Below are positions 1 to 64,000 of a stretch of 64,000 nucleotides of DNA, piece after piece. This DNA is from an uncultured Acidobacteriota bacterium (GTDB lineage Bacteria > Acidobacteriota > Thermoanaerobaculia > UBA5066 > Gp7-AA6). Every line of letters starts with the position of its first letter. The first letter of the stretch is position 1. The position numbers and the translations under genes are program-made. A model generated the notes under the pieces. The model was not told the origin of the DNA. It made no database searches and was given only the letters and a program-made list of their open reading frames with translations. The stretch spans positions 640,001 through 704,000 of the forward strand of contig CAVXTP010000022.1 of NCBI GenBank assembly GCA_963764715.1, read 5' to 3'.

Positions 1-368
1 TCGAACCCGGCGTCACGCGCTCCGGCCGCAGCCCGGTCGAAGCCCATGCGGTGAAGCGGGTTGGCGTACGAGAAGAGGACCAGCGCGAGGCCGGTTTCCG
101 CGCGGATGCGTCGCGCCAGGTCGAAGACCGTCGCGAGCGTCGTCCCGGCCTCGAGGGCCCGCGAGGCCGACCGCTGCAGCACGGGACCGTCGGCGATCGG
201 GTCGGAGAAGGGCACGCCGAGCTCGAGGATGTCCGCGCCCGCCTTCTCGAGCGCGCGGGCGAGCCCCAGGGTCGCCTCCGGCGACGGGTCGCCCGCCGTC
301 AGATACGCGATGAACGCGGCCCGGCCCTGCCGCTTCGCGCGGCCGAAGGCCTCGGAGATCCGGCTCAT
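1..368 (-). CDS. trpA: Tryptophan synthase alpha subunit (5' part, runs off window)
   Basis: Manual translation from ATG 368: MSRISEAF...[11 protein letters not shown]...[22 protein letters not shown]; overlaps trpB stop (ATGA). Confidence 0.96.
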
Positions 369-1549
369 GCCGGCCCGTCGCCCCGCAGGCGGAGCACCTC
401 GTCGAGGTCCTTGTCGCCGCGCCCGGAGAGGTTGACGAGAATCCACTTCGAGCGCGGCGACTTGCGCGCCAGGCGCGACGCGAAGGCGATCGCGTGCGCG
501 GACTCGAGCGCGGGGAGGATCCCTTCGGTCGACGAGAGAAGCGCGAACGCCCCGAGCGCTTCCTCGTCCGAAACTTTCGTGTAGGAGACGCGTCCGCTCG
601 CGTGCAGCAGAGCGTGCTCGGGGCCGACGGCCGGGTAGTCGAGCCCCGCCGAGACCGAGTGCGTCGCGAGCGTCTGGCCCGCGGCGTCCTGCAGGAGCAT
701 GGTGCGGGTCCCGTGGAGGATGCCGGGCGAGCCTCCCGCGAACCGCGCGGCGTGCTCCCCTTCGCCGGTCCCCCGTCCCCCGGCCTCGACGCCGTAGAGG
801 GGCACGCGCGTGCCGAGGTAGGCGGAGAAGATGCCGATGGCGTTCGATCCGCCGCCGACGCAGGCCACGACCGCGTGCGGATCCCGGCCCGCGAGCCGGC
901 GAAACTGCGCCCTCGCCTCCCGCCCGATGACCGCCTGGAACTCGCGAACGATCGTCGGGTAGGGATGCGGGCCGAGCGCGGACCCGAGCACGTAGTGCGT
1001 CGTGGCCACGTTCTCCGTCCAGTCCCGCATCGCCTCGTTGATGGCGTCCTTCAGCGTCTTCGAGCCGGAGTCGACGCCGCAGACCTCGGCGCCGAGCAGC
1101 CGCATCCGCGACACGTTCGGGGCCTGACGCGCCATGTCGGTCACGCCCATGTAGACACGGCAGGCGACCCCGAGCTTGGCGGCCGCGGCCGCCGTCGCGA
1201 CGCCGTGCTGGCCCGCTCCGGTCTCCGCGACGACCCGGGACTTCCCCATCCGCCGCGCGAGGAGGACCTGGCCGAGCGCGTTGTTGAGCTTGTGCGCCCC
1301 GGTGTGCAGGAGGTCCTCGCGCTTCAACGCGATCCGCGCACCGGCGAGGCGCCCGGTCAGCCGATCGGCGAACGTGACGGGGGTGGGCCGCCCGGCGTAG
1401 CTGTGGAGCAGGTCGGCGAGCTCCGCGCGAAACCGCCGGTCCCGGCGCCACTTCTCGAAGCCGCGCTCGAGCTCGTCGAGCGGAGCCATGAGCGTTTCGG
1501 GCGCGAAGCGGCCGCCGTACTCGCCGAAGTAGCCGCGCCGCCTAGCCAC
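365..1549 (-). CDS. trpB: Tryptophan synthase beta subunit
   Basis: [16 protein letters not shown] (PLP Lys), [33 protein letters not shown]. Confidence 0.98.
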
Positions 1550-2156
1550 GGTCGGCCTCCCGCACGGCCTCGAAGAAGCGCTCGAGCCGTCCGCGGTCCT
1601 TGATGCCGGGCGCGCGTTCGACGCCCGAGGCCACGTCGACGCCGGCCGGGCGGAGACGCCGGATGACGTCGCCGACGTTGTCCGGGTCGAGACCGCCCGC
1701 GACGAAGACGGGAACCGGAAGGGGGCCCGCGGCTTCGACGAGCCCCCAGTCGGGCACGCGTCCCCGGCCGGCGCTCGAGTCCCAGAGGAGACCGCGGCAC
1801 CTTTCGAGGACGTCGGACGGCGGAAGCCCTGTCGGCCCCGCCTCGAGGCGGACCGCGGGCACGATTCCGGCGCCGAGGGTCTCGACGTCGTCCCGCGTCA
1901 CGGTGCGATGAAGCTGCACGACCTGGAGGCCGACCTCCGCGATCGTTCGCCCGACCTCGGTCCGGTCGGCCTCGGCGAAGACCCCGGCGCGCAGGATTCC
2001 CGCGGGCACCGAACCGGCGAGCTCCCGGGCGAGCGCCATCGAGACCCGACGGGGCGACGCCTCGACGAAGTTGAACCCGAGGATCGCCGCCCCGAGCTCG
2101 GCCGCGGCCGCGACGTCCTCCGCCCGCGTCAGCCCGCAGACCTTGACGGCCGTCAT
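1542..2156 (-). CDS. trpF: Phosphoribosylanthranilate isomerase
   Basis: [40 protein letters not shown]; operon position. Confidence 0.95.
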
Positions 2157-2920
2157 CCGCGGAGGGCCCTCAGGTCGTCCTCCGGGTCCTCGGAGCGCAG
2201 CAGCGCCTCACCCACGAGAATCGCCCTGTACCCCGCGGCCGACAGGCGCTCCACGTCGGCCCGGCCCCGCACGCCGCTCTCGGCCATCGGCACGGGGCCC
2301 GGCGGGATCGAGGGCGCCAGGGCGACGAGCCCCTCGAGGTCCGTCTCGAAGCTCGCGAGATTCCGGGCGTTGACCCCGAGCACGTCGGGCGCGACCGCCG
2401 CGGCGCGCGACACCTCGGCGGGACCGTGCGCCTCGGCGACGACCGCGAGCCCGCGCTGTCGCGCCCCGGCCGCAAGCGCCGCGAGATCCTCCTCCTCGAG
2501 GGCCCGGACGATGAGCAGCACCGCGTCCGCTCCGAGCGAGACCGCGAAATCGAGCTGCCGCTCGGAGACGACGAAGTCCTTCATCAGCACGGGCAGGCCC
2601 GAGATGCTCTTGGCGCGCGGGATCCAGTCGGGCCTCCCGCCGAAGTGATCCTCCTCGACGACGACGGAAATGGCCGCGGCGTGGCCCCGCCGGTAATGGA
2701 GCGCGAACGTCTCGATCCGGCCGTCGGCGCCGGCGAGGATTTCCCCGGCCGACGGCGACTTCGCCTTGATCTCCGCGACGATCCGCGTCCCGGGCTCCCG
2801 AAGCGCGGCCGCGAAAGAGGCGCCGTCGGTCGGCCGGTCGGGCGTTCCGCGCGGCGCATACTCGCCCCGCGCGAGGCGCGCCCGCTTGTCGGCCAGGATC
2901 CGCTCGAGGATGTCGCTCAT
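2153..2920 (-). CDS. trpC: Indole-3-glycerol phosphate synthase
   Basis: IVAEIKAKSPSAG, PVLMKDF, GADAVLLIV, GVNARNL, AESGV, LVGEALL. Confidence 0.95.
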   Translation of the reverse strand: MSDILERILADKRARLARGEYAPRGTPDRPTDGASFAAALREPGTRIVAEIKAKSPSAGEILAGADGRIETFALHYRRGHAAAISVVVEEDHFGGRPDWIPRAKSISGLPVLMKDFVVSERQLDFAVSLGADAVLLIVRALEEEDLAALAAGARQRGLAVVAEAHGPAEVSRAAAVAPDVLGVNARNLASFETDLEGLVALAPSIPPGPVPMAESGVRGRADVERLSAAGYRAILVGEALLRSEDPEDDLRALRG

Positions 2921-3933
2921 GCCGCGGCCCTCCGCAGCGATTTGAACCGGTCCCGGGCGGCCCCCGAGTCGATCGCCGCGCGCGCCCGCTCATACCCCTC
3001 TCCGACGCCCGGCGCCCGGCCTTCCACGACGAGCGCCACGGCCGCGTTGACGAGCACCGCCTCGCGCCGCGCGCCGGGCTCGCCCTCGAGGAGCCGCGAG
3101 AGCATTCCGGCATTTTCGGCCGCATTACCCCCGGCCAGGTCGTCGAGCCCCAGGGGCGCCTGCCGGAGCGCGTCTCCCGCGAGCCGCCACGGCCGCGTCG
3201 AGCCGCCCTCGACCTCGACGCCGGCCGCCCCGACCCCTGGCGTCAGCTCGTCGAGGCCATTGTCCGAGTGGAAGACGATCGCGCGTTCGCTGCCGAGCGT
3301 CGCGAGCGCGTCGGCGAGGAGCCGGGTCAGCTCCGGCCGGCCGACGCCGATGAGCTGCCTCGTGGCGCCGGCCGGATTGGCGAGCGGACCGAGCGAGTTG
3401 AAGATCGTCCGGATGCCGAGCTCGCGGCGCACCGTGCCGAGCTCTTTCATCGCCGGGTGGAACGCCGGGGCGAAGAGGAACACGAGGCCGGTCTCGTCGA
3501 GGATCCGTCCGGCGCGCTCGGGTTCGAGGTCGACGGCGATGCCGGCCGCCGCGAGCACGTCGGCCGACCCGACCCGCGAAGAGATCGAGCGGTTGCCGTG
3601 CTTGGCGACGATCGCTCCGGCTCCCGACGCGACGATCGCCGCGGCCGTCGAGAGGTTGAAGAGGTCGCGCCCCAGCCCCCCCGGACCGCACGTGTCGAGG
3701 ATCGGCGCGCAGCGCGTCGGGACGCGGCGCATCCGGGAACGCAGGGCGGACACGGCGCCGGCGATCTCCTCGGCGGTTTCTCCGCGGGTTGCGATTCCGA
3801 GGAGCAGGGCGCCCTTCTGTGCCTCCGTGGCGCGGCCGTCCATCAGGTCACCGAACGCGGATTCCGCGAGGGCCCGGGAGAGCGTCTTCCGGGCGGCTAC
3901 GGTCTTCAGGGCGGCGGCGACCTCGGGCGTCAC
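2917..3933 (-). CDS. trpD: Anthranilate phosphoribosyltransferase
   Basis: DTCGPGG, FNLST, KHGNRSISSRVGSAD, FAPAFHPAM, RTIFNSLGPLANP, GLDE; GTG start. Confidence 0.96.
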   Translation of the reverse strand: MTPEVAAALKTVAARKTLSRALAESAFGDLMDGRATEAQKGALLLGIATRGETAEEIAGAVSALRSRMRRVPTRCAPILDTCGPGGLGRDLFNLSTAAAIVASGAGAIVAKHGNRSISSRVGSADVLAAAGIAVDLEPERAGRILDETGLVFLFAPAFHPAMKELGTVRRELGIRTIFNSLGPLANPAGATRQLIGVGRPELTRLLADALATLGSERAIVFHSDNGLDELTPGVGAAGVEVEGGSTRPWRLAGDALRQAPLGLDDLAGGNAAENAGMLSRLLEGEPGARREAVLVNAAVALVVEGRAPGVGEGYERARAAIDSGAARDRFKSLRRAAA

Positions 3934-4103
3934 GACGCGAGCCTCACGGTCCGTCGTAGGGGCGGCGTTACCGCCGTGCTGCGCACGGCGTTCCCTGACG
4001 CCGGGAGATTGCCTCTGGTGGCCGGGTGCGGCCGCCCGAGGGAGGGGACAAGCCCCTCCCCTACAACCGAGCCAGATTGCGGCGTCACGACGCGAGCCTC
4101 ACG
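3926..4103. repeat. REP doublet (GTAG family) between 23-bp direct repeats at the trpG/trpD junction
   Basis: GGCGTCACGACGCGAGCCTCACG at 3926-3948 and 4081-4103. Inside: GTAGGGGCGGC...GCGGCCGCCC (3956-4037) and GGGAGGGGACAAGCCCCTCCCCTAC (4040-4064). Confidence 0.85.
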
Positions 4104-4657
4104 AAATTCTCGAGGATCCGCTCCCCCTCGGGCGTCAGGACCGACTCCGGGTGAAACTGGACGCCGAAGACCGGGAGCGACCGGTGCGCGACCGCCATGA
4201 CGAGGCCGTCCTCGCTTCGGCCGGTGACGACGAGATCCGCCGGCAGCCCGTCCTCCCTGACCACGAGCGAATGGTATCGCCCGGCCTCGAACGGGCGCGG
4301 CAGCCCGTCGAAGAGTCCCGATCCATCGTGATCGACCCGCGAGCTCTTTCCATGCCGCGGCTCGGGCGCCCGCTCGACGACTCCGCCGTGGTGCGCGGCG
4401 ATCGCCTGGTGGCCGAGGCAGACCCCGAGCAGCGGCACCCGTTCGCGCTCGGCGGCGGCGATCATCGCGATCGACCGGCCGGCGTTCTCGGGCCGGCCCG
4501 GGCCGGGCGAGATCACGACCGCGCGCGGCTTCGCCGCGAGGACCTCGTCCGGATCGAAGCGGTCGTTGCGGGCGACGACGACGTCCGCGTCGAGCTTCCC
4601 CAGCGCCTGCACCAGGTTGTAGGTGAAGGAGTCGTAGTTGTCGACGACGAAGATCAT
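4085..4657 (-). CDS. trpG: Anthranilate synthase glutamine amidotransferase subunit
   Basis: True start MIFVVDNYDSFTYNL at 4657; ISPGPG, GVCLGHQ, GRYHSL, GVQFHPES. Confidence 0.95.
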   Translation of the reverse strand: MIFVVDNYDSFTYNLVQALGKLDADVVVARNDRFDPDEVLAAKPRAVVISPGPGRPENAGRSIAMIAAAERERVPLLGVCLGHQAIAAHHGGVVERAPEPRHGKSSRVDHDGSGLFDGLPRPFEAGRYHSLVVREDGLPADLVVTGRSEDGLVMAVAHRSLPVFGVQFHPESVLTPEGERILENFVRLAS

Positions 4658-6129
4658 GCGAACCACTCCCGCGCGAGCTCGATCGAGCGGAAGAGCGCTG
4701 CCGCCTTCGCCTCGGCCTCGGCGTATTCCTTCTCGGCGACGGAGTCGGCGACGATCCCGGCCCCGGCCTGGATGCGCCAGAGGCCCTTCTCGACGACGGC
4801 CGTCCGGATCGCGATCGCGAGATCGCAGTTCCCCGAGGAATCGAAGTACCCGACCGCGCCTCCGTAGACCCCGCGTCGCGCCGACTCGAGCGCGTCGATC
4901 AGCTCCATGGCCCGGATCTTGGGCGCGCCCGTCAGCGTCCCCGCCGGGAAGCACGCGGCGAGAGCCTCGCCCGCGCCCGCACCCGCCCGGAGCCGGCCGC
5001 GGACCTCGGAGACGAGGTGCTGGACGTGCGAGAACTTCTCGACGGCCGCGTAGCGCGCCACCCGGACGCTGCCGATCTCGCAGACCCGCCCGAGATCGTT
5101 GCGGGCGAGGTCGACGAGCATGACATGCTCGGCGCGCTCCTTCGGGTCCGCCAGGAGGGCCGCGGCGAGGCGGTCGTCCTCGGCCGGCGTCTTCCCGCGA
5201 GGCGCGGTGCCCGCGATCGGCCGCGTTTCGACCTCGCGGTTGCGGCAGCGAACGAGCATCTCGGGCGAGGAGCCAAGGATGCTCGCCTCGCGCGTCTCGA
5301 GGTAGTAGAGGTAGGGCGACGGATTGAGCGTGCGCAGCGCCCGGTACACGTCGAACGGATCGACGCCGAGGCGCGCCGTCCACCGCTGCGACACGACCGC
5401 CTGGTAGACCTCCCCCGCTGCGATGGCCTCGCGGGTGGCGGCCACGGCCGAGAGGAAGCGGTCTCGCGGCATCGCCGTCTCGAAGCGCCCGCCGTCCGGA
5501 GGCGTCGGCGGCGCGGCGACGGGATCGGGGGCCCGCAGCCGGGCCTCCAGCCGGTCCAGCCGGTCGATCGCCGCGGCGACCGCGCCGTCGACGGAGCCGG
5601 CGGCGGCGTCGACGGTCGTGAGGAGGAGCACGCTCTGCCGCGGATGGTCGAAGGCGATCACCGCCTCGAAGAGAAGGAAGAGCGCGTCCGGAATCTCGCT
5701 GTCGCGCGCGTGGCGGTCCGGGATCGCCTCGAAGAGGCGGACCGCGTCGTAGGTCAGGTACCCGACCGCGCCGCGCGCGAGCGGCGGAAGCTCAGGATCC
5801 GGCACGAAATCCTCGCGGCGGACCATCCGCTCCAGCGCCTCGAGCGCCGCCCCCTCGACGGCCTCGACCCGCCCCGCGCGCTCCACCGCCGTCCGGCCGT
5901 CGCGGACCGTCAACCGGGCGGACGGATCGACGCCGAGGAAGGTGTATCGCGCGACCGACTCGCCGCCCTCGACGCTTTCCAGGAGGAACGCCTCCGCGCC
6001 GGCGCGGCGCAGGCGGCGAAAGACCATGACGGGCGTCAGGCAGTCCGAGGGCAGGATCCGCGCGACCGGGACGCATCGGCCGGCCTGCGCTCGGGAACGG
6101 AAGTCCCGGAGCTCCTCTTCGCGCCTCAT
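4654..6129 (-). CDS. trpE: Anthranilate synthase component I
   Basis: FLLESVEGGESVARY, LNPSPY, GSSPE, RPIAGT, EHVMLVDLARND, FPAGTLTGAPKIRAM; ATG 6129 overlaps aroDE stop. Confidence 0.95.
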   Translation of the reverse strand: MRREEELRDFRSRAQAGRCVPVARILPSDCLTPVMVFRRLRRAGAEAFLLESVEGGESVARYTFLGVDPSARLTVRDGRTAVERAGRVEAVEGAALEALERMVRREDFVPDPELPPLARGAVGYLTYDAVRLFEAIPDRHARDSEIPDALFLLFEAVIAFDHPRQSVLLLTTVDAAAGSVDGAVAAAIDRLDRLEARLRAPDPVAAPPTPPDGGRFETAMPRDRFLSAVAATREAIAAGEVYQAVVSQRWTARLGVDPFDVYRALRTLNPSPYLYYLETREASILGSSPEMLVRCRNREVETRPIAGTAPRGKTPAEDDRLAAALLADPKERAEHVMLVDLARNDLGRVCEIGSVRVARYAAVEKFSHVQHLVSEVRGRLRAGAGAGEALAACFPAGTLTGAPKIRAMELIDALESARRGVYGGAVGYFDSSGNCDLAIAIRTAVVEKGLWRIQAGAGIVADSVAEKEYAEAEAKAAALFRSIELAREWFA

Positions 6130-7604
6130 GACGCCAGGACCTTCCGGAGGATCGCGGCCACTTCTTCGACGGTTACGCCTTCGACGCCGAAGAGCTGGGC
6201 CTGCCGGGCGGCCTGCGTCGCGAACATCTGCAGCCCTTCGACCGTCGGGCACTTCGCCGCCCGCGCCGCGCGGATCGTGGAGGTTTCGCGGCCGTCGCGC
6301 CGGTAGACGCAGTCGAAGACGAGCGGCCGGGCCTCGAAGAGGTTCGCCGGAATCGCGGGCGGGTCGTCGTCTCGCCAGCCGACGGGCGTGGCATTCACGT
6401 AGAGGTCCGCCTCGCTCGCCGGAAGGTCCGCCCAGGCGAGCGAGTCGACGCCCATCGCCTCCGCGAGGCGGTCGGCCTCGGCGTCCCTCCGCGCCGTCAC
6501 CGTCACCTCGTAGCCCAGCCGCCGCGCCGCGACGATGACGGCCCGCGCCGCGCCGCCCGCCCCGACGACGACCGCGGTCCGGCCCTCGCCGGTGCCGTGA
6601 TCCGCGAGCGGATCGAAGACCCCGTCGACGTCCGTGTTCTCCGCCCGCCAGCCCTTACGGTCCCGGACGAGCGTGTTCGACGCGCCGATCAACCGGACGT
6701 CTTCCGACGGCCGCCCGGCGCGCGCCGCCGCGAGCTTCCAGGGCTGCGTGACGGCGAACCCCCGAAACGGCGGATCGAAAACGATCGCGTGGGGCTTCTC
6801 GCGCTCGAAGTCCGAGACCTGCAGCGGCAAATAGAGGTACGGCAGGTCCCGCGAACGGAAGATCGCGTTGTGGAGCGACGGCGAAAGCGACCGCGCCGTG
6901 CTCCCGGCCACGACGCCGAAGAGCGCCTCGATCGAGCGCGGACGGTCCACGCCGTAGACCTCGAGCAGGTCGCCGATCGGAACCTGGCCCGCCGCCGTCT
7001 CGCGCTCCACCGGCCCGTAGACGAGCGCGCACCCGAAGAGCGCCGAGAGCACACGGCCGGGAGCGCTCGTGGGCCCCATCGGGAAGAGCGCCACGCCGGG
7101 CGAATCCTGACGCCGCTGCAGCTCGGCGAGGTGAAGGCTCCCGGCGAGGTCCGCGACCCCCGCCACGAGCTTGACCGCTCGCGCTGCGGCCTCGCGCATC
7201 GCCGCGAGCCTCGTCTTCCAGTCCTCCGGAAGGCCGAAGGGCGAGTGATGCGACACGATCACGCGCTCGCGGCCCGGAAACCGCTCGCGGTCGGCGAGAA
7301 GGCCGCGGGCGTGCTCCACGTCCACCGTCGCCCCCGACACATACGCCTCCTCAACGAGTCGCGCGTACTCTTCGGGAGAGCCGCTGAAGTCGCCGCCCTC
7401 CGCGAGCGAGCGCCAGGTCAGGATCGCAGGGCGGGAGTCGAGCGCCACGAGGGCCGCCGGGGGGATCGGCCGATCCGCCAGGTCCATCCGGAACTCGATC
7501 GCGCTCGCGTTCGCCGGTACGCGCGCGATCAGGCGTTTCGCGTCCTCGGCGTCCTTCGGCGCGAGCGAGGCGACGTACGCCGGAATCGGAACGACCTTTT
7601 CCAT
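6126..7604 (-). CDS. aroDE: Bifunctional type I 3-dehydroquinate dehydratase / shikimate dehydrogenase (AroDE fusion)
   Basis: N-half EFRMD, LTWRSLAEGG, VSHH, VKLV, PMG, AAGQ (type I DHQase); C-half SLSP.LHN, VTQPWK, NTD, GAGGAAR, NATPVG, DCVY (AroE). Confidence 0.88.
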   Translation of the reverse strand: MEKVVPIPAYVASLAPKDAEDAKRLIARVPANASAIEFRMDLADRPIPPAALVALDSRPAILTWRSLAEGGDFSGSPEEYARLVEEAYVSGATVDVEHARGLLADRERFPGRERVIVSHHSPFGLPEDWKTRLAAMREAAARAVKLVAGVADLAGSLHLAELQRRQDSPGVALFPMGPTSAPGRVLSALFGCALVYGPVERETAAGQVPIGDLLEVYGVDRPRSIEALFGVVAGSTARSLSPSLHNAIFRSRDLPYLYLPLQVSDFEREKPHAIVFDPPFRGFAVTQPWKLAAARAGRPSEDVRLIGASNTLVRDRKGWRAENTDVDGVFDPLADHGTGEGRTAVVVGAGGAARAVIVAARRLGYEVTVTARRDAEADRLAEAMGVDSLAWADLPASEADLYVNATPVGWRDDDPPAIPANLFEARPLVFDCVYRRDGRETSTIRAARAAKCPTVEGLQMFATQAARQAQLFGVEGVTVEEVAAILRKVLAS

Positions 7605-7620
7605 CTTTGCCGTCAAAATC

Positions 7621-7653
7621 AAAAACCCCCGGGCCCATCGGGCCGGGGGTTTC
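7621..7653 (-). terminator. Attenuator terminator hairpin of the aroDE-trp leader
   Basis: Minus strand AAACCCCCGGCCCGATGGGCCCGGGGGTTTTT followed by GATTTT, just upstream of aroDE. Confidence 0.85.
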
Positions 7654-7710
7654 TATTCTCTCGTCGGAACGCGCCCCGGCCGATGGTCTTCGGCAGGGCG
7701 CAGGTGCGCT

Positions 7711-7761
7711 CTACCGGATTGTCTCCCGCCACCACCAGTTCTGCCGGGCCGAGCGCGTCAT
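7711..7761 (-). CDS. trpL: Trp operon leader peptide MTRSARQNWWWRETIR
   Basis: ATG 7761 to TAG 7711 with three consecutive TGG codons, followed by alternative hairpins and terminator. Confidence 0.88.
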   Translation of the reverse strand: MTRSARQNWWWRETIR

Positions 7762-9011
7762 GGCGGGGCGATCATCCCGCCCCCGGGGGTGGGTGTCAAG
7801 GCAGGAGGGCCGAGTGTGGGAGTTCCTTTCGCCTTCTTCCGAGGATACTGGCTCCCGAAAGTCAGAGGCAGGACCGATCCGGCGGGCGGATCGACGATGG
7901 AGCCCTCGAAGCGGATCTCCATCCCCTCCGCGTCGGACCGGTAGGCATAGGAAGCACCCGGGCAGATCGTCGAGATTGGATTCGCCATCCGCTCCGGCCA
8001 GCGCCCGTCCGGATGGCCGGACTGTTCGAGCCTGAGCTGGAGAATCTGAAGAGTCAGCTCCCGATCGACGGAAAGACGCGCCACGCGGCGGACCACCCCG
8101 AGCATGAGGGGCATGGAGTTCTCTTTGTACATGCGCCGAATCTCGGCGGCATACGCAGCCGATGAAGTCGGGACCTCCCTGTCGGCGAACTGCCAGACCT
8201 CCTCGTCGTCCAGGGCCGCGGCGTCACAGGGCGGGAGTTTGGCGAGGCCTTCTGCGATCGCCTCGGGCGCCTTTCGATTGAGCTCGGCGAACGGATCGGA
8301 GCCGGGAAGGGATCCCGAGTCATTCCGCCATTCGGACTCGCCCGTTACGCTCCTCAGGACACGTTGCCACGGGTCGCTGTTGCCGAGGCGGCCCAGCCAC
8401 TGGAGTGGCGGCTGCGCCATTTTGCGCAACGCGCCCACCTGCCACATCTGAGCACTGGTCGAGACCATCTGGTGAATGAGCAGCGCGCGCTCCGCGAGCG
8501 GCCGATCCAGGGACCACGAAGCCTCGAGCGCGCGGCTCGCGCCGATCCGATTGCCGTCCCGCTCTTCGACGAGCGCAACGGCGAGCAGCACCTTCTGGAG
8601 GATGACCGACGGCAGAATGTACGGGAACGGCATCACCGCCCGGTCCTTCGGCTCGACCCACGCCGGTGGTTGCTTCTCGAGAGCCGCGATGATCGCCCAG
8701 ATCGCTTCCCTGCGCGTTTGCAGGTACTCGCGCAGCGCCTCCGGCGGCTCCCCGATCGACTCGTCAGGCACCTGAATCTGGGCATCCAGCCAACCCCCGG
8801 GATTGGCCGCGCCCCGCGCCTTCTGGTCGACCGACAGGGCCTCGGGCTCCTCGGGGCCCCGGGCCGGCGCCCGGAAGGCGATTCCTAGAGAAGGAATTCG
8901 CTCGACGAGCACGCTCGCCGTTGCGTTTCCGGCGATCGTGCGCGATTCGAGCGGTCCATCGGACGGATCGCCGAGGAACGAGGCGAGCAGGAGAACGGCC
9001 AGGAGGGCCAC
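7758..9011 (-). CDS. Hypothetical exported protein, paralog of the adjacent gene
   Basis: Hydrophobic N-terminus; shares LQKVL, ALEA.W, ELT..L, WP.R..N..ST.CPG..YA.R motifs with 9032-10285. Confidence 0.75.
   Translation of the reverse strand: MALLAVLLLASFLGDPSDGPLESRTIAGNATASVLVERIPSLGIAFRAPARGPEEPEALSVDQKARGAANPGGWLDAQIQVPDESIGEPPEALREYLQTRREAIWAIIAALEKQPPAWVEPKDRAVMPFPYILPSVILQKVLLAVALVEERDGNRIGASRALEASWSLDRPLAERALLIHQMVSTSAQMWQVGALRKMAQPPLQWLGRLGNSDPWQRVLRSVTGESEWRNDSGSLPGSDPFAELNRKAPEAIAEGLAKLPPCDAAALDDEEVWQFADREVPTSSAAYAAEIRRMYKENSMPLMLGVVRRVARLSVDRELTLQILQLRLEQSGHPDGRWPERMANPISTICPGASYAYRSDAEGMEIRFEGSIVDPPAGSVLPLTFGSQYPRKKAKGTPTLGPPALTPTPGGGMIAPP
7771..7799 (-). promoter_or_regulatory. 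sigma70-type promoter for trpL-aroDE-trp
   Basis: TTGACA (7799-7794), 17-nt spacer, GATGAT (7776-7771), 9 nt before leader ATG. Confidence 0.7.
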
Positions 9012-9031
9012 GCGGAAACTCTACGCCCTCC

Positions 9032-10285
9032 CTACGGGCTCGGCGCGGGTGTCGGCCTCCGTGCCGCCGCGCGGGCGGGCGTCGGGGTCGGCGGCGCCGC
9101 GCCCTGGAACTTGAGCGGAAGCGTGAAGCCCCCCGAATCGTCGGCGGGAGCGCTTCCCCCGAACGCGAGGGTGATCCCGCCGCCGCGCCGAAACGCGTAG
9201 AACCGGCCGGGACAGACCGTCGACTCGAGGTTCGGGAGCCGGGCCGGCCACTCGTCGTCCCGGGAGGCCGCGCGTTCGGCCCGGGCATCCAGGACGAGCG
9301 CGGTCAGCTCCGAATCGAGGAGCAGCCGGTAGGACCGCATTAGCATGTTGATGACCGAGCCGGAGGCGATCAGCTGCGCGGGGTCTTCCTCGCCGCTGAT
9401 CGCCACGTCCCATGAATGCTGCAGGTCGTCCCGCGTCCAGTCGCACGCGCCCTTTTCGATCAGGCCCTGCGCGAAGCGGCGGTAGATGCGGATCAGGGTC
9501 TCGACGTGTTTCGTCAATTCGGGATTGCTCGCGGCGGGCCATGGGTCGTTCTGGAACGCGGCGAGGAACCCCTGGTAGAACTCGCCGTCGCGCAGTCGCG
9601 TCTCCCAGCCGTAAGCAGGTACCCGGACCTTCCGGAGGAGCCCCACGGCCAGGCGCGCCTGCGGGATCGCCGTCAACTGGGACAGCAGCTCCGGCCTCGC
9701 CGCGAGGCTCCGCGCGATTCGCCAGATGGCCTCGATCGCCTCCAGCGCCGACGCCGAATCCCCGCGGCGCAGGTCGAGCAGCGCCCGGGCCGCAAGCACC
9801 TTCTGGAGGCTCGTCAGGCCGACCCAGTTCGGAACCGGCGACTCCGCCCCTCCGGCCACGTCGAGATCCCAGATGATCTCCCGCGGACCCGAGGCCGCCG
9901 CGACGATCGACGCCACGGCCGCGTCGTTCTCTTCCATGAAGCGGGCCGCCACCGCCGGCGGAGCCGATACCGCCTCGCCCGACTTTTCGAGCTCGCGCGT
10001 CACGTAGCTCGAAACGACCGCACGGGCCCGCTCCGACGGCGCCATCCTTTCGGCCTTGTCGCAGCTCTCCGCGCGGATGTCCTGCCTCGCGTCGATCCCG
10101 ATCGCCGATGCCAGCTCTTCGATTTCCAGAGCCGCCGCCGAGGCCGATTGCCTGGGGTACTGCGCTTCGAAGGCCCCGAGCGACATCGCCGCCTCCGGCG
10201 GCTTCCAGTCCTCGGCGACGACGCCGCCGGCGCTGACACAGAGCGACGTCAGACCGACGAGGACCCTCGATCGGCACCGCCTCAT
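9032..10285 (-). CDS. Hypothetical exported protein, paralog of the adjacent gene
   Basis: Likely start MRRCRSRVLVGLTSLCVSAGGVVA (signal-like); motifs shared with 7758-9011. Confidence 0.75.
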   Translation of the reverse strand: MRRCRSRVLVGLTSLCVSAGGVVAEDWKPPEAAMSLGAFEAQYPRQSASAAALEIEELASAIGIDARQDIRAESCDKAERMAPSERARAVVSSYVTRELEKSGEAVSAPPAVAARFMEENDAAVASIVAAASGPREIIWDLDVAGGAESPVPNWVGLTSLQKVLAARALLDLRRGDSASALEAIEAIWRIARSLAARPELLSQLTAIPQARLAVGLLRKVRVPAYGWETRLRDGEFYQGFLAAFQNDPWPAASNPELTKHVETLIRIYRRFAQGLIEKGACDWTRDDLQHSWDVAISGEEDPAQLIASGSVINMLMRSYRLLLDSELTALVLDARAERAASRDDEWPARLPNLESTVCPGRFYAFRRGGGITLAFGGSAPADDSGGFTLPLKFQGAAPPTPTPARAAARRPTPAPSP

Positions 10286-10347
10286 CGAAGCCTCTCTGCG
10301 CGCATTCCTACGCGCAGCGAAGTCGGTTCGTCGGCGCGATATTCCCG

Positions 10348-11748
10348 TCAGGCGCGTTTCCACCGCGTACCGCCCGGCCCGTCCTCGAGCACGATCCCCC
10401 GCGCCGCCAGGTCCTTGCGGATGCGGTCGGCCTCGGCGAAGTCGCGGCGGCCGCGCGCTTCGTTGCGGGCGGCGATCTGGGCCTCGATCTCGGCCGGGAG
10501 GGCTTCGTCCTTCGCGGGAAGCACGCCGAGCACCCTGTCCGCGCCCCGGATCGCGGCCGCGGCCGCCGCGGCGCCCCGGGCGTCGAGCGCGCCCTCGACC
10601 TGCGCGGCGTTGAGATCGCGCAGGAACGTGAAGAGGACGCCCAAAGCCTCTGCCGTGTTCAGGTCGTCGTCGAGGGCCGCCGCGAAGTCGGCCGAGAACT
10701 TCGACGCCCGGTCGGCGGCCGGGAACGCGCCGGCCTTATCCCCGCCGCCCCGGGCCGCGTCGTCGAGGCGCGCCACGGCCGACTTGATGCGCTCGACGGC
10801 CGAGGCCGCCCCGGTCAGCGCGTCCCAGGTGAAGTTCAGCTTCTTGCGGTACGGCACCGACAGCAGGAGATAGCGCACCGCCACGGGGTCGTTCCGGCGC
10901 GCCAGGACGTCGTCGAGCGTGAAGAAGTTGCCCTTCGACTTCGCCATCTTCTCGCCGTCGACGATGAGGTGCTCGGCATGAAGCCAGAGGTCGACGAAGG
11001 GCTCCCCCGTCGCGGCCTCGCTCTGCGCGATCTCGTTCTCGTGGTGCGGAAAGATGTTGTCGACGGCTCCGGTGTGGATGTCGAAGTGGTTGCCGAGGTA
11101 CTTCATGCTCATCGCGGAGCACTCGACGTGCCAGCCGGGCCGGCCGGGGCCCCAGGGCGAGGGCCAGGAAGGCTCGCCGGGCTTGGCAGCCTTCCAGAGG
11201 ACGAAGTCCTTGACGTCCTCCTTCTCGTACTCGTCGTCGGCCACGCGCTCGCCGCGCCTCGCCTTCTCGAGATCGATGCCCGAGAGCTTGCCGTAGCCGG
11301 GGAAGGTCGAGATCCGGAAATACACCGACCCTTCCGACTCGTAGGCATGGCCGCGCTCGAGGAGCTTCGCCGTGAGGTCCTGCATCTCGGGGATGTGCTC
11401 GGTCGCGCGCGGGTAGCGTTCGGCGCGCTCGAGCCCCAGCCGGTCGATGTCTCGGAAGAAGAGGTCGGAGTACTTCGCGGTGAAGTGGTTCAACGACAGC
11501 CCCGCCTCGTTCGCGCCGCGGATCGTCTTGTCGTCGACGTCGGTCAGATTCATGATCTGCGTGACCCGCAGGCCCTGCGAGCGCAGGTGGCGCCGCAGCA
11601 CGTCCTCCCACAGGAACGTCCGGAGGTTCCCGATGTGGACGACGTTGTAGACCGTGGGCCCGCACGTGTAGAGCCGCACGTGGCCGGGCTCGATCGGCGT
11701 GAGGACCGTCGGCTTGCGTCCGAGCGTGTTGAACGCGGTCAGGCTCAC
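10348..11748 (-). CDS. cysS: Cysteine--tRNA ligase
   Basis: YTCGPTVY, HIGN, NLTDVDDK, GRPGWHVECSAM, FPHHENE, KMAKSKGNF; GTG start overlapping def stop. Confidence 0.97.
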   Translation of the reverse strand: MSLTAFNTLGRKPTVLTPIEPGHVRLYTCGPTVYNVVHIGNLRTFLWEDVLRRHLRSQGLRVTQIMNLTDVDDKTIRGANEAGLSLNHFTAKYSDLFFRDIDRLGLERAERYPRATEHIPEMQDLTAKLLERGHAYESEGSVYFRISTFPGYGKLSGIDLEKARRGERVADDEYEKEDVKDFVLWKAAKPGEPSWPSPWGPGRPGWHVECSAMSMKYLGNHFDIHTGAVDNIFPHHENEIAQSEAATGEPFVDLWLHAEHLIVDGEKMAKSKGNFFTLDDVLARRNDPVAVRYLLLSVPYRKKLNFTWDALTGAASAVERIKSAVARLDDAARGGGDKAGAFPAADRASKFSADFAAALDDDLNTAEALGVLFTFLRDLNAAQVEGALDARGAAAAAAAIRGADRVLGVLPAKDEALPAEIEAQIAARNEARGRRDFAEADRIRKDLAARGIVLEDGPGGTRWKRA

Positions 11749-12254
11749 CAGAGACCCTTCCCTTTCTGCCGGTGGATCTTTCGCCAGGTGAGCTCCCGCT
11801 TCAAGCCCCGGAGGCGATCCACGAAGAGCGTGCCGTTCAGGTGGTCGGTCTCGTGGCAGAGAGCCCGGGCGAGGAGTCCCGTGCCTTCGATCTCCCGGAC
11901 CACGCCGCTCGCGTCGGCGGCCCGGACGCGGGCCCGCTCCGGTCGAACGACCTTTTCGGCGATGTCCGGCACCGAGAGGCACCCCTCCTCTTCCTTCTGC
12001 TCTCCGCTCGATTCGAGGAGGACCGGGTTGACGAGGACGATGACCGCCCCCGGGTCGGCGCCGACCGACAGGTCGATGATCGCGATCCGCTTGTTGATCC
12101 CGATCTGGGGAGCGGCGAGGCCGACGCCCGGCGCCGCGTGGCAGGTTTCCACCATGTCGGCGACGAGCCCCGCGATGTCCTCGGCGCGGGGGTCGACCTC
12201 GGCGTTGGCGGCGGTCAGCCGCTCGTCGCCGTAACGGACGATGTCCCGAATCAA
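11745..12254 (-). CDS. def: Peptide deformylase
   Basis: GVGLAAPQIG, EGCLS, HETDHLNG; probable TTG start (MIRDIVRYGD). Confidence 0.95.
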   Translation of the reverse strand: MIRDIVRYGDERLTAANAEVDPRAEDIAGLVADMVETCHAAPGVGLAAPQIGINKRIAIIDLSVGADPGAVIVLVNPVLLESSGEQKEEEGCLSVPDIAEKVVRPERARVRAADASGVVREIEGTGLLARALCHETDHLNGTLFVDRLRGLKRELTWRKIHRQKGKGLW

Positions 12255-12316
12255 GCGGACGAACCCCTCGTCCGGGGTGCCCGAAGGCCCCGGGACATGT
12301 CCTCCGGACCCCGCCG

Positions 12317-12435
12317 CCTGTCTCCGCGGCATGACAGGACCGGATCGCCCCCTCGCGGCGCTTCTGGCATAAGTGCTGAGTTTAAAGCACATTCTTCGCG
12401 TTCCGGCAAGCGGCGTCCGTGGCACGTGGCTCGCT
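12317..12435 (+). promoter_or_regulatory. Candidate sigma54 promoter with upstream palindrome and IHF-like site
   Basis: TGGCACGTGGCTCGCT (12420-12435, GG-N10-GC); AT-rich TAAGTGCTGAGTTTAAA (12370-12386); CCTGTC-N10-GACAGG (12317-12338). Confidence 0.6.
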
Positions 12436-12453
12436 ACCTCCCCGTGCGGGAGC

Positions 12454-14691
12454 ATGACGAAAACGATGAACGCAAAGCGGTTCGCACTTCTGGCAGCGTT
12501 CGCGGCTTTCCTGGCGGCCGGGTCGGCCGCGGCCCAGAACGCTCGGAGCGCCTACACGTACGTCCGTGAAACCAACGGCGAGGTGGTCGTGATCTCGCCG
12601 ACGAACGGCGAGGTCCAGGCCCGCCGCAACCTTCCGATCACCGCCGGCGACGAGATGAAGACCGAGGACCCGGCCCGCGCCGAGGTGGCGCTCGCCGACG
12701 GGAACCTCCTGCACGTCGGCGGCGGCACGAAGGTTCGCTTCGCGTCCCTCAATTCGCAGCAGGGCTCCGAGGACGACGTGTCCGCGATCGACCTCTCCGA
12801 GGGCTCGGTGATTCTGTCGGCCCTGGGCTCCGACGAGCGGGCCCTTCCGCGGATCGACACCGCGGACGCGTCGGTCTACGCCGGCTCGGGCGCGCGCGTG
12901 CGCGTCAATTCGGACGTGCGGCGCGGAACCTCGGTCGTCGTGCGCGCCGGCTCGGTCGAGGTGAAGACGCCCGCGGGCTCGTACACGGTCCGCGCGGGCA
13001 ATTACCTGCTCGTGCAGGGCGACCAGGAGCCGGAGGTCGCGCGCGGCAGCTTTTCGCGCGATCGGTTCGACCTGTGGGCGGCGGACCGTCTCGAAACGAC
13101 CGTCGACGCTCCGCAGAGCGCGTCGAGCACGTACGTGGACGAGGAGTACGCCGGCGACGTCCAGTCGCTCGACGGCTACGGCGACTGGGACTACAACTCG
13201 ACCTACTCGAGCTACGTCTGGCGGCCGCACGTCGAGATCGGCTGGCAGCCTTACTCCTACGGATCCTGGTACTCGACGCCGATCGGCTTGAGCTGGTGGT
13301 CGTGGGATCCGTGGGGCTGGTACCCGTACCACTACGGCAACTGGTTCTTCGACGTCGGCTGGAACAGCTGGTGCTGGTCCCCCGGCTACGTCTATTCCCC
13401 GGCCTGGGTGTACTGGGGTTACACCGACGGATACTTCGGCTGGTGCCCGACGGGCTGGTACGGCGGCTACTCGCCCTGGTGGGACAACTATTACAAGAAC
13501 ATCGGCTGGGGCCGGAGCTCGCTCGCGTTCGCGATCAACGGCCGTTTCTCCACCCGCCAGGTCGACGTGCGCGGCTGGAACTTCACCCCCGTTCACAACC
13601 TCGGCACCCGCGGCCGCCTCGAGGTGGTCCCGGGATCGCGCGTCGTCGACCGTCTCGGAAGCAAGATCGCGATTTCGTCGCGCCCGATCGTCCTGCCGGC
13701 CCGCGGCGGCAACACGCGGGACGCCCTTCGTGACCACGTCCGCGAAGCCCCGGGCGTCATCGAGCGCACCACGTCGCCCCGCGACACGGAACGCCTGGCG
13801 CCGGTCGTCGGACGGCAGCGGACGCTCCCGCCCGACACGGTCGAGGCGCTCATCCAGCGCGCGGTCGTGGCCGACCGGGGCCGCATCGGCGGCCCGGGAG
13901 CGAACGAGATGGCGCCGCGCGGAGGCACCGCGGTCATCGAACGCGGCCGAACGACGCTCTCCCCGGAGGCCCGGCGAGGCGACGCGGCCTCGCCGCGGAC
14001 GATCACCGGACGGCCGGCGGAGCGTCCCCGGACGAACCTGGAGACCTGGGACCGGTCGCGCGGGACGACGCAGCGCAACGAAACCGGAACGCGGCCGGAC
14101 TCGGGCCGCAACGTGACTCGGCCCGACAGCCAGGACTCGTGGCGCGGCCGGACGAGCGGCGGTACGCCCACGCGGTCCAACGACGGTCCGCGAACGCTGA
14201 CCGGTCGGCCGGCGGACGAGGGATGGCGCGGCCGTACCGCTCCCCTGGGCTCGACGGGGCAGCGGCCGGACTCGGTCGAACCCGGGAACCAGCCGAGCTG
14301 GAGATCGCGTCCGGACGTTCCGCCGGCGCGGCGCGTCATCGAAGGCTCCGTGCCCGGACGCCGGTCGCCGGATTATCCGGACAACGGGTCGCGGTCGCGC
14401 GGACGCGACGGAACGGCCGCGCCACGCGACATGGGTCCGCGCGATGGCTACGTCCCGCGCGACTCGGGGCCGCGCAGCTACGCGCCGCCCGACCGCGGTT
14501 ACTCCCGCCAGGCGCCCGCCCCGCGCGGCGACTCGCCCCGCTCGATCGAACGCTCCGCGCCCGCGCCCCGCTCGGCGCCCGCGCCGCAGGCCGCGCCCCC
14601 GCGCTCGGCCCCGGCCCCTTCGGCGCCGCCGCCCTCGTCCCGCAGCGCTCCGGCTCCGCCGAGCTCCGGCGGGCACCGGGGCCGCCCATAG
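12454..14691 (+). CDS. Exported FecR-like domain + Trp/Tyr/Gly-rich (DUF6600-like) protein with disordered Arg/Pro tail
   Basis: Signal peptide; NLPITAGD..KT....RAEV beta domain; YGDW...YVWRP...WQPYSYGSW...PWGWYPYHYGNW; low-complexity C-terminus. Confidence 0.8.
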   Translation: MTKTMNAKRFALLAAFAAFLAAGSAAAQNARSAYTYVRETNGEVVVISPTNGEVQARRNLPITAGDEMKTEDPARAEVALADGNLLHVGGGTKVRFASLNSQQGSEDDVSAIDLSEGSVILSALGSDERALPRIDTADASVYAGSGARVRVNSDVRRGTSVVVRAGSVEVKTPAGSYTVRAGNYLLVQGDQEPEVARGSFSRDRFDLWAADRLETTVDAPQSASSTYVDEEYAGDVQSLDGYGDWDYNSTYSSYVWRPHVEIGWQPYSYGSWYSTPIGLSWWSWDPWGWYPYHYGNWFFDVGWNSWCWSPGYVYSPAWVYWGYTDGYFGWCPTGWYGGYSPWWDNYYKNIGWGRSSLAFAINGRFSTRQVDVRGWNFTPVHNLGTRGRLEVVPGSRVVDRLGSKIAISSRPIVLPARGGNTRDALRDHVREAPGVIERTTSPRDTERLAPVVGRQRTLPPDTVEALIQRAVVADRGRIGGPGANEMAPRGGTAVIERGRTTLSPEARRGDAASPRTITGRPAERPRTNLETWDRSRGTTQRNETGTRPDSGRNVTRPDSQDSWRGRTSGGTPTRSNDGPRTLTGRPADEGWRGRTAPLGSTGQRPDSVEPGNQPSWRSRPDVPPARRVIEGSVPGRRSPDYPDNGSRSRGRDGTAAPRDMGPRDGYVPRDSGPRSYAPPDRGYSRQAPAPRGDSPRSIERSAPAPRSAPAPQAAPPRSAPAPSAPPPSSRSAPAPPSSGGHRGRP

Positions 14692-14722
14692 ACAGTTCGC
14701 CCTGAGATCTCCCCTTCTCTCC

Positions 14723-14750
14723 GCCGCGCCTTCGGGCGCGGCTCTTTTTT
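14723..14750 (+). terminator. Rho-independent terminator
   Basis: GCCGCGCC-TTCG-GGCGCGGC then TCTTTTTT. Confidence 0.85.
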
Positions 14751-14815
14751 GCCCGGTCGGACGCCGGCAGGAAAGGCGCGGGGTGCGGACCCGACCGCAA
14801 TTAGAATCCCGGCAG

Positions 14816-15058
14816 GTGCGCCGCGCTCTCGCGTTCCTGGGAAGTGCGTTCTTCGTCTTCTACTGCACGGCAGTGGGGGTCTACCTCGTCCTGCGCCCGT
14901 GGACGGGACGGGCCGCCCATCCCGGCATCTTCGGCTCGGGCTTCTTCCGCGGCTTCGTCTCGGGGCTCGGCCTCCTCCACCTGGCGGCCGGCGCGGCGGA
15001 CCTGAAGGCCCTGTCGCGCACGCTGCAGGGCGACCCGCCGCCGGGGGCGTCCGAATGA
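14816..15058 (+). CDS. Small two-TM membrane protein
   Basis: GTG 14816, MRRALAFLGSAFFVFYCTAVGVYLVLRPW...FFRGFVSGLGLLHL; stop overlaps next ATG; TAGAAT 8 nt upstream. Confidence 0.65.
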   Translation: MRRALAFLGSAFFVFYCTAVGVYLVLRPWTGRAAHPGIFGSGFFRGFVSGLGLLHLAAGAADLKALSRTLQGDPPPGASE

Positions 15059-15663
15059 AGGTCCTCTACGTGACCGACCGCGCCGCCGTCGGGGACCGCC
15101 GCTTCTTCGAGATCCTCGAGTCGCTCGCCGGCGCCCCGGTCTCCGTCGAGCTCCGGGAAAAGGGGACGGACGACCGGCAGACCCTGCAGCTCGCCCGCGA
15201 AGCGAAGGTTCGCCTCGGCCCCGGGGTCCGCCTCACCGTGAACCGGCGTTTCGACGTCGCGCTCGCCGCCGGCGCCGACGGAGTCCATCTTCCGGCCGAC
15301 GGGCTGCCGCTTTCGCGGGTCCGAGCGAACACCCCGCGCGGCTTCCGCGTCGGGGCCTCGACGCACTCCCCCGAAGAGGCCCGGGCCGCGATCGACGCGG
15401 GCGCCGACGCCGTCGTCATCGGCCCCGTGTTCGACACGCCGTCCAAGCGCGCCTTGGGGCCGCCGCTCGGTCCCGAAGCCCTCGGCCGCCTCCCCGACGC
15501 GCGGGAGCACGCGTGCGAGGTGTACGCCATCGGCGGCGTCGACGAGGGCAACCTCGCGGCGCTCGACCCCTGGCGCGACCGGATCTCCGGCATCGCGGCA
15601 ATCCGTCTCATCCAGGAGTCGGCCGACCCCCGGGCCGTGGTCGAGAGGCTTTCCGCCCGATGA
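15055..15663 (+). CDS. thiE: Thiamine phosphate synthase / TenI family protein
   Basis: LYVTDR, ELREK, GADGVHL, GASTHS, IGPVFDTPSK, YAIGGV. Confidence 0.8.
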   Translation: MKVLYVTDRAAVGDRRFFEILESLAGAPVSVELREKGTDDRQTLQLAREAKVRLGPGVRLTVNRRFDVALAAGADGVHLPADGLPLSRVRANTPRGFRVGASTHSPEEARAAIDAGADAVVIGPVFDTPSKRALGPPLGPEALGRLPDAREHACEVYAIGGVDEGNLAALDPWRDRISGIAAIRLIQESADPRAVVERLSAR

Positions 15664-17093
15664 GCGTGCGCCTGCGAACCCTCGTGTCCTCGCTCGCCCG
15701 GGGCGTGCTGCCGGCGGCCGTGATCTTCGCGCTGGTTTCCGGAGCGGTCCTGCTCCTGTCGAGCTTCCACGTTCCCCTGACCGACGCGCGCGCCCACGAT
15801 TACGGCGCCTTCGCGATCGGGCTCGCCGGCGCGCTGCTCTTGACCCGCATCGCCGACTTCCTGTTCTTCGACGTCGCCTACGAGCTCCGCCGCGGCATAG
15901 CCGCGCCCGCGCTCGTCCGGCAGATCGTCAGCCTCCTGATCTTCGGCGTCGCCCTCGGCGCGCTCTTTCAGATCGTCCTTGCCGCGAGCCTCCCGGCCCT
16001 CCTCGCCACCTCCGCGATCATCACGGCCGTCGTCGGCCTCGCGCTCCAGGAGACCCTCGGCAACCTCTTTTCGGGCATCGCCCTCGCCTTCGAGCGGACC
16101 GTCCAGGTCGGCGACATGGTGCGGGCGGGCGAGGAGCTCGGACTGGTCGAGCAGCTCTCCTGGCGCGCCATCAAGGTCCGCACCATGCAGGGGCACGTCG
16201 TCCTGATCCCGAACATCCTGGCGAGCCGCGAACGCCTGGAGGTCTTCCGGCGCGGCGGACCGCCCATGGCGCGCATCCTCCGGGTCAACCTCGACTACGA
16301 GCTTTCGCCGGCGCGCGCGCGCGCCGCCCTCGAAGCGGCGCTCCGAAACCTGGCCGGCGTCGCGCCCCACCCGGCGCCGCGGGCGTTCCTCCACTCGTTC
16401 GCGGACTGGTCCGTGATCTACGAGCTGCGCTACTGGCTCGAAGACTACGCGCGGTACCTCGAGGTCGACTCGGCGGTCCGTGAGCGCGTCTGGTACGAGC
16501 TCGAGCGGGAAGGCTTCCCCTTCGCCTATCCGCTCATCCGCCAGCACCAGTACTCGGGCGGGCCGCTTCCCCGCCTCGACCGGTCTTCGACGGTCGCCGC
16601 GGCGATCGACGGGAGCGAGATCTTCGCGCCCCTGTCCGCGGCCGAGCGCGCCCAGCTCGCGGCCGGGGCGCGCGCGTTGCCGTTCACGGCCGGGGAGACG
16701 ATCGTGCGCGAGGGCGAGGCCACGTCGTCGATGTTCCTCATCGCGTCCGGGCGGGCGGCCGTCTCCGTCGCGTCCGGGACGCAGGCGAGCCAGAAGCTCG
16801 CCCTGCTCGAACCGGGCTCGGCGTTCGGGGAGATCAGTCTTCTGACCGGCGAACCGAGGACGGCGAGCGTGCGCGCGATCGAGGAGTCGCTCCTCGTCGA
16901 GATCGACAAGGCGACCCTCGCTCCGATTCTTCGGGCCAACCCCTCCCTCGTCGAGAAGCTCGATGCCATCATTCTCGAACGGCGCCGGCAGACGGCCGGC
17001 CGGCTCGGCAGCGCCCGGGGCGGCGCCGAGGAGGAGCCCGAGCCGCTGCGGGTCCGCATCGCTCGGTTCTTCGGGTTGAAGGGCCTCGCCTGA
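15660..17093 (+). CDS. MscS-family mechanosensitive channel with C-terminal cNMP-binding domain
   Basis: VGLALQETLGNLFSGI, VQVGD.V, IPN; C-terminal GETIVREGE, FGEISLLTGEPRTASV. Confidence 0.9.
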   Translation: MSVRLRTLVSSLARGVLPAAVIFALVSGAVLLLSSFHVPLTDARAHDYGAFAIGLAGALLLTRIADFLFFDVAYELRRGIAAPALVRQIVSLLIFGVALGALFQIVLAASLPALLATSAIITAVVGLALQETLGNLFSGIALAFERTVQVGDMVRAGEELGLVEQLSWRAIKVRTMQGHVVLIPNILASRERLEVFRRGGPPMARILRVNLDYELSPARARAALEAALRNLAGVAPHPAPRAFLHSFADWSVIYELRYWLEDYARYLEVDSAVRERVWYELEREGFPFAYPLIRQHQYSGGPLPRLDRSSTVAAAIDGSEIFAPLSAAERAQLAAGARALPFTAGETIVREGEATSSMFLIASGRAAVSVASGTQASQKLALLEPGSAFGEISLLTGEPRTASVRAIEESLLVEIDKATLAPILRANPSLVEKLDAIILERRRQTAGRLGSARGGAEEEPEPLRVRIARFFGLKGLA

Positions 17094-17497
17094 TGCCGGC
17101 CGCCGTGGGCATTCTTCTCGGCCTCGACCTGACGGAGATCGATCGGGTCGCCGGCGTTCTCGAGCGGCACGGGGAACGGTTCCTCGCGCGGGTGTTTCGC
17201 GAGGGAGAGATCCGGCGCCAGCGCCGGCACCCTCGGGCCTTCGCCGAGCACGTGGCCGGCCGCTTTGCCGCGAAGGAAGCCGCGATGAAGGCCCTGGGGC
17301 TCGGCTGGCGCGGCCTGGCGTTCCGCGACATCGAGGTCGGGCGCGACCTGCGCGGCAAGCCCCTTCTCTCCTTCCACGGGAAGGCCCTCGTCCGCGCGCG
17401 CTCGCTCAAGGTGCTCTCGGCGGAGGTGACGATCACGCACGGCAAGGACATCGCCGCCGCCGTGGTCGCGCTCCTGACCTCGACCGGCCGGCGGTAG
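17093..17497 (+). CDS. acpS: Holo-ACP synthase
   Basis: GLDLTEIDRV, AGRFAAKEAAMKALG, GKP, ITH. Confidence 0.93.
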   Translation: MPAAVGILLGLDLTEIDRVAGVLERHGERFLARVFREGEIRRQRRHPRAFAEHVAGRFAAKEAAMKALGLGWRGLAFRDIEVGRDLRGKPLLSFHGKALVRARSLKVLSAEVTITHGKDIAAAVVALLTSTGRR

Positions 17498-17540
17498 AGG
17501 GCCGGGGGCGCCCCCGCCCGTACGCTAAACTTCGCCCCCG

Positions 17541-20420
17541 ATGACGGACGCTCCCGACTACAAGAGCACGCTCAACCTGCCGCGGACCGACTTCCCGATG
17601 AAGGCGGACCTCGCGCGGCGCGAGCCCCGGCAGCTCGAGGCCTGGACGGCGTCGGCGCTGGAGGCGAAGCTCCGGGCGAAGGCGGCCGGGCGGCCGCAAT
17701 TCATCCTCCACGACGGCCCCCCGTACGCCAACGGGAACATCCACATCGGGCACGCCCTGAACAAGATCCTGAAGGACCTCGTCGTGCGCAGCCGTTCGAT
17801 GATGGGGTTCGACGCGCCGTACGTTCCGGGCTGGGACTGCCACGGCCTGCCGATCGAGCAGAAGGTCGACAAGGCGCTCGGCTCGAAGAAGAAGGACATG
17901 ACCGCGGTCGAGATCCGCCGCGCCTGCCGTGCCTACGCCGAGGAGTACATCGGGATCCAGCGCGACGAGTTCCGCCGGCTCGGCGTCGGCGGCCTCTGGG
18001 ACCGCCCCTACATGACCATGGACTATGCCTATCAGGCCGAGATCGCCCGGGCGTTCGGCGGCTTCTACGGAAAGAACCTCGTCTACCAGGCGCTGAAGTC
18101 CGTCCGATGGTGCTTCACCGACCGGACCGCCCTCGCCGAGGCGGAGCTCGAGTACGAAGAGCGGGCGGACCCGGCGATCTACGTCGCGTTCCCGACGGAG
18201 GCGTGGATCGGCGGCGCGTCCCTCGCGAACGCCTCCTTCCTGATCTGGACGACGACTCCCTGGACGATCCCGTCGAACCTCGCGATCGCGGTCCATCCCG
18301 ACGAAACGTACGCCTGGATCGACGCGGGCAACGGCAACCACTATCTCGTCGCCGAGCGGCTCGCCGAGCGCGTCGCGGGGGATCTCGGCTGGAGCGGCTG
18401 GAAGCGCGTCGCGTCGGTCCCCGGCACCTCGCTCGCGGGAGCCGTCTACGCCCACCCGCTTCACGCCGAGTGCCGGGGCGAGCTGACGGCCGAGGAGGAC
18501 GCGCGCTCCTTCCGCGTCGTGCTCGGCGAGCACGTCACGATGGACGCCGGCACGGGCCTGGTGCACACGGCCCCGGGGCACGGCGAAGACGACTTCCTCA
18601 TCGGCCAGCGCGAGAAGCTTCCGATCCTTTCGCCGGTCGACGAGGCCGGCCGCTTCACCACGGTCGCGAAGTACCGCGGACAGAAGGTCCTCGACGCCAA
18701 CGCCGCGATCGTCGAGGACCTGAAGTCCGTGGGGGCGCTCGCCGGCTACGATCCCAAGTTCCGCCACGAGTACCCGCACTGCTGGCGGTGCAAGAATCCC
18801 GTGATCTTCCGCGCCACGATCCAGTGGTTCGCGCGCCTCGACGCGGAGTCGACCGACGTCCGCGGAGGCTCGCTCGCCGCGATCTCCCGGGTCCAGTGGA
18901 CGCCCCCCTGGGGCGAGGCCCGCATCACCGGCATGGTCGAGAACCGGCGCGAGTGGGTCATCTCGCGGCAGCGCCGCTGGGGCTCCCCCATCACGCTCCT
19001 CTACGCCATGAAGGCGGGCGAGCGCGCCGGCGTCTACCCCTGGAGCGACGCGCCGGCGGAACAGACGAAGTTCTTCGAGCACGTCGCGACGATCTTCCGC
19101 GCCGAGGGCGCCGACGCCTGGTATGCCCGGCCGGCCACCGACTTCCTGCCGCCCGGCGCCGACCTCCGGGGATTCGCGGGAGGCGACTTCCAGGCCGAGA
19201 CCGACATCCTCGACGTCTGGTTCGACTCCGGCGTCTCGCACATCGCCGTGCTCCGCTCCGGAAAGTGGCCCGAGCTCGTCCGGAAGGGCGCCGGCCGGCC
19301 GGCGGACCTCTACGTCGAGGGGCACGACCAGTACCGCGGCTGGTTCCAGTCCTCCCTCCTGACCTCGGTCGCCCTCTACGGCGACGCGCCGTACGACGGC
19401 GTGATCACGCACGGCTTCGCGGTCGACGGCCAGGGGCGCAAGATGTCGAAGTCGCTCGGCAACGTCGTCGCCCCCCAGGACCTCATCAAGAAGTACGGCG
19501 CCGACATCGTGCGCCTGTGGGTGGCGAGCCTCGACTACCGGGACGACGATCCGATCTCCGAGGAGATCCTGGCGCGCTGCGCCGAGGCGTACCGCAAGAT
19601 CCGCAACACCGCCCGCTACCTCATCTCGAACCTCTACGACTTCGAGCCCGGGCGGGACGCCGTCGCCCTGAAGGATCTTCTCCCCCTCGATCGGTGGGCG
19701 CTCGCGGAGACCCGGAAGGCCTTGCGGCGGGTCTACGCCGCGTACGAGGCCTACGAGTTCCACGTGATCTACCATCAACTCGTGACTTTTTGCGCCACCA
19801 CCCTGTCGGCGTTCTACTGCGACATCCTCAAGGACCGCCTGTACGCCTCGGCGGCGGCCTCGACCGAGCGCCGCTCGGCGCAGACGGCCCTCCACCGGAT
19901 CGCCCGCGCCCTGGCGGCGGCCGCGGCGCCCGTGCTGCCGTTCACGGCCGAGGAGATCTGGGGCGCGCTCCCCGGAAAAGAGGAAGAATCGGTCCACCTG
20001 ACGGGTTTCGACGGGCTGGACGACGTGCCGGTAAACTCCGTTCCTGAGGCCGCATGGGAACGGCTGACGAAATTGAGGGAAGAAGCCTCGGTGATCCTGG
20101 AGCAAGCCCGCCGCGACAAGGTGATCGGATCGTCCCTGGAGGGGACGATCGTCTTTTCGACCACCCCTGAGCTCGAAGCCGACCGGCGTTCCACCGGCAC
20201 CGACGGCGCCGGCCTCGCCGAGCTCTTCATCGTCTCGGACACCGTCGAAGGCGGCGAGATGCCCGACGGCGGCCGGGATTCGCAGGCCTACCCGGGCGTG
20301 CGCCTGGCCTTTCGGAAGGCTTCGGGCCGGCGCTGCGACCGTTGCTGGAAAGTGACGCCGGAGGCCGAGGCGAACGGCCTGTGTGCGCGTTGCCGTCGGG
20401 TCCTGGAGACCGGGCGATGA
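17541..20420 (+). CDS. ileS: Isoleucine--tRNA ligase (type 1)
   Basis: [50 protein letters not shown]-terminal CDRCW...CARC Zn finger. Confidence 0.98.
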
Positions 20421-20953
20421 AACCGGTCGTCCTCCGGGAATCGACGCTCTACCGCGGCGCCTATCTCGCCGTCTCGCTCGCCGTGCTCTTTCTCGACCAG
20501 TGGACCAAGGGAATCATCACCCGCACGATGGAGGTCCACCAGTCGAAGACGGTCGTCGCCGACGTCTTCGACCTGACCTACGTGCGCAACAGCGGAGCCG
20601 CCTTTGGTCTCTTCGCCTCGGTCGATTCCGCGATCAAGGCCGTCGTCCTGAACAGCGTCGCCGTCATCGTGTTCCTGATCGTCTCGGCCTACGCCCTGCG
20701 CTCGTCGCACAAGAGCGTGCGGCTCCAGGTCGGGCTCGCCCTGATCCTCGGCGGCGCCGTCGGCAACCTGCTCGACCGGGTGCGCTTCGGGTACGTCGTC
20801 GACTTCCTCGACTTCTCCGTCTCCGGCCACCACTGGCCGGCGTTCAACGTCGCCGATTCGGCCATCTGCATCGGCGTCGCCGTGCTCTTCCTCGACATGC
20901 TCGGCCACGAGGACGAACCGGCGCCGCGGCCCGACGCCGCACCGGGGGGATAG
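20417..20953 (+). CDS. lspA: Lipoprotein signal peptidase
   Basis: [36 protein letters not shown]; ATG 20417 overlaps ileS stop. Confidence 0.96.
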
Positions 20954-20957
20954 CCTC

Positions 20958-21743
20958 ATTTTCCCGCGCCTCGTCCACATCGGGCAGTTCTACCTTCCGA
21001 CGTACGGCGTCGTGCTGGCGATCGCCTACCTGACGGGCATCTGGCTGCTGCGCCGCAAGGCCCTGGCCGAGGACCTCCCCGACCAGAAGATCCTGGACCT
21101 CGCGCTCTACATCCTGGCGTCCGCGATCCTCGGCGCGAAGCTCCTGCTCATCCTCGTCGAGTGGAAGCGATACGCCGCCAATCCGAAGGACCTGATCGAG
21201 GTCGTGCGCTCCGGCGGCGTCTTCTACGGCGGGCTGATCGCCGCGACCGTCGTCGCCGTCTGGTACATGAAGAAGAACGACCTCCCGGCCTGGCGGATCG
21301 CCGACATGGGAGCGCCCTCGATCGCGCTCGGCGAGGCGATCGGGCGCTGGGGCTGCTTCGCGGCCGGCTGCTGCTACGGCAAGGAGACCCACGGTCCGTT
21401 CGGGGTCACGTTCACGGATCCCTTCGCCGCCGAGCAGGTCGGGACGCCGCTCAACGTCCCGCTCCACCCCACGCAGATCTACCTGTCCTTGAACGCGTTC
21501 CTGATGTTCCTGATCCTGCAGTGGGCCTACCGGCGCCGGACGTTCGACGGCGAGGTCTTCTGGCTCTACGTGCTCCTCTACGCCATCACGCGCGGGATCC
21601 TGGAGACCTGGCGCGGCGACCTCGTCCGCGGGTTCGTGATCCCGGGCATCCTCTCGACCTCGCAGGCGATCGGGCTCGTGACCGCAGCCGTCGCCGGCGG
21701 GATGCTCTTCTACCTCTCGCGCCGCAGCCGCGCCGAGGCGTAG
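20958..21743 (+). CDS. lgt: Prolipoprotein diacylglyceryl transferase (probable ATT start)
   Basis: GGVFYGG, IGRWGCFAAGCCYG, HPTQIY, ETWRGD; family-like N-terminus (M)FPRLVHIGQFYLPTYG starts at ATT 20958, upstream of the ORF-track GTG 21012. Confidence 0.9.
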   Translation: MFPRLVHIGQFYLPTYGVVLAIAYLTGIWLLRRKALAEDLPDQKILDLALYILASAILGAKLLLILVEWKRYAANPKDLIEVVRSGGVFYGGLIAATVVAVWYMKKNDLPAWRIADMGAPSIALGEAIGRWGCFAAGCCYGKETHGPFGVTFTDPFAAEQVGTPLNVPLHPTQIYLSLNAFLMFLILQWAYRRRTFDGEVFWLYVLLYAITRGILETWRGDLVRGFVIPGILSTSQAIGLVTAAVAGGMLFYLSRRSRAEA

Positions 21744-21749
21744 CCGCAG

Positions 21750-22727
21750 GTGATCCGGCGGTTTCGGGTCGGCTCCCCGTCCGCCGGCACGCGGCTCGAC
21801 CTCTTCCTCGTGGCGGCCTGCTCGGACCTCTCCCGGTCCCGCATCCAGAAGCTGATCGCCGATGGTTCCGTCCAGGTCGGCGGCTCGCCGGCCCGGCGCG
21901 CGCACGTCGTCCACGCCGGCGAAGAGATCTCGATCGAGGTGCCGGAGCCGCGCGAGACGGAGCTCGAGCCCGAGGACATTCCCCTGGCGATCCTGTACGA
22001 GGACGACGAGCTCCTCGCGATCGACAAGCCGCCCGGCCTCGTCGTCCACCCGGCGCCCGGGCATCCGTCGGGCACGCTCGTCAACGCCCTGCTCCACCAC
22101 GTCCGCGACCTCGCCGGGATCGGCGGGGAGCGAAGGCCCGGGATCGTCCACCGGCTCGACCGCGACACGTCGGGCGTGCTCCTCGTGGCCAAGACCGACC
22201 GCGCGCACCAGCTCCTGTCCCGGCAGATGCGCCGCCGAACGCTCCGCAAGGAGTACCTCGCGCTCGCCGCGGGCGTGCCGCGCGTCCGCAAGGGCGAGGT
22301 CACGCTCGCGATCGGCCGCGACCCGCGGGACCGCAAGAGGATGAAGGCGTTTCACCCCCTCGACGACGCGATGCCCTCGGGCGCCCGCGAGGCCCGAACG
22401 CTCTACGCGATCGAGAAAGAGTGGCCGGCGCTCGGCCTGACGCTCCTGCGCTGCCGGCTCGTCACCGGCCGCACCCACCAGATCCGCGTTCACCTGGCGG
22501 CCTCCGGCCTCCCGATCGTCGGCGATCCCGTCTACGGCCGGGCGCGCTTCCCGAAGGTCCGCGACGAGAACCTCCGCCGCCGCCTCGCGGAGTTCCCCCG
22601 CCAGGCCCTCCACGCCGAGCGCGTCGCCTTCCACCATCCCGCGACCCAGGATCTCGTCGAGATCGTGGCACCGGTCCCTGCCGACCTCCAGGGGCTCCTC
22701 GACGCCATCGAAGCCGCGGCGGGATAG
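21750..22727 (+). CDS. rluD: RluA/RluD-family 23S rRNA pseudouridine synthase
   Basis: S4 domain (RLD..L..SRSRIQKLI), KPPGLVVHP, GIVHRLDRDTSG, TGRTHQIRVH, QALHA. Confidence 0.93.
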   Translation: MIRRFRVGSPSAGTRLDLFLVAACSDLSRSRIQKLIADGSVQVGGSPARRAHVVHAGEEISIEVPEPRETELEPEDIPLAILYEDDELLAIDKPPGLVVHPAPGHPSGTLVNALLHHVRDLAGIGGERRPGIVHRLDRDTSGVLLVAKTDRAHQLLSRQMRRRTLRKEYLALAAGVPRVRKGEVTLAIGRDPRDRKRMKAFHPLDDAMPSGAREARTLYAIEKEWPALGLTLLRCRLVTGRTHQIRVHLAASGLPIVGDPVYGRARFPKVRDENLRRRLAEFPRQALHAERVAFHHPATQDLVEIVAPVPADLQGLLDAIEAAAG

Positions 22728-22736
22728 CCTGTCGCC

Positions 22737-23252
22737 ATGGCGAACGACTCCCGCATCCTCTACGAGGGCCGCCACCTGCTCCTCCTCGACCGCAACGGCT
22801 GGGAATTCGTGGAGCACCGCACGGCGCCCGAGGCGGCGATGATCGTGGCCCTGACGGCCTCGGGCGACATCGTCCTCGCCGAAGAGTTCCGTCCGCCGAT
22901 GGGCGCCCCGGTCGTATCGCTTCCCTCCGGCCTCATCGGGGACGAGGGGCCGGAGGAAGCCATCGACGCCGCCCGGCGGGAGCTCGCCGAGGAGACCGGC
23001 CACGCGGCCGAGCGCTGGGAGCTTCTCGCCCGCGGGCCCGGCTCCGCCGGCCAGAGCTCCGAGATGATCACGTTCTTCCTGGCGCGGCCCGCGGTCCGGT
23101 CGGGCGCGCAGGCGGACCACGACGTCGGCAGGATCCGCGTGCACGTCGTTCCGGTGGCGGACCTTCGCGACTGGGCGAAGCGGCGCGAGACCGAGGGGGC
23201 CGTCATCGATCCGAAGATCTGGGCGGGCCTCTACCTGGCGCACGGCCGGTGA
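22737..23252 (+). CDS. NUDIX hydrolase (ADP-ribose pyrophosphatase-like)
   Basis: LPSGLIG...AARRELAEETG Nudix box. Confidence 0.88.
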   Translation: MANDSRILYEGRHLLLLDRNGWEFVEHRTAPEAAMIVALTASGDIVLAEEFRPPMGAPVVSLPSGLIGDEGPEEAIDAARRELAEETGHAAERWELLARGPGSAGQSSEMITFFLARPAVRSGAQADHDVGRIRVHVVPVADLRDWAKRRETEGAVIDPKIWAGLYLAHGR

Positions 23253-23282
23253 CGCGGCCGCTCCCTCGCGGACGGGCCGGAC

Positions 23283-23921
23283 CTACTTCAGCGAAATCGA
23301 GATCGTCGTCCCGTCCTTCTCGAGCACGACGCGGCCTTCCTCGATCTTCGAGACCGTGAATCCCTCGACGTAGGCGCCGGTCCCCACGATCCGGTCGTTC
23401 AGGAGCGCCCGCGGCTCTTCTTCCGACCAGGCGATTCCGCCGAGCTCGATCCGGGCGCCGTCCGGCAACTGGACGGAACCGACGTAGTTGCGCCCGTGGG
23501 CGGGAGGCGGCGGCGGCGCCGCTTCCGTCGCCTCGGGCGTGGTCTCCGCGAACGAGACGCCTTCGGGCAGCGCGCTTCGTGTCGGCCGGGGCGCGCGGGG
23601 GACGGCGGCCGGCGGAGCCAGCGGCGTCGTCACGACCGTCTCCGAGAGCGTCGGCTCGGGCGCGGGCATCGTCGGCGCCGGCGCCGCGGCCGGCCGCGAC
23701 GCGGGAGCGGCGGCATTCCAGACTGCCCGGACTCCCACCGCGGCCACGACCAGAGCCGCCGCGATCGAGACCGACCAGAGGAGCACGCGCAGGATGCGCC
23801 GACGGCGCGCGAGGCCCGCGTCCGGCAGCGGGGCGGGCGTCCACGGCCGCTTCTCGGGCGACGCGCCCTCCTTGCGGGCCGCTTCCTGGGCGCGCTTGAG
23901 CGCCTCGTCGATGAGGCTCAC
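23283..23921 (-). CDS. GspB/ExeB-like bitopic membrane protein
   Basis: MSLIDEALKRAQ N-terminus, one TM, Pro/Ala linker, C-terminal LGGIAWS...ALLN...G..V.G..V.KI...V.L domain; coupled to ExeA-like gene. Confidence 0.72.
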   Translation of the reverse strand: MSLIDEALKRAQEAARKEGASPEKRPWTPAPLPDAGLARRRRILRVLLWSVSIAAALVVAAVGVRAVWNAAAPASRPAAAPAPTMPAPEPTLSETVVTTPLAPPAAVPRAPRPTRSALPEGVSFAETTPEATEAAPPPPPAHGRNYVGSVQLPDGARIELGGIAWSEEEPRALLNDRIVGTGAYVEGFTVSKIEEGRVVLEKDGTTISISLK

Positions 23922-24730
23922 GCGACCTCTCCCTCGAGCTCGCGGATCGCCTGGCCGACGGCCCGGCTCTTGAGCTCGTAGGTTCCGTTGACGTAGCCGT
24001 AGAGGAGGGCCTTGTCGCAGACCGCGTTGATCAGGCGCGGGACCCCTCCGGCATAGCGGTGGATCTTCCGGATCGCCCACGGACTGAACGTCGGCCGCCC
24101 GTCGCCGCCCGCCACACGGATGCGGTGGTCGATGTACCGGGCGGTTTCGTCGCGATCGAGCGGCGCGAGGTGGTACCGGACGGTGATGCGCTGCCGGAGC
24201 TGCCGCAGCCCGCGCTCGTTCAGCTTCTCGCGGAGCTCCGGCTGCCCGATCAGGACGATCTGGAGGAGCTTGCGCTGGTCGGTCTCCAGGTTCGAGAGGA
24301 GCCGGATCTGCTCGAGGAGCTCCGGGTCGAGGTCCTGCGCCTCGTCGATCAGGAGCACGACGTCGTTGCCGGCCCCGGCCTGCTCCAGCAGGAAGCGGTT
24401 GAGAAGCTCGAGGTACGCCGTCCGATCGACCTTCCGCGGCTCGAGGCCGAGCTCCGTCAGCACCATCCGCATCAGTTGCGTGGCCGTGACCATGGGGTTG
24501 AGGATGAGCGCCGTCTTGTAGGAGGCCCCGAGCTCCGCGAGGATCGCCCGGCAGACCGTGGTCTTTCCGGCGCCGACCTCGCCCGTGATCTGGATGAAGC
24601 CCTTGCGCTCCCGGATGCCGAAGAGTACGTGGTTGAAGGCCTCGCGGTGCTTGTCGGAGAAAAAGAGGAAGCGGGGATCGGGGGTGATGTTGAACGGCGC
24701 CTCCCGGAAGCCGTAGAAGTCGTTGTACAC
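23918..24730 (-). CDS. ExeA/GspA-family AAA ATPase (ATPase domain only)
   Basis: MY..FYG....PF..TPDP.F, GEVGAGKTT, LLIDEAQ, LIGQPEL, GVPRLIN. Confidence 0.9.
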   Translation of the reverse strand: MYNDFYGFREAPFNITPDPRFLFFSDKHREAFNHVLFGIRERKGFIQITGEVGAGKTTVCRAILAELGASYKTALILNPMVTATQLMRMVLTELGLEPRKVDRTAYLELLNRFLLEQAGAGNDVVLLIDEAQDLDPELLEQIRLLSNLETDQRKLLQIVLIGQPELREKLNERGLRQLRQRITVRYHLAPLDRDETARYIDHRIRVAGGDGRPTFSPWAIRKIHRYAGGVPRLINAVCDKALLYGYVNGTYELKSRAVGQAIRELEGEVA

Positions 24731-24779
24731 CGCCCCCGAGCTTAGTCCAATCCCCGCCCCCGACGCTCCGCGCCCGCCG

Positions 24780-25580
24780 TCAGGACGCCTTCGCGAGCGG
24801 CCGGCAGTCCCCGCACGGGTGATAGCCGGCGGCGAGGGCCTCCTCGTCCGAGTGGAAGGCGACCTGGTTGGACTCGAGCAGCGTCTGGATCCCGCCGCAC
24901 GTCGGGTAGCAGTAATGCATCCCCTTCGAGTTGCCGAGGTACCGCACGTGCGAGGCCGCGAGCTTCTCGAGCGTCTCGGGCTGGGCCCCCTCGAGCGCCA
25001 GGAGTGTGCGCTTGTTGCGCGCCCCGCCCAGGGAGTACTTGCCGATGTGCCCGTCGCTTCGCACCACGCGGTGGCACGGGATCAGGAGCGGCACCGGGTT
25101 CTTCGCCAGCGCCGTGCCGGCGGCCCGCACCGCGCCCGGGTGCCCGATCTCCTTGGCGATCCAGCTGTACGGCCGCACCTCCCCCGTCGGGATCTCGAGG
25201 GCCTTCAGCAGCACCGCCCGCTCGAACTCGGACAGCCCGCGCAGGTCGTACCGCAGCTCCCGCCGGCGCTCCCCCTTGAGCCGCCCGACGAGCGCCCGCA
25301 CGGCCGCCGGCGGAACCGCCTTCTCCCGGTAGGCCGTCCGGCCGAACCGACGGCGGAACGCCCGCTCGAAGTCGGCTTCCGACTTCGCCCGCGTGACCAT
25401 CGAGATCCCCGCCTTGCTGTGCGCCACGAACACCGGCCCCACCGGCGACTCCAGCCGCCAGTAGTGGTCCGCGAGCCCGACGCGGCGCAGGACGGCCGGC
25501 AGCAACGTGGCCGGCGCCTTTTCCACGGAGAAGCTCCGCAGGGCCTGCGTGATCTCGAGTCCCTTGTGCATTCTCTTCAC
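24780..25580 (-). CDS. Methylated-DNA--protein-cysteine methyltransferase with C-terminal Ada-like Zn-binding domain
   Basis: IPTGEVRPY, AVRAAGTALAKNPVPLLIPCHRVV; C-terminal YCYPTC...F.S.EEALAAGYHPCGDCRP; GTG overlaps sigma stop. Confidence 0.9.
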   Translation of the reverse strand: MKRMHKGLEITQALRSFSVEKAPATLLPAVLRRVGLADHYWRLESPVGPVFVAHSKAGISMVTRAKSEADFERAFRRRFGRTAYREKAVPPAAVRALVGRLKGERRRELRYDLRGLSEFERAVLLKALEIPTGEVRPYSWIAKEIGHPGAVRAAGTALAKNPVPLLIPCHRVVRSDGHIGKYSLGGARNKRTLLALEGAQPETLEKLAASHVRYLGNSKGMHYCYPTCGGIQTLLESNQVAFHSDEEALAAGYHPCGDCRPLAKAS

Positions 25581-26281
25581 GACCTCACCCCCTCCCGGCG
25601 CGAGATCGACAGGGCCTCGCGCAGGGCGTTGATTCCGCGATGGACGTTCGACTTGGTCGTTCCCAGGGGCTGCCGCAGGACCGTGGCGACCTCCTCGAGC
25701 CGGAGGCCCTCCACGTAGCGAAGCTGCAGCGGCGCCCGGTAACGCTCCGGCAGCGCGGCCATCAGGTCCGCGATGTCGCGCCGCTCCCGCGCGCGCTCGT
25801 ACGCGCGGTCGGGCCCGTCGGCGTGGTCCGCCGGCTCCCACCTCTGGTCGCTGTCGGCCGAGACGGGCTGGTCGAGCGAGACCGTGCGGAGCTTCTTGCC
25901 GCGGAACCGGTTCCGCGCCACGTTGAGCGTGATCCGGTAGAGCCAGGGACGCAGGGCGAGCGCCCGGATGCGTTCGGCCGGGTACGTCGCGAGCGCCCGG
26001 TACGCCCGGACGAAGGCGTCCTGCGCGACCTCCTCCGCGTCCTCGCGCCGCCCCGTCAGCCGGAGGGCATACGAGAACAGCCGGTCCTGGTAGACCCGGA
26101 CCAGCTCCTCGAACGCGCCGTCGAGGTCCTCCGCGACCGATTCCCGGAGTCTTTCTTCCTGCGACATCGGCGACCGACCGCCTCTCTGCTCGTCCGGCTG
26201 ACCCATCACCAGCCGGAAATCCGATCTCCCCGCGACCGGCCAGGGGACGCGCCCCGTGTCCGGCGCGCATTCGCTCGTCAT
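25577..26281 (-). CDS. ECF-family RNA polymerase sigma factor
   Basis: Region 2 (AFEELV..YQ..L...A.RL...EDAEEVAQDAF, WLYRI..N) and region 4 (LPERYR..L.LRY.EG....EVA..L..PLGT.KS..HR); start ATG 26281 (GGAGG upstream) or 26167. Confidence 0.92.
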   Translation of the reverse strand: MTSECAPDTGRVPWPVAGRSDFRLVMGQPDEQRGGRSPMSQEERLRESVAEDLDGAFEELVRVYQDRLFSYALRLTGRREDAEEVAQDAFVRAYRALATYPAERIRALALRPWLYRITLNVARNRFRGKKLRTVSLDQPVSADSDQRWEPADHADGPDRAYERARERRDIADLMAALPERYRAPLQLRYVEGLRLEEVATVLRQPLGTTKSNVHRGINALREALSISRREGVRS

Positions 26282-26343
26282 GGTGCCCTCCGCTCGCCTC
26301 CAGAACACGCGCGGAGGGCCCGGGGTTGCAGCCTCCCCGGCTC

Positions 26344-27339
26344 CTAGACGGGCGCCGCCTGACGCTTGCGCTTGCGTTCGATCCCCGCGGCGATCCGGGC
26401 CGCGTGGTGGCGGCTGTTCTCGATGAAGATGCGGCCGGTCTCCCGGCCGCCGAGGATCGCCCCGGCCAGGTACAGGTCGGGCACGTTCGACTCGAGCGTC
26501 TCCGGGTCGTGGGCCGGCACCCGCGCGGGGCCCTCGAGCCGGATGCCGCAGCGCTCGAAGAGGGCGAAGTCCGGCTCATAGCCGATCAGCGGAAAGACGG
26601 CCTCGGCCGGGATCGACCGCTCCCCTCCGGGACCGGCGACGCGGACCGCGTCCGCCTCGATCGCGAGGACCCGGGTCTCGAAGAGCGCCCGGATCGCCCC
26701 CGCGGCGATCCGGTTCTCGAGGTCCGGCCTGATCCAGTACTTGATCCGGTCCGAGAGGGCCGCCGCCCGCACGACGAGCGTCACGCGCGCCCCGTGCCGG
26801 TACAGGTCGAGGGCGGCCTCGGCCGCCGAGTTCTTTCCGCCGACCACGACGACGTCCCGTCCGTGGAACGGGTATCCCGAGACGTACCGGGAATGGACCT
26901 GCGGACGCTCCTCGCCCGGCACGGACAGCTTCCGCGGGTTGTGGAAGAACCCCGTCGCGAGGATCGCGGCCGGGGCCTCGACCCGCTCCCGGCCCCCCCG
27001 GCTCAGGACGGTCGCGGCGACTCCGCCCCCGGGGAGCGGCTCGACCTTCTCGACCGGGGTCTCCGCTCGGACGGCGACGCCGAACTGCTCGGCCACGCTG
27101 CGGTAGTAGCCGAGCGTCTCGAGGCGCGTCGGGTGCGCTTCGGGCGAGCCGAACGGGACCCCCGCGATGTCGAGGAGATCGCGCGTCGAGAACCAGCGCA
27201 TCTCCTCGGGAAACCCGGAGATCGAGTCGAGGAGCCCGCCGCGGTCGAAGCACACGGCGGGGATGCCGCGCCGGAGGAGCTCGACGGCGCAGGCGATCCC
27301 GGTCGGGCCGGCGCCGACGATGGCGACGGGCGTTTCCAC
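26344..27339 (-). CDS. YpdA-family FAD-dependent disulfide oxidoreductase
   Basis: IVGAGPTG, FP..M.WFST, PTR.E.L.YY, ATGFF, VVGGKNSA, IGYEPD, IFIENSR.H. Confidence 0.85.
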   Translation of the reverse strand: METPVAIVGAGPTGIACAVELLRRGIPAVCFDRGGLLDSISGFPEEMRWFSTRDLLDIAGVPFGSPEAHPTRLETLGYYRSVAEQFGVAVRAETPVEKVEPLPGGGVAATVLSRGGRERVEAPAAILATGFFHNPRKLSVPGEERPQVHSRYVSGYPFHGRDVVVVGGKNSAAEAALDLYRHGARVTLVVRAAALSDRIKYWIRPDLENRIAAGAIRALFETRVLAIEADAVRVAGPGGERSIPAEAVFPLIGYEPDFALFERCGIRLEGPARVPAHDPETLESNVPDLYLAGAILGGRETGRIFIENSRHHAARIAAGIERKRKRQAAPV

Positions 27340-27374
27340 CCGGCCATTCTATCGGCGCCCGGTTCGACGGCCGC

Positions 27375-28337
27375 TCAGAGCGACTGGATGCGGACGGACC
27401 CGCCGCTCGTATGGAGGCGCAGCATGTTCCCGCCCTTGCCGAGCGTGCCCGAGAGGCTGCCCCGCGAGATCTCGCCGCGCACGGCGAGCGGCAGGTCGGT
27501 CCGGACGGCGTTGCCGGAGGCTTCGATGGCGAGATCCGCGCCCGGATCGAGCGAGACCTCGATGCCGCCGCCCGAGGTCGAGAGCGTTCCGCCGTGCGAG
27601 TTGCCGCGCACGAAAGTCGCTTCGATGCCGCCGCCCGACGTGTCGGCCACGACCCGGCCCCCCGCCTCGAGGATCCGGATGCCGCCGCCCGAGGTGTCCG
27701 CGTCGATGTCGCCCGAGACGCGCTCGAGCTCGATCGAGCCGCCGGAGCTCTCGGCCTTCACCGAGCCCGTGACCCCGGTGGCCTCGACGCCGCCCCCGGA
27801 CGTATCCGCCCGGACGTTGCCCTGGATGTTCTTGAGCGTGATGCCGCCCCCCGAGGTGTCCGCGTCGACGTCGCCCTGAACGTCCGTGACGCTGATTCCT
27901 CCCCCGGAGGTGTCCGTCTTGACCTCGCCATGGATGCCCGAGACGGTGATCCCGCCCCCCGACGTGTCGACCCACACCCGGGTCTCGGTCGGGACGCGGA
28001 CCTCGTACTGGACGTTCGTGTTCGAGCTCGAGAACCAGTCGAACTTGTGGCGCTTGCGCGCCGTGATCGAGACGCCGCCCGGGTTCTCGTCGAAGCGGAA
28101 GGTCATGAGCTCGTCGAGGTCCTTCCGGCGGGAGGTGATGACGACATGGGCGTCGGCGTCGGGCGATCCCACGAGCGTCACCTTGCCCATGTCGGTGTCC
28201 AGCCGGAACTCGCCGCCGGGCGCGAGCTTGAGGGTCTTCTCGATCCGCATTTCGGCGACGGAGACGGCCGGCAGCGCGGCCAGGCCCAGGACGGCGAAAC
28301 TCAGCGCAAGGCGGGCGGTCTTCGGGTACGGCCTCAC
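27375..28337 (-). CDS. Exported DUF4097/adhesin-like beta-repeat protein
   Basis: Signal peptide; about seven ~19-aa repeats with (D/S)TSGGGI core. Confidence 0.85.
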   Translation of the reverse strand: MRPYPKTARLALSFAVLGLAALPAVSVAEMRIEKTLKLAPGGEFRLDTDMGKVTLVGSPDADAHVVITSRRKDLDELMTFRFDENPGGVSITARKRHKFDWFSSSNTNVQYEVRVPTETRVWVDTSGGGITVSGIHGEVKTDTSGGGISVTDVQGDVDADTSGGGITLKNIQGNVRADTSGGGVEATGVTGSVKAESSGGSIELERVSGDIDADTSGGGIRILEAGGRVVADTSGGGIEATFVRGNSHGGTLSTSGGGIEVSLDPGADLAIEASGNAVRTDLPLAVRGEISRGSLSGTLGKGGNMLRLHTSGGSVRIQSL

Positions 28338-28381
28338 GGATACCTCCTCGTCAGGCCCGACGAGGGCCCTTCACCAACCGG

Positions 28382-28407
28382 ATACGCAGGCCGCGCCGCG
28401 AGGTTCC
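28382..28407 (-). promoter_or_regulatory. ECF-type promoter GGAAC-N16-CGTAT
   Basis: Upstream of DUF4097 gene; same spacing and CCTGCGTAT as the site at 43194-43218. Confidence 0.55.
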
Positions 28408-28418
28408 CGGGTATCGGA

Positions 28419-28982
28419 TCAGTCCGAGGCTCGTGCGAACCGGCCGATCCAGGCTTCCAGGGCCGCCAGGAACCGGCCGAGGTGGCGGCGGGTCGCCTCG
28501 TCCGTCAGCCGGCCGGCGGCGTCGAACCGCTCCCCGGCGCGGGCGACGAGGACTTCGGGCTTGCCCATGACGTAGGCGTCGGACGCGAGCGACATCCGCA
28601 GGGCGACCTGGGCGCGGATCGTCCCGCCCATGCCCGGCGTCGCCCCCATGATGCCGATCGGCCTGTCGGCGAAGGCCGCCGAGCCGGCCGGGCGCGAGGC
28701 CCAGTCGATGGCGTTCTTGAGGACGCCGGGAACGCCGTGGTTGTACTCGGGAGTCGCGATCAGGATCCCGTCCGCCTCGCGCATCGAGGCCTTCAGGGCC
28801 AGGACCGGGTCGGGCACCCCGGCCGCCTCCGCGTCGGCGTCGTAGGGCGGGATCTCCCCGAGGCGCTCGAAGGGACGGATCTCGAGCCCGGCGGGCGCGA
28901 GCTCGATGGCGGCCCCGAGGAGTCCCCGGTTGTACGAGCCCGCGCGGAGGCTTCCGGCGATTCCGAGGACCCGGAACGCCAT
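28419..28982 (-). CDS. NAD(P)H-dependent FMN reductase (ChrR/SsuE-like)
   Basis: [15 protein letters not shown]...[13 protein letters not shown]. Confidence 0.92.
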
Positions 28983-28989
28983 CGGCCGG

Positions 28990-30105
<1,116 letters not shown>

Positions 30106-30148
30106 TCGCGCTCCCTCTGCAATCCGAGACTCCGTCGCGTTTCGCTGC

Positions 30149-30237
30149 GGGCGGCCGCAAGGGCCGCCCCTACACCCCGGAGCCCCAAACGATCGAAATT
30201 GGGGGCCCGGTCGTAGGGGCGGGGCTTGTCCCCGCCC
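30149..30237. repeat. REP doublet (GTAG family), GTAG ends facing inward
   Basis: GGGCGGCCGCAAGGGCCGCCCCTAC (30149-30173) and GTAGGGGCGGGGCTTGTCCCCGCCC (30213-30237). Confidence 0.85.
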
Positions 30238-30249
30238 TCCTCGAATCTC

Positions 30250-31749
30250 TCAGTGCGTGTCGATCTGCGCCTTCTGGAGCTTGCCCGAGAAATCCACGTA
30301 AATCGACTTCCACTCGGTGAAGACGTCGAGACCGGCGATGCCGGCCTCGCGGTGCCCGTTGCCCGTGTCCTTGATGCCGCCGAACGGCAGGTGCACCTCG
30401 GCGCCGATCGTCGAGGAGTTGACGTAGAAGATGCCGGTCTCGAAGTCGCGCATCGCCGTGAACGCCTTGTTGACGTCCTGGGTGTAGATCGAGCCCGAGA
30501 GCCCGTACGCCACGGAGTTGGCGACGCGGATGCCCTCCTCCAACGACCCGATCGGCACGACCGTCGTCACCGGCCCGAAGATCTCCTCGACCGCCACGCG
30601 CATCGTCGCGTCGGCGTCGGCGAAGACCGTCGGCGCGTGGAACCAGCCCTTCGCCAGGTCCCCCGTCGCGAGCTTCTCGCCGCCCGTCGCGAGCTTCGCG
30701 CCCTCGGCCTTCCCGATCTCGACGTACTTCGCGACCGTCTCGCGCTGCTTCTCCGAGACGCAGGGGCCCATGTCGATCATTTCGTCGAGGCCGTTGCCGA
30801 CCCGGAGCTTCTGGACGCGCCCGACGAGCTTGTCGAGGAACTCCTTGTACACGCCGCGCTGGACCAGCAGCCGCGAGGACGCCGTGCAGCGCTGGCCCGT
30901 CGTGCCGAAGGCCCCCCAGACGGCGCCGTCGACCGCGAGGTCCACGTCGGCGTCGTCCATGACCAGGATCGCGTTCTTTCCGCCCATCTCCAGGTGCAGC
31001 CGCTTGAAGGTCGGCGCGCAGGCCTGCGAGATCCGCCGGCCGACCTCGGTCGAGCCGGTGTACGAGACGACCTTGACGTCCGGGTGCTGGACGAGCGGAT
31101 CGCCGACCTCTCCGCCCGAGCCCATGACGACATTGAAGACGCCGGGCGGAAGCCCCGCCTCCTCGAAGACGCGCGCGAGCGCCACGACCGAGGCCGGGGT
31201 GTCGGTCGCCGGCTTGATGACGATGGTGTTGCCGGCGATCAGCGCCGCCATGGACTTCCACGCCGGGATCGCCATCGGGAAGTTCCACGGGGTCACGAAC
31301 GCGCAGACGCCGACCGGTTGCCGGATGCACATCGCGAACTTGTTCGAGAGCTCCGAGGGAGTCGTGAAGCCGAAGAGCCGCCGGCCTTCGCCCGCGGCGA
31401 GGAACGCCATGTCGATCGCTTCCTGGACGTCACCCCGCGTCTCGGCGAGGACCTTGCCCATCTCGCGCGTCATGAGGCGCGCCAGCTTCTCCTTGTCCCG
31501 CTTCAGGATCTCGCCCGCGGCATAGAGGACCTCGGCGCGCCGCGGCGCCGGGGTGTTCTTCCAGCCCGGGAACGCCTTCTTCGCGGCCGCGACGGCGGCA
31601 TCCACGTCCGCCTTGCCGCTCTTCGGATAAAGACCGATCAGGTCGTTCTTGTCGGCGGGGTTCCGGTTCTCGAAGGTCTGCCCCGAGGAGGCCGGCACCC
31701 ACTTTCCGCCGATCAGGTTGTGTGTCTCGACTGCGATCTCCGTGGCCAT
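30250..31749 (-). CDS. NAD(P)-dependent aldehyde dehydrogenase
   Basis: [44 protein letters not shown]. Confidence 0.96.
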
Positions 31750-31789
31750 CTCGTTACTCCTCCGCTGTATTGGTTTTCCCGGCGCCGTT

Positions 31790-32203
31790 CTAGCCGCCGC
31801 CCGGCGTGGCCATGGCCACCTTTCCCTGAAGCTGAGCTCCCTCCGCGATCACGATCTTGGGAGCATGGACGTTTCCCTGCACGTCGGCCGACGCGAGCAG
31901 CTCCGCCCGCTCGTCGGCCCGGATCTCGCCGATCACCCGGCCGGCCACGACGACCGCGCGGCCGTGGAGGTTCCCCTGAACATCTCCGGAGGTCGCGACG
32001 GTCACCTTCCGGCCGACGGTGACGTTTCCCTCGAGCCGGCCCTGGATGACGACGTCCTCGTCCCCGGACACCTCGCCCTTGAACCGGGCCCCGGGGCCGA
32101 TTACGGTCGGCGTGGCCTGGCCGCTGCCCGTCGGGACCGACACCGCGGATCGATCGGCCGCCGAAACCTGTCCCGCCGCGTCCGTTTTGGAGAAGATCGC
32201 CAA
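31790..32203 (-). CDS. Bactofilin (polymer-forming cytoskeletal protein)
   Basis: TVIGPG..FKGE......VIQG.LEGNV...V.V...G.V.G.....V.V.G.V.G.I...G repeats; TTG start after GGAGGG. Confidence 0.9.
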
Positions 32204-32278
32204 CCGCCCTCCGAAAGGCCGGCTAGTCTAACAAAGGACCGTCCCCGGCCCGACGGAGGCTCCCGTGGTGCAAATTCC

Positions 32279-35275
32279 TCAGGGCAAAGAGAAGGTCCTG
32301 ACCAGAAACGCCGCCATCTGAGCGCGGGTGACGCTGGCCGAGGGACAGAAGACGAGCACCGTCGGCGAGCAGCCGGCCGTGATGCCGCGCGTGTACAGAT
32401 CCTCGATCCAGCCGGCCGCGAAGGAGCCGACCGACACGTCGCCGAAGACACCGACGGCGGCGGGAGGGACGTAGGCCGAGCCGAGCAGGGTCTTGAGCAG
32501 GAACACGGCCATCTGCGCGCGCGTCGCGAAGCCTTCGGGACAGAAGCGTCCGCCGCCGCATCCCGCCGTGATGCCGCGCGCGGCGAGGTCTTCGATCCAG
32601 GCCGCCGCGAAGTAGCCGGCGGGGACGTCGGAGAAAGCCGTGCCCGTTTCGCGCGGCGGAAAGTAGTGGCGGCCGAGGAGCGACTTGAGCAGGAACACCG
32701 CCATCTGCGAGCGCGTCGTGTACCCATCCCGGCAATAGTTGCCGGCGCCGCAGCCGGCCGTCACGCCGTCGCGGAGGATCTTCTCGACGGCGGAATGGTA
32801 GATGTCCGACTGCGCGACGTCGGAGAAGTCCGCCAGGAACGCGCCGCCGAGCGTCCCTTCCGTCTGATCCGGGTTGACGACGGAGAGGTGGTAGAGAATC
32901 CCGGGCTCGAGCGCCGGCGTCGTGGCGTCGATCTCGGCAGCGCTCGGCACGGCGACGTCGACGGCCGGCGAAAAGCCCAGCCGCACCACCGCGCCGTCGG
33001 CGAAGCCCGCGCCGGCGATCGTCACAGCGCTGCCGCCCGAAGCGGGACCCGAAGAGGGCGACACGGAGGTCACCGGCACGATCTTCGAGGTGTCGATGCG
33101 GAAGACCGTGCCGCCGAAGTAACCGCCGCCGCGCGCCGTCGTGCCGTAGAGCAGGCCGTTCGACGCTTCGAGCAGCTCGGATCGCGGCGAGCTGCCGTCG
33201 CGGCTGCCCGGCTGCTCGCCGGTGAACGAGTGGATCAGCGTCTGCGCTCCGCCGGCATCGAGACGGTAGACGGTGCCCCGTCCGAACGTGCCGCCGCGCT
33301 CCGTCGTGCCGTAGAGAAAGCCGTCCGAGCCGCGCATCAGGTGCCCGTTGCAGAACTCGCCGTCGCCCGCCTCACCGAGGGAAAAGGCGTAGAGCGATTG
33401 GAAACCTCCGGCCGGGTGTACCCGAAAAACAGTCCCCGCGGCGCTTCCGAGCCCTCCGGACGGGCCGCCGTAGAGCGTCGTGCCGTACAGATAGCCGTCC
33501 GCGTCGGCGAGCAGCCCCCCGTTTGGCGTGAACCCGTCGAGGCCGCTGAAGTCGTGCACGGTGGAGACGTCTCCGGCGAGGGAGACCCGGAAGATCGCGC
33601 CGTAGCCGTAAGCGCCGCCGTGAACAACCGCCCCGTACAGGGCCCCGTCGCTGCCTTCCGCCAGCCCGTTCTCGGGTAACCCGATGCTTTCGACGGAGGC
33701 GACGGGCTCGGCGGCGCCGAGCGCGTCGAGCCGCAACACCTGGTAGCTCGAGACCCCGTAGAGGTTCCCGTCCGACGCGCGGAAGATCTCGGCGGGCGCC
33801 GTGAACGGATCCGGGCCGAAGTCGTGGATCAGGGAATAGATCCCCGCGCCGTCGAGCGAATAGAGCGTTCCGAATCCGTGCGGGCCGCCCCCGGGGGCGG
33901 ACCCGACGAAGAGGGCCGGCGACAATTCAAGAGGCGTGTGGAGCACGAAGCCCTCGAGGGTCGGGAATGTGTGGAAGATCTCGTATGCACCGTCGAGATC
34001 CATTCGAAAGACCCTTCCCCCTTCGGGCATGACTCCCGGAGTCGCGCCGTAGATCTTCCCGTCCGACGCCTCGATCAGGCCCGACCAGGGGCCTTCTCCG
34101 TCGACCGGGGCGAACTCCCGCACGAGCGACGGGACCCCGGCGGCATCGAAACGGAACAGCGTCCCCTTGTCGTACGCGCCGCCACCGCGCGCCGAGCCGA
34201 AGAATCCGTCGGCCGTTTCGGCGAGCCCGTCGTAGTACGGCACACCCAGGGAGCGATCGGACGGCAGGTAGCCTAGGAGCTCGAAGTTCCCGGACGTGTC
34301 GATTCGAAAGAAAGAGCCCGTGAGGGCGGGCCCATAAAGGGCCGTCATTCCATAAAACTTGTCGTCGCTGCCGCGCAGGAGGCCGCCCTGAGGCAATGAA
34401 CCCTCCTCCTGGACGAAGGCATGGATGATCGCGAAATTTCCGCTCGAATCGATGCGGAAGACGGAGCCGAATCCAGTGGCGCCGGTTCTCAACGTTCCAT
34501 AGAACTTTCCGTCAGCGCCCTCGACCAGCGGCCCCGAGGCCACCCCTTCGGCAACGCTGAACTGGTGGAGCACCGTGTATCCGGTTCCGTCGGTCGCGAT
34601 TCGAAAGACGGCGCTGACGTCCTCGAAGGGCACGAACGATACGCGGAGGACGCCATAGAGGTTCCCGTCGGGGCCCTGGATCAACCGCGACGGAGACCCC
34701 TCGAACAACTCGAAGTCCTTCAGCCGGGTGATGCTCCCGTCGGGGGTCATGCGAAAGACCACGCCCCCGCCGTGCACGGACCCCCCGTACGACGACCCGT
34801 AGAAATTCCCGTCGTCCGCCAGCATGAGCTCGCCCCCGCCGAACCGGTCGGCGTCGCCGAGCTCGTGGATGAATTCGAGGTTCCCCGCGTCGTCGACGCG
34901 GAACACCGTGCCGTTGCCGGCGCTCCCGCCGCCCGTCGTCAGTCCGTAGTACAGGCCGTCGTCGCCAAGAGCCAGGCGCCCCGAGGGGAACCATCCGACG
35001 GTGTCCAGACTGAACGAGTAGATCGTCTGGTAATCGAAGCCGCCGATTCCGTCGGGCGTCACCAGGAAGACGTTGCCGACGTGAAAATCCCCTTCGTAGA
35101 AGGCCGTACCGATCAGGCGCCCGTCCCCCAGAGGCAGCAGCGCGGATGCGCCGCCCGCGGCGCCGTTGAACTCGTGAACGACCGAGCAGGTCTGCGCGTT
35201 GCCCGTCGAGAAAGACGCCATGAGGAGCAGCGCCGCTGCCCCGATTCTGAGCGGCCTGATCAGGGAACGAACCAT
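32279..35275 (-). CDS. Secreted tandem beta-repeat protein (choice-of-anchor 'DG.LYGTT..GG...GTVFR' type) + IPT/TIG + Cys-containing SLH-like domains
   Basis: Signal peptide; many ~50-aa repeats; VSPSSGPASGGSAVTIAG IPT; F.DV...ITAGCG...FCP...TRAQMAVFL x3. Confidence 0.85.
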   Translation of the reverse strand: MVRSLIRPLRIGAAALLLMASFSTGNAQTCSVVHEFNGAAGGASALLPLGDGRLIGTAFYEGDFHVGNVFLVTPDGIGGFDYQTIYSFSLDTVGWFPSGRLALGDDGLYYGLTTGGGSAGNGTVFRVDDAGNLEFIHELGDADRFGGGELMLADDGNFYGSSYGGSVHGGGVVFRMTPDGSITRLKDFELFEGSPSRLIQGPDGNLYGVLRVSFVPFEDVSAVFRIATDGTGYTVLHQFSVAEGVASGPLVEGADGKFYGTLRTGATGFGSVFRIDSSGNFAIIHAFVQEEGSLPQGGLLRGSDDKFYGMTALYGPALTGSFFRIDTSGNFELLGYLPSDRSLGVPYYDGLAETADGFFGSARGGGAYDKGTLFRFDAAGVPSLVREFAPVDGEGPWSGLIEASDGKIYGATPGVMPEGGRVFRMDLDGAYEIFHTFPTLEGFVLHTPLELSPALFVGSAPGGGPHGFGTLYSLDGAGIYSLIHDFGPDPFTAPAEIFRASDGNLYGVSSYQVLRLDALGAAEPVASVESIGLPENGLAEGSDGALYGAVVHGGAYGYGAIFRVSLAGDVSTVHDFSGLDGFTPNGGLLADADGYLYGTTLYGGPSGGLGSAAGTVFRVHPAGGFQSLYAFSLGEAGDGEFCNGHLMRGSDGFLYGTTERGGTFGRGTVYRLDAGGAQTLIHSFTGEQPGSRDGSSPRSELLEASNGLLYGTTARGGGYFGGTVFRIDTSKIVPVTSVSPSSGPASGGSAVTIAGAGFADGAVVRLGFSPAVDVAVPSAAEIDATTPALEPGILYHLSVVNPDQTEGTLGGAFLADFSDVAQSDIYHSAVEKILRDGVTAGCGAGNYCRDGYTTRSQMAVFLLKSLLGRHYFPPRETGTAFSDVPAGYFAAAWIEDLAARGITAGCGGGRFCPEGFATRAQMAVFLLKTLLGSAYVPPAAVGVFGDVSVGSFAAGWIEDLYTRGITAGCSPTVLVFCPSASVTRAQMAAFLVRTFSLP

Positions 35276-35361
35276 GCCCCACCTCCCCGGACGGCCGTGG
35301 CGGTCGATGCGCGATCATCCTCCAGTTGCCGCCCAGGCGCCAACGCCCGGCGGGCCCAGGC

Positions 35362-35709
35362 TCAGGCGATCGGGCGGAGCGGCGGCGGCGGGACCGGGGC
35401 CTGCGAGCGCACCAGGGCAGCCCGCCGGTCGGCGAGCTCGAGGAGCTCTTCGAGCTTTTCGAGCATCTCGAAGACGAACGCGGGGCCTTCGACGGTCGGG
35501 CAGTTGAAGGCGATCGTGCGTGTCGGGCGGTCGAGCTGGAACCGACGGTGCGGCCGCGATTCCTCCTGCACGGAGTAATACGCGTCCGCCCAGTGCTCGT
35601 CCGCCCGGCCTCGGACTGCGATCGTGTACCGGATGTCGCTGCCGGAGTCCTGTCCCCGCAGCGAAGCAGGATCGAGCCGGGCCGGACTGGACGAGCTGGA
35701 GTCTGCCAT
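35362..35709 (-). CDS. Small hypothetical protein
   Basis: Open frame with protein-like composition (IRYTIAV...WADAYYSVQE...FEMLEKLEELLE). Confidence 0.55.
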   Translation of the reverse strand: MADSSSSSPARLDPASLRGQDSGSDIRYTIAVRGRADEHWADAYYSVQEESRPHRRFQLDRPTRTIAFNCPTVEGPAFVFEMLEKLEELLELADRRAALVRSQAPVPPPPLRPIA

Positions 35710-35886
35710 CTTCCCCATCCTTCGGCCCGCTATAAGCGCAAGTCGGAGGCCAGATGGACAAGCCGCCAAAGCTCAGAGAGTTACGGTCTCAGGCTCGCCC
35801 GAAGCAGTCGCAAATTCGTTACCAAAGGTAACGCTGGCCCTGTCCTCTCGTACAGCTGGACGACTGGCCCCAAGGATCCGACTGGC

Positions 35887-37860
35887 CTAGGGAGTCGTCA
35901 CGACCGGCAGCTCGACGAAGCTCGCCTGCCCCGGCGCCGCCGAGTGATAGATCCGCTGGACCGCCGACTTGTAGTCCCCAGGCTTCGCCCAGAAGATGTT
36001 GGGAACGAAGGTCTGGGGATTTCGGTCGTAGAGCGGGAACCAGCTCGACTGGACCTGCACCATGATCCGGTGCCCCGGCAGGAACACGTGATTGGCCGTC
36101 GGCAGCGCGAACTTGTACAGCAAGGGCTTGCCCGCCTCGATCGGCTTCGCGGTCTCAAAGCTCTCGCGGTAGCGCCCGCGCAGGATGTCGGCGGCGACCA
36201 TGAGCTGGTAGCCCCCCATCGCCGGCTGGGCCGCGACCTCGTCCGGGTAGACGTCGATCAGCTTGACCACCCAGTCCGAGTCGGTCCCGCTCGTCGAGGC
36301 GACGAGGTTGGCGATCGGCTGTCCGCTGATCTTGACGGGCGCGGTCAGCTTGCCGGAAACGAAGACGGCGACGTCGGTGCGTCCCGACGCCTCGCGCTGG
36401 TCGTCGACCAGCCATTTGGCCCAGTCCGTGCTGCTCGTCGTCACGGGTCGGGCGCGGTAGGGCACGGGCTTCGCCGGATCGGAGACGTACTCGGCGAACT
36501 CGGTACCTCCGGCCGCCGGCGCCGAGAAGCCGACCTTGCCGCCGGCTCCGAGATAGAGCGGCGTGGGCTTGAGAGTGCAGCCACTCGCGCATCCCGACGG
36601 CCAGCCTGGAAGCTTTCGCCACTTGTTCGTTCCGGTCTCGAACGCGGTCACCGGCGCGATGTCGGCCCTCGGCGCGGCGTCCTTCAGGTACTGGGCAAGG
36701 AACGGGCGGAGGACCTCCTGCCGGAAAGTCAGCGCCGTGTCGCTCCCGAACTTGAGCGCTCCCAGAGTCGAGCCGTCCCAGATCGCCTGTCCGTGGTGCC
36801 AGGGACCGAGCGCCAGGAAAACCTTGTCGTTGCCGGTGTCCTTCGGCTTGATCGCCTTGTAAACGGCGATCGCCCCGTAGATGTCCTCCTGGTCCCAGAG
36901 GCTGTCGACCAGGAGCACTGGCACCTGGAGGGGCTCCGCCGCGAGAAGCTTGTCGACGGCCTGGTCCCGCCAGAAGGCGTCGTAGCTCGGGTGCTCCAGG
37001 ATCTTGCGCCAGAAGCCGACCTGCTCGAGGCCGTGCAGCTTGCCGAGGTCGCCCGCCGATCCGGCGGCGAGGAACATGTCGTAGTCGTCGTAGTGGCCCC
37101 GCCAGTACTTTTCGTCGTTCTTCCGCGTCGCTTCCTGCTCGAAGATGTACGGCATCCCCTGCTGGCGAAACGCGCCGTAATGGAACCAGTCGTCGCCCAT
37201 CCAGCCGTCGACCATGGGGTTCATCGGCACGGAGCACTTCAGTGCGGGGTGCGGCTTGACGAGGGCCATGAGCGGCGTGAAGCCGTCGTAGGAGATGCCG
37301 ATGATGCCGACCTTGCCGTTGGACTCGGGAACGTTCTTCACGAGCCAGTCGATCGTGTCGTAGGTGTCCGTCGCGTGATCGACGAGCGTCGGGTTCTGGG
37401 GACCGCGGAGCGGCCGGTTCATCACGTAATCGCCTTCGGAACCGTACTTCCCGCGAACGTCCTGGATGACGCGGATGTAGCCGTCCTCGACGATGACGTC
37501 CGTCGCGTTGTCGTAGCCGTAGATCGCCGGCCCCAGGTGCGTGCTGTGGAGGTTGGTCGTCAGCGCGTCCGCGTTGTACGGGGTCCGGGTCAGGAGGATC
37601 GGCGCTCCCTTGGCCCCGTTGGGGACGAGGATGACGGTGTGTAGCTTGACGCCGTCGCGCATCGGGATCTCGGCGATCCGGCGCGCGTAGTCGAAGCCCG
37701 CCGCCGCCGGCTGAAGCGTGGCCGGCGTCTCGCTCGGAAAGTTGGGATACGTCGCCGGCGTCTTGGGCTTCGCCTGGGCCCCGGCGCCCCGCGGCAGGAG
37801 GACGGCGGCCAGCGCCGCCGCGAACAGAATCCGCACACCGATCCGATCGATTCGCTTCAT
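35887..37860 (-). CDS. CocE/NonD family hydrolase (alpha-amino acid ester hydrolase-like), exported
   Basis: [32 protein letters not shown] nucleophile, [15 protein letters not shown]; start ATG 37860 after GGAGG. Confidence 0.93.
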
Positions 37861-37966
37861 CGGGATTGTCCTCCTGCGAGGTAAGAGGTCGCCGTGCGGC
37901 GAGAACTCTACACCGGGGCGACCGCCGGGACCGAAACCGATAGACTCGTCCTGGCATCGAAGACCA

Positions 37967-38959
37967 ATGGCCGACCTCGGAAAGTCACCGCCCGCCTCGG
38001 AAATCACACCGGAATCATTGGCAAGCGATCGGCGCCGGTTCCTGAAGAACTCGGCCCTCTTCGCGGCGACCGCGGCGGGAGTCGGCGGCGGTTTGGTCTG
38101 GCTGACGCACTCCGCCCGCGTGCGCCGCCCGGTTTCGGCCGCCGCTGCCGCTGGTGCGCCCACCACGGCGGTTCCCGCCAAGGTTCCGGGTCCCTACGAC
38201 ACGACGGAGCCGCGGACTCCGTTCGCCGACGTGACGACCTACAACAACTTCTACGAGTTCGGAAGCGGCAAGGACGATCCGGCGCGCGAGTCGGCGGGCT
38301 TCGTCGCGCGCCCGTGGACCGTCGCGATCGGCGGCGAGGTCCACCGCTCGCTGCAGCTCGATGCCGACGACCTCATGCGGCGATTCCCGCTCGAGGAGCG
38401 CGTCTACCGCATGCGCTGCGTCGAGGCGTGGTCCATGGTCATCCCCTGGCTCGGCTTTCCCCTCGCGGCGCTCCTGAAGCAGGTCGAGCCCACGTCGAAC
38501 GCGCGCTACGTCGCCTTCACCACACTCCTCGACCCGGCGCGGATGCCGGGCCAGCGCTCGCCCGTCCTCCACTGGCCCTACGTCGAGGGCCTGCGCCTCG
38601 ACGAGGCGATGCACCCGCTCACGCTTCTCGCCGTGGGCCTCTATGGCCGCGCATTGCCCAATCCCAACGGCGCGCCCGTCCGTCTCGTCGTTCCCTGGAA
38701 GTACGGATTCAAGGGCATCAAGTCGATCGTGAAGATCGAGCTGACCCGCGACCAGCCGCGGGCGACCTGGAACGAAGCGGCCCCGGACGAGTACGGCTTC
38801 TACGCCAACGTGAACCCGGCCGTCGACCATCCCCGGTGGAGCCAGGCCACCGAGCGCCGGATCGGGGACGTCGCCCGCCGGCCGACCCTCCCCTTCAACG
38901 GCTACGCGGAGCAGGTCGCGAGCCTCTACTCCGGGATGGACCTCCGGCGGAACTTCTAG
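37967..38959 (+). CDS. msrP: Protein-methionine-sulfoxide reductase catalytic subunit
   Basis: SEITPE, Tat motif [44 protein letters not shown]. Confidence 0.96.
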
Positions 38960-38960
38960 C

Positions 38961-39572
38961 TTGGCCGCACGCCGCCCCTGGCTGAAGCCCGCCGTCTTCG
39001 CCGGCGCCCTCGCGCCGCTCGCGGCGATCCTCTGGAACGCCGCGCACCGCAACCTCGGCGCCAACCCCATCGCCGAGGCGCTGAACGAGCTCGGCCTGAC
39101 GGCACTGGTCTTCCTGCTCGCCTCCCTGGCCTGCACTCCTCTGCGCGAGGTCCTCGGCTGGACCTGGGCGATCGCGCTGCGCCGGATGCTCGGCCTCTTC
39201 GCGTTCTTCTACGCGCTCCTCCATGCCTCGACCTACACGGTCCTCGATCAGGGGTTCGCCTGGCGGGCGATCCTGGCCGACGTGACGAAGCGGCCGTTCA
39301 TCATCGCCGGCTTTTCCGCGCTCGTCCTCCTCGTCCCGCTTGCCGCGACGTCGACGGCGGCCGCCGTACGGCGGCTCGGGTTCCCTCGCTGGAAACGGCT
39401 CCACCGCCTCGCCTACGCCGCGGGACTTCTCGCCGTCATCCACTTCTTCCTGCGCGTCAAGAAGGACATCCGCGAGCCCGCGGTGTACGGCGTCGTCCTC
39501 GGCGCGCTGCTTCTCGCACGGATCGTTCTCTATCTGAGAAAGCGCGCGGCGCGGGCCCCGGAGGCTGCCTAG
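38961..39572 (+). CDS. msrQ: Methionine sulfoxide reductase heme-binding membrane subunit
   Basis: LGANP, LACTP, RRMLGL, ALLH, LAATS, WKRLHRL.Y, IHF; directly after msrP. Confidence 0.94.
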   Translation: MAARRPWLKPAVFAGALAPLAAILWNAAHRNLGANPIAEALNELGLTALVFLLASLACTPLREVLGWTWAIALRRMLGLFAFFYALLHASTYTVLDQGFAWRAILADVTKRPFIIAGFSALVLLVPLAATSTAAAVRRLGFPRWKRLHRLAYAAGLLAVIHFFLRVKKDIREPAVYGVVLGALLLARIVLYLRKRAARAPEAA

Positions 39573-39585
39573 GGTGCTCTACGGT

Positions 39586-39637
39586 GTAGGGGCGGCCCTT
39601 GCGGCCGCCCTCGTGCGGGGACGAGCCCCGCCCCTGC
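39586..39637. repeat. REP doublet (GTAG family) between convergent genes
   Basis: GTAGGGGCGGCCCTTGCGGCCGCCC (39586-39610) and GCGGGGACGAGCCCCGCCCCTGC (39615-39637). Confidence 0.82.
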
Positions 39638-39669
39638 GCTTCCAGATCCTGGCGAGACTCAGGCGGACA

Positions 39670-40623
39670 CTAGGTCCAGTCGATCAGGATCTTCCCGACG
39701 TTCCGGTTCGCCTTCATCCTCGCGAACGCCTCCGCGGCGCGCTCGGTCGGGAACCGGGAGTCGATCGAAACCGAGAGCGCTCCCGAATCGAAACCCGGCA
39801 GGATCTCGGCCCGAAACCGGCGGACGAGCTCGGCCTTCTCGGCGCGCGGCCGGGCGCGGAGCGTCGACCCGATGAGGCGCCCGCGCCGCCCCATGAGCGC
39901 GGCGATGTCGAGCATCGCCCGGGCCCCCGACATCGTGGCGAGGAAAACGATGCGGCCGCCGGTCGCGAGCACGCGCAGGTCCTCCGAGAGCGTGTCCGCT
40001 CCCACCGGGTCGAGGATCACGTCGCAGGCCGCCTTTCCCCACGCCGCCTCGACCGCCCCGGCGAACCCCTCCGCGCCGGTCACGATGGCGAGCTCGGCGC
40101 CCGCCGCCTCGAGAGCCTGAACCTTTTCTCGAGATCGCGTCGTCGCGCCGACGCGGGCCCCGAGGAACCTGGCCGTCTGGATCGCGGCGAGGCCCACCCC
40201 CGACGCGCCGGCGTGCACGAGCACGGTCTCACCCTTCGCGAGGCCGCCCTCGATCGCGAGGTTCAGGAACGCGGTCAGGAAGGCTTCGGGGATCGCCGCC
40301 GCGTCGGCGAGCGGGAGGCCGGAAGGCGCCGGGAAGAGCTGGCCGCGCGGAACGGCGGCGAGCTCCGCGTGCGCGCCGCCGGCGACGAGCGCGCAGACCC
40401 TCTCCCCCGTTCCTTCGACTTCTCCCGACAGCTCGAGGCCGAGGATCGTCGGCTCGCCCGGGGGCGGCGGATAGTGGCCCGCGATCTGGTGGAGGTCCGC
40501 GCGGTTGAGGCCCGAAGCGGCGACGCGGACGAGCACTTCGTCGGGCCCGGGGACCGGGGCGTCCGTTTCGACGACCCTCGCCCGATAACCCTCGTCTCCG
40601 AGCTCCGCCTCGATCGCCTTCAT
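39670..40623 (-). CDS. NAD(P)H-quinone oxidoreductase (PIG3/zeta-crystallin family)
   Basis: GLNRAD..Q..G.YPPP, LGLE, AIPEAFLTA, HAGASGVG, GSTLR.R, GKI. Confidence 0.92.
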   Translation of the reverse strand: MKAIEAELGDEGYRARVVETDAPVPGPDEVLVRVAASGLNRADLHQIAGHYPPPPGEPTILGLELSGEVEGTGERVCALVAGGAHAELAAVPRGQLFPAPSGLPLADAAAIPEAFLTAFLNLAIEGGLAKGETVLVHAGASGVGLAAIQTARFLGARVGATTRSREKVQALEAAGAELAIVTGAEGFAGAVEAAWGKAACDVILDPVGADTLSEDLRVLATGGRIVFLATMSGARAMLDIAALMGRRGRLIGSTLRARPRAEKAELVRRFRAEILPGFDSGALSVSIDSRFPTERAAEAFARMKANRNVGKILIDWT

Positions 40624-40832
40624 CGCCGCTCGTCCGCATCCGGCCGGGGAACGAACCCGGAGCACTCGCCGACGGGCTGCGGCGGGTAGCGCTTGAACAC
40701 CGGGCAGTAGATGAACTCCGACCGTTCCGTCCGGATGTAGCGCGGAGGCGCCGCGCAGGAGTGGCAGAGGCTGCCAGGGAACGGCCGCTCTTCGGCGCCC
40801 TCGTCGTCCGGCGGCGGCCCCGGACTCCTCAC
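40620..40832 (-). CDS. Small 4-Cys hypothetical protein (~70 aa)
   Basis: GTG overlaps upstream stop and own stop overlaps downstream ATG; SLCHSC...IYC....RYPPQPVGEC.GF. Confidence 0.6.
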   Translation of the reverse strand: MRSPGPPPDDEGAEERPFPGSLCHSCAAPPRYIRTERSEFIYCPVFKRYPPQPVGECSGFVPRPDADERR

Positions 40833-42910
40833 CACACGCGGACGCGAGCCTCCGGCGCCAGGTACAGCTTCTGCCCGGGCTTCACGTCGAACGCGGCGTA
40901 CCAGGCGTCGTTGTTGCGGGCGATGTCGGCCCGGTACTCCCCGGGCGCGTGGCCGTCCGTCATGAGCTGGTTCCGAAGGGCCTCGGGCCGGTCCTTGGTT
41001 CGCCAGGCCTGCCCGAAACCGATGAAGAAGCGCTGGTCGCCGGTGAACCCGTCGAGGACCGGGGTCGAGGCGTACGCCGCGCGGTAGCCGTCGTAGGCGG
41101 CGGCCACACCCGCGACGTCCGCGATGTTCTCCGAGAGCGTCAGCTTGCCGTTGACGTGAAGGCCCGGCAGGGGCTCGTACGCGTCGTACTGCGCAACGAG
41201 CTTCTCTCCCACCGCCCGGAAGTGCGCCATGTCCTCGGGCGTCCACCAGTTGGCCAGGCGTCCGTCGGCGTCGAACTGCGCGCCCTGGTCGTCGAAGCTG
41301 TGACTGATCTCGTGCCCGATCACCGTCCCGATCGCGCCGTAGTTGCGGACGGGATCGCCGTCCGGGTAGTAGAACGGCGGATTCAGGATCGCGGCCGGGA
41401 AGTTCATGGCGTTCTGGAGCGGCAGGTTCACCGCGTTGACGGTCTGCGGCGTCATCGACCATTCGTGCTTGTCGACGGGCTTTCCGAGCTTTTCGCGGCT
41501 CCACTGGTACTCGAAGAGATCGGCGCGCTCCGCGTTGCCCAGAGCGTCGTCACGCCGGATCTGGAGGCCCGAGTAGTCCCGCCAGTGGTCGGTGTACCCC
41601 ATGCCGACGTAGAGCGTCGCGACCTTCGCCTTCGCCTTCTCGCGCGTCGCCGGCGACATCCACTCGAGCTTGTCGATCCGCCGGCCGAACGCCGCGACGA
41701 TGTTCTTCACCATCGTCTCGGCCTCGACCTTTGCCGACGGCGGGAACCAGCGCGCGACGTAGAGCTGCCCGACGGCGTCGCCGAGCCCGTCGCTCGCGGC
41801 GCTGACGGCGCGTTTCCACCGGTCGCGGGGCTTCCTGGCGCCGGAGAGCGTCGTGCCGTAGAACCCGAACCACTCGTCCGCGAACGCCTTCGGCAGGAGG
41901 GGCGAGGCCCGGTTGATCGCGTGGAACGTGAGGTAGTCCTTCCAGACTTCGAGGGGCTCCTTGCCCGCGAGGGCCGCGAAGCCGGTCGTCGCCACCGGGT
42001 GCCAGACCATCAGCATCGGCTGGCCCGAGAGGCCGGCCGCGGCGAAGTAGGCGGCCCAGTCGAAACCCGGCGCGCGCCGGGAGAACTCCGCGAGCGGCCA
42101 GGGATTGTTCGCCTTGAGGACGTCGATCGAGTCGGTGCGGCTGACGTGCACGTCCGCGATCTTCTTCTCGAGCGCGTAGATGCGCTCGGCCTTCGCGGGC
42201 GCGCCGGCGATGCCGGCGAGCTTCAGCGTCGCCGCGACGTGGTCCCGGTACTTGCCCTGCAGCTCCGCCGACTTCGCATCCGTGTTGCGGTAGTTGTCGC
42301 GGTCGGGCATGCCGAGGCCGCCCTGCAGAAGGTAGCCCGCGTACTTGTCCGGGTGGGCGAAGTCGGGCGCCGCCCACAGCCCGAACGGACGGCTGGTGTA
42401 GAAGTCGGTGTTGTTGAGAGCGTCCACGTCCGCGCGTAGCCCGGTCCCCAGGACGCGGGCCAGTCCGGCCCGGTCCTTGATCCCCGCGATCGCGTCGAGC
42501 TCGGCCTTGAGCGGCTCGAGCCCCTTCTTCTCGATCGCCTCCTCGTCCATCCAGGCGTCGTAGTAGGCGCCGACCATCGCCGCCGGCGAGCCCTCCGGCG
42601 CTTTCGCCTTGCCGGCCGCCTTGATGATGTCGGCGGTCCTCTTCGTGACCTCTTCCTCGACGATCGTGAAGGACGCGTAGACCGCCCGGTCCGGGGGGAT
42701 CTGGGTCGCCTTCATCCATCCCCCGTTGGTGTAGCCGTAGAAGTCGTCCCCCGGGAGGATCGACCGATCCATTCCGGCGACGTCGACGGCGGGGGCCTTC
42801 TTTTCGGGCGTTTCGGCTTTGCCGGCCTTTTCGGGCTTCGCGCACCCCGGCGCCGAAGCGACGGCCGAGGCGACCAGCAGGACGAGGAGCGTTGTCGCGG
42901 ACTTTCGCAA
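40829..42910 (-). CDS. M13 family (neprilysin-like/PepO) metallopeptidase, exported
   Basis: PGDDFY...NG.W, TPQTVNA, FPAAIL.PPF, NYGAIG.VIGHEISHSFDD, ENIAD; TTG start after GAGGGAGG. Confidence 0.95.
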   Translation of the reverse strand: MRKSATTLLVLLVASAVASAPGCAKPEKAGKAETPEKKAPAVDVAGMDRSILPGDDFYGYTNGGWMKATQIPPDRAVYASFTIVEEEVTKRTADIIKAAGKAKAPEGSPAAMVGAYYDAWMDEEAIEKKGLEPLKAELDAIAGIKDRAGLARVLGTGLRADVDALNNTDFYTSRPFGLWAAPDFAHPDKYAGYLLQGGLGMPDRDNYRNTDAKSAELQGKYRDHVAATLKLAGIAGAPAKAERIYALEKKIADVHVSRTDSIDVLKANNPWPLAEFSRRAPGFDWAAYFAAAGLSGQPMLMVWHPVATTGFAALAGKEPLEVWKDYLTFHAINRASPLLPKAFADEWFGFYGTTLSGARKPRDRWKRAVSAASDGLGDAVGQLYVARWFPPSAKVEAETMVKNIVAAFGRRIDKLEWMSPATREKAKAKVATLYVGMGYTDHWRDYSGLQIRRDDALGNAERADLFEYQWSREKLGKPVDKHEWSMTPQTVNAVNLPLQNAMNFPAAILNPPFYYPDGDPVRNYGAIGTVIGHEISHSFDDQGAQFDADGRLANWWTPEDMAHFRAVGEKLVAQYDAYEPLPGLHVNGKLTLSENIADVAGVAAAYDGYRAAYASTPVLDGFTGDQRFFIGFGQAWRTKDRPEALRNQLMTDGHAPGEYRADIARNNDAWYAAFDVKPGQKLYLAPEARVRVW

Positions 42911-42990
42911 GATCCCTCCCTCTTCCGAGTCGGGGCAGAGCCTATATCGGCCGGCGGGATCCGAATCCTTGGATAGTCCTCGGGGGGCCT

Positions 42991-43185
42991 TCAGGGCCGG
43001 GCGCCGAGCACCCGGGACGGCAGGAGAAAGATCGCCCGGACGAGCTGCAGCACGCCTTCGACCGCGAAGCCCAGGAGGCGGAACGGCAGCAGGAGGAGCC
43101 AGACCACCGGGTAGAGCAACAGCGCCATCAGCGCCAGGGGCCAGCACAGGAGAAACAACAGGATCCACAGGAGGAACCTGGCCAT
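42991..43185 (-). CDS. Small hydrophobic membrane protein (64 aa)
   Basis: MARFLLWILLFLLCWPLALMALLLYPVVWLLLLPFRLLG...; preceded by ECF-like promoter. Confidence 0.7.
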   Translation of the reverse strand: MARFLLWILLFLLCWPLALMALLLYPVVWLLLLPFRLLGFAVEGVLQLVRAIFLLPSRVLGARP

Positions 43186-43193
43186 GCATGGAG

Positions 43194-43218
43194 ATACGCA
43201 GGACCGGGCTTCGAGTTC
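43194..43218 (-). promoter_or_regulatory. ECF-type promoter GAAC-N16-CGTAT
   Basis: 8 nt upstream of ATG 43185; matches the 28382-28407 site. Confidence 0.55.
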
Positions 43219-43284
43219 GACCTCGTCGGCACCCTGGATTGCCTCTTCCGGCTCCGTCATAATGGCCGCGCACCCCGAAACTTC

Positions 43285-45660
43285 ATGCGCCCGCGCCCGA
43301 TCCGCCTCCTCGGCCTCGTCCTCGCCGCCGGCCTCGCGTCGTCCGCCGGGCGCGCCGAGCGGCTGGAGCAGAAGGTCGATTCGTGGGTGCTCGAGACCGC
43401 CTCCCGGGGAGAGACCGAGTTCCTCGTCATGCTTCGCCCGCAGGCGGACCTCCGCGGCGCCCGCACGCTCGCGGGAAAGGTGCCGAAGCGCGCGTTTGTG
43501 ACCGACGCCCTGCGCGCGGTCGCCGACGGCACGCAGGCTCCCCTGCTCGCCCTCCTGCGAACCCGGGGCGCGGCGCATCGCTCGTTCTGGGTGGCGAACA
43601 TGATCTGGGTCCGCGGCGGCCGGGCGCTCGTCGAAGAGCTCGCGGCGCGCGACGACGTCTTTCACGTCTTCGCAAATCCCCGCGTGCACCTCGACGGGCC
43701 TGTCGACGCGGACTTTACGGCCGGCCCGGCTTCGCCCCGGACGATCGAGCCGGGCGTCTCCAGGATCCACGCGCCCGACGTGTGGTCCCTGGGCTTCACG
43801 GGCCAGGGCATCGTCGTGGCCGGAGCGGACACCGGGTACCAGTGGGACCATCCCGCGCTCAAGAACCAGTACCGGGGCTGGCTCGGCGGCTCGGCGGACC
43901 ACAACTACAACTGGCACGACGCGATCCACGCGGGCGGCGGCTCCTGCGGAGCGAACGCCCCGGCTCCCTGCGACGACAACCTGCACGGCACGCACACGAT
44001 GGGCTCGATGGTCGGGGACGACGGGGGAACCAACCAGATCGGCGTCGCGCCCGGCGCGAGGTGGATCGGCTGCCGCAACATGGACCAGGGCAACGGAACG
44101 CCCGCGACCTATGCCGAGTGCTTCGAATGGTTCCTCGCGCCGACGAACCTCGCCGGCCAGAACCCGGACCCCTCCCGCGCTCCCGACGTGATCAACAACT
44201 CCTGGAGCTGCACCGCGAGCGAAGGCTGCACCGACCCGACGGCCCTCCTCGCCGTCGTCTCGAGCGCGCGCCTGGCGGGCATCGAAGTGGTCGTCTCGGC
44301 CGGCAACTCCGGACCGTTCTGCAGCACGGTCGACACGCCGGCGGCCATCTACGACGCCGCGTTCTCGGTCGGCGCGACCGACATCAACGACGTCGTGGCC
44401 GGCTTCTCGAGCCGCGGGCCGGTCGCCGTGGACGGCAGCAACCGCCTCAAGCCCGACGTCTCGGCTCCCGGGGTGAGCGTCCGCTCGAGCGTGCCGGGCG
44501 GAGGGTACGCAACCTTCAGCGGAACCAGCATGGCGGCGCCGCACGTCGCCGGTCTGGTGGCGCTGCTCCTGTCGGCCAACCCCGATCTGGTCGGGGATCC
44601 CGACGCTCTCGAGCCCTTCATCACCGCGTCGGCCGTGGCGGCGACGGTCAATCCCGTGCAGACGTGCGGAGGAATCGCGTCGACCACCGTCCCCAACAAC
44701 TCGTTCGGCTGGGGACGCGTGGACGCTCTCGCCGCGGCCTGCCTGGCCACCCCGGCGCCGACCGGGGCCGCGGCCGATCCGGCCGGCAACGGTGTCTGGG
44801 AACCCGGGGAAACCGCGACCTTCGCGCCGTCCTACGCCAACGACTGCGCTGCGGACCTCGTGCTCGGAGGGACCGCCTCGAACCTCGCCGGGCCGGCCGG
44901 CGCCGCATACGGCATCGCGGACGCCTCGGCCTCGTACGGCGTCGTGGCGCAGGGCGTTCTCGCGAGCTGTCTCGACACCGGCGACTGCTACGCGGTGACC
45001 GTGGACGATCCCGCCGTGCGCCCCGCGGCCCACTGGGACGCCACGCTCGACGAGGCGCTTTCGAACGGGCGCCCCGCGAAGTGGACCCTGCACCTGGGGC
45101 GGAGCTTCGCCGACGCGCCTCCCTCGAACCCTTTCTATGCCTTCATCGAGAACATCTTCCACAACGCGGTGACCGGAGGCTGCGGCGGCGGCAACTTCTG
45201 CCCGGCGAGCCCGGTCGCGCGCAAGCAGATGGCGGTTTTCGTCCTGAAGGCGAAGGAGGGCGACACCTTCGTTCCCCCCGCGGCGACCGGAATCTTCACG
45301 GACGTGCCGATCGCCGACCCCTTCGCACCGTGGATCGAAGAGCTGTCCCGGAGGGGCGTCGTGGCCGGCTGCGGCGCGGGCCCGATGTACTGCCCCAACT
45401 CGCCGGTGCTCCGGCAGCAGATGGCGGTCTTCCTCGTGAAGACGCTGCTCGGCTCCTCCTACGTCCCGCCAGCCTGCGCCGGCGTCTTCGCCGACACGCC
45501 GTGCTCGAACCCCTTCGCTCCCTGGGTCGAGGACCTGGTCACGCGCTCGATCGCCGCCGGCTGCGGCGGGGGAAACTTCTGCCCGGGAAGCTCCGCGACG
45601 CGCGGCCAGATGGCGGCCTTCCTCGTCAAGACGTTCGGGCTCCGGCTCTACGGGCCCTAG
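43285..45660 (+). CDS. S8 subtilase (bacillopeptidase F-like) with Cys-containing SLH-like C-terminus
   Basis: DTG, HGTHTMG, SAGNSG, SGTSMAAPHVAG; C-terminal GCGGGNFCP...R.QMAVF repeats; ATG 43285 with signal peptide. Confidence 0.93.
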   Translation: MRPRPIRLLGLVLAAGLASSAGRAERLEQKVDSWVLETASRGETEFLVMLRPQADLRGARTLAGKVPKRAFVTDALRAVADGTQAPLLALLRTRGAAHRSFWVANMIWVRGGRALVEELAARDDVFHVFANPRVHLDGPVDADFTAGPASPRTIEPGVSRIHAPDVWSLGFTGQGIVVAGADTGYQWDHPALKNQYRGWLGGSADHNYNWHDAIHAGGGSCGANAPAPCDDNLHGTHTMGSMVGDDGGTNQIGVAPGARWIGCRNMDQGNGTPATYAECFEWFLAPTNLAGQNPDPSRAPDVINNSWSCTASEGCTDPTALLAVVSSARLAGIEVVVSAGNSGPFCSTVDTPAAIYDAAFSVGATDINDVVAGFSSRGPVAVDGSNRLKPDVSAPGVSVRSSVPGGGYATFSGTSMAAPHVAGLVALLLSANPDLVGDPDALEPFITASAVAATVNPVQTCGGIASTTVPNNSFGWGRVDALAAACLATPAPTGAAADPAGNGVWEPGETATFAPSYANDCAADLVLGGTASNLAGPAGAAYGIADASASYGVVAQGVLASCLDTGDCYAVTVDDPAVRPAAHWDATLDEALSNGRPAKWTLHLGRSFADAPPSNPFYAFIENIFHNAVTGGCGGGNFCPASPVARKQMAVFVLKAKEGDTFVPPAATGIFTDVPIADPFAPWIEELSRRGVVAGCGAGPMYCPNSPVLRQQMAVFLVKTLLGSSYVPPACAGVFADTPCSNPFAPWVEDLVTRSIAAGCGGGNFCPGSSATRGQMAAFLVKTFGLRLYGP

Positions 45661-45726
45661 CCGAGGCCGAGCCTCCGGTGCAGCGCACGGAATCTCTCGT
45701 CGCTTCGGGTTCCTCGCGGGGACGCG

Positions 45727-47310
45727 TCAGTTCGCGACGAGCACGCCGGTCCGGCTCGGCTCCGCCTTCGTCGCCAGCACCGGCCTGTCGACCGATTTCC
45801 GATACGCATGAGCGTCGTGATCGATGGCGCCCGCCGGAAGCCAGTCCCACAGGGACCCCAAATCGTCGCGTATCCGATCGAGATAGAAGCCCGGAAGGTC
45901 GGTCGTCTCGCGATCGAAATAGCGCTGGACGTCCTTGTCGGCGTCGAGCCTCCGACGCACCTCGGCGTACCACTTGAGCCGGCCCGGACCCTCCGACGAC
46001 ACCCCCCGGACGACGTTCATCCATCGAGGGATCGTCATCCGGCCTGCCCGAAACCGCCGTGCGATGGCGCGGCCGGAGAACGAATACCTCGTCAGGTCGA
46101 TGACGCGGTCGTAGAAGTCCCGCCAGGAGTAGTTCTTCGGCTTGATGTTCATCGCGCCGTTGTTGTTCAGAAACGGAAAGGGGAACGAAAGCACGCGATC
46201 CTCGCGCTGGTACTGAAGGTTCAGCGGGGCCGCCCGCCCGAACGCCGACAGAAGCGAATACCCGGGAAAGACGCCTGGCGCAAGATCGACGAAGCGCTTC
46301 GTCAGCTCGAAAGGCTCCCCTCCCGCGTCCGAGTCGAGCCCGAGCACGAAGTTGGCCTGGACGTAGGGGACGTACCGGAGAATCGTGTTCACGTGATCCG
46401 ACACCTGACGCACCTTGTCGATCCCCCGGAGCTGGCCGGTCTTCGACTTCCCGCCGAGCTCGTACCATGACTCGACGCCGGGCAACAGTGCTTTGAATCC
46501 GCTCCGCTCGAGACGTTTCAGATGGGGCTCGGACAGAAGAGACAGACTGCTTTCCGCGACGAAATCCATCCGGCCGGGCGGCACCGCCGCATCGATCGCG
46601 TCGAGGTAGTCGTCGAAGCGGACCCCGAAGTTCGGATCGTGCCAGCCGACGCGTGGATGCGCCAGGGTCTTGACCAGGAATCGCAGGTCGTCGCTCAGCT
46701 CCCCGAAGTCGAGGGGCTGATAGGGAACGACGGAATCGATGCAGAAACTGCAGGTATAGGGACAGCCCAGGCTGCCGATCATCGGCACCAGCTTGAAGAA
46801 CGGGGCCTTCCGGAGCGTCGGCTCGATGAACTTCCAGCGTTCGCGCACGCCGGGAAGCGCCGCGGGCTGCTGCTTGGCCGCCAGGTGCATACCGAGCGGC
46901 CGATGGGGCGCGCAGTCGCGCAGCACCTCGCCGATTACGGCCTTGTCGGTCATGCCGAGGACGTAGTCGAAGTACTTCTGCGCGTCCTCGGGATAGCAGC
47001 GCGCGTGGGGCCCGCCGAGCACGGTGATCGCTCCGCGCGATCGAAACAGGTTGCTCAGAGCGTACGCGAGAAACGCGGCCTCGGTAAACGCACCGATGAA
47101 GACGAGATCGACGTCGTCCGGCAGCTCATCCAGCAGGTTCTCGAGGCCGGTGTAGCAAATGAGCGTGACCTCGTGCCCTTCCGCTTCGCACCACACGCCG
47201 ACCACCTGCGGCATGATGCTGGCGAGATTCGCGTTCATCACGCGCGCGTACAGGGCCCGGGTCGGGCCCTTGGCCACGAGATCGATGATGCCGATGCGGA
47301 GCTTACGCAG
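45727..47310 (-). CDS. B12-binding-domain radical SAM protein
   Basis: VLGGPHA, GCPYTCSFC (CxxxCxxC), FVLGLD; start uncertain (CTG 47310 or TTG 47373). Confidence 0.85.
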   Translation of the reverse strand: MRKLRIGIIDLVAKGPTRALYARVMNANLASIMPQVVGVWCEAEGHEVTLICYTGLENLLDELPDDVDLVFIGAFTEAAFLAYALSNLFRSRGAITVLGGPHARCYPEDAQKYFDYVLGMTDKAVIGEVLRDCAPHRPLGMHLAAKQQPAALPGVRERWKFIEPTLRKAPFFKLVPMIGSLGCPYTCSFCIDSVVPYQPLDFGELSDDLRFLVKTLAHPRVGWHDPNFGVRFDDYLDAIDAAVPPGRMDFVAESSLSLLSEPHLKRLERSGFKALLPGVESWYELGGKSKTGQLRGIDKVRQVSDHVNTILRYVPYVQANFVLGLDSDAGGEPFELTKRFVDLAPGVFPGYSLLSAFGRAAPLNLQYQREDRVLSFPFPFLNNNGAMNIKPKNYSWRDFYDRVIDLTRYSFSGRAIARRFRAGRMTIPRWMNVVRGVSSEGPGRLKWYAEVRRRLDADKDVQRYFDRETTDLPGFYLDRIRDDLGSLWDWLPAGAIDHDAHAYRKSVDRPVLATKAEPSRTGVLVAN

Positions 47311-47424
47311 GGGAATCCCGGGGAACGCTGGGCGGCGGGATCCCGCTCGGGCGAAAGCGGGCGTTGTTCGCAAACGACATGCGGATGGACTAATGTATAA
47401 CGACGGCGCCTGGGCCGGATTCGG

Positions 47425-50400
47425 TCAGGACGATCGCAGCCCCAGCCTCTCCAATAGCCCTTCGAACCTCGGATCCGGGCGAAGCGAATCGAAGCCGGGC
47501 AACCCCGTGTAGTAGAGCGTGGCCTGGCACTCCGCCTCGGCCCGCGCGAGTGCCTCGAAGGCCGCGTCCCTCTCCCCGAGCGCGCCGAGCAGCCAGGCTT
47601 CCGAGACGAAGTGCGGCGTCCCCGGGAGGGCACGCAGCTCCTGGAGAAGTGTCCGGGCTTCGCCCTCTCTTCCAGCGGCCGCCAGCGCCCACCCCAGCAC
47701 CCCGAGGAAAAGGGCCGCCCCGCGATGCGACATCGCGACCAGGTGCTCCGCCGTCGCAATCCCTTCGCCGAACCGTCCCAGGGCGATGTCCGCCATGCTC
47801 GAACACAACAGGGCCGAGGCGTCCTCTCTCTCGAAGGAGAGTGCGTCATCCGCGTAACGCCGGGCCTCCTCCCGCCTGCCGCTGCACAGCAGCGCCCATC
47901 CGGTGAGCATCAGGGGAAAGGAGGCGAGCGGATCGGCCTCCCGGGCGCGTTCCAGCAGCCGGAACCCCTCGTCGGGCTTCTGTCTTATGCAGAGGCTGAT
48001 CCCGAACGAGCCGAGCGCCAGCGCGTGATTGGGCTGGAGGTCGATCGCGCGGCGCCAGGCGCTCTCCATCGCCTCCCAGCGTCGCTCGATCAGAGCCACG
48101 AAGGCCTCGGCATGAAGGCTGTCCGCGGACTCCCCTTCGAGCTCGACGGCGGTCGCCAGGGCCTTTCTCGCGGCCGCGCAGGCCCCGCGCGCCGGGATCG
48201 CGCCGATGTTCGCCCCGCCCGCCGAGCTTTCCGCCAGGCCGGTCCACGAAGGCGCATGCGTCGGATCGAGGCGGATGGCTTCCTCGAAGGCTCGAATCGC
48301 CCCGACGTAGTCCTCCTTCGCGTAGCGGAGATGCCGGCCCTTCAGGTAGCTGCGGTACGCCTCGAGGTTGCGCGCCCGCGGTCGGGCGTGAATCGTCGGC
48401 GCCCCCGGAGCGAGCCGGGCCTTCACGGCCTCGACGATGCCGGCGGCGATCTCGTCCTGAACGGCGAAGATGTCGGCCGCGTCGCGATCGAAACGCTCCG
48501 ACCAGAGCTGGTAGCCGCTCGCGACGTCCGTGAGTTGCGCGGTGACGCGAAGCCTCGCGCCCGACGTTCGCACGCTGCCCTCGAGGACGTGGTTCACGGA
48601 GAGGGCGCGGGCGATCGCGGGGAGATCTGCGCCATCCTGCCGCGCCCGGAACGCCGAGGTCCGGGACGCCACGCGAATCCCGTCGATTCGGACGAGCGCA
48701 TTCATGATCTCCTCGGCCATGCCCTCGCAGAGGTACTCCTGGTCCTTGGCCTCGCTCATGTCGGAGAAGGGCAGGACCGCGATCGCGACCGCCCCAGCGC
48801 GCGCCGCGGCGGAATCCGCTCGAGCGGGTGGACGGACTTCCAGACCGGCCTTGTGGAGTCCGTCCATCCATTGCTCGACGAGCTCCGGCCCGAACCACTT
48901 CCCGAGCTTCTCCCGTCCCGTCTCGGCGTAGTCCGGTCTGAGTCGGAGGAGCTCCTTCAGCGCGTTTGCCGCCGCGTCCCGTTCCCCGAGCTGACCGTAG
49001 GCCGCCGCGAGGACTTCATGCGTGACGAAGAAGTCGGGCAGGTTGAGCTTGAGCGCGATGTCCACGGCGCCCCGGTAGTCCCGCTGCCGGTAGGCGTTGG
49101 CGAAGAGAGCAAACCGATACCAGCCGGGATGGCGCGGATTCAGCTGCACGGCGCGCTCCACCAAGGCGCACCCCTTTTCCCATTCGCCGGCATAGGCCGT
49201 CAGGGTGCCGAGGCCCGCGAGCGCGGGGCTGTTGAGCGGATTGAGCGCGAGCGCCTGATCGGCGGCCGCCCGAAAAGCCGCGTACTCCTTTCGGAAGAAC
49301 AGGGCCCATGCCAACGCGTCGTACGCGACGGCGCTCGAGGGCGCGAGCGAGGCCGCGCGCCGCGCGGCGTCCAGGGCGCGCCCCAGGGGATCCGGCCGGA
49401 CGTTGAACTCGTGAGCGTATTCATGCGCGTAGACCAGCGACAGCATGGCCCACGCATCGGCGTCACGCGGCGCGTCCCGAACCGCCTTCTCCAGCGCGTC
49501 GCGGACCGCCGCATGCTCTTGCGCCGTGCTGCGATATCCGAATCCGAAGCTGCGCAGCACGGCCTCGTACGGACTCAGCTCCTCGGGAGGCTTCCTCCGG
49601 AGCATTTCGCTCATTGTGTGCGGCAGGATCCCGTGCGGATCGCCGACGGTCGCGACGATGCGGGAGACCAGGTCATCCTGGAGCTCGAAGGTCCCGTCCG
49701 AGCGGAAGGTTCGGCTGTAGGTCTCCGCCCAGAGGTGGGCGCCGGACTCGGCATCGATCAACTGCGCGGAGACGCGAAGCATGGAACCGGCCTGGCGCAC
49801 GTTCCCGTCGAGGACGTAGCGCGCGCCCAGTCCCCTGCCCGCCGTCCTCGCGTCCGCAGCTTCGCCCCCGTAGCGCGAGGTCGAGCCCCGGGACAGGACG
49901 CGCAGGTAGGAGAATCGGGAGAGACCCGTCACGATCTCGTCCGTCATTCCCTCGGCGAACGCCGCGAGGCTTTCATCCCCGCCGGTGTGCTTGAAAGGCA
50001 TTACCGCGACCCAGAAACCCTCGTCGGCACGTGCGGCGCCCGAATCGGCGGCGGAACGAAGGTCGGGCGTGGGCGCCGCGGCTCCCGCCTCCGGGGCCAC
50101 CTCCAGCCCCGCCTTGCGCAGGCCGTCGAGCATCTGTTCCACCAGCTCGGAGTCGTACCATTTCTCGAATTCCCGGCGCGCCGCCGCGGCGAAGTCGGGA
50201 CGGAGGGCGAGCAATTCCCGCAGCTCCTTCTGCGCGGCCTCGCGCTGGCCGAGCTGGCCGAGCGCCGCCGCCCGCGCGGCATGGGCGTAGAAGTAGTTGG
50301 GCATGTCGATGCGAACCGCCAGCTCGAGCGCCTCCGCGTACCGACCCTGGCCATAGGCCTTCGTGAACGCGGCGAAGCGGAACAAGCCCGAATGGTTGGG

Positions 50401-53400
50401 ATTGAGCTGCATGGCCGCTTCCACGAGCTGACAGCCCCGCTCGAGCTCGCCGGCGTGGCTGATGAGCACGCCGAGGATGCCCATGACCGATCCATCCATG
50501 GGATTGAGCGCGAGGGCCTTTTCCGCCGTTGCCCGGAAGGACGCCGTCTCCTTGCGGAGGAAGTAGACGAAGGCCAGCGCGTAGTGGCCGAGAGCGTTCG
50601 TTGCGGCCAGGTGCACGGCGCGCTGCGCCGCGGCCAGGGCGCGGTCGAGAGGACCGGGCTCGGGGTTGAATCCGTCTGCGAACTCGACGGAATACATGAG
50701 GGACAGCATCGCCCAGCAGTCGGCGTAGTCCGGAGCCTCGCGAGCGGCGCGCTCCAGAGTCCGTCTGACGACGGCGTGCTCTTCGGGAGTCACACGCTCG
50801 AAATAGCCGAAGGCGCGGAGCACCGCCTCCTGCGGGGTCAAGGCGTCTTCACCCTTGCTCCGCAGCGCTTCGCTCAGCCTGCGCGTCAGGATGCCGTTTT
50901 GATCGGCCACCGTCGAGACGATGCGGGGCACCAGATCATCCTGCAGCGCAAACATGCTCTCCGGGGTGAAGGGACGTTCATAGTTCTCGGCCCAGAGGTG
51001 AGCACCCGAGGCGGCGTCGACGAGTTGCACCGCGAGGCGCAGCCTGGTTCCTGCCTGGCGGAGGCTTCCCTCCATCACATAGCGCGCGCCGAGCTCCCTG
51101 CCGGCCGAGCGCACGTCCATGGCTTCCGTCGCGTATCGTAACGTCGAGCTGCGCGCGATCACCCTCAAGTAGGAGAAGCGGGAAAGGCCGGTCACGATCT
51201 CCTCGGATAGCCCGTCGGCCAGGGCCGCGAGGTCGGCGTTGGTCCCGCCGTACTTGAACGGCAGCACGGCGACCCAGAACCCCTCTTCGGCGCGCACCCC
51301 ACCGGACCCAACCGGTGCGGAAGAGGGTACCGGCTCGGCGGTGGCCGGGTCCGCCGTTCCCCTTCCCGGGACGATCTCCAGTCCCGCCTTGCCGAGCCCT
51401 TCGACGAGGTGCTCGACCAGTTCCGGCTCGAACCACTTTCCGAGCTCTTCGCGCGCCGCCCTTGCGAATTCGGGTCGGATGGCCAGCAGTTCCGCGAGCG
51501 CTTTCCTCGCCGCCGTCTGCTCTCCGAGCTGGCCGAATGCCGCTGCGCACACGAACGGCGTCCAGAAGTAGCCGGGCATCTGGATGCGCAGGGCTCGATC
51601 AACGGCGGCGCGGTAGTCGTGGGTCCGGTAGGCATTGAAGATCCCCGCCAGCCAGTACCAGCCGGGATAGTGAGGGTTCAACTGCATCGCTGAATCTGCC
51701 ACCGCGCAGCCGCGCTCCCAGTCGCCCGCACACGCCAGCAGGAGCCCGATGAACGCCTGGGTGGCGCCGTCCATCGGGATTGAGCGCGATCGTCCGTTCC
51801 GCCACCGGCCGGAAGGCCTGCCTCTCGCGTCGGAAGAACAGGCTCTGTGCGAGGGCCTGGGAGGCGAGCGCGCTGGCCGGAGCGATCTCGACCGCGCGCT
51901 GCGCGGCCGCCAGGGCACGCCCGAGCGGATCGGGTCGGACGTTGAACCCGAACATGTATTCGTCGCTGTAGAGGGTCGCCAGCATGGCCCAGCAGTCGCT
52001 CTGCTTCGGAGCGGCACGGACCACGCGTTCCAGCAGGTCGCGCACGTCCGCGTGCTCCTGGGGGCTCATGCGCTCGTGGAGACCGAAGACGCGGAACACC
52101 GCTTCATAGGGGCTCAGGTCCGCGTCGCTCCTGCTCCGGATCGATTCGCTCATGCTGTGCGGCAGAATGCCGTGCTGGTCCGCGACCGTGGAGACGATCC
52201 GGGGGACGACCTCGTCCTGCAGCTCGAACACGGTCTCCGGGTGGAAGGGACGATCGAAGGTCTCGGCCCAGAGATGGGCGCCGGAGCTCGCGTCGACGAG
52301 CTGCACGGCGATGCGCAGCCTCGACCCCGCCTGCCGAAGGCTGCCCTCCATCACGTACCGCGCGCCCAGCTCCCGGCCGGCGGACCGCACGTCCGCGGCC
52401 GAGCCGCGCGAGATCACCCGGAGGTAGGAGAACCGCGAAAGGCCGGTCACGATCTCCTCGGTCAATCCTTCGGCCAGGGCCGTCAGCGACGCGTCCGCGC
52501 CGCCGTACTTGAACGGAAGCACCGCCACCCAGAAGCCCTGGTCGGCGCGGGCCTGTCCGGAGGGCGTTTTCGACGCCGCGTTGACCGTTACGACAGGCCT
52601 CGGCGTGTCGGACGCGGCTTCGGGAATCGAGAGCCCCGCCTTGCGCAACCCGTCGAGTATCGGCTCCATGAGGCCGCTCGCGAAGTGCCAGCTCCCGACG
52701 TTCGAGCGCGCGTGCGCCGAAAACTCGGCGTCGAGCGCCAGCAGGTCCCGGACGGCGGCTTCGGCTTCGGCGCGCCGGCCGAGGTGGCCGCAGGCCGACG
52801 CCACCACGAGATAGGGCCAGAAGAGCCCGGGAATGTCCACACGGTTCGCGCGCTCGAGGGCTTCCTCGTACTCGCCCTTGTGGAAGTGCTCCCAGAGCGG
52901 GGCGAAGTGCATCCAGCCCGCATGGTTGGCATTGAGCTCCATCGCGCGCCGCACGATCCCGGCGCCCCGCTCGAACTCGCCGGTGTGCACGATCTGCAGC
53001 CCGAGGATGCCGACCGCGTCGGTGTTGAGCGGATTGAGGGCCATCGCGCGCTCGGCCGCGGGGCCGAACGCCGCCAGGTCCTGGCGGAAGAAGTGCGTCT
53101 GCGCGAGCGCAACGAGCGCGAACTGGTTCCCGCGATCGAGCTCGACCGCGCGGCGGGCCGCGGCGAGCGCCCGGTCGAGAGAGGTCGGGTCGCTCTGGAA
53201 GCCGAACGCGTACTCGTCGACGTAGATCTGCGCCAGACACGCCCAGAGGTCCGACTGCCGGTCGTCCCGCTTCACCGCGCGCTCCAGCCGGCTCTTGAGC
53301 GCCGCGTGGGCCGACGGCGTGATCTGCTCGCGGTAGGCGAAATACTGAAACTGCCACTCCACGGGCGTCAGATCCTCGTCGTCCCTCTCCCGGATCGCGG

Positions 53401-54756
53401 ACCTCATCGAATTCACGAGGACCCCGTAGCTGTCGGCGACCGTCGCGACGAGGCGGCCGGCGACGTCGTCCTGGACCGCGAACATGCTCGACGTCTGGAG
53501 GTCCCGGCCGTACGTCTCGGACCACAGCTGCGCTCCCGTCTGGGTGTCGACGAGCTGGGCGCTCACGCGGATGGCGGACCCTGCCTTGCGGAGGCTTCCT
53601 TCCACCACGTAGCGCGCGCCGAGCCTGGCGCCCATAGCCCGCTCGTCTCCGGCCTCTCCCTTCAGGCGGGCCGCCGAGGCGCTGGAGACGACCGACAGAT
53701 AGCGAAACCGCGACAGACCGGTCGCGATCTCCTCGGACAGCCCGTCGGCCAGCGCGGCCAGATCGGCTTCGGCGCCGCCGTGCTTGAACGGCAGCACGGC
53801 GACCCGGAAGCCCCGGTCGGTGGCGCGCCGGCGCCCGAGTCGGCCGCGGACCGGGGACGCGAGACCGAGGCGATAGCGGTCGCGGGCCGGCTAGGCGGAG
53901 CATCGCTGGTGACGCCGCGCAACCCGTAGCGAACCTCCCCCGCGGACGGGAACCGGTCCGCCGGGCTCTTTTCGAGACAACGTTGGATCACCCGCGCGAG
54001 CGCCTCCGGGCAATCCGCCCGGAGCTCGCCGAGTGGCTGCGGCGTGTCCCGCAGGATCGACGAGACAAGCTCGGCCGAGGAGTGACCGTGGAACGGCCGC
54101 TGCCCCGTGGCCATCTCGTACAGGATGATGCCGAGCGAGAAGATGTCCGTCCGGTGATCCACGGCCCGGCCCTGGACCTGCTCCGGCGACATGTACGGCA
54201 CGGTCCCCATCACGACGCCTTCCTGCGTCTTCATCTCGGTCGGCAGTTCGGTGCTGTTGGGCGCAGCGCCCCCGGCGGGCTCGACTTTCGCCAAGCCGAA
54301 GTCGAGCACCTTGACCCGCCCGCCGCTGCCCACCATGACGTTGGCGGGCTTCAGGTCCCGGTGGATGATGCCCCTCTCGTGGGCCGTCGCCAGGGCGTCG
54401 GCGAGCGCCGTGGCGATCTCGACGAGCCTCCCGACCGGCAGAGGGCCCTCCGCAATGAGAAGGTCGAGCGACCGCCCCTCGACGAGCTCCATGGTCAGGA
54501 AGTGGACGCCTCCGGATTCCTCGACCGAGTGGATCGTGACGATGTGCGGATGATTGAGCGCCGCGACGACCCGTGCCTCGCGCTGGAACCGTTCGAGCCG
54601 CTCCGGGCTCGAGGCCATCTCCGCCGGAAGCACCTTCAGGGCCACGTCGCGGCCGAGCTTCGTGTCCCTCGCGCGATAGACCTCCCCCATCCCGCCGGCG
54701 CCGATCGGCGCGACGATTTCGTGGAAGCCGAGGCGGGTGCCGGGCGCGAGCGTCAT
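47425..54756 (-). pseudogene. Ser/Thr protein kinase with five tandem TolB-N-like/TPR modules, interrupted by two frameshifts (pseudogene or sequencing indels)
   Basis: Kinase GAGGMG, HRDLKPAN, DFG, GTVPYMSPE; modules begin (F)xVAVLPF; coding continues across ORFs 53662-54756, 51599-53797 and 47425-52017 with shifts near 53825 and 51777. Confidence 0.8.
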
Positions 54757-54838
54757 CGGGTTGCGGGAAGCCTACATCGCGGGTCGAGACGTGGCGCCGG
54801 TGCGGACGCTCGAGGTTTCGCCGAGACGAATTCAGCGG

Positions 54839-56524
54839 CTACTCTCGCCACCACGGCCGATCTACGTCGCGGGGCGCCGTGGCGGCGACGTAACCGGCCA
54901 TCATCTTCAGCCGCTCTTCGAGGGAGAAGGGCCCCGCCCAGCAGTGCGGCTCGCGGGGTCCGTAGGTGATCGATCCGCCCCACCGGGGCGAGGTCGTCGT
55001 TTTCAGGTAGTCCTCGAGAAGGTGAACCGCGTCGTTCAGGTAGTAGGTGTCCATGTCCCCGGTCCAGATGTGGATCTTGCCTGCGAGCTTCGGCCCGATC
55101 TCCTTCCAGTTTCGCTGGAGGTAGGCGTTCAGGTCGGTGTGCTCCTTCCAGTACGCGGCGACCCCGTGGTCGATCGCTCCCGTCGCCGGATCGAAGAGCG
55201 GCTGGAAATAACCGTTCGCGCCCACGGGGCCGTAGACCGCCTGCCAGCAGTCCCAGTCTTCGCTGGAACGCCCGCCCGAGCCCATCGCCTCTTCGTACTT
55301 GAGCTGTTCACGCATGGTCGAGAGGACGAGGCCGTCCGGCTGGCGCTGTCCCGAGATCGGGGTCTTGCGCCAGTCGTCCTTGCGGTACCAGGCGTTGTCC
55401 CAGTCGTAGATGTTGACCAGCTCGAAATAGTGGAAGTCGACGGGATCCGGACAATACGAGAACGTGCCGCCGAAATAGTCCGGGTAGAAGATCTGGAGCG
55501 CGAGCGACTCCCATCCTCCCGTCGAGCCGCCGGAAAGTATCCGCGCCCAGGGCTGGGGAATCGCGCGGAAGTTTTTCTCGATGTAGGGAATGAGCTCCTG
55601 CGTGATGGCCTGGCCGTACGGGCCCATGTTGGGAGAGTCGATCGCGTAGGAATCGTCGTAGTACGGCGTCGGATGCTGGAACGTCACGAACAGCATCCGC
55701 GGGAACGCGCCCGACTGCCAGGCTTTCGAGAACTCCTCCTGCCGGCGTGCACGCGCCTTTTGCCGCTCGGTGGCGTCCGGTTTGGGCTCGGCGCGCTCCA
55801 GGAACCCGCCCGGCGGCTCCGTGGAAAAGTGCCCCTGCTCGTAGTTGACGGGGTACTGCACCCCGGAGTCGCGGTCGTAGTCCTTCGGCAGGAGGATCGT
55901 CGCGCCGATGAGGATAGGGCGCCCCCAGAACTTCGAAAGCAGCGGGCTCTCGAAGCGTACGTGCTTGACCCACGCGGTATCGGCCGGCACCTCGATCGGC
56001 GGGATTTTCCGATCGAGGACGATCCGGATCGGCTCGCTCGAAGCCGGATCGACGTGGATCTTCCTCGGCTCGCTGTAGAGGTTGCCCGGCGAGACCGGAA
56101 AATTCTGGCCCTCCCACTGGTCCATGTGCATCTTCAGGACGTGGCCATCGGAGCGGTGGAAGGTCGTGTAGACGTTCAGCATTCCCTGGACGGTGTAGTC
56201 GCCCGCCGGCAGGTCGGCGAGGCGCTCGACGGGATAGCCGGTGGACCGGCCGCCGATGACGGCCCGCTGGCCGGGCTTCAGCCCGTCGACGTCCTCGCCG
56301 AAGAACGGAGTGGACTTGTACTGCCCGCCGGACTTGCCGAACTGGAGACGCGGCTCGGGCTCGGACTTGCGGGTCAGGATGACGAAGACGCGCCCGTCGG
56401 CGGGCTCGGTCCGGACGGTCGGCGGGAAGAGAAGCTCGAAGCGCAGCGTCGCCGAGTGCTCCTCGGCCGCGAGGGGCGTGCCGAGGGCGAGCGCGAGAGA
56501 AAGGACCCTGATCTTGCTGAACAT
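54839..56524 (-). CDS. Exported alpha/beta-hydrolase (putative esterase family)
   Basis: Signal peptide; S.LLS.FWGRP, LLP.DY, DS.N.GPYG, ELIPYIE..FR, GGSTGGW (GxSxG). Confidence 0.85.
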   Translation of the reverse strand: MFSKIRVLSLALALGTPLAAEEHSATLRFELLFPPTVRTEPADGRVFVILTRKSEPEPRLQFGKSGGQYKSTPFFGEDVDGLKPGQRAVIGGRSTGYPVERLADLPAGDYTVQGMLNVYTTFHRSDGHVLKMHMDQWEGQNFPVSPGNLYSEPRKIHVDPASSEPIRIVLDRKIPPIEVPADTAWVKHVRFESPLLSKFWGRPILIGATILLPKDYDRDSGVQYPVNYEQGHFSTEPPGGFLERAEPKPDATERQKARARRQEEFSKAWQSGAFPRMLFVTFQHPTPYYDDSYAIDSPNMGPYGQAITQELIPYIEKNFRAIPQPWARILSGGSTGGWESLALQIFYPDYFGGTFSYCPDPVDFHYFELVNIYDWDNAWYRKDDWRKTPISGQRQPDGLVLSTMREQLKYEEAMGSGGRSSEDWDCWQAVYGPVGANGYFQPLFDPATGAIDHGVAAYWKEHTDLNAYLQRNWKEIGPKLAGKIHIWTGDMDTYYLNDAVHLLEDYLKTTTSPRWGGSITYGPREPHCWAGPFSLEERLKMMAGYVAATAPRDVDRPWWRE

Positions 56525-56642
56525 AGGGTGCGTATCTTCCCATTTCTGGCTCGCCTCCTCCGGCAAGACGAGGCCATGGCGTGGAAGCCGCGAACACTCG
56601 AGCCCTGGGGTGCGGTGAGATCTCCGACGATGCAGGATTCGT

Positions 56643-56717
56643 TGGAGCGGGCAACCGGGATCGAACCGGCGACATCCAGCTTGGGAAGCTGGCGTTCTAC
56701 CGCTGAACTATGCCCGC
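56643..56717 (-). tRNA. tRNA-Gly(CCC)
   Basis: GCGGGCATAGTTCAGCGGTAGAACGCCAGCTTCCCAAGCTGGATGTCGCCGGTTCGATCCCGGTTGCCCGCTCCA; cloverleaf, encoded CCA. Confidence 0.97.
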
Positions 56718-56727
56718 ATCGGGCCGG

Positions 56728-56756
56728 ATCTTAGCCAAACCAGGGGCCTTCGACAA
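56728..56756 (-). promoter_or_regulatory. sigma70-type promoter of tRNA-Gly
   Basis: TTGTCG, 17-nt spacer, TAAGAT, 10 nt before the tRNA 5' end. Confidence 0.7.
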
Positions 56757-56770
56757 CCTTCGAACCGCGG

Positions 56771-56911
56771 TCAGCGACCCGCCGCCGCAGGCGGCTGCGC
56801 TTTCGCAATTCCTCGATCTCCTGCTGGATCGCCGCGACGAGCGCCTCCGTGACGATTCTCCCCTTCACTTTCGTTGCCGGCGTCGCATCGCCGACGACCT
56901 CCGAGGGCGAG
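56771..56911 (-). pseudogene. Degenerate duplicate of creatininase 3' end
   Basis: SPSEVVGDATPATKVKGRIVTEALVAAIQQEIEELR/AQPPAAAGR* versus SPSGVFGDATLATKEKGRVVTEALVAAILQEIEELRGAKPPPAPGR* at 58819-58960; 1-nt deletion. Confidence 0.85.
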
Positions 56912-57067
56912 CTTCGGACGCGCATCCATTGGGTCGGAATGATCTGCCTGAATCATGGTCAACGAGGCCGCCCGGACGTATCAAGACGCTCTGGTTTCAC
57001 AGAAGAGGGTGCAAGGGGCAGAGGGGTCGGTCTCTTTGCACGAACCCCAAGGGAAGGCCCGGGAGGT

Positions 57068-58720
57068 ATGACCATGAACGCGAATCGTCCACGAATGGTT
57101 GCGCTGGCCCTGGGAGTCCTGACGCTGGTCTCGAGCGCCGCCGCCGGCGCCGAGTTCCAGTGGCAGGTGGTGGTCAACAACGGTGACACGGTCCCCGGCG
57201 ACACCCGGAAATTCAACAGCTACAACCAGCCCTCGCTGAACATCCAGAGGCTGGTCGTCTTCCGCGCGCGGAGCAAGGGCGGGGTGACGGGAGAGCCCGC
57301 GCACGGTGTCTTCATCCGCGACATGGCGCTGGGAACGCCTCTGACCACGATCTTCGACCGCGAGACCCTCGTGCCGTACCCGAACAGCGAGGACTCGACG
57401 TTCATCGAGCCGCCGTCGTTTCCGCGCATCGACCAGTCGTCGGACACGCTGGCCTCCCGCGGGAACCACCCACCGGTGTGGGAGTACGACATCGCGCCCG
57501 ACGCCACGACGAAGGCCGGAACCACCGGCATCTACACGAACCCCTTCGGGGACCTCATCACCGGCGCGAGCAACCTCGGCGTGGCTCCCGACTTCCCGTT
57601 CTTTGCGGTTCCGGGAACCGCCTCGATCAAATTCGACGTCTTTCCCGGCGCTCCCGCGGTGACCGACCGCGCGACAATTGTGTTCAAGGGCAACTACACT
57701 CTCCTCGACCCGAACGATCCTCCTTTCGGGACGATCACCAAGACCGGGGTCTTCTACCGTGAGCTGACGGACGCACCCGCCGGCGGCGACCTGCCGGCGG
57801 TCCTCCTCGCCGACACGGACACGCTCATTCCCGGCACCACCACTCCGTTCGGCTCCACCGCTCCGCCGAGCGCGGCCGGCCGACAGGCGGTGTTCGCCGG
57901 CTTCGACATCGAGGAAGCACCGACGAAAGGCGGGATCTACCTGGCGCCGCTGACCGGGCCGAGCCCGACGCTCAGATCGCTGGTCAAGATCGGCGGCGCG
58001 GTGCCCGGCGAGAGCAAGGGCGTCGTCTTCAACAGACTCGGCGAGGGAGTTTCCTTCGACGGGCGTTTCGTCGCCTTCTGGGGCGCCTGGGGGTCCGAGA
58101 CGAAGAGGCTCCTCCTGCAGTGCGGCGAGGAGGGCAACGCAGACCGGAGGGCATTTTGCCTGCAGGAATATCCGGACGGCTTCGAAACACGGGTTCCCGT
58201 CCACCAGGGGGTCTTCGTCTACGACACTTCGACCCGGCAGACGCGGGTCGTCGCCAAGACGCCCGCCGACTTCGACGACTTCGTTTACTGGAATTTCTCG
58301 GGTCGGGTCCCCGGCGCGGGCGACGACACCGGTGAACTGGCGCGGTGGCGCTCCGCCAGCTTCGTGGCGGTATCCGGGCGGGTGGATGGGCAGATCGCCG
58401 ATGCCACCTTCCATGCCGCCTTCAAGGCCAGAACGGGTGACGTGGTCGACGGGGAGTACGTGGACCCGATCGACGGGATCTACCTCCGCAAGGGCCCGGG
58501 CGGCTCGCCGATCGCGAGCGTGGTCGAGACGGGGATGGACGGAACTCTGATCGACCCCGAGGCCGTCGACCCCCTCACGGGAGGACTGCTCCCGGTCACC
58601 GCGATGGGGATCGAGCGCGACGGCTTCCGCGGCAGGTCGCTCGCCATCAACGTGAGCATGGGGACGGAGGAGGCCGGCTGGGCGGGGATCTACCTGACCT
58701 TGGTTCCGACGGACTTCTGA
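57068..58720 (+). CDS. Secreted hypothetical protein, probably beta-propeller-like
   Basis: GGAGG RBS, signal peptide, repeated F.G/GVF/GIY beta-strand motifs. Confidence 0.8.
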   Translation: MTMNANRPRMVALALGVLTLVSSAAAGAEFQWQVVVNNGDTVPGDTRKFNSYNQPSLNIQRLVVFRARSKGGVTGEPAHGVFIRDMALGTPLTTIFDRETLVPYPNSEDSTFIEPPSFPRIDQSSDTLASRGNHPPVWEYDIAPDATTKAGTTGIYTNPFGDLITGASNLGVAPDFPFFAVPGTASIKFDVFPGAPAVTDRATIVFKGNYTLLDPNDPPFGTITKTGVFYRELTDAPAGGDLPAVLLADTDTLIPGTTTPFGSTAPPSAAGRQAVFAGFDIEEAPTKGGIYLAPLTGPSPTLRSLVKIGGAVPGESKGVVFNRLGEGVSFDGRFVAFWGAWGSETKRLLLQCGEEGNADRRAFCLQEYPDGFETRVPVHQGVFVYDTSTRQTRVVAKTPADFDDFVYWNFSGRVPGAGDDTGELARWRSASFVAVSGRVDGQIADATFHAAFKARTGDVVDGEYVDPIDGIYLRKGPGGSPIASVVETGMDGTLIDPEAVDPLTGGLLPVTAMGIERDGFRGRSLAINVSMGTEEAGWAGIYLTLVPTDF

Positions 58721-58818
58721 CCGAACGGATCGGCGCGGCCGCGAGCGGGGTTCGGCTCCGTGGGGAGCCGCCCGTTCGCGGGGTTCTTTGCCAAACCGGC
58801 CTTCTACGACAACCGCGG

Positions 58819-59601
58819 TCAGCGGCCCGGCGCGGGAGGCGGCTTCGCCCCGCGGAGCTCCTCGATTTCCTGGAGGATCGCCGCGACGAGCGCCTCGGTG
58901 ACGACCCTCCCCTTTTCCTTGGTCGCGAGCGTCGCGTCCCCGAATACACCGGAGGGCGAGTAGACCTTCCCCTCGGCCTTGGGGTCGCGCGTCAGACCGC
59001 CCTTGCCGGGGTGGTAGTCCTTGACGGCCTTGCCCATGTCGACGTCGGCGGGGCTCATGTAGAGGATCATCGAGGTCTCGATCTCGTCGGCGTGTGTGCC
59101 GCCCTCCTGGCGCCCGACGGACTTCTCGACCGGCTCCAGGACCTTGAGCAGGTCGGTGTAGCGCAGGAGGATGCCTTCGCCAGCGAGGATCTCGACCGCG
59201 GGCGCGAGCGCGCGGTTGGTCGACACGCCCGTGTTCAACACGTAGAAGCGCCTGGGGCCGAACCGGGCCAAGCCCCGGCAGATCTCGACGATCATGTCCC
59301 GCGAGGTCTCGAGCGTCAGGCTGGTCGAGCCCGGGTATTCGACGAACGCCGGATAGAAGCCGTAGTTGACGGTCGGCGCCACGACGACGGCGGACTTCTC
59401 GAGGACCCGCTTCTTCAGGTACTCGGACAGGATGAAGTCGTTCTTGAGCTTGAGGTGCGGCCCGTGCTCCTTCGACTCGGCGCCGAGCGGGATCACGACC
59501 ACCGTCTCCGGCGTCAGGGCCTTCTCGGCCTCGACCCACGTGAGGTCCTCGAGCACGACGCCCCGCGCGGCCAGAAGAACGGCGCCGAGAGCGGCGATCA
59601 C
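58819..59601 (-). CDS. Creatininase family protein
   Basis: LEDLTW.E, IPLGAESKEHGPHL..ND, YPGS.SL, GTHADEIETS, SPSGVFGDATLAT.EKG. Confidence 0.9.
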   Translation of the reverse strand: MIAALGAVLLAARGVVLEDLTWVEAEKALTPETVVVIPLGAESKEHGPHLKLKNDFILSEYLKKRVLEKSAVVVAPTVNYGFYPAFVEYPGSTSLTLETSRDMIVEICRGLARFGPRRFYVLNTGVSTNRALAPAVEILAGEGILLRYTDLLKVLEPVEKSVGRQEGGTHADEIETSMILYMSPADVDMGKAVKDYHPGKGGLTRDPKAEGKVYSPSGVFGDATLATKEKGRVVTEALVAAILQEIEELRGAKPPPAPGR

Positions 59602-59855
59602 CGCCCGTCCTCCGCCGCCGCGCGCAGAAGCCGCAGGCGCGCCGCGATCTTCGGAATGCGCCCCTTCGCGAAGAGCCGTCCGTTGACAAAGAGAACCGGG
59701 ATCGCGTCCGACCAGCGGCGGGCGATCTCGTCGTCCGAGTCGACGTCGACGACCTCCCAGCGGTGCTCTTCCCCGGAGAGGAGGCGGTCCACCTCCCCCC
59801 GCATCTCCTCGCACAGATGACACCCCGGCCGGGAGAGCAGGCGCAGATCGATCAA
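59598..59855 (-). CDS. Glutaredoxin-like protein (DUF836 type)
   Basis: SRPGCHLCEE, VDVDSD, IPVLFVNG. Confidence 0.88.
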   Translation of the reverse strand: MIDLRLLSRPGCHLCEEMRGEVDRLLSGEEHRWEVVDVDSDDEIARRWSDAIPVLFVNGRLFAKGRIPKIAARLRLLRAAAEDGR

Positions 59856-59859
59856 CGCG

Positions 59860-60435
59860 TCACGCGACCGGCCGCTCGGGATTGCTCGCGACGCGGTAGA
59901 CGTAGTCGAAGCCGGAATAGACCGTCATCGTGGCCGCGGCGCCGAAGGCCACGAGGACCACCGGCCGGGGCCAGTCCCAGATGTTGGCGCAGAGAACGAA
60001 GAGAACGGTGGCGATCAGGGTCACCGTGGTGACCTTGCCCGCCCAGCTCGGAGGGAAGCTCTTACGTCCGTGCGTCAGGATGAGCAGCAGCCCCACGAGC
60101 AGCAGCAGGAAGTCGCGGGACAGGACGAGCACCGCCAGCCAGACGGGCACCTTGACCGCCGCCGGGTAGGACGGGATCGCGAGAAAGAGATAGGAGGTCA
60201 TCAGCAGCAGCTTGTCGGCGATCGGGTCGAGGTAGGCGCCGAGCGCCGACTTCATGTCGAACCGCCGGGCGAGATACCCGTCGACGCCATCGGACAGGCC
60301 CGCCGCAACGAAGATGATCAGGGCGATGTCGAAGCGGCCGTCGGCGATCGAGACCAGAAAGAACGGGAGCGCCGCGAGGCGGATCAGCGTGATGAAGTTT
60401 GGCAGGGTCCAGGGACCCTTCAACGGCGCCTCCAC
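59860..60435 (-). CDS. CDP-alcohol phosphatidyltransferase (PgsA-like)
   Basis: TLPNFITLIR, SDGVDGYLAR...S.LGAYLDPIADK. Confidence 0.92.
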   Translation of the reverse strand: MEAPLKGPWTLPNFITLIRLAALPFFLVSIADGRFDIALIIFVAAGLSDGVDGYLARRFDMKSALGAYLDPIADKLLLMTSYLFLAIPSYPAAVKVPVWLAVLVLSRDFLLLLVGLLLILTHGRKSFPPSWAGKVTTVTLIATVLFVLCANIWDWPRPVVLVAFGAAATMTVYSGFDYVYRVASNPERPVA

Positions 60436-61115
60436 TCGTTCTCGCGGGCGCCGGGTGGCACTTCCGAGGGCACCCACACGGTCTGGCCTTTCGTGCGGAT
60501 GAGCTTGCGGTCCTCGAACTGCTTGAGCATCCGCGTGACGGTCTCGCGGGTCGCGCCGATCGAGTTGGCGATCTCCTGGTGGGTCGGCCGATTGACGACG
60601 AAGTAGCCGTCGACGGGCGCCTGGCCCGACTCGTCGGCCAGCCGGAGGAGGTAGCGCGCGAGGCGTCCGCCGACGTCGAGCAGGGCCATCGACTCGATGA
60701 CGTCGTTGGCTTTGCGGAGCCGCGTCGAGAGCGTCTGCAGGATCTTGCGGGTCAGAGAGAAGTCGCGGGCGAGGACGGCGAGAAAGTCGGCCCGGGCGAG
60801 GGCGACGAGCTCGCAGTCGGCCGTCGCCGTGACCGAGGCGCTGCGGCCTTCCCCGCCGAAGAGGGCCATCTCGCCGAAGAAGTCCCCGGCCTGGAGGTGC
60901 GAGAGCACGACCTCGCGACCGTCGGGCGAGTCGACGGAGACCTTGACCTCGCCCCGGAGGATGACGAAGAAGAGGTCGCCGGGCTCGGCTTCCCGGATGA
61001 TGGGCGTGCCGGAGGCGTAGGTCCTCGCGGACGCGAGGCGGGACAGCGATTCCAGCTCGCCCGGCTCGAGCTCCGAGAAGAGTGCGACCTTGCGAAACAC
61101 GGCGGCGTCAATCAC
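60420..61115 (-). CDS. Crp/Fnr family transcriptional regulator (cNMP-binding)
   Basis: GDFFGEMAL...RSASV cNMP pocket; THQEIANSIGATRETVTR HTH. Confidence 0.93.
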   Translation of the reverse strand: MIDAAVFRKVALFSELEPGELESLSRLASARTYASGTPIIREAEPGDLFFVILRGEVKVSVDSPDGREVVLSHLQAGDFFGEMALFGGEGRSASVTATADCELVALARADFLAVLARDFSLTRKILQTLSTRLRKANDVIESMALLDVGGRLARYLLRLADESGQAPVDGYFVVNRPTHQEIANSIGATRETVTRMLKQFEDRKLIRTKGQTVWVPSEVPPGARENEWRRR

Positions 61116-62424
61116 GGTTCATGGCCTCCCCGGCCGGGAAGAGCGAGCGGAGACGGTCGAGGCCCCGGGTGAACTCCGCACCGCTGACGACCGAGCCACC
61201 CGATTCTGACAGGAGTTTGCACCTCGCCGCCACGCGAATCGCGTCCTGTCCGGCCTTTCCGGGCCCGGGGGCCCCCTCGAAGCACTCCGGCCGGGCGCCC
61301 GAGGGATCGAGACGCGCGGCGAGGAGCAGCATCATCCGGGCGGCCGAGGCGCGCGTCAGCGGAGCGTCCGGACGCGCGCGGTGCGTGTACGGGTCGACGT
61401 CGAGCAGGCCCAGGGCGAGCGCGCGCATCATGACCCGGCTGTCCCGTCGCTCGAGGACGTCGCTCGCGACGATGCCCGCCCCCACGACGACCGCCTCGCG
61501 CACCTCGGGGAAGTTCCACCAGACGAGGAGCGCCGCTCCCCCGCGCGTCAGCCGCCGGGCCCGGGCCGCCTGCCGCTCGGCATCCGGCCAGTTCGCGATC
61601 CGAAACGCCAGCCTCGCCTCGGCGGCGCGGTCGGCGAAGCGCGGGTCCCGCGCCGCGAGGCCGTCGAAGAGCGAGACGGCCGTGGCGTAGTCGCCGAGCT
61701 CCAGGGCGAGCGCGCCGGCGCGCTCCTCGACCGCGGCGTCGTCGGCGCCCAGGGCGATCGCCTCGCGGTAGTACCCGAGCGCCCGCTCCCGTTCGCCGAG
61801 CTCGCACTCGACGTCTCCGGCGCGGGTCAGGACCGCCGCCGACCGCGACGTCCAGCCGAGCGCGCGGGCCACCTGGCGCTCCGCTTCCTCCCGCCGGCCC
61901 TCGCCGGCGCTCGCGAGCGCCTGCTCGAGCAGGGCCTCGGCCGCCTCGGCGCGCAGGCCGTCGGCGCGCGCCGCGAAGGCGGGCCGTCCCGGCGCCATCG
62001 CGGCCGCGCGATCGTAGAGCTCCACGGCGCCGACCGGGTCCGCCGTGCGGGCGCGGGCCTCGCCGCACGCCACGAGAAGCGGAACCGTCGGCGGTCCGCC
62101 CTCCAGGGCGGCGGTGCAGGGCGCGAGGGCGTCGCCCGACCGGCGGCTCGCGACGAGGACCTCGATCGAGCCGATGGCGGCCGCCCGGCCGGAAGGACCG
62201 CGGTCGGGGACTCCCCGGAATTCGCGTCCGGCGGCTGCCGTGTCGCCGCGCAGGACCGCCTCCCACCCGCGCGCGACGGCGGCATCGAACGGCCCGCTCA
62301 GTCCTTCGCGCGGATCCAGCGGAAAGTGGTCCCGCGGCGCCGGCGGCGGGGCGCTCGCGCACCGCGCGAGGGCGGCGGCGCCGAGGACGGCGAGGAGGAC
62401 CCGTGGGGAAAGGCCGCGTCGCAT
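61108..62424 (-). CDS. TPR-repeat putative lipoprotein
   Basis: Hydrophobic stretch then LARC lipobox-like motif; Ala-rich helical repeats; C-terminal RPDAPLTR SLH-like motif. Confidence 0.7.
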   Translation of the reverse strand: MRRGLSPRVLLAVLGAAALARCASAPPPAPRDHFPLDPREGLSGPFDAAVARGWEAVLRGDTAAAGREFRGVPDRGPSGRAAAIGSIEVLVASRRSGDALAPCTAALEGGPPTVPLLVACGEARARTADPVGAVELYDRAAAMAPGRPAFAARADGLRAEAAEALLEQALASAGEGRREEAERQVARALGWTSRSAAVLTRAGDVECELGERERALGYYREAIALGADDAAVEERAGALALELGDYATAVSLFDGLAARDPRFADRAAEARLAFRIANWPDAERQAARARRLTRGGAALLVWWNFPEVREAVVVGAGIVASDVLERRDSRVMMRALALGLLDVDPYTHRARPDAPLTRASAARMMLLLAARLDPSGARPECFEGAPGPGKAGQDAIRVAARCKLLSESGGSVVSGAEFTRGLDRLRSLFPAGEAMNRD

Positions 62425-62455
62425 GCGCGGCGCGATTAGCGGCGGGAGGTCGCGA

Positions 62456-62677
62456 TCATGAGCCCGCGGGCAGACTCTCGGGTCGGATGGAGGCGATCGC
62501 ATGCTTGTAGATCATCTCCTCGCGCCCCTCGACTTCGAGCACCAGGGCGAACTTGTCGAACCGCCGGAGCCGCCCGAGCCGCTCTTCGCCGGAGGTCAGG
62601 CGGACGGTCACCGGCACGTTGTCCTTGCGGAGGTTGTAGAAGAACGAGTCCTGGACGTTGATGGGGGCCTTGTTCAT
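62456..62677 (-). CDS. hfq: RNA chaperone Hfq
   Basis: NVQDSFFYNLRK..VPVTV.L..G...G....FDKF, MIYKHAIASI; directly after miaA. Confidence 0.95.
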   Translation of the reverse strand: MNKAPINVQDSFFYNLRKDNVPVTVRLTSGEERLGRLRRFDKFALVLEVEGREEMIYKHAIASIRPESLPAGS

Positions 62678-63615
62678 CGCGTCTCCTCGTCGGTCCCTTC
62701 GGAAATCAGGGCGAAAGCGGCGGCCGGGCCTTCCTCGGGAGCGACCCAGCGGATCCCGCGCTCGCGCGAAAACCACGTCATCTGCCGCTTGGCGAGGCTG
62801 CGCGTCGCGCTCACGATCCGTTCCTGGACCTCCCCTTGGGGAAGGCGCCCGAGCACCCACTCGGCCACCTCCCGATACCCGATCGCCTGAAAGGAATTCG
62901 AATCCCGGGATAGACCGCCTTCGAGAAGCCGCCGGACTTCCGCATCCCACCCCGACTCGAGCATCCGGCGGACTCGATCTTCAATCCTAGCATGGAGTTG
63001 CGCACGCGACGGGCGAAGCCCCAGCTTTCGCACCCGAAACCGCTCGGACCAGCCGTCGGAGCCGACCGGCCGCGCCGAGGCGGGCGCGCCCGTCGACAGC
63101 ACGATCTCCAGCGCGCGCAGCGTGTACTTGAGATTCCCGACCGGGATTCTCGCGGCGGAGATCGAATCGTTCAACCGGAGAAACCGGTGCGCGGCCTCCG
63201 CTCCCCGCGACGCGGCCCACGCCGCGAGGGCGGGCCGGAGGGCGGCGGCCCGCACGGGCTCCGGAGGCAGGCCGCCGAGGAGCGCCGAAACGTAAAAGCC
63301 GCTGCCTCCGCAGACGATCGGCAGGCGGCCGCGCCGCGCGATGTCCTCGACGATCGGGCGGGCCTCGCTCGCGAACCGCCCGGCCGAGAATGGCTCCGCC
63401 GGATCCGCCACGTCGATCATGTGGTACCGGACCTCGGCGCGCTGCGCGAGCGTCGGCTTCGCCGTGCCGGCGTCGAGACCGCGGTAGACCGCGAAGGCGT
63501 CGGCCGAGACGATCTCTCCGCCGCGGCTCCGCGCGACCTCGTGCGCGAGGTCGGTCTTGCCCGAACCGGTCGGGCCGACGACGACGAGCAGCAGCGGACG
63601 ATGATCGGACGTCAC
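62674..63615 (-). CDS. miaA: tRNA dimethylallyltransferase
   Basis: VVGPTGSGKT, EIVSAD...VYRGLD.GTAKP, GGSGFY, AIGYRE, LAKRQMTWF; GTG 63615. Confidence 0.96.
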   Translation of the reverse strand: MTSDHRPLLLVVVGPTGSGKTDLAHEVARSRGGEIVSADAFAVYRGLDAGTAKPTLAQRAEVRYHMIDVADPAEPFSAGRFASEARPIVEDIARRGRLPIVCGGSGFYVSALLGGLPPEPVRAAALRPALAAWAASRGAEAAHRFLRLNDSISAARIPVGNLKYTLRALEIVLSTGAPASARPVGSDGWSERFRVRKLGLRPSRAQLHARIEDRVRRMLESGWDAEVRRLLEGGLSRDSNSFQAIGYREVAEWVLGRLPQGEVQERIVSATRSLAKRQMTWFSRERGIRWVAPEEGPAAAFALISEGTDEETR

Positions 63616-64000
63616 GGCCGCTCCCGTCCTCTCCAGTCGAGCCGGGTGTGCGTCGGCAGGAGCTCGACGAGGGCGTCCGAGCGCTCGTCGGTCCGCAGAA
63701 GGACGGCCCCGGAGCGCGAGAGCGTCGCGAGCGTGACGGCGGCCGGGTGACCGAACCGGTTCCGCCGTCCGCACGACAGGAGGGCCACGCGCGGGCGCGC
63801 GGCCTCCAGGAACGCCGGCGTCGTCGAGGTCCGGCTGCCGTGGTGCGCGACCTTGAGCGCGTCGACCCGCGCAATGGCGCCGCTCGCGGCGAGCGCCGCC
63901 TCGGTCGGGGCGCCGATGTCTCCCGTGAGAAGCGCCCGACGGCCGCCCCGTTCGACGAGCAGAACGGCCGACTGGTTGTTGATCGCGTCGGTCTTGCGGC
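63612..64000 (-). CDS. comEC: ComEC/Rec2 competence protein, C-terminal metallo-beta-lactamase domain (partial)
   Basis: Manual translation: NNQSAVLLV...LLTGDI...LKVAHHGSRTS...SCGRRNRFGHP...RTD; stop overlaps miaA GTG. Confidence 0.88.
   Translation of the reverse strand, partial: RKTDAINNQSAVLLVERGGRRALLTGDIGAPTEAALAASGAIARVDALKVAHHGSRTSTTPAFLEAARPRVALLSCGRRNRFGHPAAVTLATLSRSGAVLLRTDERSDALVELLPTHTRLDWRGRERP

Follow-up and report, generated by a model that had tools for sequence, protein, structure and literature searches.

The adaptive response to alkylation is the textbook instance of a repair protein that serves as its own sensor, and to our knowledge it is known only in its Ada/AraC form. 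Among anti-sigma factors, those of the RsrA/ChrR type make up the class I zinc-binding anti-sigma factors (ZAS, zf-HC2). In the Ada protein of Escherichia coli, C38 and C321 are described as receiving methyl groups from DNA or straight from alkylating agents, and an excess of the unmethylated protein as inhibitory (PMC4437013). Self-alkylation serves as the signal, and Ada controls its own synthesis (PMC4437013, PMC10779285). Split forms of Ada are described for Bacillus subtilis and Aspergillus, where the methylphosphotriester and the O6-alkylguanine functions reside on separate proteins (PMC10779285). A link between alkyltransferases and ECF sigma factors has also been listed. In group ECF122 (Casas-Pastor et al. 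2021, as related in PMC8999054, with an example from Cellulomonas) a neighbouring 6-O-methylguanine DNA methyltransferase is conserved and the regulation is given as "unknown mechanism"; the name ECF122 was not found in the main text of PMC7826278. The literature that we searched yielded no experimentally studied ECF/anti-sigma alkyltransferase.

The window (the whole stretch of 64,000 nucleotides that was analyzed) carries on its minus strand a gene for an ECF sigma factor and, directly after it, a gene for an MGMT-Ada(Zn) fusion, which we refer to as the partner (Table 1). The original prediction was of an alkylation-sensing sigma/anti-sigma system, and it had the TGA of the sigma gene overlapping the GTG of the next gene. 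The overlap is where it was placed: the sigma stop (25579-25577) shares bases with the partner start (25580-25578), giving GTGA. The three parts claimed for the partner were likewise found, namely ITQALRSFSVEKAPATLLPAVLRRV at residues 10-34, PCHR at 168-171 and CYPTC...PCGDC, with C224, C228, C256 and C259. The sigma protein matched Sigma70_r2 (E 7e-15) and Sigma70_r4_2 (E 2e-11), the sole sigma regions found, and scored 88.6 bits on TIGR02937 (sigma70-ECF; cut-off 42.9). By its regions 2 and 4 and its match to the ECF superfamily model, it is an ECF (group 4) sigma-70 factor. Its start is most likely the ATG at 26281 (MTSECAP...), and not the GTG at 26308 that opens the longest ORF. Residues 1-38 or so constitute an N-terminal extension specific to the genus, within which the indels among 21 loci are multiples of three; the core begins near MSQEERL (26167). 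The extension could be another regulatory element, and we counted it against the mechanism given below. Scans of 23800-26500 for sigma-70 promoters and intrinsic terminators found none.

Table 1. Positions of the sigma gene, the partner gene and the associated elements in the window.
Feature	Position	Strand	Description
ECF sigma factor gene	25577..26281	minus	234 aa + stop; Sigma70_r2 + r4_2
Candidate anti-sigma gene, MGMT-Ada(Zn)	24780..25580	minus	266 aa + stop; N-terminal helical segment, MGMT, Ada-type Zn domain
N-terminal segment, residues 1-38	25467..25580	minus	two predicted helices (2-15, 26-33; read from the AF2 model), conserved core KAPATLLPAVLRRVGLAD
MGMT C-terminal (DNA_binding_1) domain, residues 118-198	24987..25229	minus	Pfam E 1.6e-27
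PCHR acceptor site (Cys169)	25068-25079	minus	within DNA_binding_1
Ada-type Zn(Cys)4 domain, residues 214-261	24798..24941	minus	Pfam Ada_Zn_binding PF02805, E 1.7e-6, 28.3 bits vs cut-off 23
Putative -35 element GCAACC	26324..26329	minus	invariant in 21/21 aligned genus loci
Putative -10 element CGTGTT	26304..26309	minus	14 nt downstream of -35; invariant in 21/21 genus loci
Shine-Dalgarno GGAGGG	26286..26291	minus	4-5 nt before ATG 26281; GGA..GGG + ATG kept in 21-locus upstream alignment
Inverted repeat TCCGGCT(G)-N9-(C)AGCCGGA	26193..26217	minus	within sigma N-terminal extension, encodes FRLVMGQPD; conserved in 21-locus alignment

The AF2 model of the partner (mean pLDDT 89.7, pTM 0.83) and the profile searches revealed an alkyltransferase of familiar make. 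The protein scored 88.4 bits on TIGR00589 (cut-off 46.4). In both fold and profile its best solved relatives were Ada-C of E. coli, 1sfe, as the top match (Foldseek 4.5e-12; profile E 1.1e-35), and N-Ada, 1adn/1u8b; for the Zn domain the profile matched the N-Ada structures with E about 1e-10. Among 24 diverse members of the family, P168, C169, H170, R171, Y138, R152, N161 and E197 are invariant (24/24), and the same holds for C224, C228, C256 and C259 (CxxxC ... CxxC). We take the roles of the MGMT residues (Tyr, Arg finger, Asn hinge, Glu) to be those of the human and E. coli enzymes. As judged by residues, profile and fold, the partner is an O6-alkylguanine-DNA alkyltransferase (MGMT/Ogt/Ada-C). 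The basic residues beside the Zn ligands of Ada have a role in binding of the DNA backbone. The Ada-Zn domains of other phyla read CxPTCRxARR and RPCKxCRP, and those of the genus CYPTCGGIQT and HPCGDCRP, so that the basic residues are lost in the genus (RxARR to GGIQT, RPCK to HPCGD) and the domain may therefore not work on DNA.

With E. coli Ada the partner shares two suicide acceptor modules, the Zn(Cys)4 methylphosphotriester domain and the O6-alkylguanine transferase with PCHR (PMC4437013, PMC10779285). Unlike in Ada, the domain order is reversed, with the Zn domain C-terminal, and there is no HTH of the AraC type (no HTH_18/HTH_AraC match); as had been predicted, Pfam reported no HTH family. 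The Ada equivalog model reached 90.2 bits on the partner, compared to a cut-off of 345. These differences bear on a mode of action modeled on Ada, in which the alkylated partner would bind the ECF sigma or RNA polymerase and stimulate transcription, with no sequestering by the unalkylated form. Methylated E. coli Ada is indeed an activator, for which contact with the sigma and alpha of RNA polymerase is needed (PMC4437013), and both acceptor cysteines are conserved in the partner. We nonetheless consider stimulation of this kind improbable, since the partner has no HTH or other domain for promoter recognition, the genus Ada-Zn domain is without the basic residues expected for contact with DNA, and relatives carry zf-HC2, a domain known for sequestering sigmas.

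The pairing of the two genes is conserved well beyond the genus. Every one of the 21 genus loci with upstream DNA has a sigma ortholog as the gene immediately before MGMT-Ada(Zn). Among 42 loci from other phyla (MGMT+AdaZn match, at least 700 nt upstream), an ECF gene is directly upstream in 37, mostly with an ATGA overlap. Three of the five exceptions are classical proteins with AdaZn first, one (L076) has a different ECF upstream, and one (L070) is without the sigma and also without the N-terminal segment. When loci of the same architecture with upstream DNA are considered, the count in other phyla is 38 of 39. The original prediction had named a non-conserved pairing among its refutations, and the pairing has been found to hold both within the genus and outside it. 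Overlapping stop and start codons accompany the pairing in Chloroflexota, Dormibacterota, Actinomycetota, Eremiobacterota, Acidobacteriota and a gammaproteobacterial MAG. The carriers of homologues include Nonomuraea, Streptosporangium, Nocardiopsis and Actinokineospora, cultured organisms in which the reading is directly testable.

In the tree, 55 of the 57 MGMT-linked sigmas, joined by two further linked ones, formed a single group of 57 that included the window sigma (SH-aLRT 93) and excluded every ECF paralogue of the own genome. Seven other Acidobacteriota genomes gave sigma matches of 103-119 bits with no MGMT neighbor; the link to MGMT is thus a property of the clade that does not extend to loosely related sigmas. 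Conservation within one genus could be simple inheritance, and an adjacency due to chance, or one that is only inherited, would account for it without any functional coupling. This we regard as very improbable, because the pairing recurs across phyla with overlapping stop/start codons, the linked sigmas are one clade, and the promoter discussed below also precedes further alkyl-repair genes. The conserved 6-O-methylguanine DNA methyltransferase neighbor is a likeness to ECF122, and a second, distinct sigma clade has this feature as well. Of 151 genomes from the order of an Arthrobacter locus, to which we take Cellulomonas to belong too, 47 contained the second MGMT-linked clade, and no window-type sigma was found in 301 genomes of that order at E <= 1e-48. 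The window clade may therefore differ from ECF122.

The N-terminal segment of the partner is the portion for which an anti-sigma function comes into question. Within the genus, identity over residues 20-38 is 83%, on par with the enzyme domains, and the short segment is, by this measure of its sequence, under purifying selection. Like a class I ZAS, the partner is a cytoplasmic protein encoded directly after an ECF sigma with overlapping codons, and its relatives carry an HxxxCxxC domain. In 7 of the 24 diverse members of the family, this MGMT+AdaZn body is preceded on its N-terminal side by the Pfam anti-sigma domain zf-HC2. These longer homologues have a true HxxxCxxC anti-sigma domain, whereas the window protein retains the last helices only. 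It keeps about 38 residues, which match the part after CxxC, and the segment aligns downstream of the CxxC helix of the ZAS-bearing homologues. When the window protein was examined as a class I (ZAS) member, both HxxxCxxC, whose absence had been noted in the original prediction, and the first helices of the anti-sigma domain were absent. The hhalign comparison of the excised short and ZAS N-termini returned the expected register with a probability of 4.7% (P 0.0085), and we rejected this match as proof of homology. The missing HxxxCxxC, the low hhalign probability and the lost Ada-Zn basic residues were all counted against the mechanism. For sigma-less MGMTs, the longest possible N-terminal extension was tried as a proxy for the segment and was discarded as too noisy in high-GC ORFs. 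We infer that the short segment is the remnant of a class I anti-sigma domain and that it may bind the sigma.

The same observations bear on another account, in which the MGMT-Ada(Zn) protein is a repair enzyme and a co-transcribed member of the regulon only, and the sigma is controlled by other means, for instance via its transcription, via its N-terminal extension or by some unlinked factor. No anti-sigma motif is recognizable in the window protein, hhalign lends little support to a homology of the N-terminal segment, the genus sigma has a conserved extra N-terminal extension, and ECF122 is placed among the ECFs without a cognate anti-sigma in PMC8999054; all of these would be in keeping with it. 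We judge it rather unlikely, as it does not explain why a 4-nt overlap is near-obligate across phyla, why relatives have a ZAS domain fused to this enzyme, why an N-terminal segment that is not enzymatic is under purifying selection, or why the one sigma-less member is without this segment.

A loose promoter, TGCAAC-N15-CGTGTT (26330-26304), had been proposed ahead of the sigma gene. It is present, and in the form GCAACC-N14-CGTGTT it is invariant in the 21 aligned loci of the genus, among which spacer and flanks diverge. In other phyla the bipartite motif (score at least 10/12, no more than 200 nt ahead of the sigma gene) was found at 24 of 45 loci, compared to 3.4% of control windows. The 31 genomes of the genus contained 127 matches, versus 20 for a reversed control pattern. 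The exact 12-base motif has three copies in the own genome, of which the other two lie inside long ORFs. On the strength of this sequence conservation, we regard the ECF-type promoter before the sigma gene as real.

The motif also precedes other genes in the genus. It is kept ahead of DUF1203 at 18 of 18 loci, among which the spacers diverge, and six of these loci have it ahead of DinB_2. It stands before the stand-alone 64-aa Ada-Zn gene in all three genomes having one, before an Ogt paralogue at six sites in five genomes (the match in the own genome being 11/12), and before an epoxide hydrolase in three genomes. Since a second Ogt and a stand-alone Ada-Zn gene likewise follow the conserved promoter, the sigma appears to have an alkylation-repair regulon, the membership of which is shown at the level of conserved promoter motifs. 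This candidate regulon of the genus (Ogt, mini-Ada, DinB_2, DUF1203, epoxide hydrolase) distinguishes the system from E. coli Ada. Its stand-alone 64-aa Ada-Zn protein and stand-alone Ogt are reminiscent of split Ada; however, in split Ada the Zn-domain protein carries an HTH and is the regulator, whereas neither of the stand-alone proteins of the genus has an HTH. DUF1203 was met in the literature searched in one unrelated paper.

Several further matches were set aside. A MOSC gene (11/12 in the own genome) was dropped as a regulon member, since no more than 3 of 19 orthologous loci retain the motif; the conserved element at these loci is a TetR-type palindrome. The recurrent match GCAACCGAACCGATGTCCTTCGTGTT lies inside coding sequence, as do the matches C17:85310 and C15:102273, and C21:303131 has no gene start nearby. 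When five genomes from other phyla were scanned for the exact motif, only seven sites came up. Two were sigma promoters, one preceded a gene for an EamA-type transporter and another an SDR gene, and no shared regulon across other phyla could be named from them. A second motif within 4 kb of the operon was not found in other phyla.

The reading that we favor, and hold to be somewhat better than an even proposition, is that the partner is an anti-sigma factor consumed by alkylation, with a regulon of repair and detoxification genes under its control. Sigma and partner would act together in the cytoplasm as sigma and anti-sigma, and the partner, itself a suicide alkyl-acceptor protein, probably holds the sigma in check until alkyl damage has used it up. 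In the proposed sequence of events, the unalkylated MGMT-Ada(Zn) protein would be made 1:1 and coupled with the ECF sigma, and the N-terminal helical remnant would keep the sigma inactive. In an irreversible transfer, Cys169 would accept an alkyl group from O6-alkylguanine, and/or the Zn-bound Cys224 would take one up, either from methylphosphotriesters or straight from a methylating agent. The alkylated partner would be inactivated, destabilized or remodeled, and the sigma would be free to transcribe from GCAACC-N14-CGTGTT promoters. The own operon would be among the targets, whereby the consumed protein is replaced and the switch reset. Further targets would be the second Ogt, the 64-aa stand-alone Ada-Zn protein, DinB_2 thiol-transferase-like proteins and DUF1203, with an epoxide hydrolase and a small ABM protein added in some relatives. 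The original idea of an alkylation-sensing sigma/anti-sigma system is supported by the analysis, with sigma binding by the short N-terminus and sigma release on alkylation as its presumed steps. The proposed output runs through a dedicated ECF sigma, unlike the DNA binding by the sensor itself in E. coli Ada, and the proposed sensing is by alkyl transfer to enzyme cysteines, unlike the oxidation of the zinc site in class I ZAS.

A broader interpretation, on which we are evenly divided, is that of a second, Ada-independent adaptive response to alkylation in at least six phyla, with a suicide repair protein as the anti-sigma, a defined regulon and a sigma clade separate from ECF122. One sigma would then be freed per alkylated molecule, and with the suicide repair protein itself as the anti-sigma the cell would measure alkyl damage by the amount of protein consumed. 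If the favored reading holds, irreversible self-alkylation would be wired to transcription by the sequestering of a dedicated sigma factor, and a mechanism could be assigned to ECF sigmas listed under "unknown mechanism". A promoter motif and a regulon open to testing would also follow for soil phyla, whose regulation has hardly been explored, the regulon taking in the uncharacterized DUF1203 and small ABM protein; on the broader interpretation DUF1203 would gain its first functional context. As to transcripts, none of the sequencing runs contained more than 0.35 of the words, and the RNA libraries X18 and X20 had short contigs, indicative of neither a transcript start nor induction, that are 90-97% alike over parts of the sigma and partner genes.

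The two genes overlap on the minus strand in a GTGA at 25580–25577, in which the sigma TGA (25579–25577) runs into the partner GTG (25580–25578). The sigma passed the ECF superfamily model, and only Sigma70_r2 and r4_2 were found among its sigma regions. The domain search of the 266-residue partner identified an O6-alkylguanine transferase (MGMT) domain and an Ada-type zinc domain, left the N-terminal 38 residues without a family match, found no HTH, and scored the protein well short of an Ada equivalog (90 bits versus a cut-off of 345). A confident structure model (pLDDT 89.7, pTM 0.83; 57 homologues as input) placed two N-terminal helices (residues 2–15 and 26–33) before the MGMT N-domain. 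Profile and fold searches both gave E. coli Ada-C (1sfe) as top match, with N-Ada (1adn, 1u8b) matching the C-terminal 55 residues. Near-identical proteins come from records that name Thermoanaerobaculia (Acidobacteriota) MAGs. Taken together, the overlap, domain content, model and matches bear out throughout the original prediction's description of an overlapping gene for a three-part protein (N-terminal segment, MGMT, Ada-type zinc domain) without an HTH.

Coordinates of features in the window and elsewhere in its source genome (G000; C, contig; L, extracted locus)
Feature	Coordinates	Strand	Details
AAA_22 ATPase	23918–24730 and 23283–24080	-	49 nt past the partner stop
Partner gene	24780–25580	-	
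Ada_Zn_binding domain	24798–24941	-	residues 214–261; 28.3 bits, cut-off 23
MGMT domain (DNA_binding_1)		-	residues 118–198; E 1.6e-27
ECF sigma gene	25577–26281	-	
Sigma N-terminal extension	26167–26281	-	~38 aa; FRLV(L/M)GQPEQ conserved in the genus
Inverted repeat	26193–26217		TCCGGCT(G)-N9-(C)AGCCGGA, within the extension DNA
Promoter motif	26329–26304		GCAACC-N14-CGTGTT
YpdA-family gene	26344–27339	-	putative bacillithiol disulfide reductase; TIGR04018, 346.5 bits, cut-off 339.9
Adjoining DinB_2 and DUF1203 genes	G000:C26:62475–64066		L114 2035–3570; separate motif copy for each gene
MOSC gene	G000:C21:62882–63424		L115; orthologous loci L247–L264
ECF-like ORF	G000:C15:39176–40030		L117; ~1.5 kb 5' of the Ogt paralogue, amidohydrolase-like gene between

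Full-length partner orthologs (72–96% identity) occur in 22 of the 24 other genus genomes; the search found none in the other two, G008 and G022 (85% and 81% complete). More widely, a search of 1.84 billion representatives returned 206 clusters of homologues at E <= 1e-30, many of them full-length, and a species-genome scan with an alignment built from 24 diverse members yielded 80 loci, from Chloroflexota, Dormibacterota, Actinomycetota (including cultured Nonomuraea, Streptosporangium, Nocardiopsis and Actinokineospora), Eremiobacterota, Acidobacteriota, Rubrobacteraceae and one gammaproteobacterial MAG. Conservation of the pairing, on which the original prediction had staked itself, held near and far. 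All 21 genus loci with upstream DNA carry the sigma ortholog immediately 5' of the partner with overlapping stop and start codons. The match extended to the Ada-Zn domain in 49 scan loci, 42 of them with at least 700 nt upstream, and a same-strand ECF gene lies directly 5' in 37 of these 42, mostly with an ATGA overlap. Three of the five exceptions are classical Ada proteins with the zinc domain first (L086, L090, L110), one has a different ECF directly upstream (L076), and one lacks both sigma and N-terminal segment (L070). Plain-MGMT matches also had an upstream ECF gene in 11 of 31 cases. A tree of 98 sigma sequences gathered 55 of 57 linked sigmas and two further linked ones in a single group (SH-aLRT 93), placing L094 and L083 elsewhere and all ECF paralogues of the source genome outside. 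With the sigma as query against 301 Acidobacteriota genomes, the partner lay downstream in G006, G075 and G157, and seven weaker matches (103–119 bits) were other ECFs without an MGMT neighbour; presence in a second genus of the family rests on G075, an unpublished genome. No claim draws on G030, likewise unpublished. Judged by gene neighbourhood, the pair is a real, conserved two-gene module.

The anti-sigma likeness is clearest in homologues of 288–324 residues, where a bona fide zinc anti-sigma (ZAS) domain with HxxxCxxC precedes the same MGMT(+AdaZn) body; Pfam zf-HC2 was detected in 7 of the 24 diverse members. The window protein's N-terminal segment aligns with the part of the ZAS domain that follows CxxC, and its residues 20–38 (KAPATLLPAVLRRVGLAD) are 83% identical within the genus, matching the enzyme domains in conservation. 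Comparison of profiles from excised N-termini recovered the same register at a probability of only 4.7% (P 0.0085). Homology of the short segment to the ZAS domain is therefore plausible rather than proven.

PCHR, Y138, R152, N161, E197 and the four zinc cysteines recur without change in all 24 members, and both predicted acceptor sites of the partner are intact. Compared with the other rows of two alignments (A1, and A2 of the partner), the genus Ada-Zn domain keeps its four cysteines and has its basic stretch replaced: CxPTCRxARR and RPCKxCRP of other phyla become CYPTCGGIQT and HPCGDCRP. From this loss of basic residues we speculate that the domain may sense methylating agents directly instead of DNA lesions.

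The loose promoter first read as TGCAAC-N15-CGTGTT sharpened, when re-read as GCAACC-N14-CGTGTT, into a motif invariant in 21/21 genus loci, with varying spacer and flanks. Next come GGAGGG and an ATG (26281), which gives the sigma a translated, genus-specific N-terminal extension. Other phyla showed no such extension, and there the motif mostly ends ~10 nt ahead of the sigma start codon. Among 45 loci from those phyla, 24 match the motif at 10/12 or better within 200 nt 5' of the sigma gene (control windows, 3.4%).

Across 31 genus genomes, GCAACY-N14-CGTGTY gave 127 matches versus 20 for the reversed control pattern, and recurrent intergenic matches sit a few bases 5' of start codons. The motif precedes DUF1203 genes in 18/18 orthologous loci with divergent spacers, DinB_2 genes in six of these 18 and in L191 and L218, a 64-residue stand-alone Ada-Zn protein in all three genomes having one, a plain Ogt paralogue (6 sites, 5 genomes), an epoxide hydrolase (3 genomes) and a small ABM protein (two or three genomes). 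In the source genome the Ogt paralogue has GCAACC-N14-CGGGTT, ending 12 nt before its ATG. Essentially no literature was found on DUF1203. The MOSC gene, an 11/12 match in the source genome, failed the conservation test and was rejected, which indicates that the test discriminates. The conserved palindrome that MOSC has in common with a divergent TetR gene, GTAACC...GGTTA, looks like a TetR operator. The motif gives the module a defined promoter and, by the genes that it precedes, a predicted regulon with an alkylation theme, centred on alkyl-lesion repair and electrophile detoxification.

The YpdA-family gene keeps its position upstream of the sigma in genus loci; such a gene fits the DinB_2 (thiol-transferase-like) regulon members. 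The AAA_22 ATPase resembles an XrtA/PEP-CTERM system-associated ATPase (309 bits, under the cut-off of 324.5). It seems to have nothing to do with the module, and no terminator-like site was found between it and the partner gene.

The module is rather likely to work as a sigma/anti-sigma switch, with a suicide alkyl acceptor as its sensor. Most economically, we infer sigma binding and release: the unalkylated partner would keep the sigma sequestered until an alkyl group, passed irreversibly to Cys169 and/or Cys224, set it free, and the freed sigma would renew the consumed partner and boost other repair and detoxification genes. Ada offers two precedents: it self-methylates two cysteines, from DNA or straight from alkylating agents, and surplus unmethylated Ada is inhibitory [PMC4437013, PMC10779285]. 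In the literature searched we found neither an experimentally studied anti-sigma alkyltransferase nor an experimental test of the module's mechanism.

The module is a fresh variation on ECF/anti-sigma pairs and the Ada response, already catalogued in part. The ECF122 entry of a 2022 review describes conserved neighbouring 6-O-methylguanine DNA methyltransferases, an unknown mechanism and an example from Cellulomonas [PMC8999054]. For the order to which an Arthrobacter locus belongs, 301 genomes were searched with a profile of the window-type sigma (alignment A3; positive controls, 204–214 bits), and none had a match at E <= 1e-48; the search scored 10 candidates per genome and so could miss such sigmas. 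A second MGMT-linked sigma clade, unrelated to the window's, occurs in 47 of 151 genomes of that order. Cellulomonas and Arthrobacter belong to the same order. Since the second clade was found there and the window-type sigma was not, ECF122 as catalogued may correspond to the second clade. Its ECFs (~170 residues) overlap a plain MGMT with a ~45-residue N-terminal extension (L095, L101, L104, L105, L109, L113 and L089, about 3300–4550 in each), and its hosts are Actinomycetota: Arthrobacter, Agrococcus, Mycobacterium syngnathidarum, Frankiaceae and Iamia.
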